A DNA stretch of 64,000 bases from Trypanosoma brucei. Lineage: Eukaryota. Under the pieces are notes generated by a model, which was given only the letters and a program-made list of their open reading frames with translations, ran no database searches and was not told where the DNA came from. Both the position numbers and the translations under genes were made by a program. This document shows positions 1-64,000 of the stretch, piece by piece; position 1 is the stretch's first letter, and each line of letters opens with the position of its first letter. Location: positions 448,001-512,000 of the forward strand of contig CM000208.1 in NCBI GenBank assembly GCA_000002445.1, read 5' to 3'.

Positions 1-2995
1 CTCCGATGTTGGAGTTAAAAATAGAGCGCGAAACCAACACCACCCCATACGCCAGACGCCGATGATAACCACCATCGTATCGATAAAACACCCAAACAAG
101 CGCCACCTGTATGCTGAAGAAGCGTTCTCACGACCGAAGCAGCGCATCAAGCGAGGACGAGGTCCCGTGGAAAACGAAGGCCCCGACTTCCCGTTGGGGC
201 GTTGGAAGGTATTCAGTCTCGGCTGATCCCCGGCCCTTTTCGGCGTCAAACTTGGTATTGTATTCGTACCACTCAAAAGGAAAAGAAGACGAATTATTTT
301 CTTGCTCCTGAGGCCGCTGGCACATCAAGCCGTGATCCGGCCTACTCCCCACGCGGCGTTCTAGCTACACCAAGATCCAAGGGACAGTTGGAGAACATTT
401 TGGAGCCCGTGGTAACAGGTGTGGCGTAGAAAGCTCCGGCAGGCTCGCAACGATGCCATCAGCAATGTCCACTCAAAGACATTTACTGCGGCAGACCACA
501 ACACTGATTGCGCCAAAACTGTCTCCGTTATTCATGACACAGCCTTCGACACAACATAGCGCGACGAGCTTGGTACAGGAAATGAAAAAGTCGAACATAC
601 AGCAGAGAATTATCAGAATGTTGGCAGTTTTTTTCAAGGCCAGAACGTGTAAAATAAGCGCCAGGGAGATGCTATCGGATGCAAAAATACTTCAGAAGAC
701 TGCCCTACAAGGGAACCATATTCAGTAGCATCTTGGCCATTGAATTTATCTGCTCGCTGAACCGACTACTGGAAGAAGGACCCCAGTTACGTGCCGATTT
801 GTTTACACATAACTGAACGCTGCTGCTTCCTCAAACGAAAGAGAAAAATATCAAACACACACTGCGGAGGTAAGTGGACATGGTGGCACCATGGTCTTGA
901 GAGCACCTAATGGAAGTTTACCTAACGCAGATGAAAAGCACACCCTTCGGTTTTGTGAAATGAATACTGCTCACGCCAAACATCGGCGGAGCGTGGGTAG
1001 GGCTTGAGAGAACTTTAAAAGTTGCTCTTTGTGATACTCCATTGCATAATTGAGATGGCAAGGCGCGCTATGCAGACAATACGAAAAAAATTGACCTGAG
1101 TCTACTTCAAATAGGAGCAATATCTACTTTCACGCAGGGCTAAGCACACCAGCTTCTGCGGTTCTTTTACCTCGCACTGGCGCGAGCGTGTGTCATGTGA
1201 AGGGTTGAAGCGTCGTAATAGGATGTGTGTAAGGGTTGTGGAGGGGAACCCGCTGTTGCACACTGAAAATTTAGCTGTATCATTTCAGGCGTGACATAGC
1301 GAATGTACTAAGAGAGCACCCTCCCTGAAGGTAGCGGCCTACAGCTCAGGAGCGCCACATTAATACGTAGTCCCAAGTCCGTGTTGATGTGAGAAGTGAA
1401 AGTCTCAGTGAAGTGCAATGCCGAGGAAGAGTGTTTCCGAATCTTCATGTCCAAGACCACGAGGAGACACATTACACGATTTCACCAATCCCTTTGTGTC
1501 AAGTGGCGTAAGCCCCCAGTTACTTTCCTCACACTTCGATACCGCAACAGGGCTCTCTTTCGCAATTAAATAAGGCTCATACGCGCGGAAGATCACAAAG
1601 ATATAAAAATGAAAGCGAGGGTGGGCAGATTGCACAACGCTTCAGTGGAAACGGTGTACAATTACCGCCTGGTAGATGCCACGGGCCATGGACTGAGGGA
1701 TCTGCATTATTGGGGAAAAAAAGAATGGGACAGCTACGACAACATTGGGGGGAAACAAACTGATATTCGTGAAGCGGGCAAATGCAGCCCCATCGGCCCG
1801 CAGTAACCCAACAGAATCCCTAGCAATAGAAAAGGGTGCGGGAATGTCACTGGATGTTTTCCAAACGTATACAACGTCATAGAGAAAACTCCGGACGCTG
1901 CCTATGATGTGCTGGCACGTGTCCGGGACCGAGAAGTGAAAAACGGTGTCCCAGAAAAACGCGACCGGCCCCGACGCTATGAGAAGCCGGAGCTGGAGCA
2001 AAGCAGAGTTCCCCATTAGAGAAATGCTGCTGGCTCTTGGCTTCCTCTGAAAATACGGGGCGCTAGAACTTGGCACCACGTTGAGGTGGCCGGCGTCGCC
2101 CCTGAGCAGACTCTTGACAATCACAGACTTGCTGTTGCCACTCATGGTATTGGAAGCAGACCAATCCCACCGTGGCAGACCAACACCCAAATAAGCTACG
2201 GGTGCTTCTCCTACAAATACGGGAGGGAAAGCGTATACCACATTGAAGTTTGTATTTAGTCGTTGATGTGGAATGGAATGGGATGATTGATGGTATGGTG
2301 GAAAGGGTGACTGACATGCCGCAGTTGCCTGGCCCGAAGCTCCAGGACATTGTAACCTACATGGGACCGATATTGCTGTCAGCGGAAAAGGGAGTGAAGA
2401 AGAGGTGGCAGTGGCTCGTTCCCGCCCCGTTGCCTCTCGGCATTGCGAATGTATGCTGCGAAATATCAACACGCGGACACCGCTGCAGTGCCTGAAATGA
2501 AAAGTGCAAAGCCCGGCTTACAAAGCGTCGAACGCAGTAACGCAAATGGCAAATTGACACGAATATGGCCGCGCACATACCCCGTGAATATCGAGATGTG
2601 GCGGTACACCGCATTCGCGAGGAGCGTAGCTTTCCCCGCACAGGAGCACCGTGTTGGCCGAAATAGGGCACCCAGCTCGCAAAAGTGTCCGAACTTTTTT
2701 CCAACCGCTCACCCCCCACCCTTAATCCAGGGCTTTCTGGGGGGTGTGGCAACCTCTGCTGTCCAGGAAGGTGACCGAAACATAGGAGGGAAAGCGCCAC
2801 CGGGGTGCGTCCGCGAAGGTAATCAGAAGTGTACCTGAAAAATGTGAGGGGGACAAGGGGAAGTCTTGGCCCTTTCGATCCACGCTTTCTCCGGGAGCGC
2901 CGCGAATAGGTGTGTTGTCACTTTCGCGCCACTTCAAGGCCGCCTGAGGCCGGCGGGACCGCCGAGAGCTTTTAAACCGCCTCCGAGCTCTACTA

Positions 2996-3009
2996 GGGGG
3001 GGGGGGGGG
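2996..3009. repeat. G14 homopolymer. Further G/C runs of 10 or more at 5684-5694 (C11), 8554-8563 (G10), 16614-16624 (G11), 24068-24078 (C11), 25660-25671 (G12)
   Basis: Direct read. Two of these tracts lie in the two arms of the inverted repeat. Confidence 0.9.
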
Positions 3010-4086
3010 AGGTGGGCTGACGGTGAGATCGTGGTGCGGGTCGTATATGCATGTCTTTCTCCCTGAGGAACGCGCTGTGGAGTGTTAACGAAGGAAATAG
3101 GAATACCTCTGTCGCGTATGTGATTGGTATGAAAGGCGGTGGCGAGAACAGCGGGATGAGATGTCATGCCACTTCCTGTTGGTGCTGGTCGTGGTTCTCC
3201 AGGGCATTCAACCGCCTTCTTGCATGCTAAAGGTAGCGAAATTTGTAAGACAAGTGTCGTGAGGGTAGGAAGTTACCATACTTGTTCAGTATGCTTATGT
3301 GGGTTTCTGGTCTACAGTTAATTCCATTTTACTCTAATTTATACTGTCCCTTATGTTAGAGGTAGAAGCCTCATTGTGGTGTCAGGGTCTAGTACGCAGG
3401 AATAATTAAATTTTCTATGGAAGCTAACTGTCACCACATGAACACTGGAATATCGACCACAGTGGGCAGCTGCTGGGGTGCCATTGTGAGTGCACTTTTG
3501 GACGTTGAAGATATTTATGTGTGTGAAGCGCAAATCAACACGCGGATATGTGGCTACTTCATGTTTTACAGTTGAGCACCTTTGCAAGTAGAACCCATCG
3601 AAGTCGTATACGTGCCATTAGCTGTAGAGCTAGTGGTGAATTTACAGGGTGAGATGCCACAACAGCTATAGGAGGGGTAGAAGGCTACAATGAAGACCAT
3701 CCCTTTATACGACCGTGCGAATCATGGTCTCCATGCACTGGCAAAGTGGGTGGGTAATAATCTCCACTTAAGAGGGTTTTAGTAGGCAGTGGCTCGTTCT
3801 CCAAGGCTGAGTCCCACACTATCATGTCATGTGACATGATCTGCATAAACGCATTTCCTTCTGTTCGCTAGTGTGGCGTGGCCACGATTGTCGTCAATCC
3901 GCACATTGAAGAAAAAAACTTATGCTGTATTTTTGTACTCTTTGCCAGGGAACCTTGCTCCAACGGGGGTTTCGTGGTCTGTGAGCCATGCAAGCGACAC
4001 AGAGGCAACTACTGTTTGCACTCCAGTCTTGTTTCCCTCTGCGTCCGGTTCAAAGGTGACACCGACCTCGTAATCACTGAAAAGCT

Positions 4087-4107
4087 TGTGTGTGTGTGTG
4101 TGTGTGT
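4087..4107. repeat. (TG)10 microsatellite just upstream of the HDAC gene
   Basis: Direct read. Confidence 0.95.
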
Positions 4108-4400
4108 CGCCCCCTTCATTACATAATTCGGCCTGAAAGGGGAAGGTAAATGCGAGTGTGCAGTTGCGTTCTGAAGTGCCACGAGGGCTGATAAAAAGGA
4201 CAAGATGTGGGTGAAAAGCTTATATACTTTTTTTGTGTATCGGGTACGGTGGTAGCAAAACTCGTGTGTGTGGTTTCACTTAATTTGGTTGTTTCATCTG
4301 CGTGAGGTCACTTTGACTTGCGGTGCAAGGTAATATATTGTCATTTCCTCAAACAGCGTATTCATTTATAATAACCTAGAAGGTTCGTACAGTTTCTCAA

Positions 4401-5567
4401 ATGAATGAGGATGGTGATTGTCGGCGCGTCGCTCTCATTGACACATCTTGCTATTCCGCTGATTGTACGCTCTCAGCGTTGGTTCCTCAGCATGCAATGA
4501 AACCGTATAGACTTTTGGTGACAATGGAACTAATTGCATCACTGGGGTTAAAGCGGTTTTGTCGGACGGTTGTCCCGCCACCAATTGGTATTAAAGAGCT
4601 GCTTACCTACCATGCTGAAGATTACATACTGAATCTGGGACTTCATAGTAACCGCAGCTGGTTGTGGAATACAGAGGTATCGAAGGTTACCTTTTCCGGA
4701 GATTGTCCACCTGTTGAGGGAATTGTTGAATATTCTCTCTCAACAGTTAGTGGCTCCCTCATGGCGGCTGTTTTGCTGAATAGTGGTGCTGTCGATACAG
4801 CGATTCATTGGGGTGGAGGTATGCATCATGCAAAGTGCGGTGAGTGTTCTGGATTCTGTTACGTGAATGATATTGTTATCGCCATTATTGAGCTACTGAA
4901 ATGCCATGATAGAGTTTTATATGTTGATCTTGATATGCATCACGGAGACGGAGTCGACGAAGCGTTTTGCCGTAGCAGAAGAGTCTTTACTCTTTCCCTT
5001 CACAAGTTTGGCGAGTCCTTTTTTCCGGGTACAGGCCATCCACGGGATGTAGGCATTGGAAACGGACGCCACTACACTATGAACTTAGCCATGTGGGATG
5101 GTGTGGATGACTTCTACTACACCACAGTTTTTGAGCGTGCGCTCAGATCCATTGTAAAACGGTTCAATCCAAATGTAGTTGTCTTGCAGTGTGGAGCCGA
5201 TTCGCTCGCAGGAGATCGTTTGGGACATTTTAATCTCTCGTCATGGGGTCATGGAAAGTGTGTTGAAGAGGTAAAGAAATTAGGGCTACCAATGCTTGTG
5301 GTTGGTGGTGGTGGTTACACCCTGCGGAATGTTGCCAAGCTGTGGGCATACGAAACTAGCATACTCTGTGGGAAAAGGCTCCCCTTGAACACTGTCATTC
5401 CTCTACATCGAATGCCTCTTAGTGGATGGCTCTTCGAAGAATCGCCACAACTTTTAGTTTCACAGGATGAAGAAAACAAACCTCTTCCTGGTGTTAACGT
5501 TCAACGATCCTTCCGCGTGATTATTGAGCAAATAGACAAGCACTGTCCAAATATAATGACTGTTTGA
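4401..5567 (+). CDS. DAC1: Class I histone deacetylase (RPD3/HDA1 family), 388 aa; size and class fit the trypanosome DAC1 orthologue
   Basis: ATG start confirmed. Translation contains HDAC hallmarks HHGDGVDEAF and GGGGYTLRNVAKLWAYETSIL plus the Zn/active-site region DLDMHHGDG. Polypyrimidine stretch and AG lie upstream. Confidence 0.88.
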   Translation: MNEDGDCRRVALIDTSCYSADCTLSALVPQHAMKPYRLLVTMELIASLGLKRFCRTVVPPPIGIKELLTYHAEDYILNLGLHSNRSWLWNTEVSKVTFSGDCPPVEGIVEYSLSTVSGSLMAAVLLNSGAVDTAIHWGGGMHHAKCGECSGFCYVNDIVIAIIELLKCHDRVLYVDLDMHHGDGVDEAFCRSRRVFTLSLHKFGESFFPGTGHPRDVGIGNGRHYTMNLAMWDGVDDFYYTTVFERALRSIVKRFNPNVVVLQCGADSLAGDRLGHFNLSSWGHGKCVEEVKKLGLPMLVVGGGGYTLRNVAKLWAYETSILCGKRLPLNTVIPLHRMPLSGWLFEESPQLLVSQDEENKPLPGVNVQRSFRVIIEQIDKHCPNIMTV

Positions 5568-5800
5568 ACTGTGCATCAGGGCGGCGTGATTGCTACCTTC
5601 TCCCCTCCCAACTTATGAATTGGTGTCGAGTGAATACTTAACTTTTCTATGTGTTACTGAAAGAGTAATCTGTCCTGATGTCACCCCCCCCCCCAAACAC
5701 ACACACATACACACACTACCCGGACGGGAAGTGGATACTCTGATATATAGTTATATCTTATTTTTCTCTTTTCGGGCGCATTTCTTTTTGGAAAGGGTCA

Positions 5801-6739
5801 ATGAACTTGGCAAATTCTCATTGTATCGGACCCGACAGTCCTGATGCTGGTCTGGCACCTTCCTGTAAAGGGTGCCCAAATGCTTCTCTATGTGCTTCTG
5901 CACCCAAAGGTCCCGATCCTGATATTGAACTTATCAGGCAACGGTTGTCTGGTGTTAAGCGGAAGGTGCTAATCGTTAGTGGGAAAGGAGGTGTGGGGAA
6001 GAGTACGCTTACTAAAGAGTTGGCTTTTGCCATTGGGAAGAGAGGACTCAACGTTGCTGTTGTTGATCTCGACATATGCGGGCCCTCTATTCCACGTTTG
6101 ACGGGCGCTCGGGGGGAAAATGCACACTACAGTGCCACTGGTATTGAACCGGTGATGATCGATGAAACGGTGACTATGATGTCCATGCACTACTTTCTTG
6201 AAAATAAGAATGAAGCTGTGCTCTTTCGCGGGCCCAGGAAGAATGGCGCTGTCAAAATGTTTCTGAAGGATGTAATTTGGAACGATGTTGATGTGATGCT
6301 GATTGACACACCCCCTGGGACGTCAGATGAGCACATCACTACTGCATCTCTTCTTCAGCAATGTGGTGGCGTCAGTGGCGCTGTTTTAGTAACCACACCC
6401 CAGATGGTTGCAGAGGCTGACGTAAGACGGGAGGTAAACTTCTGTCAAAAGGCAAAATTGAACATAATGGGTATTGTTGAAAATATGAGCGGTTTCGTGT
6501 GCCCTAACTGTGGTAGTGGCTCGTTTATATTTCCACGTACAAATACGCGGGGTGCTGGAAAGCGCTTAAGCGAGGAGTTTGGAATTCCTCTTTGGGGAGA
6601 AATACCCCTTGATCCAAAGCTGATGAGCTCGTGCGAGGAAGGTACCCCTCTTGCAGAGTCTGTCGACCAAAATAATCCAACGCTTGATGTTTTGAACTCA
6701 ATTTCGAGGAAACTCATTGAAAGTTTAGCGATGGAGTAG
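5801..6739 (+). CDS. NBP35: NBP35/Mrp-type P-loop ATPase, cytosolic Fe-S cluster assembly factor
   Basis: N-terminal C-x13-C-x2-C-x5-C ferredoxin-like motif (SHCIGPDSPDAGLAPSCKGCPNASLCAS), deviant Walker A SGKGGVGKST and C-terminal CPNC bridging-cluster motif. It aligns well with human NUBP1. Confidence 0.85.
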   Translation: MNLANSHCIGPDSPDAGLAPSCKGCPNASLCASAPKGPDPDIELIRQRLSGVKRKVLIVSGKGGVGKSTLTKELAFAIGKRGLNVAVVDLDICGPSIPRLTGARGENAHYSATGIEPVMIDETVTMMSMHYFLENKNEAVLFRGPRKNGAVKMFLKDVIWNDVDVMLIDTPPGTSDEHITTASLLQQCGGVSGAVLVTTPQMVAEADVRREVNFCQKAKLNIMGIVENMSGFVCPNCGSGSFIFPRTNTRGAGKRLSEEFGIPLWGEIPLDPKLMSSCEEGTPLAESVDQNNPTLDVLNSISRKLIESLAME

Positions 6740-6849
6740 TAGTATCAATATGCGGTTTTAACGTTGTTTCTGCAGTATTTTTGGAGAAGTTTTTTGCGCA
6801 GCAGCAATGTTGTGAATTTTTATCGCAGTCTCTTAATGATGTTGTTTAA

Positions 6850-8445
6850 ATGATATCTCCTGATTTTTTTTTTGGCGGTGTGTCCCTTTTATCTGATTCT
6901 ATTGAAGTTCGCTCTCGTTGGTCTTGTTTGAAGTACTTGGGTGATGCTATTATAGTGATGTCGGTAGTGGCGTCCTTCGTTGCAGAGTGTGCACGGAGCG
7001 GTCGCTGGGTACGGGGCGTTATGGCTCTTCATAGCAGTATCGGTGCAGAAGACGCGAGCATCGGGAGGGCGCGTCTCCGGTTAGCGTCCAGCATCTTAAG
7101 GAAACATTGGTGCGCTGCTTTGCCGCTAATAAGGCCTGAAGATGTGCAATATGTGGATGACCTTGCCCGATTGGTGCACGAATGCTCGATGTGCGCCGAG
7201 GTGCCCGCGGATGTATTTGACAGTGCAGTTGTTAAGTTGCTAACGCGCGCTCGAGGAAAAGATGAAATACAAACCCAATTATTTCTGTCCGCAACCAAGT
7301 GGACAAATTGGCATCAAGCGACTCGATTCTTCACCATGTTGGATACGCCAGGGGCATTGTGCAGAGATTCGCTGATGATACTGTTGATGAACGCTCTTGG
7401 ATCTGGGAGCATATCCAAACAACACACCATCGGTCTTATCCTTAGCCAGTTAAAACTCACCAACAGTCGCCATATTGGCAACGGAAGGCGTGATCACCTA
7501 TCGTCAATCTCTGCTGCTAATGCTGCGCACTCGTATATAGAGAAGGGTACTGATTTAGTGAAGGTTTGGAGTGCGTTGCGGGAAAGGGATGGAATTAGCA
7601 CGAAGTTAGTAATGAGTCTCGCAAGAGCGGCAATACAAGGTGAGCGATGTTCATGGAAGTTACCCCTATCCATCCACGGCAGGAATAGGGTCGTTGGTGA
7701 TTCTACTGAGGTGCTATCAAAGATGATTGCTATTTGCTGTCCGCAACACTGGAGAGCTGCTCTCGGTCATTTTGTCGTAGAAGGGAGGCTTGCCTTATGG
7801 CTGGCCTCCCGCTACAGTTGGGAAGCCGGGTTAGTTGTATCGAAGTTGGTTTCGATACCGCGGCGTGAAAAGTACGACATACTTTGCCGGTGCGCAATTC
7901 CTTTACCCCAGTTGAGGGGCATTGCAACGGTGGCCGGGGCAAAAATAAGGTTGAGCAACGCATCCAAAAGAAGCATTGCGGTGCGTCTGGCCAGTGGTTA
8001 CACAACTGAGGAGCTACAGCTGAGTGCTTTTGCTAAAGTATGTCAGAAAAATGGGGATTGGGAAACGTCCCTTTCCCTCTTCCATCGAGTCGCTACCGAG
8101 GAATTCCAACAACGTGCGGTTCAGTGTATCCTTGCACACTGCCCCGGTTTCGGGGTGAAAAAGTTACTTCAGCTGGTGAATGAGCATTGCCCGGCTAACA
8201 CTTGGACGACGTCAATGCTAGTGAAGCACTCCGATGACTGGGTGGAGGCCCTGTACGTTCTCCGCCATGTGATGGCTCGCGGGACGCGTTGCAATCCACA
8301 AATACTGAGCGCTTTTATGGACGTGCAGCCACCGGTTGACGTTGTATCGACTGTGGTCCGTAACACCACATTTGCGGGGCGCAGTGAGGGTATTATGAGA
8401 CGCCTTGAGATCCTAGAGATAAGTGGAAAGAGCCCGCAGCATTAA
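6850..8445 (+). CDS. Hypothetical protein (531 aa from first ATG); the true start could be a downstream ATG (6958 or 7021)
   Basis: Long ORF on the cluster strand with ATG at 6850. No recognisable motifs. Confidence 0.5.
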   Translation: MISPDFFFGGVSLLSDSIEVRSRWSCLKYLGDAIIVMSVVASFVAECARSGRWVRGVMALHSSIGAEDASIGRARLRLASSILRKHWCAALPLIRPEDVQYVDDLARLVHECSMCAEVPADVFDSAVVKLLTRARGKDEIQTQLFLSATKWTNWHQATRFFTMLDTPGALCRDSLMILLMNALGSGSISKQHTIGLILSQLKLTNSRHIGNGRRDHLSSISAANAAHSYIEKGTDLVKVWSALRERDGISTKLVMSLARAAIQGERCSWKLPLSIHGRNRVVGDSTEVLSKMIAICCPQHWRAALGHFVVEGRLALWLASRYSWEAGLVVSKLVSIPRREKYDILCRCAIPLPQLRGIATVAGAKIRLSNASKRSIAVRLASGYTTEELQLSAFAKVCQKNGDWETSLSLFHRVATEEFQQRAVQCILAHCPGFGVKKLLQLVNEHCPANTWTTSMLVKHSDDWVEALYVLRHVMARGTRCNPQILSAFMDVQPPVDVVSTVVRNTTFAGRSEGIMRRLEILEISGKSPQH

Positions 8446-8922
8446 TCTTCTCTGGGGAATCGACGCATATATATCCGTATTCGACAAATTCCTAACACGT
8501 GAAAACAAATGCGCGTTGACTTGGTGCTCTGCGCTGTGGACGTGTGCACATTGGGGGGGGGGGCGAGGGAAGCGACGACGATAAGGAGGGAGTGCTCACG
8601 TCCCGTTGCAGTAGCCACTTGACAACGTTTCAGGAGGAATTCCCTCCCCCCGAAACGGGGGTTTCTTTGATACACTGCACATTGGACTTCTGTTGGATCC
8701 TATTCGTTGCCGATATTCTAAATATCCGTTTGTCGCTACGACAAAGGGGAGTACGGAATGTGATGTGCCCACTGTAGGTGGCTTCGTTTCGAAGTTGGCT
8801 GGCGCCACTATAGCGTGTGGATGAACGGTGCCTTTCGTTCTTTGTTTTTGTGTGCTTGCAGCTACTGACTCCCACCGTATCGATTGTAACAAATACTAAC
8901 AAGTGATGTGATAGAATTAGCA

Positions 8923-10500
8923 ATGCGCTGCATCGCCCACATCGATATGGATTGCTTTTATGCTCAGGTGGAAGCTGTGCGGCTCGGCGTCGACTGCCGA
9001 ACGGAACCTTATGTTCTTTCTCAGTGGGGCAACCTTATAGCAGTAAATTATCCTGCACGCAAGTTTGGAATTGGTCGGTTTGACACTGTGACTGATGCAC
9101 TGGAGAAGTGCCCTCACGTAAAAATTTCACACGTCGCCACGTATGCCGCTGGAGAGGTGGAGTATCGCTACCACGAAAATCCCAGTAAGCAAACGCACAA
9201 GGTAGCCCTAGAGCCTTACAGAGAAGCTAGTCGGAAAATATTCCGCATTTTAGATAGTTTTGATGGAGTGGAAGTTGAAAAGGGTAGCGTGGACGAGGCA
9301 TTCCTCGACGTAACGAAAGCTGCTCATATGAAGCAAGGTGAGATGGGATTGCTCTCATCGCAGGGTGAGCTCCGCCTGGAGGACGTTGCAGATCCAACTA
9401 CAATTGTGATTCCAAGCCGTCAGGCCGAAATCGCTGCGTGGCTCAAAGAACACGGAAGGGAGTTTAGTGATGTGTTTGACGTAACGCTACATCCCCAACC
9501 AACGGCGGAGAACATGTCACTTCTCGCTGCAGCCTCTCGTGTTGTGTGGACCATACGGCAGAAAATCTATGATGAGCTTCGTTATGATTGCTCCGCAGGT
9601 ATTGCACACAACAAACTTCTTGCTAAGAGCATCTCAGCGCGCCATAAACCGAACCAGCAGACGCTCTTGTTTCCTGATTGTGTTGCCTCTGTTATGTGGG
9701 ATTTACCCTTCAAGAGCATTCGTGGATTTGGTGGGAAATTCGGCGAGGTTGTTCGACTTGCATGTGGTGGGAAGGAAACGTGTCGTGAGGCTTGGCTACA
9801 TTCCCTATGCGCGATGAGCAAGTTTTTTGAAAGTGTAGGAGATGCAGAATATGCATACCGTCGCTTACGTGGCTATGATGAGGGGAAAATAAGAGAGCGA
9901 TCTATTTCAAAGAGTTTGATGGCATCAAAGGCGTTTAGCCCACCGTCGTCCACTGCAAACGGTGTGCAAAAGTGGGTCACGGTTCTGAGCGGCGAACTTT
10001 CCGCCCGCTACGAGGATTTCTGCAATACATACGGAGTAAAGGGACACTCATTCAATGTGAAGCTAGGCAACCGCGGCCTTGACCAGCCGAGCAGTGTTGC
10101 AAACAAAACCTTCCCGCTGCCGGAACTTGTGACGCCGCAAACACTCGTGTCCGCTGCAATGCAGTGCGTCACGGCAATTATGGCCAATCGACCGGGTGTA
10201 GTGGTAAATGCGGTAATGCTCACCATTGGATCATTTAAGAAGCAGGAAAGCGACGAAAGCGGGGTCCGAAGCCAGCAAACGACCCTTAGGGATTTTTTTA
10301 AATTGAAGAACCCCGGGAAACGTGAGCGAAATCATACTGATGAGGCCATGGTAATTACCCTATCGTCCTGCCCCTCCTCCCCCGTATCACGTGAATCTTT
10401 GAAGAGCACCCCAGGAACAAGGGTGGTGTTTGATGTGGAGGACGATGGAGACGATGAGGAGGGGGAAAGCGGAGAGAAGGATGTACACATCATTGACTGA
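8923..10500 (+). CDS. Y-family translesion DNA polymerase eta
   Basis: Track ORF begins at GTG 8908; first ATG is 8923 (MRCIAHIDMDCFYAQVE). Motifs IAHIDMDCFYAQVE, SVDEAFLDVT and GIAHNKLLAKS match the Pol eta palm/fingers. Acidic C-terminal tail. Confidence 0.85.
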   Translation: MRCIAHIDMDCFYAQVEAVRLGVDCRTEPYVLSQWGNLIAVNYPARKFGIGRFDTVTDALEKCPHVKISHVATYAAGEVEYRYHENPSKQTHKVALEPYREASRKIFRILDSFDGVEVEKGSVDEAFLDVTKAAHMKQGEMGLLSSQGELRLEDVADPTTIVIPSRQAEIAAWLKEHGREFSDVFDVTLHPQPTAENMSLLAAASRVVWTIRQKIYDELRYDCSAGIAHNKLLAKSISARHKPNQQTLLFPDCVASVMWDLPFKSIRGFGGKFGEVVRLACGGKETCREAWLHSLCAMSKFFESVGDAEYAYRRLRGYDEGKIRERSISKSLMASKAFSPPSSTANGVQKWVTVLSGELSARYEDFCNTYGVKGHSFNVKLGNRGLDQPSSVANKTFPLPELVTPQTLVSAAMQCVTAIMANRPGVVVNAVMLTIGSFKKQESDESGVRSQQTTLRDFFKLKNPGKRERNHTDEAMVITLSSCPSSPVSRESLKSTPGTRVVFDVEDDGDDEEGESGEKDVHIID

Positions 10501-10689
10501 CTTACAAGTCCTTTGAACCGTATTGGTAGATCTTTCGCTTACCGGATAGGGGCTGTTCAGACCTAGTCCTGTGTGGGTGATGCTGGGTGTAACGGAACAA
10601 TTCTGTATGACACTACAATATTTATCCACTTACGATGTCCCCCTTTATTTTTCGGTTTTTCCCCCTATCAAGTCTTACACTTAGCATCC

Positions 10690-21093: not shown

Positions 21094-23438
21094 TCACTGC
21101 ATCGGTTAGTACACGCCAGGAGTAATATATATCGAGCAAGGATGCGTAAAGATAGCAGACTCGGAGGTGATGAATATACGGCGCACCGCTTGTGGGGTAC
21201 GCTTCTGTAAACAAATGAATGCCACCACGTACGCGACGGGCGCAACAGATATGATACACACAAGTTGAGGGAACTAAAACCCTTTTGAGGGGATACATAT
21301 CGTACAGTACCTTGCATGCGTGCGACTCTGTAGAGCCATCGGCTACGACTACTGACGTACCTGATCGCGTAGACTCATACTATCGACGATTCAAGAAACA
21401 ACTCCTCTTTCCATGACTCGTGTAAAAACAAAGTAGCCACAACTTTGTCCCTCCACCTGGTGGAAGGGATGCAGTTCACATACTGCGTACAACCCTAACC
21501 CTTTACTGATAGTTAATGCGTAGCAACAACCGCTGAGAAAAGCACAATAAGGAATTCATCACATCTCACACTGTCACATTCCATTGAATCTGAACCCCTC
21601 ATTGAGATTACACCCCTCCCCCATTTAGCACCCAACACATATCATCTAGCGCTAATGCGTCTGCTGTACTTCCAATAACAAGTAAAGCTCCACACATCTA
21701 GTGAAGTTGCATAGTGCAAACACCCTCCCATGCTCAGTGTAATCTTTCGTTAGGTCATCGCCCCTTTTGGTGTGCATACGAATCCTACCTAACTGCACCT
21801 TCACATCTTATTTTTCACCCCATCCTACTCAACCGTAGTACACAACGAACATACCCCTTGGTCATTTACCATATCTATTAATTATAAAAATAATTCAAAT
21901 AATTGTTGTCACTCTGCGTCCAGCACAGCTCATCCAGTTCGGATATGAAGGTGCAAACGAGTGGAATCGCGAAACCGCACGTGCTGACAGAGCAATAGGA
22001 ATTTCTCCACCCAGAGGCGTCATGAGCGTAAGCCTGGTGTATGATCCTTTCAGAGTGTATTTTGGAGCCGAGGAATTTATTTGAGCGATATCAATAATCA
22101 CTTCCCCCAGCCAGCCGGTTCAAATTACATCAACACTCAACTAATATACGTATAAACACGGATATCTCACGGATTATTAGTTAAGTATGTCGCAGTTCCA
22201 TTGCAGTTGGAGCATGAGGAAAATTAAGTGAGTATCCAATAATGGACCAAATCATACACAACATGAGCACCCTACATCCACTCCCTCTGAGCCTAACCTT
22301 ACAACCACATAGCAACCCGCCGCCCGGGGGGGGGCATCAGCAGAGAAAGTCTGCGATGTTCATATATATATATATATTTCCATTTTCGCCCTCTTTTAGG
22401 CGAAACTTTGTAATACAAACATCGTTCAACACGAGGATGACGAAAATGTTATTGAGTTATACTCAACAATTTATTGCGGCTCAAACACGGCTTGAGCGAA
22501 CATATCAGCCGTTAGATTGCGATAGAACCTGCATGCGCTAACTTCTCACCAAGCAGACAAAGAAAATGCGGAAGCACAACGACAGGTTTACAAGGGGTTG
22601 GATATATAATACAAAATATCGGATGATATCACCGCTGCCTTAGACGACCTCTATCCACAGTCCCGCCCAGTAAACATTAATAACTTTACACACACGCCAC
22701 ATTGTCGACGATACCATTAAAAAGGTAACGGAAAGACTACCGAAGGACAACACACTTCGAGAGATCCCCGCCTTTCAAAGGAAAGAATGCAATATATTCT
22801 CCCGTCACAGCGTCAACTTGCACAGCGCAATAAAACCTTACACAACAACCGCTTCTAAACTCATCTATAATCACTCTTCATTTACATTCGATCATTAGCG
22901 CAACACCAGCGATGGCAGTGACAACAAAACAAAAAAAATACTCAAATTTAAACATGAACCATTCAATATCGGAGGACAAGTTACAAATTGCAGATACAGA
23001 TTTTTAAAGTTAAAACATACATAAGTACTATTCAATGAGGTTTCAAATTATCTAAATCATCAATACATTGGAAATGACTACGCAGCGACACGTATTCATT
23101 CAAAAACAGCATCCGAAACTCACCTAAAAAAACAAAAGAAAAAAGAAAAAATAGGTAGCACCGCCGCTCCACCTACAAGTAAATCAGCTACTGAAGGTGG
23201 GAAAGTCCCTCCAAATGTGAGTTTAACCGCCACTGTGAGGTAATAAAGCAACGCCAGAAAACACACTTTATTCACTTTCCCTGATATGTAACAAAAAAGG
23301 GCCCTAGAAATAATAAACAGCTGAGAACCTCCGAGCAACCTACCAACGAGCCGATTGCTGTGCAAAGCTAGTGGAATTACGCTTCTCTGCATTTTCCAGC
23401 AACGATGTTTCAGACCTAACATATCCCACTTCGAAGGT

Positions 23439-24287
23439 ACCACCGCACAAAAAACATACCGTATCCGATGCGGCACAGCCGCCTGCACACGAAAAATAGA
23501 AGTACAAACAAACTTTTGGTCACCACACGTCTGCTCCTTTGGAAGCAGCAGCGCTCAGGGTACACCAAGCTACTTCACAACACCCGTTCATACAAGTAGC
23601 AGAACGAAATAAATGAGTAGCACCACGGTGCAGGACGTGAAGCAACGCAACCTAACCCACACAACGAAGTTTTGTCGCGGCAAGCGTCCCATCACGAGAA
23701 TAATAAAAGAGGAGTCCAATTCACCAGCAACTGGACGGACGCCCCATACCATGCCCAGCTCTTCCTTCCACCGCCCCACTCGTTGTGGTAACGACCCAAA
23801 CGATGGAGCCCTTTCCGACGGGGAAGTTCCTGCGGCACAACAGCCACACCCCGTAGAGCTCGCCAAGCTCCACACACACCAACACAGGGGTCCTGAAACC
23901 ACGAGATCTAACGGGGAGGGGCACAGCTCCCAACCTTCTTTCCTGAGTGGGAATAAAGCCTTAGTTAGCCTATCCAAAACAGGCGGTCAATCAGATTAAT
24001 GTTCGCGTGGGCCCCAAGCAAATCATGCCAAAAAAACTATGTGACCTCCGAATTGTTTACTTCGGAGCCCCCCCCCCCACCTCCGTTTTGTTTACCACCA
24101 GCTCTGACCAAATTCCTCCTCCCAAACGAGTGGCACCCCCTACTTCGGCACACCTGAGCGGTCCGCGACTGGTGTATTCCCCAAACCAGGCAAGGCTTCG
24201 GGGCCCGCTCAACCACGCGGTAGGGCACAGAGTCGTCGGGAGGGAGAAGTCATTCATGCTCGCCTTACAGAAGCACGTATTGGTCCT
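23439..24287. repeat. Left arm of a large near-perfect inverted repeat (~849 bp)
   Basis: Reverse complement of 25447-26300. Boundaries placed by direct comparison at both ends. Only a handful of substitutions and a 1-nt homopolymer length difference (~99% identity). ORFs on both strands of the arm are mirror duplicates and probably non-coding. Confidence 0.9.
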
Positions 24288-25446
24288 TTTGTTCACCTAT
24301 TTATGAGATGAGGCAGCTGTGGAGTTTGGAACGCCAGAACCTGGAGGAGGTGATTCGCAGCGTGGGAAAAGAGCTGCCGTTTTTTTTTTTTTTACCGTCT
24401 GTGTGAGACCGCCACCCTAACCACTGTTGACGCGATCTGACGTTGTGCCGGTGTTAAAGCACTGCCTTTTGGAGGCTATGCGGTGTGCTTTCCGACGGCC
24501 GAGTTGAGCGTCGACTGCAGTCACCATCAGCAGAGCATTTAAGTGAAAATGAACCGAAGGGACGGGAAGGTAGTTACTACCGTTTGTTTCTGGCGGTGGA
24601 ACTCGTACACACCACTGCCTTTAGATGCCACACACACACACAGGAACGTTAAGATAACCGCCAGAAATAGTCTACAATTAAAGCCTTTCGAGCCATTCCC
24701 TCATCGCACACACGCTTCGTTTTTCTTAGTGTAGGAGCCTCCCTCTGCCCCCTTGATTTCTTCTGTTTGAAAACATGCACCGGGCATCCTTCTTGCTGAA
24801 AACCACTTGGCTTCAATACAAATCAAATTCCTATACGGAGTCACAACCGAAGTTAGGACCCTCATGCAAGAGAAGGACCACACGTGTCCCTCTGCTAGTT
24901 CACTCCCGCGTGATAAACAGAAGATGCCCAAGAGGAACCGGACCCGCACGAATTGCAACATCGTCCGAACTAAGCCCTTTTCGCGGCAACCTACTATTGA
25001 GAAGTGCTTTGTAGCTGTTCGCTCCGGTTCGATCGCATTACCTCAGTTCTCAAAAGAACTTCAGCCCTGCACGATGATTTCGCTGTCGAGTGCCCCCAAC
25101 ACGTTCGTGGACAATGACGGCCTGGTGGAATAAGTACATTTTTTTTTGACTTTTCGTCACCTAGAGGGGGAAAGGATAGTATTTCAATGTTGAATCGACG
25201 GGCCCTCGCAGGTATTCCAAATCCCCTATTTTGCACTGCGGTGGCTAACCGTCCTTCATTATGGCAACTGCAGAGCAGTTCTCAAAGGCACCGTCTTCCA
25301 CGCCCATACTGGTTTGAATGAGGAGGCCTGTGGCGAACCGCACCATCTTTTATCGTTCGTTTTTACTCTTCAATATGCGTCCAACACAGGAAGTTAAGTA
25401 ACATCATCGTATTGCCATGCCCCCCAAAATAATAATAAGGGGTTAT

Positions 25447-26300
25447 TAAAAGGACCAATACGTGCTTCTGTAAGGCGAGCATGAATGACTTCCCCCTCCC
25501 GACGACTCTGTGCCCTACCGCGTGGTTGAGCGGGCCCCGAAGCCTTGCCTGGTTTGGGGAATACACCAGTCGCGGACCGCTCAGGTGTGCCGAAGTAGGG
25601 GGTGCCACTCGTTTGGGAGGAGGAATTTGGTCAGAGCTGGTGGTAAACAAAACGGAGGTGGGGGGGGGGGGCTCCGAAGTAAACAATTCGGAGGTCGCAT
25701 AGTTTTTTTGGCATGATTTGCTTGGGGCCCACGCGAACATTAATCTGATTGACCGCCTGTTTTGGATAGACTAACTAAGGCTTTATTCCCACTCAGGAAA
25801 GAAGGTTGGGAGCTGTGCCCCTCCCCGTTAGATCTCGTGGTTTCAGGACCCCTGTGTTGGTGTGTGTGGAGCTTGGCGAGCTCTACGGGGTGTGGCTGTT
25901 GTGCCGCAGGAACTTCCCCGTCGGAAAGGGCTCCATCGTTTGGGTCGTTACCACAACGAGTGGGGCGATGGAAGGAAGAGCTGGGCATGGTATGGGGCGT
26001 CCGTCCAGTTGCTGGTGAATTGGACTCCTCTTTTATTATTCTCGTGATGGGACGCTTGCCGCGACAAAACTTCGTTGTGTGGGTTAAGTTGCGTTGCTTC
26101 ACGTCCTGCACCGTGGTGCTACTCATTTATTTCGTTCTGCTACTTGTATGAACGGGTGTTGTGAGGTAGCTTGGTGTACCTTGAGCGCTGCTGCTTCCAA
26201 AGGAGCAGACGTGTGGTGACCAAAAGTTTGTTTGTACTTCTATTTTTCGTGTGCAGGCGGCTGTGCCGCATCGGATACGGTATGTTTTTTGTGCGGTGGT
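25447..26300. repeat. Right arm of the inverted repeat (~854 bp); spacer 24288-25446 (~1.16 kb)
   Basis: See left arm. The duplicated ORF translations (e.g. the 128-aa MSSTTVQDVKQ... on + at 23613 and on - at 25740) confirm the reverse-complement relationship. Confidence 0.9.
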
Positions 26301-27124
26301 GAGTGGTCGTGCCAGGGTGTTGCTGGGAGCAATGTTGCATGTCTTGCGGTGGTGTTCGCCTGGCCTGATGTTGTCATACTCCTTTATTTTGTTATGACAT
26401 GTAACGCTTGTTGTGATGTTGGCATTTATTTTTGTAAGTGGCTGGTGTGTGAAAGGCGCCACTTTCAATAAGTCCCCCCTTTCTGATGTGTTACATTCCC
26501 TTGTTTGTATTTCTGCCGACCGGTTATAACATTGGTATGCAGGGTTACACACAGGTTGTTTCTTTGGCTTGGTGAATGTATGTTGATGTCGAAAAACCGA
26601 TGTTTACAAGAGTGGTAACCCTTTTTTCCCGGTGGCCTAGACGACACTAGCTCACTGTAGTATATATATGCGTGTGTGCGCATGTGTGGTGATATTGAAA
26701 CTCTTCTTGATGTTATCAAGTGCGTAGGTGTGGGACGCATGGACACTCGCACACATCCTTTTCAGCCTGTATTTACTCAAACTAAAATGTTTTTTAGTAG
26801 AATTATATTTTTAATGTTGTGGTGCTAAGGAAAAAAAAAAAGGATGTACTGGTGTTGTATGCAGGTGCTGCTAAACGCATGGTCGGGACAGTTGTTACTT
26901 TGCTGATTTTCTTGCTGTGCTGTATGGGCACTTGCTTGGTGTAGGCAGGTGTGCAGGCCATGGATGCTGTTGTCTTATGTGCTATATTTCTCTCCTAAGT
27001 CAGTTTTTTCTCCAGTACTTTGTTACATTAGGGAAGGGGCTAGTGGATTTGCGCGCAAACTTTATTTTCCCTTCATTTTCTTGAAGAGATCAATAAACGG
27101 TGTAACACACAGTAGTGGCTTGAA

Positions 27125-28150
27125 ATGTCCTTCTCCAGTGACGAGAAGAAACCCACGCGGACGCGTGGTGGTGGAGCTCTTACGGATCCTCACGCTGTAA
27201 AGTTGCACGGTAATGATTTTTCCTTGGATGAAAAATTGGGTGGACTGGCCCCCGAGGAGCGCAAAGTGGTCGCAGAATACATTGAAAAATGCGAAGAAAC
27301 CCTTCTCCAACTTAGCAAGAGAGGCTGCAATACTCCTATCATTCCTTTTAACAGTGAGAACCACTCCTGGGACTCTCTTTACAAGGTTAATAAGAGGCAT
27401 TTCCCTCTTAAAAATTACATTATTCTAGCATTTCCTCTGCTAAAGTCAATATGTTGTGGGCCAAAGCGTGAAAGCAAGTACATTGTTGAATGCGGTTGCG
27501 GGACAGGGAGTACACTGCTACCAATAATGAATCAGTTCAAAGACGGAGTTCACTTCATTGGATTTGATGTATCCACCGCTGCTGTATCAGCGTTGTTGGA
27601 ACACCCGATTGCCAGTGATTTTAGTGCAGAGGGGCGACTGACCGTTTTCCCCTATGACTTGTGCTACGGCCGTGTCAGTGCGTCTGAGGATTGTAGGAGG
27701 ACTAAGTTCAAAACGGAATGTGGTACCTTGAAAACTACTTTGTTGGAAAAAGTGCCTGGTTGCTCTAAAGGTGTGGACGCAGCTATCTTAGTTTTCGTCC
27801 TTTCGTCGTTGCCTACCATTGAGTGCATGCTCTATGCGTTGACGGAGATTAAGAGCATACTCCATAATGATGGTATTCTTTTGTTTCGTGATTACGCTGT
27901 TCCCGATCATAATCTCTTTCGATTCGTCCGGCAACAAAACAAAAAACATAACGATTTGAGTTTTTGTAAAGGCGATGGAACCTTGCAAATGTTTTTTGAG
28001 CTGAACTTCACAAGAAAGTTGTTTGCGTTAGCGGGGTTGAAGGAGGTCGAGGGTCACGGATTGCAATACCATTGTAACCGCATTGTTAATAGAAAGAACA
28101 GTAAAAGAATGGATAAGATATTCATAAATGGCAGCTTTTGTTTATCTTAA
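27125..28150 (+). CDS. Class I SAM-dependent methyltransferase of the METTL2/METTL6/Trm140 family (candidate tRNA m3C methyltransferase)
   Basis: ATG confirmed. SAM motif I IVECGCGTGSTLLPIM closely matches the METTL2/6 ILEVGCG(A/V)GN(S/T)VFPIL signature. Length and layout fit. Confidence 0.7.
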   Translation: MSFSSDEKKPTRTRGGGALTDPHAVKLHGNDFSLDEKLGGLAPEERKVVAEYIEKCEETLLQLSKRGCNTPIIPFNSENHSWDSLYKVNKRHFPLKNYIILAFPLLKSICCGPKRESKYIVECGCGTGSTLLPIMNQFKDGVHFIGFDVSTAAVSALLEHPIASDFSAEGRLTVFPYDLCYGRVSASEDCRRTKFKTECGTLKTTLLEKVPGCSKGVDAAILVFVLSSLPTIECMLYALTEIKSILHNDGILLFRDYAVPDHNLFRFVRQQNKKHNDLSFCKGDGTLQMFFELNFTRKLFALAGLKEVEGHGLQYHCNRIVNRKNSKRMDKIFINGSFCLS

Positions 28151-28405
28151 GGAGCGTTTTTGTGTATGTTTGTGCGCGTAACTATTTTTTGGATGCTTGG
28201 AAATCCTTAAGAGAGCGATATATTTACGCACGGGTCAGTGTTGATTGTACTTGCTATTTGCATATCGGTACCCTAAAAATTTTTACACCTGTTCACTCGC
28301 TTAGTCGTTTCTCGTGTGTGACGAGCATAGTTGGTTTCTAGCGTATCTCTACGTCTGCAAAGTGATAACCCTTTCCTCCGTGAAGAGGATTGATCGCGCA
28401 TAAAT

Positions 28406-28726
28406 ATGGAGGAAGCGGCTGCTGAGGGCATGCCGCTCTCACAAGAGCAAGGTGAACAGAAGCGTTTCGTGTTAAAACGGTGGAACGCGGTAGCGCTGTG
28501 GTCATGGGATATCGAAGTGGATACGTGTGCCATTTGCCGCAATCACGTCATGGACTTGTGTATTGAATGCCAAGCGAGTTCTAATGGACCTCGCACAAAT
28601 TGCAACATTGCGTGGGGTGTTTGCAATCACGCGTTTCATACTCATTGTATTTCGCGTTGGTTGAAGACCCGCAATGTGTGCCCCTTAGACAACAAGGAAT
28701 GGTCGTACCAGAAGTTAGGAGTGTAG
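28406..28726 (+). CDS. RBX1: RING-box protein 1 (RBX1/ROC1), cullin-RING E3 ligase subunit
   Basis: Near-colinear match to RBX1: [39 protein letters not shown]...[31 protein letters not shown]. Confidence 0.92.
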
Positions 28727-28861
28727 CGGACATCTGTCTCAGGTCATAAAAAGGTTTCTTATTCTCCTCGTTACCTTCAGGTAGATACACTTCCACTTCT
28801 TTTAGCCCGATCGGGGGAAGGTTATGATATGCTAGGTTGATTTCTTTCTGCCTTCTCGCCA

Positions 28862-29764
28862 ATGGTTACACCTCAGTTTGTGCAACAGAACTCTTCTCTC
28901 GCCTCAGGTTTTTGGGATTCTTTTGCCCTATACTTTTCCCTAATTTCTCTTGATGTGGTGGTGGAGGGAATGATGAAGAGAACAATATTACAAAGATGCA
29001 TACAAAATAAGTCGCTCGAAATAGCACGTATTTCTCGGAGTGATATTAATAGTCGAGCTCATTTGCCTTTTAACTTCGATGTATGTTACGAGCTGGGCTC
29101 ACGTGAGTTTACATTATTCTCAAGTGTGGGTAGCACATCAGTTTTGGTCTTTTGTAACGTTTCTAGTCGGCGGCTGCGTTCGGTGAAGGGAGGACAGGGT
29201 GAGACTGAATTCCCTCCGAAAAGGTTAAATGTGAAGAGGCGTCGGCAAAGCGGTAGCGCGGATCGCTCTCCTGTGGTATTTTCTGCATTTGTGTCGATGC
29301 CCACGTCAGGACTCACAATTGAAGCATTGTGTTGTAGCTCACTTGGGCTTCTGGTTGTTGATGGCGTCTCATTTCACCAGGGGCCGCTGACGGAATCAAT
29401 GATACCTCAAGACGCACATCCGGGCCCCGAAGGTCATTATCAAGGACCGCTGCTGAATCAGAGGTCGTTGGCGGAGATGGTAGTCAACACTCGAGGCTGC
29501 ATAACTTCTGTTGATCCTTTTCGGCAACAAGAATCATTTTTTGATGGGCATGTGAATCCATGGAATGCGCGCTCCTTGAGGTTTGGTCACGTGCCTGTAC
29601 ACACCGCAAAGCCGGGGTTTTCGGACGCTCTTTGCCACTTTCTTGAGGTGTTTGGGGTTAATGATGAGCTAGCCTTCTTTGTAGAGGACTTTGCACACTT
29701 GGTACATAGGGAAGAGGAAACAGCTTGGACTAACGTCCTGAAAACTATGATGGGAGGCAGGTGA
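28862..29764 (+). CDS. Hypothetical protein (300 aa)
   Basis: ATG-initiated ORF on the cluster strand with polypyrimidine tracts and AG upstream (28745-28860). No motifs. Confidence 0.4.
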   Translation: MVTPQFVQQNSSLASGFWDSFALYFSLISLDVVVEGMMKRTILQRCIQNKSLEIARISRSDINSRAHLPFNFDVCYELGSREFTLFSSVGSTSVLVFCNVSSRRLRSVKGGQGETEFPPKRLNVKRRRQSGSADRSPVVFSAFVSMPTSGLTIEALCCSSLGLLVVDGVSFHQGPLTESMIPQDAHPGPEGHYQGPLLNQRSLAEMVVNTRGCITSVDPFRQQESFFDGHVNPWNARSLRFGHVPVHTAKPGFSDALCHFLEVFGVNDELAFFVEDFAHLVHREEETAWTNVLKTMMGGR

Positions 29765-31251
29765 TACTGCTGTAGCATGTGCCACTGCGTTATTTTCCAA
29801 TCTCAAGTGCTGATGGATGACGCATCGAAGAAGAAGAAGTTTCTGTTCTGGTTGTAGCTATTATCATCTTTTTTGTAAAAAAAAGGTCTGCCACATGGTG
29901 TTCCGTCAGTCTGTCAATTGCAAAGCACTTCTCCCCTACTGCCATGCATCGGGTGAGATGTTGACCGAACCAGCGAAATTTCTCCATTTTCTGCCTAGAG
30001 GTTGTCCGCGGTTTAAAAATTGGGGTGAAAAGAAGATGAAGAAATTACTTGGTGGGGAAATCGGTCTCCCATATTGTTATGCCGTGCACCCTCAGTGTCT
30101 GTGCAGCCACCGAAGCCAAGCGAGGAAAGTTGCCGCATTGAACAATTTCACGTTTCTTGTAACGTTAGGAGGTTGTTTCGGATGTTTTTCACTTGTTCTT
30201 TTTTTTTTTGGTACCGGAAAATGAGAGAACAAACACGAAAGGCATCCGCTACATCTCTCTATTTCGTGTGGGCTGGGGAGATTGACTGCTAGATCTACCA
30301 CAATTCCCTAACACCCTGGTTTCAGGCACTGTGGTACCGCCAATCAGCGGATGGTGTCTGAAACAGTTGGTGCGCCACTACTGATGCAGCTTTGTCGTTT
30401 CCTTGACCAATCTGCTTAAGCATCAGATTGGAAGAGATAATGCCCTTCAACGTAAGGTGTTACGAAACGAAGAAGCTCTTGAGTAGGAGTTGTACGAAAA
30501 TTCTGGGGGTACAGTTGCCCGTGCAACTTCTGTTATCCAGGTACTGGGCGCCAAGGTCGCGCTATCCCCGGGTACTTTGTGTCTTTGCGATAACGATGGG
30601 CAGTGTTGCAGCCTCTGCGTGAGATGGGACACGTAAAGACGTTGTTGAAGGGATTTATGGTAATTGAAAGGGTATTTGCGCGCCATGCAGTTGGATTTTA
30701 GTGTTTCGTCGTTGAACTGGATATCGCTGCCCGAGGGTGCATTCTGTATTTTGAAATTTTCGCATGCTTATGTGTCGTTACATGATTAAATGCTTGCCAG
30801 CTAATCGCAAGACTGCTACTGCGGTGAGGAGGCGTTGCACATATGGGTCACATGTTTGCGGTCGCCAAGAACTATTTCCTGTATTGTGTTAACTATTATG
30901 TGGTAATATGGGTTGGTATGTTTTTTGCTTGCTAATACAAGACCACACGGGCTGCTGGTGCGGCCTTGAAATATATTCAGGGTGCTGTTTCGCTTAACAG
31001 TGGCACTACTCCCTTTCTCAGAATATAAGATATGCAAGTTTCTGGAATAAAGGAGGTTACCCAGTGCCATTTTTAAATTGCGTTCCGCAGCATATCGATC
31101 GTAGCGTATATTGTTTCGCACGCGTAGCGTTGAAAAGAATGTCGAGATGTCACTGAGTAGTGAATTCTGTATGCCTATTTAGGCAGTGTTGTTACCCTGA
31201 CTTATTCTTGTTTACTAGAACGCTTCTGGTCCGTAGTCTTATAGGGTAATC

Positions 31252-31944
31252 ATGTCGTCTCTGCAAGATCCTTTCGATGAGTCCGTCAGCGACGTGAGGG
31301 AACTCATTGTGAAGGCCAGGAGTATACGGGAAGCTATACAGGCTAAGGGGTTAATTGCCAGCGATGCTGTCACGGAACTCGGTACCGTTGTGGATTCTGT
31401 AAAGGAGGAACTGATGCTTCTTAACGACGTACTGCGCGTCATCGAGCAGAAAAATGGCAGAGTTGGGGAAGAAGTTCTTTCTGTAAACGAGGTTGTTCGG
31501 CGGCAGACAGTTGTTCGCGAACTTGAGATCGATTTAAAAGACATTTGCGCATTTCGTGAGTTCGCGGAATCACGAGTCACGGAAAACGACGTTTCTAATC
31601 TTGACCGAGGTCCAGCCGAAGGTAGCCACGGTGATACATTTTATTTGCGTCAGGAACGGGTACAAAGGGAGGAGCAGGCACAGCAGGACGTAATATTGGA
31701 CAGGCTTTCGCATGGCCTCCAGGAGCTTAGGGAAACGGGTATCAACGTGAATGACGAGCTTCAGCAGCAGGACAATTTGCTAAGCATTATTCAGGTGGAT
31801 GTCGAGGGCGTTCAAGCGCGTTTGCGCGTAGTTAACGCTAAAGTTGACAAGATGCTCGCAGACATGTCGTCGAGGAGTAAGATTTGCTCCTTATTGGGAC
31901 TCGCACTAGTGGCATTGCTCCTCTTCTATTGTGTCTTTAGTTGA
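31252..31944 (+). CDS. Q-SNARE (syntaxin-6/8-like t-SNARE) with C-terminal transmembrane anchor
   Basis: Heptad-repeat SNARE motif QQDVILDRLSHGLQELRETGINVNDELQQQDNLLSIIQVDVEGVQARLRVVNAKVDKM with a central Q, followed by a hydrophobic tail ICSLLGLALVALLLFYCVFS. Confidence 0.8.
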   Translation: MSSLQDPFDESVSDVRELIVKARSIREAIQAKGLIASDAVTELGTVVDSVKEELMLLNDVLRVIEQKNGRVGEEVLSVNEVVRRQTVVRELEIDLKDICAFREFAESRVTENDVSNLDRGPAEGSHGDTFYLRQERVQREEQAQQDVILDRLSHGLQELRETGINVNDELQQQDNLLSIIQVDVEGVQARLRVVNAKVDKMLADMSSRSKICSLLGLALVALLLFYCVFS

Positions 31945-32121
31945 AGTTCGTTGCTTTTTTTGTTTCCTTTCCAATCATTTGTCCATCGCAGCATCCAAGG
32001 GTGCGTGTTTGTGCATATAAAGGAGAGTTCCTAACCTCCTACGGTTTTCTTCTCGCTCATCACTTACGATTACTGTGCAATTTTCACATTTGATAGTACA
32101 CGCATACTTGAACTATACGGA

Positions 32122-33672
32122 ATGGAGGACACGGCGGCTTTTTCAGCTGTGCTCCAACGCTCTGCTCCAGTAACACGACGGCGGGTTCTAGTTGTGTTAT
32201 TTGCTCTCGGTAAATATGCAAAAAGGGAAAATACTGAACTTTCTCCGTCTGCCATAATGACGTTGCTTGAATACGTGATGGTGGGGAAACCTGTGCGTTT
32301 CCTTTTCGCGAGTGGCGCCGGGGGTTCTGTGCTGCGTAGCCACGACCGAGGCTTTACCTGGCGTGTTGTGTACAGAATTCGTGACAACGTTACCGATGTT
32401 GTGCCTACTCGAAGGCAGCCTGCGGGAACCCTTGGAGCTGTGGGGGAGACAAAAGCCTTATCTGAGACTGGGGGAAATATCGCTTCAAAGGATGAAGTCA
32501 TTCCTCCCTCGGCTGTTGAACCTGAGAACCACACATCATGCATCGCCACAATGGATGATAGGGTAGCTGTATGTGGTGACAATGGGTTTCTTGCAGTCTC
32601 TGTCGATCGAGGATTGTCGTTTTCCAAGCTAGCGAAAGAAGCGTTTCACCCATTTGGCGAAGGGGGATCAAACAACGAGAGTAACTGCTCCGACTTTAGG
32701 GGCGTGGAGTTTTTGTCTGAATGCGCTTTGGTGTTCTTTTCAAAGAGACATCTCTTTAGGTGCCCGCTCAACCAAAAAAGTTACAACAGCGTAGAATTCG
32801 GTGATATTAGCCTCCTACAAGCGTTTTCTGACCCAATTGGGTGTGTGAGAACGTTTTCGCGGGCTGGCCGGGGTTGTATGCGGGAGCTGTTTGTGGCAAC
32901 GAACGGGTTTGTGCACTACTCGCACGATGGGGGGGCTGTTCTTTTGAAAATTCCTCACAAACTAGGCGTTATTCGCTCGATTGAGCCTATGGATGTTGTT
33001 CTTAGACATAGGGAGATTCCCCAGCTCCCCCCTAGTTTGATAGATGCAATGACGGCGCCCGCAGTTGAGCGACATCTAAGTGCAGAGAAGGAGAAGTACT
33101 CCTACAGCGTTGTTGTCCGGGCAACGGGGGCCCAAGACAAGGGGGTTGGTGATTCAGGGTGCGACTTCTGTGAGGGTTGGGTGGACGGCATTTCCCTTCC
33201 ACACCGCTTGGGCAGTGTCTGTTACCGTGTTCTGTTGGTTGCTGGATGCGGGGCCAATATATTACCGTACGATTGCACCGCTTTACTCTTTGTTGCTGCC
33301 TCCTCAAACGGTCCGGACACCACTCCGGATGTCCTGGGGTCTTTGGCTGAGCACGTGGATTATGTGCCGTACATCAAGTCCGGGATAACTGAACCCCTGT
33401 CAGTGGCCCTCACCCGTCGTCCGGGTTCTGGAGGCTGTGTGTTTGCTCGGAGCAATATTGCTGGTGTTAGCTTTTCGAGTGATATGGGTAGGTCGTGGTC
33501 CATTCCGAAACAAGCGTACGTAGTCTCCGTCCTTGCATCCGACGGCGGCGAATTCGTCTGTTGTAATAGACGAAATGTTGTCAATTTCCCCAACAGTGTT
33601 TGTGAGGAAGTTCATGCTCTGCAGACTGATTTGCGAGTGCCTTTCTTGACAGATATTGCGATGATGACTTAA
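32122..33672 (+). CDS. BNR/Asp-box repeat protein (predicted beta-propeller; sialidase/Ycf48-like fold), 516 aa
   Basis: Canonical Asp-boxes SHDRGFTW and SSDMGRSWS, plus degenerate ones (SVDRGLSFS, SHDGGAV). Confidence 0.55.
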   Translation: MEDTAAFSAVLQRSAPVTRRRVLVVLFALGKYAKRENTELSPSAIMTLLEYVMVGKPVRFLFASGAGGSVLRSHDRGFTWRVVYRIRDNVTDVVPTRRQPAGTLGAVGETKALSETGGNIASKDEVIPPSAVEPENHTSCIATMDDRVAVCGDNGFLAVSVDRGLSFSKLAKEAFHPFGEGGSNNESNCSDFRGVEFLSECALVFFSKRHLFRCPLNQKSYNSVEFGDISLLQAFSDPIGCVRTFSRAGRGCMRELFVATNGFVHYSHDGGAVLLKIPHKLGVIRSIEPMDVVLRHREIPQLPPSLIDAMTAPAVERHLSAEKEKYSYSVVVRATGAQDKGVGDSGCDFCEGWVDGISLPHRLGSVCYRVLLVAGCGANILPYDCTALLFVAASSNGPDTTPDVLGSLAEHVDYVPYIKSGITEPLSVALTRRPGSGGCVFARSNIAGVSFSSDMGRSWSIPKQAYVVSVLASDGGEFVCCNRRNVVNFPNSVCEEVHALQTDLRVPFLTDIAMMT

Positions 33673-33736
33673 CCGACAGACATTGCCCTGTTTTCCTTGC
33701 TTTGGGACTTTTAAGATAGCGAAGGTGATACTGCCT

Positions 33737-35038
33737 ATGGGTCAGTGGCTTTGCTTTCGCGGGGGGAGCACAGAAGGAGGGAAGGAATGCGATGGGGATG
33801 AGTTATCAGTTTACTCTGAAGTGGGAGAGAAAATGTCCCGGGAAGAGCGCTACAGTAATGCCGATTGCCCAGATTCGGGCTCGTCGTTACTCCCCGGGGT
33901 AATGTGGAGTGAACAGCCCGTGGAGCAGGCGCGCTTTGAGGATTTTGGCGGTAGCTCTTGTGGTAGTGTTTTCCCTCCTCACCGAAAGCACCGTGATTAC
34001 AAGCTCTTTGGAGGCCTTTTCGATGCTAATGTTTCGCTGCTTTCCTTGTGTTCCTGTGAAGATGCGGGCATGCCACAGCACATACTTCTTGGTGGTGAAG
34101 GTGGGGGCATCGTTCTGCTGAACTACGCGTCAGGTGAGGTTGTGCGTCGGTGGTCTGAAGCACACAGTGGCGATGTGAATAAGTTAACGAGACCGCTAGA
34201 GACGGGCATGTTTGCCTCTTGCAGTCGTGACAGCACTGTTAAAGTCTGGGATACTGAATGCAACGAGGCGCTTTGCACGCTTCGGGGTCACAGAGCAAAC
34301 GTGACGAGTATCACTCAGCTTCTGAATGGCACCTTCCTTGTTTCGGGAAGTCGTGACAATTCAGTGCGGCTATGGGATATAATAGAAGGCCAAGAGGTGG
34401 CTTGCTGCGATGTCAAGCAAAATATTGTACACTTCGTGCGGTGGGTACCTTCGTTGGGTTGTGTGGCGCAGGGTGGTGAGGATTTGACTGTGCGACTATG
34501 GGACGTGCGCACGAGCTCCGACGGTATGAAGGCGATAGATCTCAGTTTGGGTTTTACAATGGCGTGCATTGACTATCATCCGATCTGCTGCGAACTCTCC
34601 CCAGACGAGGGTTCGTACACTCTGCTGACTGGTCATAATGGGTTCAATGGGCATGGGGCGTACGTCGTCGAATGGGACCTGCGCATGCAAGACCGCGTGC
34701 GGACCTTTAAGGCCCACAACGGTACAGTGCGGAGCATACGCAGCTGTCCGTTAGCGAAAGGGATGCCTAACAGACACTACATGAGCGCAGCTGACGATGG
34801 AACTGTTGCCTTCTTTTCGACTGCGGACGTAGATGGTGCAGTTGAAGTGTCGGTGGATCCGGCTAACATTCACAAGGTATCAGGTGCTTCGGTTAAATGC
34901 ATTGATACGAGCAGCGGTGGCGATATTTTTGCGTCAACATCTGATGGTGCCGTTATCGTATGCTGCCAAACACAACGTGGAAGTGAAGCTGTGGCCTCAT
35001 TGTACCACTATCGCTATTTCGGGGCCAGCCCAGGCTAA
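33737..35038 (+). CDS. WD40 repeat protein
   Basis: Track ORF starts at TTG 33683; first ATG 33737 follows a polypyrimidine tract and AG. WD signatures: VKVWD...LRGH, GSRDNSVRLWDI, LTVRLWDV. Confidence 0.75.
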   Translation: MGQWLCFRGGSTEGGKECDGDELSVYSEVGEKMSREERYSNADCPDSGSSLLPGVMWSEQPVEQARFEDFGGSSCGSVFPPHRKHRDYKLFGGLFDANVSLLSLCSCEDAGMPQHILLGGEGGGIVLLNYASGEVVRRWSEAHSGDVNKLTRPLETGMFASCSRDSTVKVWDTECNEALCTLRGHRANVTSITQLLNGTFLVSGSRDNSVRLWDIIEGQEVACCDVKQNIVHFVRWVPSLGCVAQGGEDLTVRLWDVRTSSDGMKAIDLSLGFTMACIDYHPICCELSPDEGSYTLLTGHNGFNGHGAYVVEWDLRMQDRVRTFKAHNGTVRSIRSCPLAKGMPNRHYMSAADDGTVAFFSTADVDGAVEVSVDPANIHKVSGASVKCIDTSSGGDIFASTSDGAVIVCCQTQRGSEAVASLYHYRYFGASPG

Positions 35039-35384
35039 CTCTAATGAATCAGTAGGTGATGTTTTATGGCTCGCCGAGGTGGTGGAGCGTTAGCGTCGTT
35101 GTTCTCTCCCTCCCTCACATACCCTTGTGTTCTTATTCTTGCTTCATCCACCCTTCTTGCACGTATGTACGTCCACATCTTGCGACTGTACTCGCTTTTT
35201 GTCCAGCCATTTGCTATGCAGCAATCGTTTCCTCTTCATCTCCCATGCTTTGTGCTTCAACCCTTCTGATTCATCTCTCATCCCCGTGACCTTCACTCCC
35301 TCGCCACGGTCAATTCCCTCCCAACCATGCGGGCGTTTATTTGCTGCTCATGCCAGAAGGCCGGGAGTTGAAGTCAAAGGTAAT

Positions 35385-36467
35385 ATGACAGATAATCAAG
35401 GTAGCTATATCACTACCACGAAACTTGAAGAGGTTCGCCTTCTTGCCGTCGCAGGGGATCGCAGTGCTGCCGTTTATGCAGCGCATCGGCGTATGGAGGA
35501 CAACCTGGCAAAGTTGCCCGCCGTATTAGCGGACACGGCGAGGTACCACCCTACATCTGTGGACCCTTGGGTTGCCGTGTTTGCCGCCGTCGATTCCCTC
35601 TGCAGGGATGTGGAGTTGTGCCTGCAGCTGTTCACCATCGGTGCGCAGGTGGAGCGGTCTAAGGGGTTGCCAACTGTAGCTGTTCTCTACGAGCAACAAA
35701 AAAAACCCGCGGCCCGCCTGCAATCGTTCGCCGCCACAGTTCAGAGTGCCTTCACATGCAAGGGTGTTACCATTCCCGTACCGGCATCTCTCATGCTGAG
35801 GTTTGCGGAGGCGATTCGTCCCTTTGATAGCAGCCAGGCCACCAAGTGGTTGCAGTGCAGTTTTGAAGAAATGTTCAATAGAGAGACAACTGGCGAGGGT
35901 GCCGGTAACAATTACGTAGCATCTGGGCCGACCGCGGTAGCAGCTACACCAGCGCATGCAACACAGGAGCCTAAAGGCGTGGTGGTTGCAATGCTTACTT
36001 TGTTGATAAAATGGCGCGCGGAAGACGGGGAAGACGTGTTATGGGCTCAGCGAAAGCGCAAGGAACTGTCACAGCTCGTGGAGGAAAATGTTCTTGAATC
36101 TTTAATTCGGTTTGAAGTTGAGAGCGTGGCGGCAGTGGCTAGGAGGAAACAGCGTGTCCAGAAAAAAGGTGAAAGGCAAGCCACGAAAAGGCAGGTCAAA
36201 CCCACCCCTGCAACAGAGGCTCTCCCAGGGTCCGCTGTAGAAGCCACTGTTCCTGCACAGGGGGTATCAACCTTGGGGCGTCTGAGGCGGTATGTAAATG
36301 ACCTGCTCGCCACAAACTGGAGTCAGAACCCATCTCGTGCAGCCTGTGTGATTATTGCGATTATTCTTCTTTGCATTCTTGCTCGTAAAGCCCTGTGTAC
36401 GGTATCTTTGTTTGGGGGTTTTGCCGGAGGCACTCCCCGGGGCGGAAGGAAGCTGATCGATCTCTGA
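35385..36467 (+). CDS. Hypothetical protein with C-terminal transmembrane segment (tail-anchored?)
   Basis: Track ORF starts at GTG 35127 and its first 86 codons look like pyrimidine-rich UTR. First ATG 35385 (MTDNQGSYITTTK). C-terminal ACVIIAIILLCILA hydrophobic stretch. Confidence 0.45.
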   Translation: MTDNQGSYITTTKLEEVRLLAVAGDRSAAVYAAHRRMEDNLAKLPAVLADTARYHPTSVDPWVAVFAAVDSLCRDVELCLQLFTIGAQVERSKGLPTVAVLYEQQKKPAARLQSFAATVQSAFTCKGVTIPVPASLMLRFAEAIRPFDSSQATKWLQCSFEEMFNRETTGEGAGNNYVASGPTAVAATPAHATQEPKGVVVAMLTLLIKWRAEDGEDVLWAQRKRKELSQLVEENVLESLIRFEVESVAAVARRKQRVQKKGERQATKRQVKPTPATEALPGSAVEATVPAQGVSTLGRLRRYVNDLLATNWSQNPSRAACVIIAIILLCILARKALCTVSLFGGFAGGTPRGGRKLIDL

Positions 36468-37023
36468 TTGGACTCTGATGATAAACGTGTTTTTTTCCCT
36501 TTTTTCTGTCTTCAGCCCCCCTTTTCGATTCGACCATCGTGGGAGCTGCCCTCGGCGACGTGTATAGGCGTCCATTGACTATGGACATCCCCTTCGATTC
36601 TGTTCCTCAACCCACACGTGGATGGATAACCATGTATATATACGTTTTCTCTGCTTGACTGGTACATTTTCATCTGCCCGTTTTTATTCTTTTTGCTGCA
36701 TACGGCCGTGACATGTAGCTTTAGTTTTCGAGATAGTTGCAGCGGTTGCATTTCCGGATGGAGCACTGTTTTCTGTCACCGTTGTGATGCATTTGTAAGG
36801 TGCCATCACTACCTACCGGGCATTCACACCTGACAGTGTTCATTTGGTTTTCTGCGGGAGGCATGAAATATGCCCACAGCTGCCAGCGTTTCTCTGTCAC
36901 CTTTATCATGGTGATGTTACCCGTTTGGCAACGTGCGTGTTTTCCCTTCATTCTATTAAGTTGCCCCTGAAAATGACACTGAATATCGTAGTCGTTTTCG
37001 TCTCGCACTACGTTGGATTTATG

Positions 37024-37041
37024 GGGTTAGGGTTAGGGTTG
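37024..37041. repeat. Interstitial telomere-like hexamer repeats, GGTTAG x3 (TTAGGG)
   Basis: ggttagggttagggttg read directly. Flanked by a 16-bp direct repeat gtcgttttcgtctcgc at ~36992 and ~37155. Confidence 0.8.
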
Positions 37042-38114
37042 TGTGGTTCCTATATAGTTGGGTGTTCTGGTGGAACTGCAGTGTGGAACGCGGGGGTTAC
37101 TTTAGTTGTCGAGCACAAGTGACGTTTGTAGCGACGGGCGATTTATTTGCGTTTGTCGTTTTCGTCTCGCGTTTTCACTACTATGATCTCCCCGGTCGCC
37201 GCAGATTGGCTTCTTGGAAACGGACTGTTTCTCTTCGTGCTGATCCGGTGGGTGATTTGGGTTATTTTTTCATTTGGGACATTGCATTACAGCTGTGTGC
37301 TTCTCTGAGAAGCACCGCGATGTCAATGTGTGAGATGGACGGCTCTGCGATGGAGAGTAGAACTCGAGTTATACGGGTGGAAAGCCATGTGCCCGTGTGT
37401 GGAGAGGGAATAATACTTTTATATGTATGGGGACGTTCGTTGCGCGCTATCGTGGTTTCACGTGCCCTTTCTCCTTGATGCGTAGTCCATTTACTGTCAA
37501 GCGATGTGACGACGATCGTCCAAGTTTGCTCTTTTTTTCTTTCTCGTCTGATGTGAGGGGTCTAGAAATATTTGAAGATCAAAAGTTTTTCGATTGCGTT
37601 TAGTGGCTCGTTTTCGTTTGGCTTCGTGTCTGTTCGTCTGCTATTGATTCAAATCTCGCTTTAAGAGCCTCGTAGAGGATCTTTTCTTTCCGCGTGAGAA
37701 ATTCACTGCTCCCTCCGCCCCACAGTACCACTCGAAAGCTTAGGATGCTCGTGTACGTTTGTGAGAGGTAGTGGCGCGTAAGAGAGTTTTTTCTTTTTAG
37801 AGTTGTTGGAGAGGAAGACGGTCGTTACTTCTGAATTTGTTGTCCTTGCTACCCACTCTTTTCTTTCTGCGACCCGGTAGTATTCAGCTTATTAGTCCGA
37901 AGCAGGTTGGTGTACATTTGTTTCGTCGGCCGTCGCTGGGATTCGTCAATTGCCATCCGTATTATCAACTTTGACGTCAGTAATAGTATGTTTTTGCCCC
38001 ACTTCTTTCTGGGACGTCCCCTTTACAAATCGTTAAGTGTTTTCTCCTTCATTCACATTTGACACAAGTGTGCCCCTCCCCAATCAAACTACGCAAACTT
38101 ACGTCCTCTGGTTT

Positions 38115-38660
38115 ATGGGCTCTGAAGAATCAAACAACATATGTGCTTATAAAAGAACAATTTCTCTCGCTAAAATCTATATCGTGTTACTAGTGAAAAC
38201 TGCGATGCTGCGCTACAGCCGACTTTGCTTCCCTAAGATGGGATGTGAGGAGATCAAACGCAAGGCAAGGCGCGTGCAGTTGCAGCCGACAGAATATTTG
38301 GCTCAGCATCGCATGCAGGTTTGGCAACTTCGATTCAAGGAAATGGGACCACCATTTTCGAGGGTGTGGGTGGCACTTGGTGGAAAGATGAGGCGCCGGC
38401 GTGTTGGGCGGCAAGTGGATGTAAAGGACATGCGTTACTATTGGAGGCCTATAGAGCCACAGTATCAGCGGCTCTACATGTCTCGGCTGCGCATTCGTGA
38501 TCATTCAAATAAATTAAGGCAGCCCATGCGTCTTCGCGCTACCAACGCCGATATTGGGTCTGGGAGTAGCTCTATTGAATGGGAGAGAGCTTCTAATAGA
38601 AAGTACGGAGCGATGTTAGCGCCCCCGAAGCGACAAGACTTTGAATTCCGTGTTGTTTAG
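38115..38660 (+). CDS. Hypothetical small basic protein (possible mitochondrial ribosomal-type protein); start uncertain (ATG 38115 or 38205)
   Basis: Track ORF starts at GTG 38037. Lys/Arg-rich sequence (RKARRVQLQP...KMRRRRVGRQ). Polypyrimidine tract plus AG at ~38040-38066. Confidence 0.4.
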   Translation: MGSEESNNICAYKRTISLAKIYIVLLVKTAMLRYSRLCFPKMGCEEIKRKARRVQLQPTEYLAQHRMQVWQLRFKEMGPPFSRVWVALGGKMRRRRVGRQVDVKDMRYYWRPIEPQYQRLYMSRLRIRDHSNKLRQPMRLRATNADIGSGSSSIEWERASNRKYGAMLAPPKRQDFEFRVV

Positions 38661-39037
38661 GAGCACCTGTGGGGATTGTGTATTTAGGATTACACCTTTT
38701 AATGTCCGTGCATTTGTATTATTGACACTTGACGCAAGCGTATATATATTTGCGCTCTCTTCTACTCCCTTTTCGCGTGCGGTCCTCATTAGTGTCCACC
38801 CATTGCCTGCGTTTGTTTTGCCGTGCCACCCCTTGTGAGTTCGGAGCCACTCTCAGGCTTTCCACCCATCTCCTTTCCCCTTTCCCTCCATTTCTTTGCA
38901 CTCTTGTAAAAAAAATTGCACGCTCTGAACCTTCATACAAACATTCAACTATTGTTCCAGCATTAGTCGCGCTGCAGTGACCTTCTTGATATCCGCGAAG
39001 CAATACAAAGAAGAGGGATAGAGGGAACTGGAGAGGG

Positions 39038-39613
39038 ATGACCACGCCTGGTACTTCAGGAACGGCGAAGCATGACGTGAAGGTGTTTCGGTCCAGTATT
39101 GACACGTCATCCGTGTCTAAAACGATCTTTAGTCAGCCCACTCTATATATGGGCATCGTAAACCTTATTCTGATGTATGCCACGCAACGGTTCCCGGAGG
39201 AATTTATGACCCCCAAGTACATGACCATGTCATACAATGGCGTGCGTGCAAGGGCAATGCTTACCATCCCATTCTGTTGTATTGGCAGTGCGTATTTTGC
39301 CGTTGCGAGCATCATCACCAAATCATCATCGCCCCTTGCGGGACACCTACTTGGATACGGCGTTAGTCTTGGTGTCGGCCTAACTATGATGACGTTTCGT
39401 CGTGTCTCTTGGTACTATCCGCTGCTGGGCCTTATGTACCTCTCGTTCGGTGGCTTTCATCACTATAGGCGGATGATGGTATATGGTGATAATGCTCCAA
39501 TTTACAATTGGGGTGATCTAACAGAGATATGGAGCGCGAGGCGGCAACGCAAATTGGAGGGGCGGAAGAAGCATGAAGCAAAAGAGGTTGCAGCCACGGA
39601 GGGGCGCAACTGA
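39038..39613 (+). CDS. Hypothetical polytopic membrane protein (191 aa)
   Basis: ATG start. About four hydrophobic helices (IVNLILMYA, LTIPFCCIGSAYFAVASII, LLGYGVSLGVGLTMMTF, YYPLLGLMYLSFGGF) and a basic C-terminal tail. Confidence 0.5.
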   Translation: MTTPGTSGTAKHDVKVFRSSIDTSSVSKTIFSQPTLYMGIVNLILMYATQRFPEEFMTPKYMTMSYNGVRARAMLTIPFCCIGSAYFAVASIITKSSSPLAGHLLGYGVSLGVGLTMMTFRRVSWYYPLLGLMYLSFGGFHHYRRMMVYGDNAPIYNWGDLTEIWSARRQRKLEGRKKHEAKEVAATEGRN

Positions 39614-40137
39614 ATCTTGAAGTAGTTGTGATTGTATCGTGTTGCCGATGGTAGCTGTGTGGAGGACGTGGTGGATTTCACGCATTTTATGGAGTTTTGT
39701 GTCCCCCTTCTCGTACTTGGTATCGTTAACTTGTTTGCGTAACCGCAGAGTGAAGCACTGGTATACTCCCCTGTCAAGATTGGTGGATTATTTCATATGT
39801 TTTCTTTCCTCATTACATTAATGTAATTGTGAAGGTGGTTAACTCTTTGCGTTCCCTCGCTGCGTTCTTTCCGCGTTTTTTTAAAAAAATTAAAATGACA
39901 CTTGCGCCATTAAAAATAATCAAGTGATCAGAAGAGGCTGTTGTAGTAGAAAGTAGAAGCTCAGCAAGGGACAACTAGCAAGGGAAGGAGAGGAGTACAG
40001 GGGAAAAGCAAGAACAAGAGAACAAAATAGAAGGACGAAGACTGCCAGTTTATACCACCAGGGATTGCACTGGGAAAAGGGGGGACTGAAGGGCTTCCAT
40101 CCGACGCGCGTACCATAGTGGGGGAGGGGTATTGGTA

Positions 40138-43100
40138 ATGGCCACGACGCTGGATGACTTATACCAGTACTACTGCCGACGAAAGGGCTGTAAAGCCAAC
40201 AGCTGTTTCTCCCGTTACCTGATTGAAGAATTTGAGCGTCAAGGGCAAAAGCGCGTACTAGAAACAGTGGATCTGTCTCTGAATTACGTGGGAAGGAAGG
40301 GTATAATACCCGTGTTGGACCTCGTCAAGAATGTCAAAACAATAAAGAAACTAAACCTCAGCAACAATATGTTGGAGCACGAGGAGCTGGAGCATCTTGT
40401 CTACTGCCTCGCCCTTCACCCGTCCGTGGAGGAGGTAGTGCTTGCAAATAATTGCTTTCATGATGCCAGCGTTAAAGTAATTCTCGACCTGTTGGAGTTG
40501 AACGGGGGGATCACTACCTTCGATGTTGATGGTAATGAAATCTCGGCGGCTTCCGTCGCGACAATAGGGGAGCAGCTGGAGAAGAATAGAGCGCGTCGTG
40601 CCGAGAGGGAGAGCGATGCATCCCATCCCTCCTTGCGGCGGTGGAGCAAGGCGCAGATTGAAGGATCGATAGATGAGTTAAACTCGGGTGGCCACATACA
40701 CTTCGGTACCTGGTGGAAGAATCCGCAGTACTTCATGCGGACGTCTGCGGGGTCACAAGTTCGCATTGTCATGGATGTTGAGGACGCTAAGGAGGCACGG
40801 CAAGTTGGTTTCTTTGTCTTTCGCTCAAGCGGCCAGTACAGAGTAGTTGAGCTTAGCGAGGGTGTCATTGCTGGGGAGAGTGCTTGTGACCACAGCCATT
40901 GTTACCTGACAATGTCCGTGGAGGAAAACGAGACGTATTCTGTAATGCCGTACACGTTTTATCCCAGTCGTAGCGTAGGGTTCAGACTCACCGCTGAGAT
41001 GTGTTCTGACGACGCATTAAGCTCGAGGGGATGGATCACCCTTGAGCCTGTAGATCCGGCGGTCGATTGGTGTCTGAGTACTCTGGACGGAGAGTGGACA
41101 GAGGAGTCAGCCGGTGGCTCCCACTTAGAGCACACATGGTGTCGTAACCACATGATTCGGGTGCAGTACGCTGGGTCCGTTCTCACGCACCGAATGGCAG
41201 CACCTGCAACGCTAATTGTGAAACTCAGCAAGGGCGTGGACCCAGATGTTAACGATGAAAAGAGTATCGGATTCCACGTACTGACACCAGACACAGAGGA
41301 GGCGTTGTTGCCCCCAATTTTCTGCAAGGACGAGTGCGTAAAGTGTTTCTGTCCGCACGAGCGTACGACAACTATCAGCGCTTCCTTTGCAGTGTCATGT
41401 ACTGCTCTTCAGCTTTTCATCGCTCCGAGCACACTGAATCCTGGACAGGTGGGAAGTTATAACGTCACGGTTTTTTCCTCTGTACCCGTCACACTATCCT
41501 CGTCGGCGTTTCCCCATGGGTGGCACTACCGAAAGGTTGGTGGCTCGTGGGATGAGTATAACTGTGGAGGCTCTCGAAACGCGAGCATGTCGTGGAAGGC
41601 CAATCCCTCCATTGGCCTGAGCGTCGATTCTAGTCAAGAGCCGTCAGATTTCACAGTCTTCTTGGAGGCAGCTTCGCCCGCTTTACCGTTGGTCGTTCAA
41701 GAAGCTGCGGTGGGAGACGGTGCGTGCTCGCGATCCGCCACGCCTGCTCCAGGGGAGTCGCAGGAAGAAGATCCTGATCTTGTGGAGTTTCTGAGAAGGC
41801 ACAAGGCACACCTCATGGAAGCTTGTGTGTCAGTTATTGAGGCCAAGTCTCCACTTTATCGGGAACTACTCACTTCTGGCTACACAAATGGTTCCTTCGC
41901 CCGTCTTATGGTGCCCGGCCTCAACAAACCGTTTCTTCTTCTTGTCTCAACGAGGCACGCGGGACAATTGGGAACATTTGCGCTTCATATATTTTCCCAC
42001 CGCCCTTTTGTTACCGATGGTGTGGAATCATTATTGGCGCGTGAGCGTGAGGTCCACTTGCAGCAGTATGCACTGGAGAACGAAAAACGGCGAACACTTT
42101 TGTCAGCGGCAAAAACTCAACAGATTAGCTTCGACGGCAGCGAGGATGTGGTTGTTGTGCGCAACGAAATCATTAGGCAATGTATGATTACTGGAGAAAA
42201 GTTTGTTGATCGTGATTTCCCCCGTGGTGGTTCCTCACTTTTTCTTGATCCAGATGCAAAACCCCCGCCAATGTTCCCAAAAGAAACGCATTGGAAGCGA
42301 CCGACCGAGTTAATGGAGAAGGTGGTGTTTCTCCCCGACTGGAAGTGTGACGCCCCGTTCCCGTACTCACGGCGGGAGTGGTTTGCATCTGTTGTTCATG
42401 CCATAGCAACGAAGCCGTTGTGGCTGCAGAATGTAGCAGTTGGGTACAATGAAGGCGAGGGAATGGCCCAATTCCGCTTCTTCAAAGACGGGAAGTGGAA
42501 GGTGGTAACCATCGACGACTATCTTCTCTTTGACAGCACAATGGACCTCTGTATGGGGCGGCCGGGTAAGGATAGTGCAGACATTTTTTTTCCATTGATT
42601 GAAAAGGCGTACGCGAAGGCGCATCGTTGCTACGAGACTCTGGAGCCCAAAGTAACACCGGAATTGGGATTCCTAGAGTTGGTGTGCCAGGGCTTGATGG
42701 ACCTTTCGGGCTGTGCAACAATCAACATCCCTCTCATCGGTAGTGTGCGAATGCCCCAAGAGCAACAGGACGTCATCTGGATGGAAATGAAGAACGCCGT
42801 AAAGCCTAATGTTCTTTGTAGTCTGTTGGTTCGTGGTGACAGTAACGGAGCATCAGAACGCCGTGGACGTGGTATACTGGTTGATCATATATATCCTGTG
42901 TTGGACGCCCGATTTCTAGAGGGGTATCGGCTTGTGAAATTACGACATTGGGGACAACCAGAAGAAATTAACCTGTGCAGCAAGTGGCGGTCTTCAAGCG
43001 ACAAATGGACCGACACCATTCGGCAAACTCTTGAATTCAGGGAGGATGACCGTGAGACGTTTTGGCTATCCTTCGACGAAGTACTGTACTACTTTACTAA

Positions 43101-44922
43101 CCTGCTCATCAACGAAGAGACGTCGAGTGTAAGTTGGGCATCAGGTTATTTCTGTGATTGTCCACCGGGTTGCAACGATCGCCTCCTTGGAAGTTCGCAG
43201 TTCTCCCTCCAACTTGGGGAATTTCCACCGGGGTTGAAGAAGGTAAACATTTTGCTGGGTCTTCATCAACTGGATCCACGGACGACCGTACTACGTGACA
43301 AAGAGGCTGTCGCATCCTACCGTACGGGAGTCGGCCTAGAGGTCGTGGGCACTGCCGACAACACTGTTTGGCTGACTGATTTCTCCAAAGCAGAGGTGCT
43401 GAGCCGTCTGGAACCGTGCATGAAACGAGACGCGCTTTGCCCTTTGACTGTGAGCCTTGACAGCGTCGGAGGAAACAAGCTTCTAACCCTCGTTGTGTTT
43501 AAGGAGGAGATGCGCGCTCCCCACGTGCCATTTCTGCTTTCTGCTTGGTCAGAAACTTGTAAAGTTAATGTTGTGGCTGTGGAACGAAATGCTGCGGTTA
43601 CTGTTTGCGACGAATGGCCTCGTGAATTTGCGATAGGTGGTCCCTCGTCTCCGTTTTGGAGAGATTGTCCACAATATTTCATTTATCCAAGTGATACTAC
43701 AGACATCAACTTTTCCCTCAAGCAGGAGTTGGCCTCCGGTGAAATACCCAAGCCAATTGGCTTCACTGTTCACGATGCTAGAGCGTGCCGAAGCTACTTG
43801 GAGTACAACCCCGAGACCGTCATTCTCTCAGTGGCGGCGAATGCATCCCATAAAGTCGAAGGCACCGTTCGTCTTCTCGGTATGAAGGCAAGGAGGGGAA
43901 TGCCTTATATCATTGTCCCCTTCTGCACGGAGGCTGCTCCTGGGGGGTCGTTTACCCTAGAAGCCGTTGCCAATCGGTTTGTAAAGTTGTGCCGCATAAA
44001 CCCGCAGCTGGACTGGTGTCGTGTGACGAAACATGCCTCATTCATGCTCTCCGATGGGAGTGTTGGGGGGTCGTTGCGTTTTTCGTCATGGCGCAGTAGT
44101 CCGCAATTCGCCTTTACCTTCCCGGTTGGTGGGAAAGGTAGATTGCTTGTTTCTCTTTCTAATGACGACGCGGTCGATACGCGGACTGAAGTCGGCATGA
44201 CTCTCCTACTGGGTGATAGGCAATGGGATGAGGGCAAGCGGAGGAAGTTAGTCGTCTCACAGGGGGACATCATAGCGTGCTCGGAGGAGAACATTGGCCG
44301 TTCTACATTGGACTGTGAGATTGATGTGGAACCCGAGCAGACGCTCATTTTGGTTGTGTACGCCAGTCTCCCGTACCGCGGAGCAGACGTCACTTTCACG
44401 GCGTACTCCGCTTTGCCTGTTGAAGTGGAGCCGGTGAAGGAATGGGAGTACGTTGTTATGGCTCAGGGAAGTTGGGAACTTGGTTACACGGCTGGGGGTG
44501 GTGCTGAAGAGTTCGGTAGCTGGGTGAACAATCCTTTTGTGGCGCTGAATACTTTCCGCCGTACGCAAATTGTAGCTCTCCTTCTTCAGTATCCTCGTGG
44601 TCCAGAGAAACCAGTGGTAAAGCGCGCTGGTAATAAAAAGGCATTTTTACCCCCCGTCATTGTAAACCCAAACAACCGCATGGAGATTGCTATCGACCTA
44701 AACTGTCAGGACGAGAACATGACGAGGATCGCTACCACTCCCTATACACGGAACAGCGAAGTGGCCCTGGTGGCTAATGTCCCTGCGGCAGACTCACTTC
44801 CGTTCGTGTTTGTTCCGCACACAAAGTACCCTGAGGGTAATGGAGAGTACAAATTGTTTGTTTACGCTGATTCTCTTGTGGAGCTTTACCCGTTGGAAAA
44901 GAAGCGCGTGCCGTACGTTTGA
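40138..44922 (+). CDS. Kinetoplastid calpain-like cysteine peptidase family protein (1594 aa): N-terminal RNI-type LRR domain, repeated calpain domain-III-like modules, calpain catalytic-like core apparently lacking the canonical active-site Cys motif
   Basis: Track ORF starts at TTG 40132; ATG 40138. LRRs in residues ~40-150 (LNLSNNMLEHEELEHLVYCLALHPSVEEVVLANNCFHD...). The calpain core region FVDRDFPRGGSSLFLDPDAKPP and following block align to calpain domain II, but the QGxxGDCW motif is absent. Multiple domain-III-like beta-sandwich repeats. Confidence 0.8.
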   Translation: MATTLDDLYQYYCRRKGCKANSCFSRYLIEEFERQGQKRVLETVDLSLNYVGRKGIIPVLDLVKNVKTIKKLNLSNNMLEHEELEHLVYCLALHPSVEEVVLANNCFHDASVKVILDLLELNGGITTFDVDGNEISAASVATIGEQLEKNRARRAERESDASHPSLRRWSKAQIEGSIDELNSGGHIHFGTWWKNPQYFMRTSAGSQVRIVMDVEDAKEARQVGFFVFRSSGQYRVVELSEGVIAGESACDHSHCYLTMSVEENETYSVMPYTFYPSRSVGFRLTAEMCSDDALSSRGWITLEPVDPAVDWCLSTLDGEWTEESAGGSHLEHTWCRNHMIRVQYAGSVLTHRMAAPATLIVKLSKGVDPDVNDEKSIGFHVLTPDTEEALLPPIFCKDECVKCFCPHERTTTISASFAVSCTALQLFIAPSTLNPGQVGSYNVTVFSSVPVTLSSSAFPHGWHYRKVGGSWDEYNCGGSRNASMSWKANPSIGLSVDSSQEPSDFTVFLEAASPALPLVVQEAAVGDGACSRSATPAPGESQEEDPDLVEFLRRHKAHLMEACVSVIEAKSPLYRELLTSGYTNGSFARLMVPGLNKPFLLLVSTRHAGQLGTFALHIFSHRPFVTDGVESLLAREREVHLQQYALENEKRRTLLSAAKTQQISFDGSEDVVVVRNEIIRQCMITGEKFVDRDFPRGGSSLFLDPDAKPPPMFPKETHWKRPTELMEKVVFLPDWKCDAPFPYSRREWFASVVHAIATKPLWLQNVAVGYNEGEGMAQFRFFKDGKWKVVTIDDYLLFDSTMDLCMGRPGKDSADIFFPLIEKAYAKAHRCYETLEPKVTPELGFLELVCQGLMDLSGCATINIPLIGSVRMPQEQQDVIWMEMKNAVKPNVLCSLLVRGDSNGASERRGRGILVDHIYPVLDARFLEGYRLVKLRHWGQPEEINLCSKWRSSSDKWTDTIRQTLEFREDDRETFWLSFDEVLYYFTNLLINEETSSVSWASGYFCDCPPGCNDRLLGSSQFSLQLGEFPPGLKKVNILLGLHQLDPRTTVLRDKEAVASYRTGVGLEVVGTADNTVWLTDFSKAEVLSRLEPCMKRDALCPLTVSLDSVGGNKLLTLVVFKEEMRAPHVPFLLSAWSETCKVNVVAVERNAAVTVCDEWPREFAIGGPSSPFWRDCPQYFIYPSDTTDINFSLKQELASGEIPKPIGFTVHDARACRSYLEYNPETVILSVAANASHKVEGTVRLLGMKARRGMPYIIVPFCTEAAPGGSFTLEAVANRFVKLCRINPQLDWCRVTKHASFMLSDGSVGGSLRFSSWRSSPQFAFTFPVGGKGRLLVSLSNDDAVDTRTEVGMTLLLGDRQWDEGKRRKLVVSQGDIIACSEENIGRSTLDCEIDVEPEQTLILVVYASLPYRGADVTFTAYSALPVEVEPVKEWEYVVMAQGSWELGYTAGGGAEEFGSWVNNPFVALNTFRRTQIVALLLQYPRGPEKPVVKRAGNKKAFLPPVIVNPNNRMEIAIDLNCQDENMTRIATTPYTRNSEVALVANVPAADSLPFVFVPHTKYPEGNGEYKLFVYADSLVELYPLEKKRVPYV

Positions 44923-45475
44923 GTTGTCTGTTTGAAAATACTGGTGGCGAGTGTTTGGGGGAAAAGATTGATACTGGCGGTAGGAGGCTAGTGGTCACCG
45001 ATGAGAAGGCGATGAAATGGTGGGGGTCGGTATGTAATTTAGAAGAGGAGTGCAAGCGCTCCCGTTTGTGCCAGCGAAGGAGGAGCGTGAGCAACTGTTG
45101 GTTATGTGTTTAGATGGACGGAGTCTGATCTATACTAGATTGGGCGCCATGCTTTTGTTTACCTTTCAACTTCTGTATCCATTCTTTCTTCCTATCCTTA
45201 ATTCTACGTACCCTCTTAGGGGAGGCGAAGGGAAGTACATTTGGTACACATGTATGATTATTTACTGAGACTCTTTGGCGCTTGAAATAATCTAAGTGTA
45301 TGAAAGGACATAAGAGTGAGAAAATACGTCGTTATTGTATGCTCCATGGTTGTCTACTTCTTCCCTCTCCCTGGTATGCTGTTTCAAACTGATATATATA
45401 TATATATATGCTAGCTAGTCAATTAATTAGTTTACAAGCTGGCATTGTAGGCCACGTATAGAGATAATCGGGAAA

Positions 45476-47896
45476 ATGTTTCGGCAAACAGTTACATCAC
45501 TGGAGAAACTTGTTATTGTGGAGTCCCCCAACAAAGTCATTAAGATTGAGGGGCTTCTGAGCAATCCAAAGGTGATTCCCGACTGGTCGTTCAAGCAGGG
45601 GCACCTCAAGTGCGTAGGAATAGGTGCTGAGAAAGCAGTGGCAATGGCAACGACCGGCCACTTCATGGCTCTGAAGGAAATTACCTGGATAACACATCCC
45701 CTACCCCCATCGAGTGCAGGGGGAAAACCGCAAGAATATGATGGGGAGGCATTCCCCTCTAGCGGTACCCTTGCAGAGTACACTCTCGAGTGGGAACCGT
45801 TACCAGGCCGCCGTATCCAGGAAACACTTGAGCGCTACATCGAGGGGAAGGTAGAGAATGTGTCTGAAATTATTCTTGCAACGGACCCTGATCGTGAAGG
45901 TGAGCTAATCGCTGTCCATGCCCTTCAGACGATAAAGCGACTGTATCCGAAACTGAAGGTTCCCTTTTCACGGGCGTACATGCACAGCATTACGGAGGAT
46001 GGTATTCGTAAAGCTATGAAAGAGCGGAGTTTGAATATATGTGATTACGACCTCGCAAGTGCCGCGGAGACACGTCACGTAATGGATCGTTTTTTTGGCT
46101 TCTTAGGTAGTTCCGTGGTTCGCGCGGCCAATTCGCAGATGCGTTCAATTGGCCGTGTACAAACACCCGCACTGATTCTCATCAATGAGCGTGAGGATAA
46201 GATTAGCGCTTTCTTGGAGAGGAACAAATCAACGTTTGTAGTTGAGGCGACGTGCCAGTTTCCAGTTCCGCACGGCACAACCTTTTCCCAGGTTGTGGAC
46301 ATTCATTCAGACCGCCGAGGGGCACCGTCACAATGGAATACGGCAGCGGAGGCTAATAACTGCTTGGAGCACTGGAAGCTAGACGGTTGCCACAGTTTCA
46401 GCATTCCACACGATCCAATTGTCACCCCGTCAAAGGTTCCGCCCCCGCAGCCGCTTACGATGGCGGCGGCAATCACAAAGTTGAACCGACAGATGAAGTT
46501 AAGCAGTGAGATGGTCAGCGGTTACCTTCAGGATCTGTTTCAGCTGGGTCATATTACGTACCCCAGGACGGACAGTACGCGGATAGATGAGAGTGCATTG
46601 AAGGATATTTACAATGCCGTGAAGAAGAATTTCGGCAAGGAATTTCTGTATCGTCTTGAGGACCGACCAGCCTCAGGTGGGGATGGTAAAAGGGGGAAAA
46701 AACAAACCAAAAAAAAGACTGCAAAAAGGGGGAAAAACTCGGGGACCCCGGTGGGAAATGTCGAGGATGCTCATGAGGCAATCCGACCAACAAACATCAA
46801 CGTTCAGGGGGATTCACTGTCACTTTCCCCAGAAACGAGAGCAGTGTATGAACTTGTCCGTAGACAGACTCTGGCAGCTTTCATGATCCCACAGGTCGTT
46901 GAGAAGATTGTGGCAGACGTTAAATTTGTTAGCGGTAGCGGAGAGAAATTGACTCTCACGTTAGGTGGCAAGCGGGTAGTGGAGCCGGGATGGACGCGCG
47001 CCTTTCATAAGGGAGACTCGGGAAACTTATCTCTTCATGTCGGCGCTGAGGAGGGTGCCGATGCGGGTGATGAGGGCGCTCCCACCATGTGTTCGCTGTC
47101 CCAGGAGGAATTTTATGCTATCTTAAACCTCCGACGCGTGCTGAACTCGCCGAACCAGCAGCACCTGTTTGAGCTACGTTCTCCGACTATACGTGAGAAT
47201 CGCCCGGTTCCCCCAATGCCACACTCGGAAGGGACGCTCATTGAGGAACTGAAGAGGAATGGTGTAGGAAGACCCAGCACGTATCCCTTAATAGTCAAGA
47301 CACTCTTAGCCCGCGGTTACATTCAGGTGAATGCAAAGGGCCGCTGTGAAACGACGCCGGTGGGAAGGATGCTTGTGGAAACGGCCAAATCGACTTTCCC
47401 GTCCATAGTTGATCTTGGTTTCACAGCATCTTTTGAGAAGCAACTTGATACAGTCGCCAAGCCCCACCCCAATAAGCGACCGGCTTTCCTGCGCTCCACA
47501 AAGATTTCTCAGGCAGACTACGTGTTGTCTATGTTCCTTTCAACATTCCTCAACTACGTGTCGGAGGCTGCGTGCACTCAGCGGGCCCGCATTATCGAGC
47601 GCTCGATGCGACTGAAGCGTGATCAGGAGGGAGGCTCTGGAATAGGGGATGCAGAGTTTGAGGAGAGCGTAGTTGCAGCCAGAAGAAAAGTAACGCTGGC
47701 TTCCACGGATTTGGTGACACTTCCCAAAACATACAACAACTTCTCCACGTTGCAGCGAAACTTGAATGAATATCTTCGACACAATTTTCCACCGTCGCAG
47801 GTTAATGGCTCACCTGCTCCGTCGCCGACTGTTGATGCTCCACGTAGTCGTAGAGGTGGCGCCGGCACGTCGAGGGGTGTTGCGGGCGGTGGGTGA
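45476..47896 (+). CDS. TOPIAmt: Type IA DNA topoisomerase (806 aa), likely mitochondrially targeted
   Basis: Toprim region LVIVESPNKVIKIEG, DxD motif ATDPDREGE, active-site tyrosine motif GHITYPRTDS and a Gly/Arg-rich C-terminal tail. N-terminus MFRQTVTS resembles kinetoplastid mitochondrial presequences. Confidence 0.88.
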   Translation: MFRQTVTSLEKLVIVESPNKVIKIEGLLSNPKVIPDWSFKQGHLKCVGIGAEKAVAMATTGHFMALKEITWITHPLPPSSAGGKPQEYDGEAFPSSGTLAEYTLEWEPLPGRRIQETLERYIEGKVENVSEIILATDPDREGELIAVHALQTIKRLYPKLKVPFSRAYMHSITEDGIRKAMKERSLNICDYDLASAAETRHVMDRFFGFLGSSVVRAANSQMRSIGRVQTPALILINEREDKISAFLERNKSTFVVEATCQFPVPHGTTFSQVVDIHSDRRGAPSQWNTAAEANNCLEHWKLDGCHSFSIPHDPIVTPSKVPPPQPLTMAAAITKLNRQMKLSSEMVSGYLQDLFQLGHITYPRTDSTRIDESALKDIYNAVKKNFGKEFLYRLEDRPASGGDGKRGKKQTKKKTAKRGKNSGTPVGNVEDAHEAIRPTNINVQGDSLSLSPETRAVYELVRRQTLAAFMIPQVVEKIVADVKFVSGSGEKLTLTLGGKRVVEPGWTRAFHKGDSGNLSLHVGAEEGADAGDEGAPTMCSLSQEEFYAILNLRRVLNSPNQQHLFELRSPTIRENRPVPPMPHSEGTLIEELKRNGVGRPSTYPLIVKTLLARGYIQVNAKGRCETTPVGRMLVETAKSTFPSIVDLGFTASFEKQLDTVAKPHPNKRPAFLRSTKISQADYVLSMFLSTFLNYVSEAACTQRARIIERSMRLKRDQEGGSGIGDAEFEESVVAARRKVTLASTDLVTLPKTYNNFSTLQRNLNEYLRHNFPPSQVNGSPAPSPTVDAPRSRRGGAGTSRGVAGGG

Positions 47897-49615
47897 TCAG
47901 TAGAAAGCATCTGACCCAATGCCGCATGATCTCGGAGCGATATATCCATAGAGCAAAAAAGAGATAAAACATTCATCTTTGCTTGTGTTTTCAAAACGAG
48001 CACGTGCTTAAACGGATGGTTTGTTTCCTTCCCTCCCTTTTTTGTTTTCCCATCTCCCCCCTACACCCCCTCCCCCACATTGTACATGCCTCATGTGCGT
48101 GCCGTGTGGACGAGGGGCATTTGCCATCCCTTCACTCTATTTTCCCCCATTACTGTTTGAGTTTCAGGCGGAAGGGGAGGGAGAGGGGGATCGGGGAAAA
48201 GGGGCCGACAACATCAACACCAATCGAAATGATTTCTAAGATGGGGTAAAAATTATATAAATTAACACGAGTGATGGGAAGGAGGAGGTGCGTGCCGTGT
48301 GTAGACGAGGCGCTGCTGCATCCTCCGTTTACCAGCGACATCGGAGACACCGCATATTTTCTTAAGAAACAGGGGGAGACAGCGGCACGGGGTGTGCTGG
48401 CTTTTTGTCGCCAGTATGTTGTCCGGAAGGGGCCATTTGCGTATTCGTGATTATTTTCTTTTGTTCTTCAGTCTTTACATTTTTGTTAGATTTACTGGTA
48501 ACAATGCGTATGTGTTTCTGCGTACTCCCAATGGGGTACAATAGAGGATGTCGGTGCCAGCGGGTACATACACGTGTACATGCATATACATATATATTTA
48601 TTTATATAGGCAGGCTCATATACATGCACGAGGGCGCAAAAAGAGTCTTTATCATAAATTATTTTTGCGGCCGCCACACTTCCTTTTTTCACGTATAGAT
48701 GCACCGGGTTCTTCCCTTCTCATAGCGTGTGAGTGTTCCGAAGCACCGTTTTCGTTTTCTGGCGCCTTTTTTCCCTTTAAATTGCCATCTGAGTGCTACC
48801 TTTGCATCGTTGTTATTCTTACCACCATCAGCATGGCCATGAGACGTGGTATTACACATTTAGATGGAAGAGCGAACGGTGTGCGCCGTTTTTTTTTTTT
48901 GCTCCCTGCCCATATTACCTCTTAATTATTTGGTCGATCTCGTCCTCACTGTTTTTCTTTCTGCAGGTGATAACCGCCAGTTTGTTTCACGAAGAAATAT
49001 CCATCCGTTTACTTCTCTTTGTCTATCTCATAGCTCTGAAGTTGCGTTCTGCAACAACATCCTATATCTGTCTCATTCTCTGGTTGACTCCAGTTCAACC
49101 TTCTGGCCTAGTGGACCTTGGGAAAAGTACGTGAAGAGAGGGTTGTAAAAAGAAGAAAAGGATAAAGAAGAGTTTTATTTTTTTAAAAATTATTATTATC
49201 GGTTCGGGCAGTCGTGGCCGGGAAGGGTGGTATAGTGTACCTATTCACATTCTCGCATATACTTCTATATCGCTTCACGGGACAAACGAGGGGCGGTTGC
49301 GCTTTTGGCACCGTCAGAACCATCGTGATTGCAGCCGCTCGGTGGCAGACTACTTGGCGTGCTTGGAGTGCCTTGTCGTGTCTGAGAGTGCCATACGTCT
49401 GTTCCCTCGAGTGGCATTTTTTTTTTTGATAACGGCTAGTAGAGGCCGTTGCTCATTTACGCAAGTAGGAAAGAGGGGTTAACGTGGAGACGAAGAGGGG
49501 ACGGTGGACGGGAAGGGACGAGTTGTACCTGTGAGGCTGTGCCGTTAGCGTGTTACTTAAACACTTAGCGGGGCTGCTGTCTTGAGATTCACTGTGAGTT
49601 TGTAGTTGTATTGAT

Positions 49616-52600
49616 ATGAAGCAAGAGTTTGTTCGCCATGTTGACGCATACGATCCTCTTAGTGCTGCACAGCCTCCAGTCTTGGAGACGACCGCATCAA
49701 CCCTTGTGTCGGACAAACCTCCTAACGACAGTTTCGATGTGGACGTGAACAATAGGCCGAACGTTGAAAGGTGCTTTTCCCCCAACCTGTTGGGTCAGCC
49801 TTGTCCTGTTGTATCGAACGGAGACTCATCGAGGAGGCAAGCGACATCCGGCTTTGGCGCATGTGGCGTAGAAATCCACCTGGCCGAGCCGAGCGTGTGC
49901 TCCACCAGGGATTCACAAGTGTTCGCGGAGACGCACGGTTCTCGGTTCATGCGCGGTATTGAACTTCTTGATCGCCTTCCGCATGAAGAGTCAAGGGATG
50001 ATTGCCAAGAGGAAATGGCAAGTGTGTCTGGTGCTCCTCGAAATCACACAAAACCGCAGCCTGAGCAGCAGCAACGGTTAAACCATGAAGAGTTAAGAAG
50101 CCCTCTTAGTGTCCACAGTGTTTGCGTGTGGGAAGTCGATGCACCACGGGATAACAGGATCGTGATAACGGAGGAAACTGAACCAGGCTGGGAACAACCC
50201 GATTCACAGCGGGACGCTGCGCTGCAACAGTTGCTGTGTGACGCTTCGAAGGCTCGTGGTATTAAGCTAACGTGGTTGCTGTGTGGCTTGCTGTTACCTT
50301 TCATGCTCGTGCTCATATCGATGGTGGTGGGAACTGAGTTGCTGTTGAATGTCAAAGTGGCTGAGCCAAGGAAGGATGTCATAAAATTGTCGACCAGGTT
50401 GACACTCAGCCGGTTAAAGGATATGTACTATGATATAAGGAGGATGTCACAGGTTTCTGAAGTAGCTAGGGCCTCATCTAAGGTTGCAGAAAAGCGCGCA
50501 GCACTAGATTCAGTGTGTTCTTTTCTCCGAGGTGCACCAGTAGTCCTTGCCACATACAGTGGTGTAAACGCGTCACTTACGTGGACGCACAACTGCTCTG
50601 CAGGGGATCAGACTGATATAGCGCTTCCATCCACTATGCGTCTCAGTGATCCAACATCCCCTACGCCGCGCATATCGAGATATCGATCTGACTTGCTCAT
50701 TGTGACCGAAAAGTACGGCCCCGAAGCCGATGTGTTCGTAGTGATTCTACGAAGAGACATCACAGGCCTGATGTTGTTGGGTCACTCTCTAGTCGACGAC
50801 TTTACGACGGGGATAAGCCCGTTGGTTGCCATTTTGTTGCCTAGCTTTTCCTCTTCAAGGCTCACCGTCAGTTTGTACAACAATGCCCAATGGCTTGAAG
50901 ACGCCAACCCACAGAATAACCCTCATGATGATGAAGTTCTTCTATTATTCGAAGAATGGTGTTCGTCGGGGGACACACACACATGGCACAGCGTGGGGCG
51001 ACTCCTGCCAGGGGGTTTAGCCAACACAACTGTGGGAGAAGATGTGGCACACTTTCCAGCTCCAGTTCCCCGTCTGGCGGGTGGAGGTTTTTTCAGTGTC
51101 ACCCCCCCTCTGGTGATGTGCAGTACATTTTGCGTAGATGGTACCTCCAACACCTGCGGGAAAGATAACCCCAGCAGTGTGTGGCTTGTTACTTACGGCT
51201 CGTCATCATACCGTGGTCTGGATGGTCTATTGACAACTGCGATGGTGGTTGGTTACACCGGTGCAGTTCTGTTTATGGTAATGTTGTGCTTCGCCTACAT
51301 CAGCATAGATGCCCCCGTTAGTTACCTTAAATCCCTTATTTTTTCTGCTGCCGGGGGGACGGAACGACGCAAAGAGTGGGACCACACCGTGCATGGTTGG
51401 CGTAAGATCTGGCTCGGGGATCTTCGTGCACTAGTGAATACATTTCAAATACTTGCTCTATGTTTTCGATTGAACAAGAAGTACGTGCCCCAGCATATCT
51501 TGGAGAAGCAAGTAAAGAACTTGCTAGATGTGAAGGATAAAATATGCTCCGCTGACACGGATGGGGAGGCGGCGGTGGAAGTCGCCGAGGGGAGGCACAA
51601 TGATGACGATGATGCTGTAGATGACAAGGCGAACGTAGGGGCGTTCGTTTGTGCCGCTACTGTTGCGGATGTCAAATCGAGCATCAGCAAACGAATGTGC
51701 CAGGGGTCTCAGTCGGTTACGTCGCTCAACAGAATACAACCTCTGTGTGGGGTGGGGGACTTACAAGCAACGGATATTGCTGTTGAATCAGGACGGGCAG
51801 CCGCGCTTTCGGGCGCTGCGGACGGCAGGGAACCGGTCAACCGTGGCATGATCCTTGTGGAAAATGCAACTATTCTCACTGTGCACCTTCCCGCAGTGGA
51901 GACAGCGTATTTCACCGATTTTGGGCTTGCTGTTGAGCAACACCGCCACATTATGGCACTTCTTCTGCGCAGTGTTCGGCAGTACCGAGGTGAGCTGTTT
52001 CAACGTAGTGGCGAATGTATTTCTGCTGCGTGGAATGCTTTCGATGGTTGCGCTGACCACGCCATACGGGCGGCGGCTTGCGCTCTTAGAATATTGGATC
52101 GACTAGAAGCCTATCGCCGCGCTGGATTCCGTGTGGGCATCGTGCTCCACCAAGGTCCATTTGTGTGTGGCGTTGTGGAGGATCGTGCGGAGGCTTTCAC
52201 AACCGTGTTTGGTTCTGTCCCACGGCAGGCGATCGTGTTCAGCGAGTTGGCCGCGTCGCTAACGGTTTTTGACGTTCTGATCTCTGAACCAGTCAAGGAG
52301 TCGCTTTCTTCCCACTACGAGTGTATCATGGTGGACGTAATAAAATATCATGAGGACGATCCCCCAATTACACTGTATGAGTTAAGCAAGGAGCGACAAC
52401 TACCGATGACAAAAGGAATGCCCCGGGGCCCATCAGCTTTTGCGGAGGAGCATGCACGTGTGTTTTTCAACTTTCGAAACCACGAATTTGGCTTGGCTCT
52501 GGCCGGCATCGAAAAGATGAAAAGAAGCTTTTCCAAGACAGAGTTACGTCTCCTGTGGCGGATTGAGCAACTCTGTAAATACTACATGCACCATGAGAAG

Positions 52601-54220
52601 GATTTGCCACTGCCGTATTACCGTCGTTTTCCCACTTGGCGAATTTACGAAGTTACGGAGAGCGTTGAAGGAAGTAATGATTTCTTGGCTCTTTCTTCTA
52701 GGGGAGGTACTGTTCTCTGCGGCGATATCCCACCCAGTGTGATGGCACACAAATCGAGTTTTGATTGCGATGCAATGAAATTCCGACAGGAGCTACATGA
52801 CAACGTGCTCGCATCACGGAGAACTGGCTCCAAAGAATCGGGTTTAGCTTTTTCCGCAGTGAAAGAGGCAGATATGGGGACAGGATCCCCATCACCGGCT
52901 CGCGAAGCAGACGGTGTGAACCGCCGAATGTCAAGTATGTGCTTGTTAACGGACGCTCATTCGGGTAATCTTGAGAGTGGGTTAGAGAGATCCCTTGGCC
53001 GGCCGACCACTTCGTTGCGAGATACGTTGGGTAAAGGCCGTCCCAGCACGGTGCCGGGAGGTGAATTTGGCACCCTTGAGGCCGAGGGGGCGTCCGCATT
53101 GAACGTTGCAGGGCGGAATGCGGGCTCTTTTGACGCCATGAAATCCACCAACCCCCAAACCAAAACTTGCGCAGATGAAGAAAATTATGGGGATGTTGAG
53201 CTTGGGGTTGGTGACGAGCGGCGTCGTTTCTCATTTACAAATTGTCGTCCGTCTATCATTGCTGAGGGTCGCAGGCGTAGTTACAATAGGTGTGCAGAGT
53301 CATGCGTGTCACTTACTAGCGACAGCATGGAGGATGCCCACTCTTTTTCTGTAGTTGATCCAGGGGGTTCTCTCATGGCGACGTACACTCTACCGAAGAA
53401 AATAGTCGCCAAGAATGGCATTACATACCTGCGCAGCTCACGCATCCTTGGCAAGGGATCGTTTGGCTGCGTGTATCTAGGCATGGACGTAAACAGTGGT
53501 CGTATGACTGCTATAAAGTTTCTTCCCATGCCTTCTGGAGAGGAAGAAGTGTCCAAGGTTGAGACGGAGGTGGTTGCCATGCAGAAAGTGAAAAGCGGCC
53601 ACGTCGTGCAGTTCATTTCTTATGCTTTTCAGAGTAACTTGATTATAATCATAATGGAATGTATGATGGCAGGCTCTCTTAAGGGGATGTTGGACGCATT
53701 TGGCAGCATTCCGCCTGCAACGGCTTGCCTATTCATTCGAGACGTATTGCGTGGCTTGCACAAACTTCATTCTAATGGTATCATCCACCGTGATGTAAAG
53801 CCTCAAAATGTCCTTCTCACGCTTGGTGGCACGTGTAAGATATCCGACTTTGGTGCGTCGGCCTTTCTGAGTGAAGTGGTTCGCAGAGAAATGGAAGGGA
53901 ATGGCCTGCAGATTCAGGGCACCCCCGTCTACTTGGCCCCAGAGGCAGCACGAGGGAAGCCTGTGGAGCAGAGCGACATTTGGAGCTGTGGTATTATGTT
54001 TCTACAGCTCCTTACGGGCGGTCTCCCCTATGCAGACCATTTTCTTCGAATGCCACCACAGGTTCTCGTCTATCATATTGGGTCAGCCTCCGCAAAGCCT
54101 ATCATACCAGACGACCTCGACGAGTTCTGTTTGGAGTTTGTGCAGATTTGCCTGAAAAGTGACCCGAATGAGCGTTTGTCGGCGCAGCAGCTGTTGGCAC
54201 TTCCCGTTTTTTCCCTTTAG
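49616..54220 (+). CDS. Receptor-like multidomain protein kinase (1534 aa): two TM helices flanking a ~290-aa extracytoplasmic region, a degenerate class III nucleotidyl-cyclase homology domain, and a C-terminal STE11/MEKK-like Ser/Thr kinase domain
   Basis: TM1 ~nt 50267-50347 (LTWLLCGLLLPFMLVLISMVVGTELLL). TM2 ~nt 51215-51300 (LLTTAMVVGYTGAVLFMVMLCFAYISI). CHD-like block ~nt 51850-52330 aligns to trypanosome adenylate cyclase catalytic domains but with metal-binding Asp replaced (TVHL for FTDI; SGE for IGD). Kinase ~nt 53420-54200 has GKGSFGCV, AIKF, HRDVKPQNVLL, DFGAS, APE. Confidence 0.85.
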   Translation: MKQEFVRHVDAYDPLSAAQPPVLETTASTLVSDKPPNDSFDVDVNNRPNVERCFSPNLLGQPCPVVSNGDSSRRQATSGFGACGVEIHLAEPSVCSTRDSQVFAETHGSRFMRGIELLDRLPHEESRDDCQEEMASVSGAPRNHTKPQPEQQQRLNHEELRSPLSVHSVCVWEVDAPRDNRIVITEETEPGWEQPDSQRDAALQQLLCDASKARGIKLTWLLCGLLLPFMLVLISMVVGTELLLNVKVAEPRKDVIKLSTRLTLSRLKDMYYDIRRMSQVSEVARASSKVAEKRAALDSVCSFLRGAPVVLATYSGVNASLTWTHNCSAGDQTDIALPSTMRLSDPTSPTPRISRYRSDLLIVTEKYGPEADVFVVILRRDITGLMLLGHSLVDDFTTGISPLVAILLPSFSSSRLTVSLYNNAQWLEDANPQNNPHDDEVLLLFEEWCSSGDTHTWHSVGRLLPGGLANTTVGEDVAHFPAPVPRLAGGGFFSVTPPLVMCSTFCVDGTSNTCGKDNPSSVWLVTYGSSSYRGLDGLLTTAMVVGYTGAVLFMVMLCFAYISIDAPVSYLKSLIFSAAGGTERRKEWDHTVHGWRKIWLGDLRALVNTFQILALCFRLNKKYVPQHILEKQVKNLLDVKDKICSADTDGEAAVEVAEGRHNDDDDAVDDKANVGAFVCAATVADVKSSISKRMCQGSQSVTSLNRIQPLCGVGDLQATDIAVESGRAAALSGAADGREPVNRGMILVENATILTVHLPAVETAYFTDFGLAVEQHRHIMALLLRSVRQYRGELFQRSGECISAAWNAFDGCADHAIRAAACALRILDRLEAYRRAGFRVGIVLHQGPFVCGVVEDRAEAFTTVFGSVPRQAIVFSELAASLTVFDVLISEPVKESLSSHYECIMVDVIKYHEDDPPITLYELSKERQLPMTKGMPRGPSAFAEEHARVFFNFRNHEFGLALAGIEKMKRSFSKTELRLLWRIEQLCKYYMHHEKDLPLPYYRRFPTWRIYEVTESVEGSNDFLALSSRGGTVLCGDIPPSVMAHKSSFDCDAMKFRQELHDNVLASRRTGSKESGLAFSAVKEADMGTGSPSPAREADGVNRRMSSMCLLTDAHSGNLESGLERSLGRPTTSLRDTLGKGRPSTVPGGEFGTLEAEGASALNVAGRNAGSFDAMKSTNPQTKTCADEENYGDVELGVGDERRRFSFTNCRPSIIAEGRRRSYNRCAESCVSLTSDSMEDAHSFSVVDPGGSLMATYTLPKKIVAKNGITYLRSSRILGKGSFGCVYLGMDVNSGRMTAIKFLPMPSGEEEVSKVETEVVAMQKVKSGHVVQFISYAFQSNLIIIIMECMMAGSLKGMLDAFGSIPPATACLFIRDVLRGLHKLHSNGIIHRDVKPQNVLLTLGGTCKISDFGASAFLSEVVRREMEGNGLQIQGTPVYLAPEAARGKPVEQSDIWSCGIMFLQLLTGGLPYADHFLRMPPQVLVYHIGSASAKPIIPDDLDEFCLEFVQICLKSDPNERLSAQQLLALPVFSL

Positions 54221-55561
54221 AAGCGGTAATAAATATGCTGCCGTGCAGAGCCGCCGGGTTATTTGTTACCATGTCAATGTGATGGAAGGCATTGAAGGGA
54301 AATGCGGGATGACGAGAGTTTGAGTTTGTGCATGTGTGGAAAATATCGTTTATTTTACCTACACTATGAAAGGACCTCCCTTCTCTTAGTGTGAGAAAAA
54401 CGTCAGCAGTTGGGTATATATATGTAGGACCGTTGCGATCTTCAGGCAGATATGTATCCGTTGGGTTTCGAGCACGGTGATTGGAGGTGATAGAGCAAGA
54501 AAGGAGAGAGAAATTGTACAGCAGTGAGAGGATTGAGGATGAAGATGAGCAAAAGTGTGTTTTAAACAGTGTAGACAACAAAACACTGGTTGTAGTTGAG
54601 GTAGTGGATAACGGATATATATATATATATATGAAAAGAAAGGTATGGTAGAGGTAAGGTGAGGTGACGCGGGACACCAGCTAACCAGAAGGAAAGGTGG
54701 GTGAGAAGGCGAAGGCACCGACCTTTTACAATTGCCGTGGCTTCCATGCTATGTTTGCTTTACTTTTGTGTTGCTCCTTCAAGCGTATTAAGCGGAGCAG
54801 TGATTTTTTTTTCCTCTGCGGAGCGTTAGATGTTACGCTTTAAACCATGTCGGGACGTCGTCCGGCCTAATGTTGATGTTTTTTCCCTTTTCATATAATA
54901 TATATATATTACTTACGTGTATGTTTATATGTGTTACTCCTATATAGTTTCTTCGTCTGATTATTGTCCATTATATTCCAGCTGTGGGTGATTTGTGCAG
55001 TGTTAGACCCCAATCCTGACCGCTTTTGTGGAGCAAAAGTTGAGGAGGGAGGTCTGGGCCCGAGTTTGAAATGGGTCATTTGATACAGCAGAGCCTAGTT
55101 GGTTGGCATCTGTGGTTCCATCGGTTTATCCTGTTTTTTTTTTTGGCTTTCGCCTTGTCTTCTCTTCTCCTCTTTACTTTTTTACTTTTCCCCTTTCTTT
55201 TCTTTTTTGCTCAAATTCCTCGTAGTCGTTTTACAGCGGACAGGGGAACTTTGCTGCAAAGAATAAAATGCTACCGGAGAGGAGGTAGGGAAGGAGGAGA
55301 GAAGCCTCTGGGATTGTATGTGTGTGAAACGCCTCTAACGAACTGTTGTTTTGCATTCCTCACCCCCTTCCTCTTTTTTGCCTTCTACTTTTTTTTTTCT
55401 GTTGCCTTCGGATGTACGATTCTCCCCTCAATTCCTCTCCTTTTTTCTGATCTCTTCACTGACCCCTCTCCCTGCAACACTTGTGCAGCCGTGTGTGCAA
55501 TAGGGTGAAAGCAAAAGTGAGAGTGGTAACGAAATAAGGAAGAAAGGAGAAAAGGGGCGTA

Positions 55562-57505
55562 ATGCGCCCTGCAGCCACTTGCTTACTTACAACTGCGGCC
55601 TCACCGTACCTCGGCACAGCATGTCGTAGGATGCTTCTTTTCTCAGCTGGTAGGAGTTTGCATCTCTCCCCTAAGCGACTCAGCGGATCGGGCTCCTTGT
55701 TTTCTGACAACGCTTTTGAAAGGGAGGAGGAGGAATCGCTCCCTCATCAGAAACAACGGACTGAGGACAATATGACTGCTGTCCTGTCTCTCTTGCGTGA
55801 CACCGTTCCACTCACTGGTTCCGATGATGTCAAGGAATTACTGAAGGGGTGTAAAAATGCGAAGGAGGTGCGTCACATTTTGGAAACGGTTGTGTATCGT
55901 AACCCACTGTGTTACGATGTTTTGAATGGCCACGGTTATCGCGTAGCGGTGTTACAGGCGTTGACTGCCGGTGCACCCCGCACGCAGTGTTTACATGAGT
56001 GGTTTGAATGTGTGGATAGGTTCCGTCGTTTAGGGTTTCTGCTGACAAGGACGTTCGCAGCTGAGGGGTTCACGCTAATAAAGCAATGGCTCTCGAGTCA
56101 TTTTCAAACAGAAGGACGCTCACCTTTGCTTGTGACGGAGGGCATATCACACATACGTGAACTTGTTCGCATATGCAGGGAGGACCGCCTTGTCTTTGAC
56201 CACGTTTTGTACACTCGTATAGTGTTTCTTCTCACCATGATTGTGAGTTTCTTTGACCGCCAGAACATTTACCGGTCAGTTTTCCCCGAGAACTTCTCCA
56301 AGCGTGATGGTGTGGTCGTGGAGTGGGTGATAACCAGTGAGAGATGTGTAGACTTTGATGAGTGTGTGTTGCAGTGTGATGCCGTTGTGGAAGAACTTCT
56401 AGAGATGCTATCCGAGGATATTCCCTCGCATCCAAATTTCAGCGTGATGTATCGATTGATTGACTACTACTTCGCAGCAGACAATGTCGAAAAAATGATA
56501 GCCGTTATGGAGGATGCCGAGGGGTACGGAATCGGAATTGCCGAAAGCAGTACAGCGAAACTTATGCAGCTCGCCTGCGCACTTAACTACCCGAACGTCC
56601 CCGAGTTATTTATGCGCTGGCGAGCATCACTCCCTCAGTGTGTCATTGCGACCCCAGACATGAGCCGGTTGATGTTTTATTATTCGAGGTCTGGGGGTGG
56701 CAGGCCGTGCCCAGTCTGCGGCGAACCGTATAACCATCGAAACGTTAATGTTTACGTGTGGCAGCAAACACCTGATCATCAGCGCAACTGCCCTGCATTG
56801 ATGGATGCTAGGCGGCGTAAAGGTGAGCTGGATGAAAACACTGCGCTCCCACAGAATCAAGACTGGAGTGAGGTGGCGTTCAACTTATGGAACATGTCCC
56901 AAGGTCGGTCTATTGAATGGGGTGCGGTGGAGTGGCGCGGTTTCTTGCTGTGTTGTATGTACTCTCCTCGGGCGCTTGAGGCACGGCGCCTTCTGGACGA
57001 GCACTACGACCATTCTAGGATGGATGACTTCCTCCGCGCCACTTACATGCGTTTGCTCCGTCACCAGTTACCAGAAGATGTAGCCGCAACACTGAGAGGC
57101 TGGAAGAAAAAGGAACAGCGTGTCTCGCCTATCGTGCTGCAGGAGTCACTTATTGGGGCCGCCATGGCTGAAGAACCAGATACTCGCATGTCAGCTTTGC
57201 GTGAGGTGTGGGCTACACTGCTTGAGAAGGACAGCTATGTGATGCCTTTTACGAGGCGTCGACTACAGCAGCGACTGGATGAACTGCGCTCCCGGACACC
57301 CGGTCCCACTGTAGAAGAGATTACGCTGTTGGAGGAGATGATTAATATGCAGCCACGTCACCTCTCATTGTTGGACATGAAGGACAGCCCGGCAGATTTT
57401 GTCGTGGGAACGTCGAAGAAGAACGTCTTCACCCCTCCTGCAAGCGGTTCCCGCGCGGAAGTGAGGCTTCCAGAGCGGCGCCGCGGGCGTAAGGAGATGG
57501 GATAG
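55562..57505 (+). CDS. Hypothetical protein (647 aa), N-terminus resembles a mitochondrial presequence
   Basis: ATG start. MRPAATCLLTTAASPYLGTACRRMLLFSAGRSLHL is Arg/Ser/Leu-rich. Predicted helical. Contains CPVCGEPYNH and Cys/His-containing segments. No confident family assignment. Confidence 0.55.
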   Translation: MRPAATCLLTTAASPYLGTACRRMLLFSAGRSLHLSPKRLSGSGSLFSDNAFEREEEESLPHQKQRTEDNMTAVLSLLRDTVPLTGSDDVKELLKGCKNAKEVRHILETVVYRNPLCYDVLNGHGYRVAVLQALTAGAPRTQCLHEWFECVDRFRRLGFLLTRTFAAEGFTLIKQWLSSHFQTEGRSPLLVTEGISHIRELVRICREDRLVFDHVLYTRIVFLLTMIVSFFDRQNIYRSVFPENFSKRDGVVVEWVITSERCVDFDECVLQCDAVVEELLEMLSEDIPSHPNFSVMYRLIDYYFAADNVEKMIAVMEDAEGYGIGIAESSTAKLMQLACALNYPNVPELFMRWRASLPQCVIATPDMSRLMFYYSRSGGGRPCPVCGEPYNHRNVNVYVWQQTPDHQRNCPALMDARRRKGELDENTALPQNQDWSEVAFNLWNMSQGRSIEWGAVEWRGFLLCCMYSPRALEARRLLDEHYDHSRMDDFLRATYMRLLRHQLPEDVAATLRGWKKKEQRVSPIVLQESLIGAAMAEEPDTRMSALREVWATLLEKDSYVMPFTRRRLQQRLDELRSRTPGPTVEEITLLEEMINMQPRHLSLLDMKDSPADFVVGTSKKNVFTPPASGSRAEVRLPERRRGRKEMG

Positions 57506-57850
57506 GGATAAGAAGGTGTGATACCTCGATGTGTGTAGTTGTTTCTTCAATGCAAGAGTGATTGCAAGGGGTAAGGGAAGGGGTACAAGCGTTCATTTTC
57601 TACCTATCACCACCAAATTTTCTTATTTTTAGTCGGTTACTTGCAACCCACATGAGTGTCAGTTTTCTGGATGTGTTGTTGGTAAATGCTGTGCCGTACG
57701 AATTTTTCTCAAAAGTATCTATTGGCATAACCGGTGTTGTGTAAAATGCCTCAGCGTGGGTGATGCCATTGCGCATAGTATTTTACACCAATCTGTCGTC
57801 ATTACCACACGTCTACACCCCTTTTTCACTTTGTCGTTATTTTCAGACTT

Positions 57851-57904
57851 TTCAATGGCACGGGGATGCACTTCTGGTCAGTAGGGCGTCCCCGTGCCAT
57901 TGAA
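57851..57904 (+). other. Perfect 16-bp stem / 22-nt loop hairpin in the intergenic region between two + strand genes
   Basis: ttcaatggcacgggga (57851-57866) is the exact reverse complement of tccccgtgccattgaa (57889-57904). Confidence 0.8.
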
Positions 57905-58418
57905 TTAGTAATGGAGAAGCAGAAAAGAGACCCATTTCACAAGACTCTCGTCACGTTCAAGATCCCAGTCGTGCCAAGCGTGTGGCACGCACTAGGGGTT
58001 GATGCTTGTTTCATGTGTTATGAAGTCTCTAATATTATCGAATCGACCCTCAGAAGAGTTTTTCCTTCTTCATACACGTTCTTCCTTTTCACATCACCCG
58101 TGGTGACGGTTCGTCCGTCACACGTGTGATTGTTACATGCGGATTTGTTGTGTCGGTAATTAATTTGTTTCGTTTAACCGGGGACCAGATTAGGTGTGGT
58201 CTTTGCGTGGGAGGGAAGACTTCATGCTGTCCTCTTTTCTCTTCAGCCTTTTCTTGTGCTACTCACTTGCCACTATTCTTGTACTGTGAGGAATATCGTG
58301 GTGTAAAATATACTTTCGTTGGCTTGGGCCAATATCTACGCGTAGACGCAAAAAGGATTGAGTACACGTTCCTTGAAAAGAGTTAACTTTATCTTCGGAG
58401 TCGAATAGTAGTGGTCAC

Positions 58419-59456
58419 ATGGTAGACTGCACGGTCGAACTTCCCAACATTCCTTATTTTGGCATACGGTTAGATACCTCCGACATAGTGGGGGGTGTCG
58501 GCAGAAAAAGCCACGATGAAACTGTTCGAGAAATTTTCCTTAAGGGTTTCACCCACGTGCAACAGACATCATCCAGCGACACGCACGTGACACTGGTGGC
58601 TCAGTCTGAAGAGACCAAGGAGTGGGTGCACATCCGAGTTTATGCATTGGAGCGGCTGCGCAGGGATGCAACACTCCGCGACCGCATTGAGAGGTCCGTT
58701 CTTGTGGGCTGCAAGGCTCAGCACCCCTGCATTGTACGAATTATGCAGCCCTTTTTTTCAAGAACAGATCTTTTTGTCGTTGAGGAGTATTGTGCAGGAG
58801 GTGAGTTGCTTTCTTGGGTGGAAACTCATTGCCGCGAGGCAGTCACCACCAAGTCAGGATTTGAACCCCCACTAGGTTTGTCAATGGGATTTGTGAAGAG
58901 TGTGATGCGAGACGTGATGAGTGGGGTGGATCATCTCCACACGAGATGCGGTGTGGCTCATCGTGGCATAAAGCTGGAGAGCATATTGCTAGACAACTGT
59001 AACCGCGCAAAACTCAGCAACTTGGGGGCGTGTGCCGTCATTTCCACAAATGAGGGCAAGGAGGTAAAAAATAACCCACTGAAGGTATGTTGTGCATCGC
59101 GACACTACGCTGCCCCCGAAGTTGTGATGGGCCTGCCGTATGATGGGAAGTTGGTGGATGTGTGGGCATTGGGTGTTTTGCTCTTTGTGCTGTTAACCTG
59201 TCGCTTTCCATTTGAAGAGGAAAGGGATAACCCCTATGAGTCTAGTAGTGACACCGCCGTTCGTGATGGTGGTGATGATGAGCTTTTGATGGAGCGCATT
59301 TGTAATGCAGACGAGTTGTTGCTGAAGCATCCTGTTCTAGCACATGTTTCTGATCCATTAGCAACTGACCTGGTACGCAACATGCTGCGCGTCAACACAA
59401 AAACCAGACTGACTGTGAGGGAGGTGCTTGAGCACCCCTTTCTGAGGATGCCGTAA
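58419..59456 (+). CDS. Protein-kinase-like protein, predicted catalytically inactive (pseudokinase)
   Basis: Kinase fold recognisable (catalytic-loop region VAHRGIKLESILLD, activation segment NLGACAV ... YAAPEVVMG, DVWALGVLLF). HRD is replaced by HRG and DFG by NLG. No clear Gly-loop/VAIK Lys. Confidence 0.7.
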   Translation: MVDCTVELPNIPYFGIRLDTSDIVGGVGRKSHDETVREIFLKGFTHVQQTSSSDTHVTLVAQSEETKEWVHIRVYALERLRRDATLRDRIERSVLVGCKAQHPCIVRIMQPFFSRTDLFVVEEYCAGGELLSWVETHCREAVTTKSGFEPPLGLSMGFVKSVMRDVMSGVDHLHTRCGVAHRGIKLESILLDNCNRAKLSNLGACAVISTNEGKEVKNNPLKVCCASRHYAAPEVVMGLPYDGKLVDVWALGVLLFVLLTCRFPFEEERDNPYESSSDTAVRDGGDDELLMERICNADELLLKHPVLAHVSDPLATDLVRNMLRVNTKTRLTVREVLEHPFLRMP

Positions 59457-59815
59457 GTGAAGAACCCAAAGGGATTCCCTCTTTATGGAACATGTTATCA
59501 TGACTATTATCCCATAGAAATCGGAAGCACGGAACGCCATAGATATTGGGGTGTGCTGAGTCGGTACATCACACTTCAAAAAAAAAAAGATTCTACAGAA
59601 AACTACGGTTTCAGCTTCTACCGATGCTTTTGTTGCGCTTCGACACGTGTTGGTCGCGCACTGTCACCTCGTTTTCTAATAATATCTGGATATTTATTTA
59701 AAGATTATGCCTTCCCCTCCTCTGAAAAATACAAACAAACAAACAAACGTAACTTCTAGAGGCAAACGTAACCCTGAAGGTGGCAAGAAAGGTGTGTGAA
59801 GGGAACTGTGCACCT

Positions 59816-61951
59816 ATGCGCCGAGTTTTTAGGAAAAGTCTCAGTGGAGCCCTTTCGTACCGCTGGTGTTGGAGCCCACAACCGGGGCCCTCCTACCCCA
59901 CACCTGAAGCACTTGTAGAAACCATACGCCGCCAAGGGCCGAAGGAGTCGGTATGGAATTTAGATTTTTCATTTCTACCGAAGCGTCCTTCCACTCAAGG
60001 GGAGGACGTACCTGACGATGTCCTCCGCAGCTGCAGTGTCGCTCTCTCAGAGTCAGCACTCACCGTCAAGCGACTCTCACTGACAATAAACTCTCCGGAA
60101 GCGGTGGAGGTCGCTATTCGGTTCTTACGCGGAGCACAGCTCCCCGCGCTTCGCACACTTGATTTAACTCTCCACAATGTAGCTTTTGTGCAAAATGAGC
60201 GAATGCTCGCGACTCTACTCCAAAGTGCTGCGGGCGTGGCCGGCCGACTAGCTGAATTGCGTGTTGCCATGATTACACATGACATCCGCAGTGGCTTACA
60301 GTGGGGGCGACAGCAGCGTGTGCCTACCGCACTTGCTACTCTTCTATCCGCGTCTGCACTTGAGTCCTTGTCGCTGGAGCACTTGGTGATGTCCAGTACA
60401 AGCGACGAAGAAACCTTGGTATTGAATGCTGCTATTTTGAATTCATGCCGTGGGTTGCGACAATTATCGCTTAGCGGCAGCGCATCGCTGCTTCGCTGTG
60501 ATTCGTTTCTTCATGACACTTTAATGGGAATGCCACGCCTGGAGGTGTTGGACCTCAGCGGTATTTGCCTGAATGATGTGCAAATACAAAAGTTACTGGT
60601 ATCGCTTAGGGTTTCAATTGGTGGATGGCACAACTTACAACAGTTAAACCTCGCTGGGTGCGGTTTATCAACTTGGGCACTTGGGTTGATGCAAAATGAT
60701 TTGGGTGACCCGCATCCGCTACCATCCAATAGTTCTTTCGGTTTAAAGGTTCTGAATCTTAGTAGCAACGGTATCGATGATGAGGGTGCATTTGTCCTCG
60801 CCACGGTTTGTATGCGTTGCAGGTGGATTGAGGAAATATATTTGAGACACAATCGGATCACAGAGAAAGGTGCTGCAGCCATCTGCTCCGCTGTCAGAGA
60901 AGGAACTGAATTAAGAGTGCTCAGCTTTCATTCTAATCTGCTCAAAGATGAGGGGCTTCTTGAGGTATTGCGGCACTTCGAGGGTTGGCCGAAGTTGCAG
61001 CGATTTGATGTTACTCGTTGCCGGTTAACAGTAAGGTGCCTACCGTCTCTATGTATCGCGCTTCTTTCTTCAAAAGCACTACAAGAGTTGGTACTTGATC
61101 GCAATGATCTGCGTCTGCTGGACACCTCAGATGTTACTGGTACTACAGGAGGGGGCGTGCATCTTTTTGCATTCGACTCGATGCGCAGCGGTATCGGCAG
61201 TGCGGACATAAAGGCACTCACATCGTTCGAGGTCGACCGCCGGGATGCACTTGAGGGTCGCCAGCGACACAAGGGGACAGGACCAGCTAATGAAGAGAAG
61301 AAGTTCAATTCAACTTTCATTGGAGCCGCGCCATTTGAACGACTCGGCTCAGCACTGGCCTCCTGCGCCGAACTGCGTAGTTTTTCAGCCTCAGGTTGCT
61401 CCCTCACGGACACCGCATTTCTGTCTTTGACCGCTGCATTACAAAGGTGCCGTTTGACGCATCTTAACCTTAGCTCCAATCCGTTGTTCACCCACGTGGA
61501 AGGCATAGAGGCCCTCGGCAGACTGCTGCATTGTGCTTCTGAAGCCCTGGAAGTACTGGATGTGTCGTGTACTGGTTTGGGAAACGTAGGGATCGCGGTT
61601 CTCGCGGATGGATTGTCGGACTCTGTGTCGGAAATGGTTGGAGAACCGCCGCTGAGATCGCTTGGCGCACTAAGAGAACTTCATGTGTCGCATTGCCGTA
61701 TTGGTGATGACGGTTTTGGAGCGCTCGCCGATGTGGTGCCCTTTATGTGTTCGTTGGAGCGTCTGTTTTTGGACGGGAATCAGGTAACTAGTGTGCCTGT
61801 GGTTGTTTCCCTCCTTGGGAAGCTGTCTACGCTGCCATCACTTGTCTTCGTAGGACTGCATGGTACCCTCTCGCCTAGAAGCGGAGCCGAGGTTGCGGTA
61901 TGTAGTGAGTACTCCCTGTTGCGGCGTAAGGGAATAACTGTCCACGTTTGA
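59816..61951 (+). CDS. Leucine-rich repeat protein of the ribonuclease-inhibitor (RNI) type
   Basis: Track ORF starts at GTG 59780; first ATG 59816. Repeated LxxLxLxxNxIxDxGxxxL units (LNLSSNGIDDEGAFVLA, LSFHSNLLKDEGLLEVL, LNLSSNPLFTHVEGIEALG, LHVSHCRIGDDGFGALA). Confidence 0.75.
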   Translation: MRRVFRKSLSGALSYRWCWSPQPGPSYPTPEALVETIRRQGPKESVWNLDFSFLPKRPSTQGEDVPDDVLRSCSVALSESALTVKRLSLTINSPEAVEVAIRFLRGAQLPALRTLDLTLHNVAFVQNERMLATLLQSAAGVAGRLAELRVAMITHDIRSGLQWGRQQRVPTALATLLSASALESLSLEHLVMSSTSDEETLVLNAAILNSCRGLRQLSLSGSASLLRCDSFLHDTLMGMPRLEVLDLSGICLNDVQIQKLLVSLRVSIGGWHNLQQLNLAGCGLSTWALGLMQNDLGDPHPLPSNSSFGLKVLNLSSNGIDDEGAFVLATVCMRCRWIEEIYLRHNRITEKGAAAICSAVREGTELRVLSFHSNLLKDEGLLEVLRHFEGWPKLQRFDVTRCRLTVRCLPSLCIALLSSKALQELVLDRNDLRLLDTSDVTGTTGGGVHLFAFDSMRSGIGSADIKALTSFEVDRRDALEGRQRHKGTGPANEEKKFNSTFIGAAPFERLGSALASCAELRSFSASGCSLTDTAFLSLTAALQRCRLTHLNLSSNPLFTHVEGIEALGRLLHCASEALEVLDVSCTGLGNVGIAVLADGLSDSVSEMVGEPPLRSLGALRELHVSHCRIGDDGFGALADVVPFMCSLERLFLDGNQVTSVPVVVSLLGKLSTLPSLVFVGLHGTLSPRSGAEVAVCSEYSLLRRKGITVHV

Positions 61952-62289
61952 AGGGCGTGGGAAGTGGTTTTATTGTACCCACAGGTTATGCCCTGAGGTT
62001 TGTGCTGATTCCTGGGAACGAAAGTTATCCTTTAAGTGAGGGGCGAGTGTAGGACTTCGCTACACGTAGGGGTGTGGTTAGCGTCCACAACAAAGCTCTA
62101 TTGGGTTACACCTGTGCGTACTGTAGCGCATTGCCAGTTTTTGCTTTTTGTGTGCTTCGTGTACAACGTTTTGCGGCGGCTCCTGCGTATGCATGTATAT
62201 ACACATCAATATCATCATTATTATTTTTTTGTTGTATAGGCTTGTTACAGAATCGGGCCACCTTCCTCGCGCACTGGTATTTTAAACCA

Positions 62290-64000
62290 TGTCGAACGGG
62301 TATAAGCGCGAGCGCTGGGATGAAGAAAGCGGTGACCACTACCACCAACATGCCGTCCGCTACAGTGATCTACCGCCCAATGTAAAACTCCAGAGGCGAC
62401 GGCAGGAGCGGCAGGAGAAGAAGGAGAAGGAGCGCACTCTCGCCTACTTCACATCGGTTCATCGTGCTCTTGAGGAGCAGTCAGCGGAGACTTTAGTTGC
62501 CTTCGTCGATGGGTTTTTCGTTGAGCTAATCAAACTTCTGCGTGCCGACACCTCGCTTCACCTACTTCGAAACGGTACCGTCTGCCGTACCATTGAAGCT
62601 GCTCTGGCCAGCTCACAATTGCTACACTGCAAGTCATTATTATACATACTTCTCGGCCACGTGTACGACCTTGCAGCCTCCCCAACGGCAAGTCGCACGC
62701 TAGAAGCAATAATTGCCAGCATTGTGCGAGGTGTTAGTGTATTTCGCAGAACCGACAGCAGCGCATTCTCAGCGGAGATGGAGGAGGGAGGTGCTTCCAG
62801 TAACGGTGTGCCCAGTGCGTCAACCCTCATAACGTGTGTTGTCGAAGAACTCGCGGAGCGAGCAGGAGAGGTGCTGCTACACGACGCTGCCGCGCGTGCC
62901 GTAAGGTCAATCATATTATTTCTTGGTGGTTTTTGGAACTCTACAGGCACTGCATCGTCCCTGCCACACGGTGTAAAATTCTACGCACAACTTGATACTC
63001 TTGGTACCGCCCTTATGTGTGTCGTTGAACCGACGTTTGGTGTTAGCTGCGGCGATGGAGTGGCGAATATTTGGCTTCAGGTGGCGAAAACTCCAACTGC
63101 AAGTTTCGTCGTTCAGAGTCTTCTTCGTGTGTGTGAACGAGAGACGAAACTGGATGCAAGTGTGCGACAACGCTTGGAGGTCATTCACAACGACGGTTCA
63201 CAGTTGTTGAGACAGCTTCTTATGGATCCGCTGGGTTGCCATCTTTTCCAAGCTTACTTAAGAGTCCCTGTACCAGCATCGGTGCTGAAGGATTACGATT
63301 CGTTCTCAAGCTACCAGTGCTCCGGAACTGCACCGACTTCGTCGGGAAGTGGAAAGCGTTTTATTAAAATGTTACGCGACGTTGCCGCCGAAGAACCCCC
63401 AAACCCCGATGAGTTGGCGCACGAAAAGACATGTTGGGACAAAGCCCTTGCGATTGTCGTCGAGGCCCTCGATGATTTGCTGGACCCAGCTGGCAGCTCC
63501 GTCGGTCATGCAGTTTTCGCCCTACAGGATCTTGTGCTCTTCGCCCCCACTGCCGTGCATTTGGAACGCGTGTGGGAGCAGCTCCTGGAGCGCATCGGTT
63601 TACGGACGCTCTTAGCGTCGCCGAAGTTAGTGCAGGTCCTGATCGTGTTCACTCGTAAGTGTGCCTTTTCGAACCCCTTGCCGACTGTGGTGGAGAGTGA
63701 AGATCGTTCAGCGGAAGCGGCGCCGTTGGAAGGCGGGTTTGTCGGAGATATGGTTCCTAAGGATGTGGAGCAGTCGATATACAATGACCTGTCGCAGGGT
63801 GTGAGGTACTTTCCTACCTCTACGGAATTTCAAAAAAAAGTCTTAACCGCATTGCTTCGGGTGGCACGTGAACTCTGCCCCAAAGGGGCTGCGCAATTCC
63901 TGTTGGTGGATGGTGGATTGCAGGACAAAGGTTTTGAATTGGCACGGTACATAATGCATTTTGTGCCGGCGGCTTCAGCTGTGTTCCTTCACGCAATCGA
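62290..64000 (+). CDS. Partial CDS (5' end, runs off window; 570+ codons). Possible Pumilio/PUF-like helical-repeat protein
   Basis: Not in the supplied ORF track because no stop lies in the window. The frame from ATG 62290 is open to position 64000. Recurrent helix motifs resemble Puf repeat cores (ASRTLEAII, TASFVVQSLL, LGCHLFQAYL, GHAVFALQDL). The family call is tentative. Confidence 0.5.

What the first reader, a model, noticed from the sequence alone, without database searches (positions are those of the whole stretch)
23439..26300. Near-perfect ~850-bp inverted repeat (1.16-kb spacer) at the centre of an 8-kb ORF-free region
The two arms (23439-24287 and 25447-26300) are ~99% identical reverse complements. 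This is far more conserved than the surrounding non-coding DNA. That implies a very recent duplication, ongoing gene conversion, or selection. It is not a recognisable retroelement (no RT/endonuclease ORF) and neither arm holds a convincing protein gene. If transcribed through, it would fold into a ~850-bp dsRNA stem, an obvious siRNA source in an RNAi-competent trypanosome. As DNA it could extrude as a cruciform. It sits at the compositional symmetry centre of the region (next finding). A foldback-type non-autonomous element with long terminal inverted repeats is an alternative reading.
Basis: seen in the sequence. Interest (0 to 1): 0.8.

Follow-up and report, generated by a model that had tools for sequence, protein, structure and literature searches.

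The report
Known siRNA-producing inverted repeat (IR6)
The 850-bp inverted repeat is real, but it is the already published Trypanosoma brucei chromosome-10 repeat "IR6", shown in 2012 to make small interfering RNAs, so it confirms known biology rather than revealing something new.

Summary
The arms are 23439-24290 and 25448-26300, with 7 mismatches and 1 homopolymer indel over 853 columns, and the spacer is 1157 nt. The boundaries are sharp and the 64-kb window holds no other copy.

The window is T. brucei chromosome 10, and probably strain TREU927. The repeat matches Tb927_10_IR6 of Tschudi et al. 2012 (853 bp, 8 mismatches). That study found 4,387 Argonaute-bound small RNA reads from IR6, falling to 6% without the nuclear Dicer DCL2.

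The repeat lies in a divergent strand-switch region. On one side is a short minus-strand unit (Tb10.70.6110-6130). On the other is the plus-strand unit whose first recognisable gene here is a Trm140-type methyltransferase. Read outward, each arm is GT-rich, like the coding strand of a transcription start region.

- **Not supported:** Pfam (six frames), Rfam and tRNA searches found nothing, there is no target-site duplication, and a single arm has no unusual fold.
- **New here, concerted evolution:** the arms are identical within two other assemblies, which nevertheless differ from each other in both arms.
- **New here, restricted distribution:** the syntenic region of T. cruzi, T. theileri and T. 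vivax has no such repeat.
- **New here, spacer orientation:** it differs between assemblies. This is either a real flip or an assembly ambiguity.

Novelty: already known. Interest: low.

The parts
23439..24290 (.). Left arm of the inverted repeat (852 nt). It is AC-rich on the + strand, so GT-rich when read leftward on the - strand.
   Evidence: boundaries; G+T 0.40 on the + strand.
24291..25447 (.). Spacer (1157 nt), compositionally neutral. The skew sign change lies inside it. Its orientation is opposite in two other assemblies.
   Evidence: boundaries; G+T 0.49; skew change; orientation.
25448..26300 (.). Right arm of the inverted repeat (853 nt), GT-rich on the + strand.
   Evidence: boundaries; G+T 0.60. 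A single arm shows no unusual local fold (z = -1.29).
24068..24078 (+). C11 homopolymer in the left arm. Its mirror is G12 at 25660-25671 in the right arm. It is a G-run on each outward-reading strand, and its length varies between arms and strains.
25660..25671 (+). G12 homopolymer in the right arm, the mirror of the C11 run.
19577..27124 (.). Gap without credible genes that holds the repeat. Left of about 24.9 kb the composition is minus-sense; right of it, plus-sense. No Pfam, Rfam or tRNA signal.
18229..19023 (-). Tb10.70.6130, a 'T. brucei spp.-specific protein' of 264 aa. It is the last ORF of the short minus-strand unit that starts at the repeat.
   Evidence: Identical to TREU927 EAN77605.1. 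No homologue outside the T. brucei group. Unit map: Kolev 2010 Table S14.
27125..28150 (+). Trm140/METTL6-type methyltransferase (inferred to be Tb927.10.1800, TbTrm140). It is the first recognisable gene of the plus-strand unit that starts at the repeat.
   Evidence: family and orthologues; gene name in the literature; the assignment to this ORF is an inference from the chromosome.

Best explanation
This is Tb927_10_IR6, one of the seven long inverted repeats catalogued in the T. brucei genome.

**Where it is.** It is a lineage-specific inverted duplication of about 850 bp inside a divergent strand-switch region. RNA polymerase II starts a short minus-strand unit (Tb10.70.6110 to 6130) to the left, and to the right the long plus-strand unit whose first recognisable gene here is the Trm140-type methyltransferase.

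**How it works.**
- Inferred: initiation in such regions is broad and about one-fifth antisense, so some transcripts cross both arms and fold back into an ~850-bp hairpin.
- Published: the locus yields small RNAs bound to Argonaute AGO1. They depend mainly on the nuclear Dicer DCL2 and partly on DCL1.
- Shown here at the level of assemblies: the arms stay near-identical through arm-to-arm gene conversion or crossover, not through selection on their sequence.
- Inferred: no other copy of the arm was found, so these siRNAs most likely have no target elsewhere. They are probably a by-product that at most trims read-through or antisense RNA of their own locus.
For: **Identity with IR6.**
- The window lies on the ~4-Mb chromosome 10 of the T. 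brucei group, about 0.42-0.45 Mb from the end in related assemblies.
- Its 264-aa ORF is identical to TREU927 Tb10.70.6130.
- Arm length and differences (853 columns, 7 mismatches + 1 indel) equal the published '853 bp, 99% (8)'. IR6 is the only chromosome-10 repeat in that genome-wide survey, listed at 467-478 kb.

**siRNA production.** 4,387 AGO1-bound reads in wild type, 38% of that in dcl1-/- and 6% in dcl2-/-.

**Hairpin potential.** 848 of 852 arm bases pair.

**Divergent start region.**
- Kolev 2010 Table S14 lists both flanking units as 'Divergent'.
- Skew changes sign in the spacer.
- G+T on the + strand runs 0.43, 0.40, 0.49, 0.60, 0.615 across left flank, left arm, spacer, right arm and right flank.
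- GT-rich coding strands and a 4:1 sense-to-antisense initiation ratio are published properties of T. brucei start regions.
- The methyltransferase also heads a divergent unit in T. cruzi and T. theileri.

**Concerted evolution.**
- The arms within L001, and within L004, differ only in homopolymer length.
- L001 and L004 differ from each other by 3 substitutions and 2 indels, and each of these is present in both arms of its genome.
- Between-strain divergence of arms (0.2-1.2%) equals that of flanks and spacer (0.25-1.3%).
Against: - No small-RNA, RNA-seq or chromatin data could be mapped here. siRNA production rests on one paper, whose detailed figure is for IR3, not IR6.
- The exact TREU927 coordinates of the window could not be checked, because TREU927 contigs were not retrievable.
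- Divergent initiation from the spacer alone would give the same sense RNA from both arms, not a hairpin. The read-through or antisense transcript is assumed, not shown.
- Arms that are identical within an assembly can partly result from reads of both arms being pooled during assembly.
- 'No target elsewhere' rests on a 64-kb window and protein databases, not on a whole-genome search.
Confidence: 0.85

Rival explanations
1. Mirrored promoter. The selected function of the arms is to act as two copies of one GT-rich, G-run-containing RNA polymerase II start element, one facing each divergent unit. Hairpin siRNAs would then be a side effect of that symmetry.
For: - Each arm is 60% G+T when read outward and carries a G11-G12 run on that strand.
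- GT-rich 10-mers on the coding strand are concentrated at the 5' ends of T. brucei start regions. Synthetic GT-rich elements drive directional transcription and H2A.Z deposition.
- Both flanking units are annotated as starting here.
Against: - The unique flanks outside the arms are just as GT-rich (0.57 and 0.615), so the arms are not compositionally special.
- Arm sequence diverges between strains at the same rate as neighbouring non-coding DNA.
- The orthologous start region in T. cruzi and T. theileri works without any such repeat.
- This reading is compatible with the best explanation rather than a replacement for it.
Confidence: 0.25
2. Foldback-type non-autonomous mobile element with long terminal inverted repeats, inserted in the strand-switch region.
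For: Long, near-perfect terminal inverted repeats around a unique middle, with sharp outer boundaries. The element is lineage-specific.
Against: - No target-site duplication: the outer flanks read ...GAAGGT and GAGTGG....
- No second copy in 64 kb.
- The arm ORF has a single database match, at this same locus in T. b. gambiense.
- No transposase, reverse transcriptase or endonuclease signal in six frames.
- The published self-alignment of each chromosome reported it only as one pair.
Confidence: 0.04
3. Assembly artefact: a collapsed or mis-joined repeat, with no true palindrome in the chromosome.
For: The short-read T. equiperdum OVI assembly breaks exactly 32 nt into each arm. Spacer orientation is inconsistent between assemblies.
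Against: The same arm-spacer-arm structure, with the same boundaries, occurs in three independently produced chromosome-scale assemblies: the window, DAL972 and GCA_003543875.1. The OVI contig ends are what a true inverted repeat produces in a de Bruijn graph. Tschudi et al. confirmed two other repeats of this class (IR3 and IR4) by PCR, though not IR6.
Confidence: 0.02
4. DNA-level element. The palindrome acts as a cruciform or hairpin in DNA, for example as a replication origin, fragile site or recombination hotspot, and RNA is irrelevant.
For: Perfect arms could pair in single-stranded DNA. The window sequence switches haplotype at the repeat, and spacer orientation differs between assemblies. 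Both would fit a recombination-prone site.
Against: On general knowledge, not tested here, cruciform extrusion and replication-hairpin formation fall off steeply with spacer length, and 1157 nt is very long. The haplotype switch and the orientation difference can both be assembly effects in a heterozygous diploid. Published data already show an RNA output.
Confidence: 0.05

Closest known systems
Tb927_10_IR6, one of the 7 long inverted repeats of T. brucei TREU927 (Tschudi et al. 2012, BMC Genomics 13:427, PMC3447711)
   Same: Same chromosome and neighbourhood, same repeat length (853), same number of arm differences (8), and the same organism group. It is a published source of AGO1-bound, DCL2-dependent small RNAs.
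   Different: Nothing detectable: this is judged to be the same locus. Three things are added here. The arms evolve in concert across T. brucei subspecies. The repeat is absent from the syntenic region of T. cruzi, T. theileri and T. vivax. Spacer orientation differs between assemblies.
Hairpin-RNA (hpRNA) endo-siRNA loci of Drosophila and inverted-repeat siRNA loci of plants such as Arabidopsis IR71 (recalled from memory; Okamura et al. 2008 appears in the reference list seen)
   Same: A long genomic inverted repeat is transcribed into a fold-back dsRNA, diced, and loaded into an Argonaute.
   Different: Those loci often have defined mRNA targets elsewhere. No target or second copy was found for this one. 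Here the repeat lies inside a bidirectional polymerase II start region, and processing depends on a nuclear Dicer.
Large palindromes kept identical by arm-to-arm gene conversion, such as the human Y-chromosome palindromes and the chloroplast inverted repeat with flip-flop isomers (recalled from memory)
   Same: Arms are nearly identical within a genome but change together between lineages. The unique spacer may be able to invert.
   Different: This one is much smaller (0.85-kb arms) and its arms carry no genes. The inversion is not yet separated from assembly ambiguity.
Foldback (FB-type) transposable elements
   Same: Long terminal inverted repeats around a unique middle, with no coding capacity.
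   Different: No target-site duplication, a single copy, and arms with no internal tandem-repeat structure.

Membership tests
T. brucei long inverted-repeat siRNA loci (Tschudi 2012), specifically Tb927_10_IR6 | Inverted repeat of at least ~400 bp with about 99-100% arm identity | tested here: met
   852/853-nt arms, 7 mismatches + 1 indel.
T. brucei long inverted-repeat siRNA loci (Tschudi 2012), specifically Tb927_10_IR6 | Chromosome 10 at about 467-478 kb in TREU927; repeat length 853; 8 mismatches | tested here: met
   The length and the 8 differences match exactly. Neighbouring proteins are identical to TREU927 chromosome-10 entries. The orthologous repeat lies at ~422 kb in DAL972 and ~446 kb in GCA_003543875.1. 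Absolute TREU927 coordinates could not be read.
T. brucei long inverted-repeat siRNA loci (Tschudi 2012), specifically Tb927_10_IR6 | 22-25-nt AGO1-bound small RNAs that depend on Dicer (DCL2) | not testable with these tools
   Published only: 4,387 reads, 6% of wild type in dcl2-/-. No read data were available here.
Foldback transposon | Target-site duplication flanking the terminal inverted repeats | tested here: not met
   The outer flanks GAAGGT| and |GAGTGG share no direct repeat.
Foldback transposon | Multiple dispersed copies in the genome | tested here: inconclusive
   None in the 64-kb window. The arm ORF is found only at this locus. A whole-genome nucleotide search was not possible.
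Trypanosome retroposons (ingi/RIME, SLACS, SIDER/DIRE) | Reverse transcriptase or endonuclease coding remnants | tested here: not met
   Six-frame Pfam scan of 19400-27124 returned no family at E <= 0.1. The minus frames of the right flank 26301-27124 were left out.
RNA polymerase II transcription start region of T. brucei (divergent strand-switch region) | Lies between two units transcribed away from each other | tested here: met
   Kolev 2010 Table S14 lists Tb10.70.6110->6130 (-) and Tb10.70.6040->5340 (+), both 'Divergent'. The window ORF is Tb10.70.6130. The skew changes sign in the spacer.
RNA polymerase II transcription start region of T. brucei (divergent strand-switch region) | GT-rich coding strand with G or T runs at the 5' end of each start region | tested here: met
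   The arms are 60% G+T read outward and carry a G11-G12 run. The criterion is from Wedel 2017.
RNA polymerase II transcription start region of T. brucei (divergent strand-switch region) | H2A.Z, H2B.V and H4K10ac enrichment, and 5'-triphosphate transcripts | not testable with these tools
   No ChIP-seq or primary-transcript data could be mapped.
Structured non-coding RNA gene (snoRNA cluster, tRNA or other Rfam family) | Match to a covariance model, or a stable local fold | tested here: not met
   Rfam at gathering score over the whole window, and at E <= 1 over 19000-27200: no matches. No tRNA. Single-arm fold z = -1.29.

The most novel reading that the evidence does not exclude
The repeat is an active 'flip-flop' module. 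Reciprocal exchange between the arms inverts the 1.16-kb core of a bidirectional polymerase II start region, so both spacer orientations coexist among, or even within, T. brucei strains. The same exchange keeps the arms identical.

The evidence is threefold:
- Spacer orientation is opposite in different assemblies.
- The SNP phase in the window becomes a simple two-haplotype mosaic only after the segment between the two arm exchange points is flipped back.
- The arms evolve in concert.

A link between this recombination and the hairpin siRNAs, as Tschudi et al. speculated, would be a further step.
Probability: 0.3. Interest if true: 0.5.

Novelty: already known. Interest (0 to 1): 0.22.

Why it matters
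The locus itself adds little. Both the repeat and its siRNA output were described in 2012. Two things from this check remain useful.

First, it shows that a sequence-only reading can recover a real, experimentally validated RNAi source.

Second, it sharpens an open question from the original paper, namely why such palindromes stay perfect. The arms change together between subspecies while drifting at the neutral rate. This points to arm-to-arm recombination rather than selection on the sequence.

If the spacer really does flip, this would be a small, tractable model for recombination driven by inverted repeats at a trypanosome transcription start region.

Tried and rejected
- **Rfam and tRNA.** Rfam at gathering score on the whole window, Rfam at E <= 1 on 19-27.2 kb, and a tRNA scan all returned nothing.
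- **Pfam.** Nothing on individual arm and spacer ORFs, or on six-frame translations of 19400-27124. Two first attempts failed because the tool rejects translations that contain stop codons.
- **Homologue search with the 128-aa arm ORF.** Its only hit is the same locus in T. b. gambiense, annotated 'hypothetical protein, unlikely'. The arm is therefore rejected as coding.
- **Homologue search with the 264-aa minus-strand ORF.** It occurs only in the T. brucei group.
- **Bacterial-type promoter and terminator scan.** At chance level and irrelevant for a trypanosome.
- **Wider or internal symmetry.** No degenerate palindrome beyond the arms, no symmetry inside the spacer, no extra copies in the window.
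- **Sequences I could not retrieve.** The T. congolense syntenic locus and TREU927 contigs.
- **T. equiperdum OVI left arm.** I tried to use it as a further test of concerted evolution, but the contig ends 32 nt into the arm.
- **Other literature.** Siegel 2009 was not held. The RBP33 paper and the 2026 pangenome preprint say nothing about this locus.
- **Explanations rejected.** Recent duplication, retroelement, foldback transposon, structured RNA gene and assembly artefact. Reasons are in the rival explanations and the full report.
Full report
**1.

A repeat search of 19-31 kb finds a single large inverted repeat, split in two only by a 1-nt indel. A gapped alignment gives these parts:
- left arm 23439-24290;
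- right arm 25448-26300;
- 852 aligned pairs with 7 mismatches;
- one 1-nt indel in a homopolymer (C11 at 24068-24078, G12 at 25660-25671);
- a 1157-nt spacer.

The bases just outside and just inside the arms are not complementary, so the boundaries are sharp. Low-stringency searches find no weaker palindrome beyond the arms, no symmetry within the spacer, and no further copy of arm or spacer in the 64 kb.

No ORF of 150 aa or more lies between 19362 and 27125. GC and AT skew change sign near 24.9 kb. Folded as RNA, the 2862-nt unit pairs 848 of 852 left-arm bases with the right arm. One arm alone folds no better than shuffled sequence (z = -1.29).

**2. Where the window comes from**

The ORF at 27125-28150 is a Trm140/METTL6-type methyltransferase, followed by an RBX1 RING protein. 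An exact protein look-up places them on a 4.10-Mb chromosome of assembly GCA_003543875.1, whose proteins are labelled T. brucei equiperdum. They also lie on chromosome 10 of T. b. gambiense DAL972 and on a T. equiperdum OVI contig. The next closest orthologue is T. congolense at 67% identity.

The minus-strand ORF at 18229-19023 is 100% identical to TREU927 Tb10.70.6130. It differs by 1-2 residues from the gambiense and equiperdum versions. The window is therefore most probably TREU927 chromosome 10. TREU927 contigs themselves were not retrievable.

The literature names Tb927.10.1800 as TbTrm140. Assigning that name to this ORF is an inference from the chromosome.

**3. It is a published locus**

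Tschudi et al. 2012 surveyed the TREU927 genome for long inverted repeats and found seven. The only one on chromosome 10 is Tb927_10_IR6. Its listing gives a display window of 467-478 kb, a repeat length of 853 bp and '99% (8)' mismatches. The window shows exactly this length and these eight differences.

IR6 gave 4,387 AGO1-bound small RNA reads in wild type. That fell to 38% in dcl1-/- and 6% in dcl2-/- cells. The authors also noted that spacers yield small RNAs, and that the near-perfect identity of the arms suggests a constraint at the DNA or RNA hairpin level. A second study cites these repeats as siRNA sources.

**4. Genomic context**

Kolev et al. 2010 (Table S14) list three consecutive chromosome-10 units:
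- Tb10.70.6220 to 6150 (+);
- Tb10.70.6110 to 6130 (-, 'Divergent');
- Tb10.70.6040 to 5340 (+, 'Divergent').

Tb10.70.6130 is the window ORF at 18229-19023. The repeat therefore lies in the divergent strand-switch region between the short minus unit and the long plus unit.

Composition agrees. G+T on the + strand runs as follows:

| Segment | G+T on + strand |
|---|---|
| left flank | 0.43 |
| left arm | 0.40 |
| spacer | 0.49 |
| right arm | 0.60 |
| right flank | 0.615 |

Each arm, read outward, is thus GT-rich and carries a G-run. Wedel et al. 2017 describe these as properties of the coding strand at the 5' end of T. brucei start regions. They also report broad initiation with a 4:1 sense-to-antisense ratio.

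Divergent initiation from the spacer alone would give the same RNA from both arms. The hairpin therefore needs a transcript that crosses both arms. Antisense or upstream initiation in such a broad start region would supply one. This step is inferred, not shown.

**5. What it is not**

- No Rfam family matches at gathering score (whole window) or at E <= 1 (19000-27200), and there is no tRNA.
- No Pfam domain appears in individual ORFs, or in six-frame translations of 19400-27124.
- The 128-aa arm ORF matches only its own copy in T. b. gambiense, annotated 'hypothetical protein, unlikely'.
- There is no target-site duplication.
- The only tandem repeat nearby is a (CA)17 microsatellite.

Retroelement, foldback transposon, structured RNA gene and protein gene are therefore all unsupported.

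**6. Comparison across strains and species**

The repeat has the same boundaries in DAL972 (L004) and GCA_003543875.1 (L001). In the short-read OVI assembly, the contigs break 32 nt into each arm. That is what a true inverted repeat produces in a de Bruijn graph.

Aligning all arms gives a clear pattern:
- Within L001, and within L004, the two arms differ only in homopolymer length.
- L001 and L004 differ from each other by 3 substitutions and 2 indels.
- Every one of those differences is present in both arms of its genome.

Between-strain divergence of the arms (0.2-1.2%) is the same as that of flanks and spacer (0.25-1.3%). So the duplication predates the split of these subspecies. The arms drift at the local neutral rate and are homogenised within each genome. 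That is concerted evolution by gene conversion or crossover, not recent duplication and not purifying selection on the sequence. One caveat applies: assemblers can pool reads from both arms, which inflates within-genome identity.

In T. cruzi and T. theileri the methyltransferase also heads a divergent unit, but the upstream neighbours differ. There is no long inverted repeat and no sequence similarity to the T. brucei gap. The partial T. vivax contig likewise shows none. T. congolense could not be retrieved. Among the species I could examine, the repeat is specific to the T. brucei group and lies at a synteny break.

**7. An unresolved extra: spacer orientation**

The spacer has one orientation in the window and in OVI, and the opposite orientation in DAL972 and GCA_003543875.1.

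In the window, the variable sites fall into two haplotype patterns, labelled X and Y below. X is the OVI-like pattern. Y is the pattern shared with L001 and L004.

| Segment of the window | Pattern |
|---|---|
| left flank and outer left arm | X |
| inner left arm and left half of the spacer | Y |
| right half of the spacer and inner right arm | X |
| outer right arm, right flank and methyltransferase | Y |

Flipping the segment between 24042-24245 and 25493-25697 turns this into a simple X|Y mosaic in the DAL972 orientation. That is the signature of one inversion with its exchange points inside the arms.

It could be biological, as a flip-flop of the kind seen in other palindromes. It could equally have arisen during assembly of a heterozygous diploid, because reads shorter than an arm cannot fix the orientation. 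The OVI orientation is uninformative for the same reason. The IVM-t1 genome announcement, which I believe from memory describes GCA_003543875.1, reports only 7,508 PacBio reads. If that identification is right, long-read support for that assembly's orientation is thin. Only long reads spanning the whole unit can settle the question.

**8. Verdict**

- The feature is real and correctly delimited.
- Its main interpretation is right.
- It is already known as Tb927_10_IR6.
- The best-supported mechanism is a hairpin precursor made by polymerase II read-through in a divergent start region. The precursor is diced mainly by nuclear DCL2 into AGO1-bound siRNAs that have no evident target elsewhere.
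- The arms are kept identical by recombination between them.
- The new pieces are concerted evolution, a restricted distribution among species, and the possible spacer flip. They are incremental.
- Interest is low, and moderate only if the flip-flop proves real.

Noticed in passing
window 24291-25447, compared with L001 7163-8320 and L004 5878-7037: The spacer between the arms has the opposite orientation in T. b. gambiense DAL972 and GCA_003543875.1, compared with the window and T. equiperdum OVI. The SNP phase in the window fits one inversion with exchange points inside the arms (24042-24245 and 25493-25697). A real flip and an assembly ambiguity cannot be told apart here.
   Followed up: partly
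window 19400-28150: The window sequence changes haplotype at the repeat. The left flank, left arm and spacer are 0.74-0.82% from L001. The right arm, right flank and methyltransferase are only 0.19-0.24% from it. This is either a chimeric consensus of a heterozygous diploid or an old recombination breakpoint. It also suggests the 7 arm mismatches may be allelic differences rather than true arm differences.
   Followed up: partly
window 24068-24078 and 25660-25671: A homopolymer (C11 in one arm, G12 in the other) lies inside each arm and is a G-run on the outward-reading strand. Its length varies between arms and between strains, and it accounts for the only indel between the arms.
   Followed up: yes
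window 24628-24641; L005: T. equiperdum OVI carries an expansion of about 40 nt of the short (CA)n tract in the spacer. A separate (CA)17 microsatellite lies at 21054-21088.
   Followed up: no
window 18229-19023 (-): Tb10.70.6130 is a 264-aa 'T. brucei spp.-specific protein' with no homologue outside the group. It contains recurring proline-rich motifs of the type (H)AFPxVEP. It is the last ORF of a very short (~6 kb) minus-strand unit squeezed between a convergent and a divergent strand switch.
   Followed up: partly
window ~17500-18200: The plus-strand unit ending with Tb10.70.6150 converges here on the short minus-strand unit. The convergent-unit table of Tschudi 2012 nevertheless lists no chromosome-10 entry between 281 kb and 610 kb. 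This convergence may never have been examined for siRNAs.
   Followed up: no
L009 (T. theileri) 5582-10001; L010 (T. cruzi) 7490-10001: The methyltransferase-RBX1-MAM33-like gene order downstream is conserved across Trypanosoma. The genes upstream of the divergent switch differ in every species: an acetyltransferase and GP63 in T. theileri, a helicase in T. cruzi, and a plus-strand array in T. brucei. The start of this unit is a synteny breakpoint.
   Followed up: partly
L005 1-32 and L011 1-32 (T. equiperdum OVI contigs): Both OVI contigs end exactly 32 nt inside an arm. This shows how short-read assemblies fragment at this repeat and represent the arm only once.
   Followed up: yes
window 28862-29764 (+): The MAM33-like gene downstream of RBX1 is annotated as 300 aa in DAL972 but 264 aa in the two equiperdum assemblies. 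The start codon choice is inconsistent between annotations.
   Followed up: no
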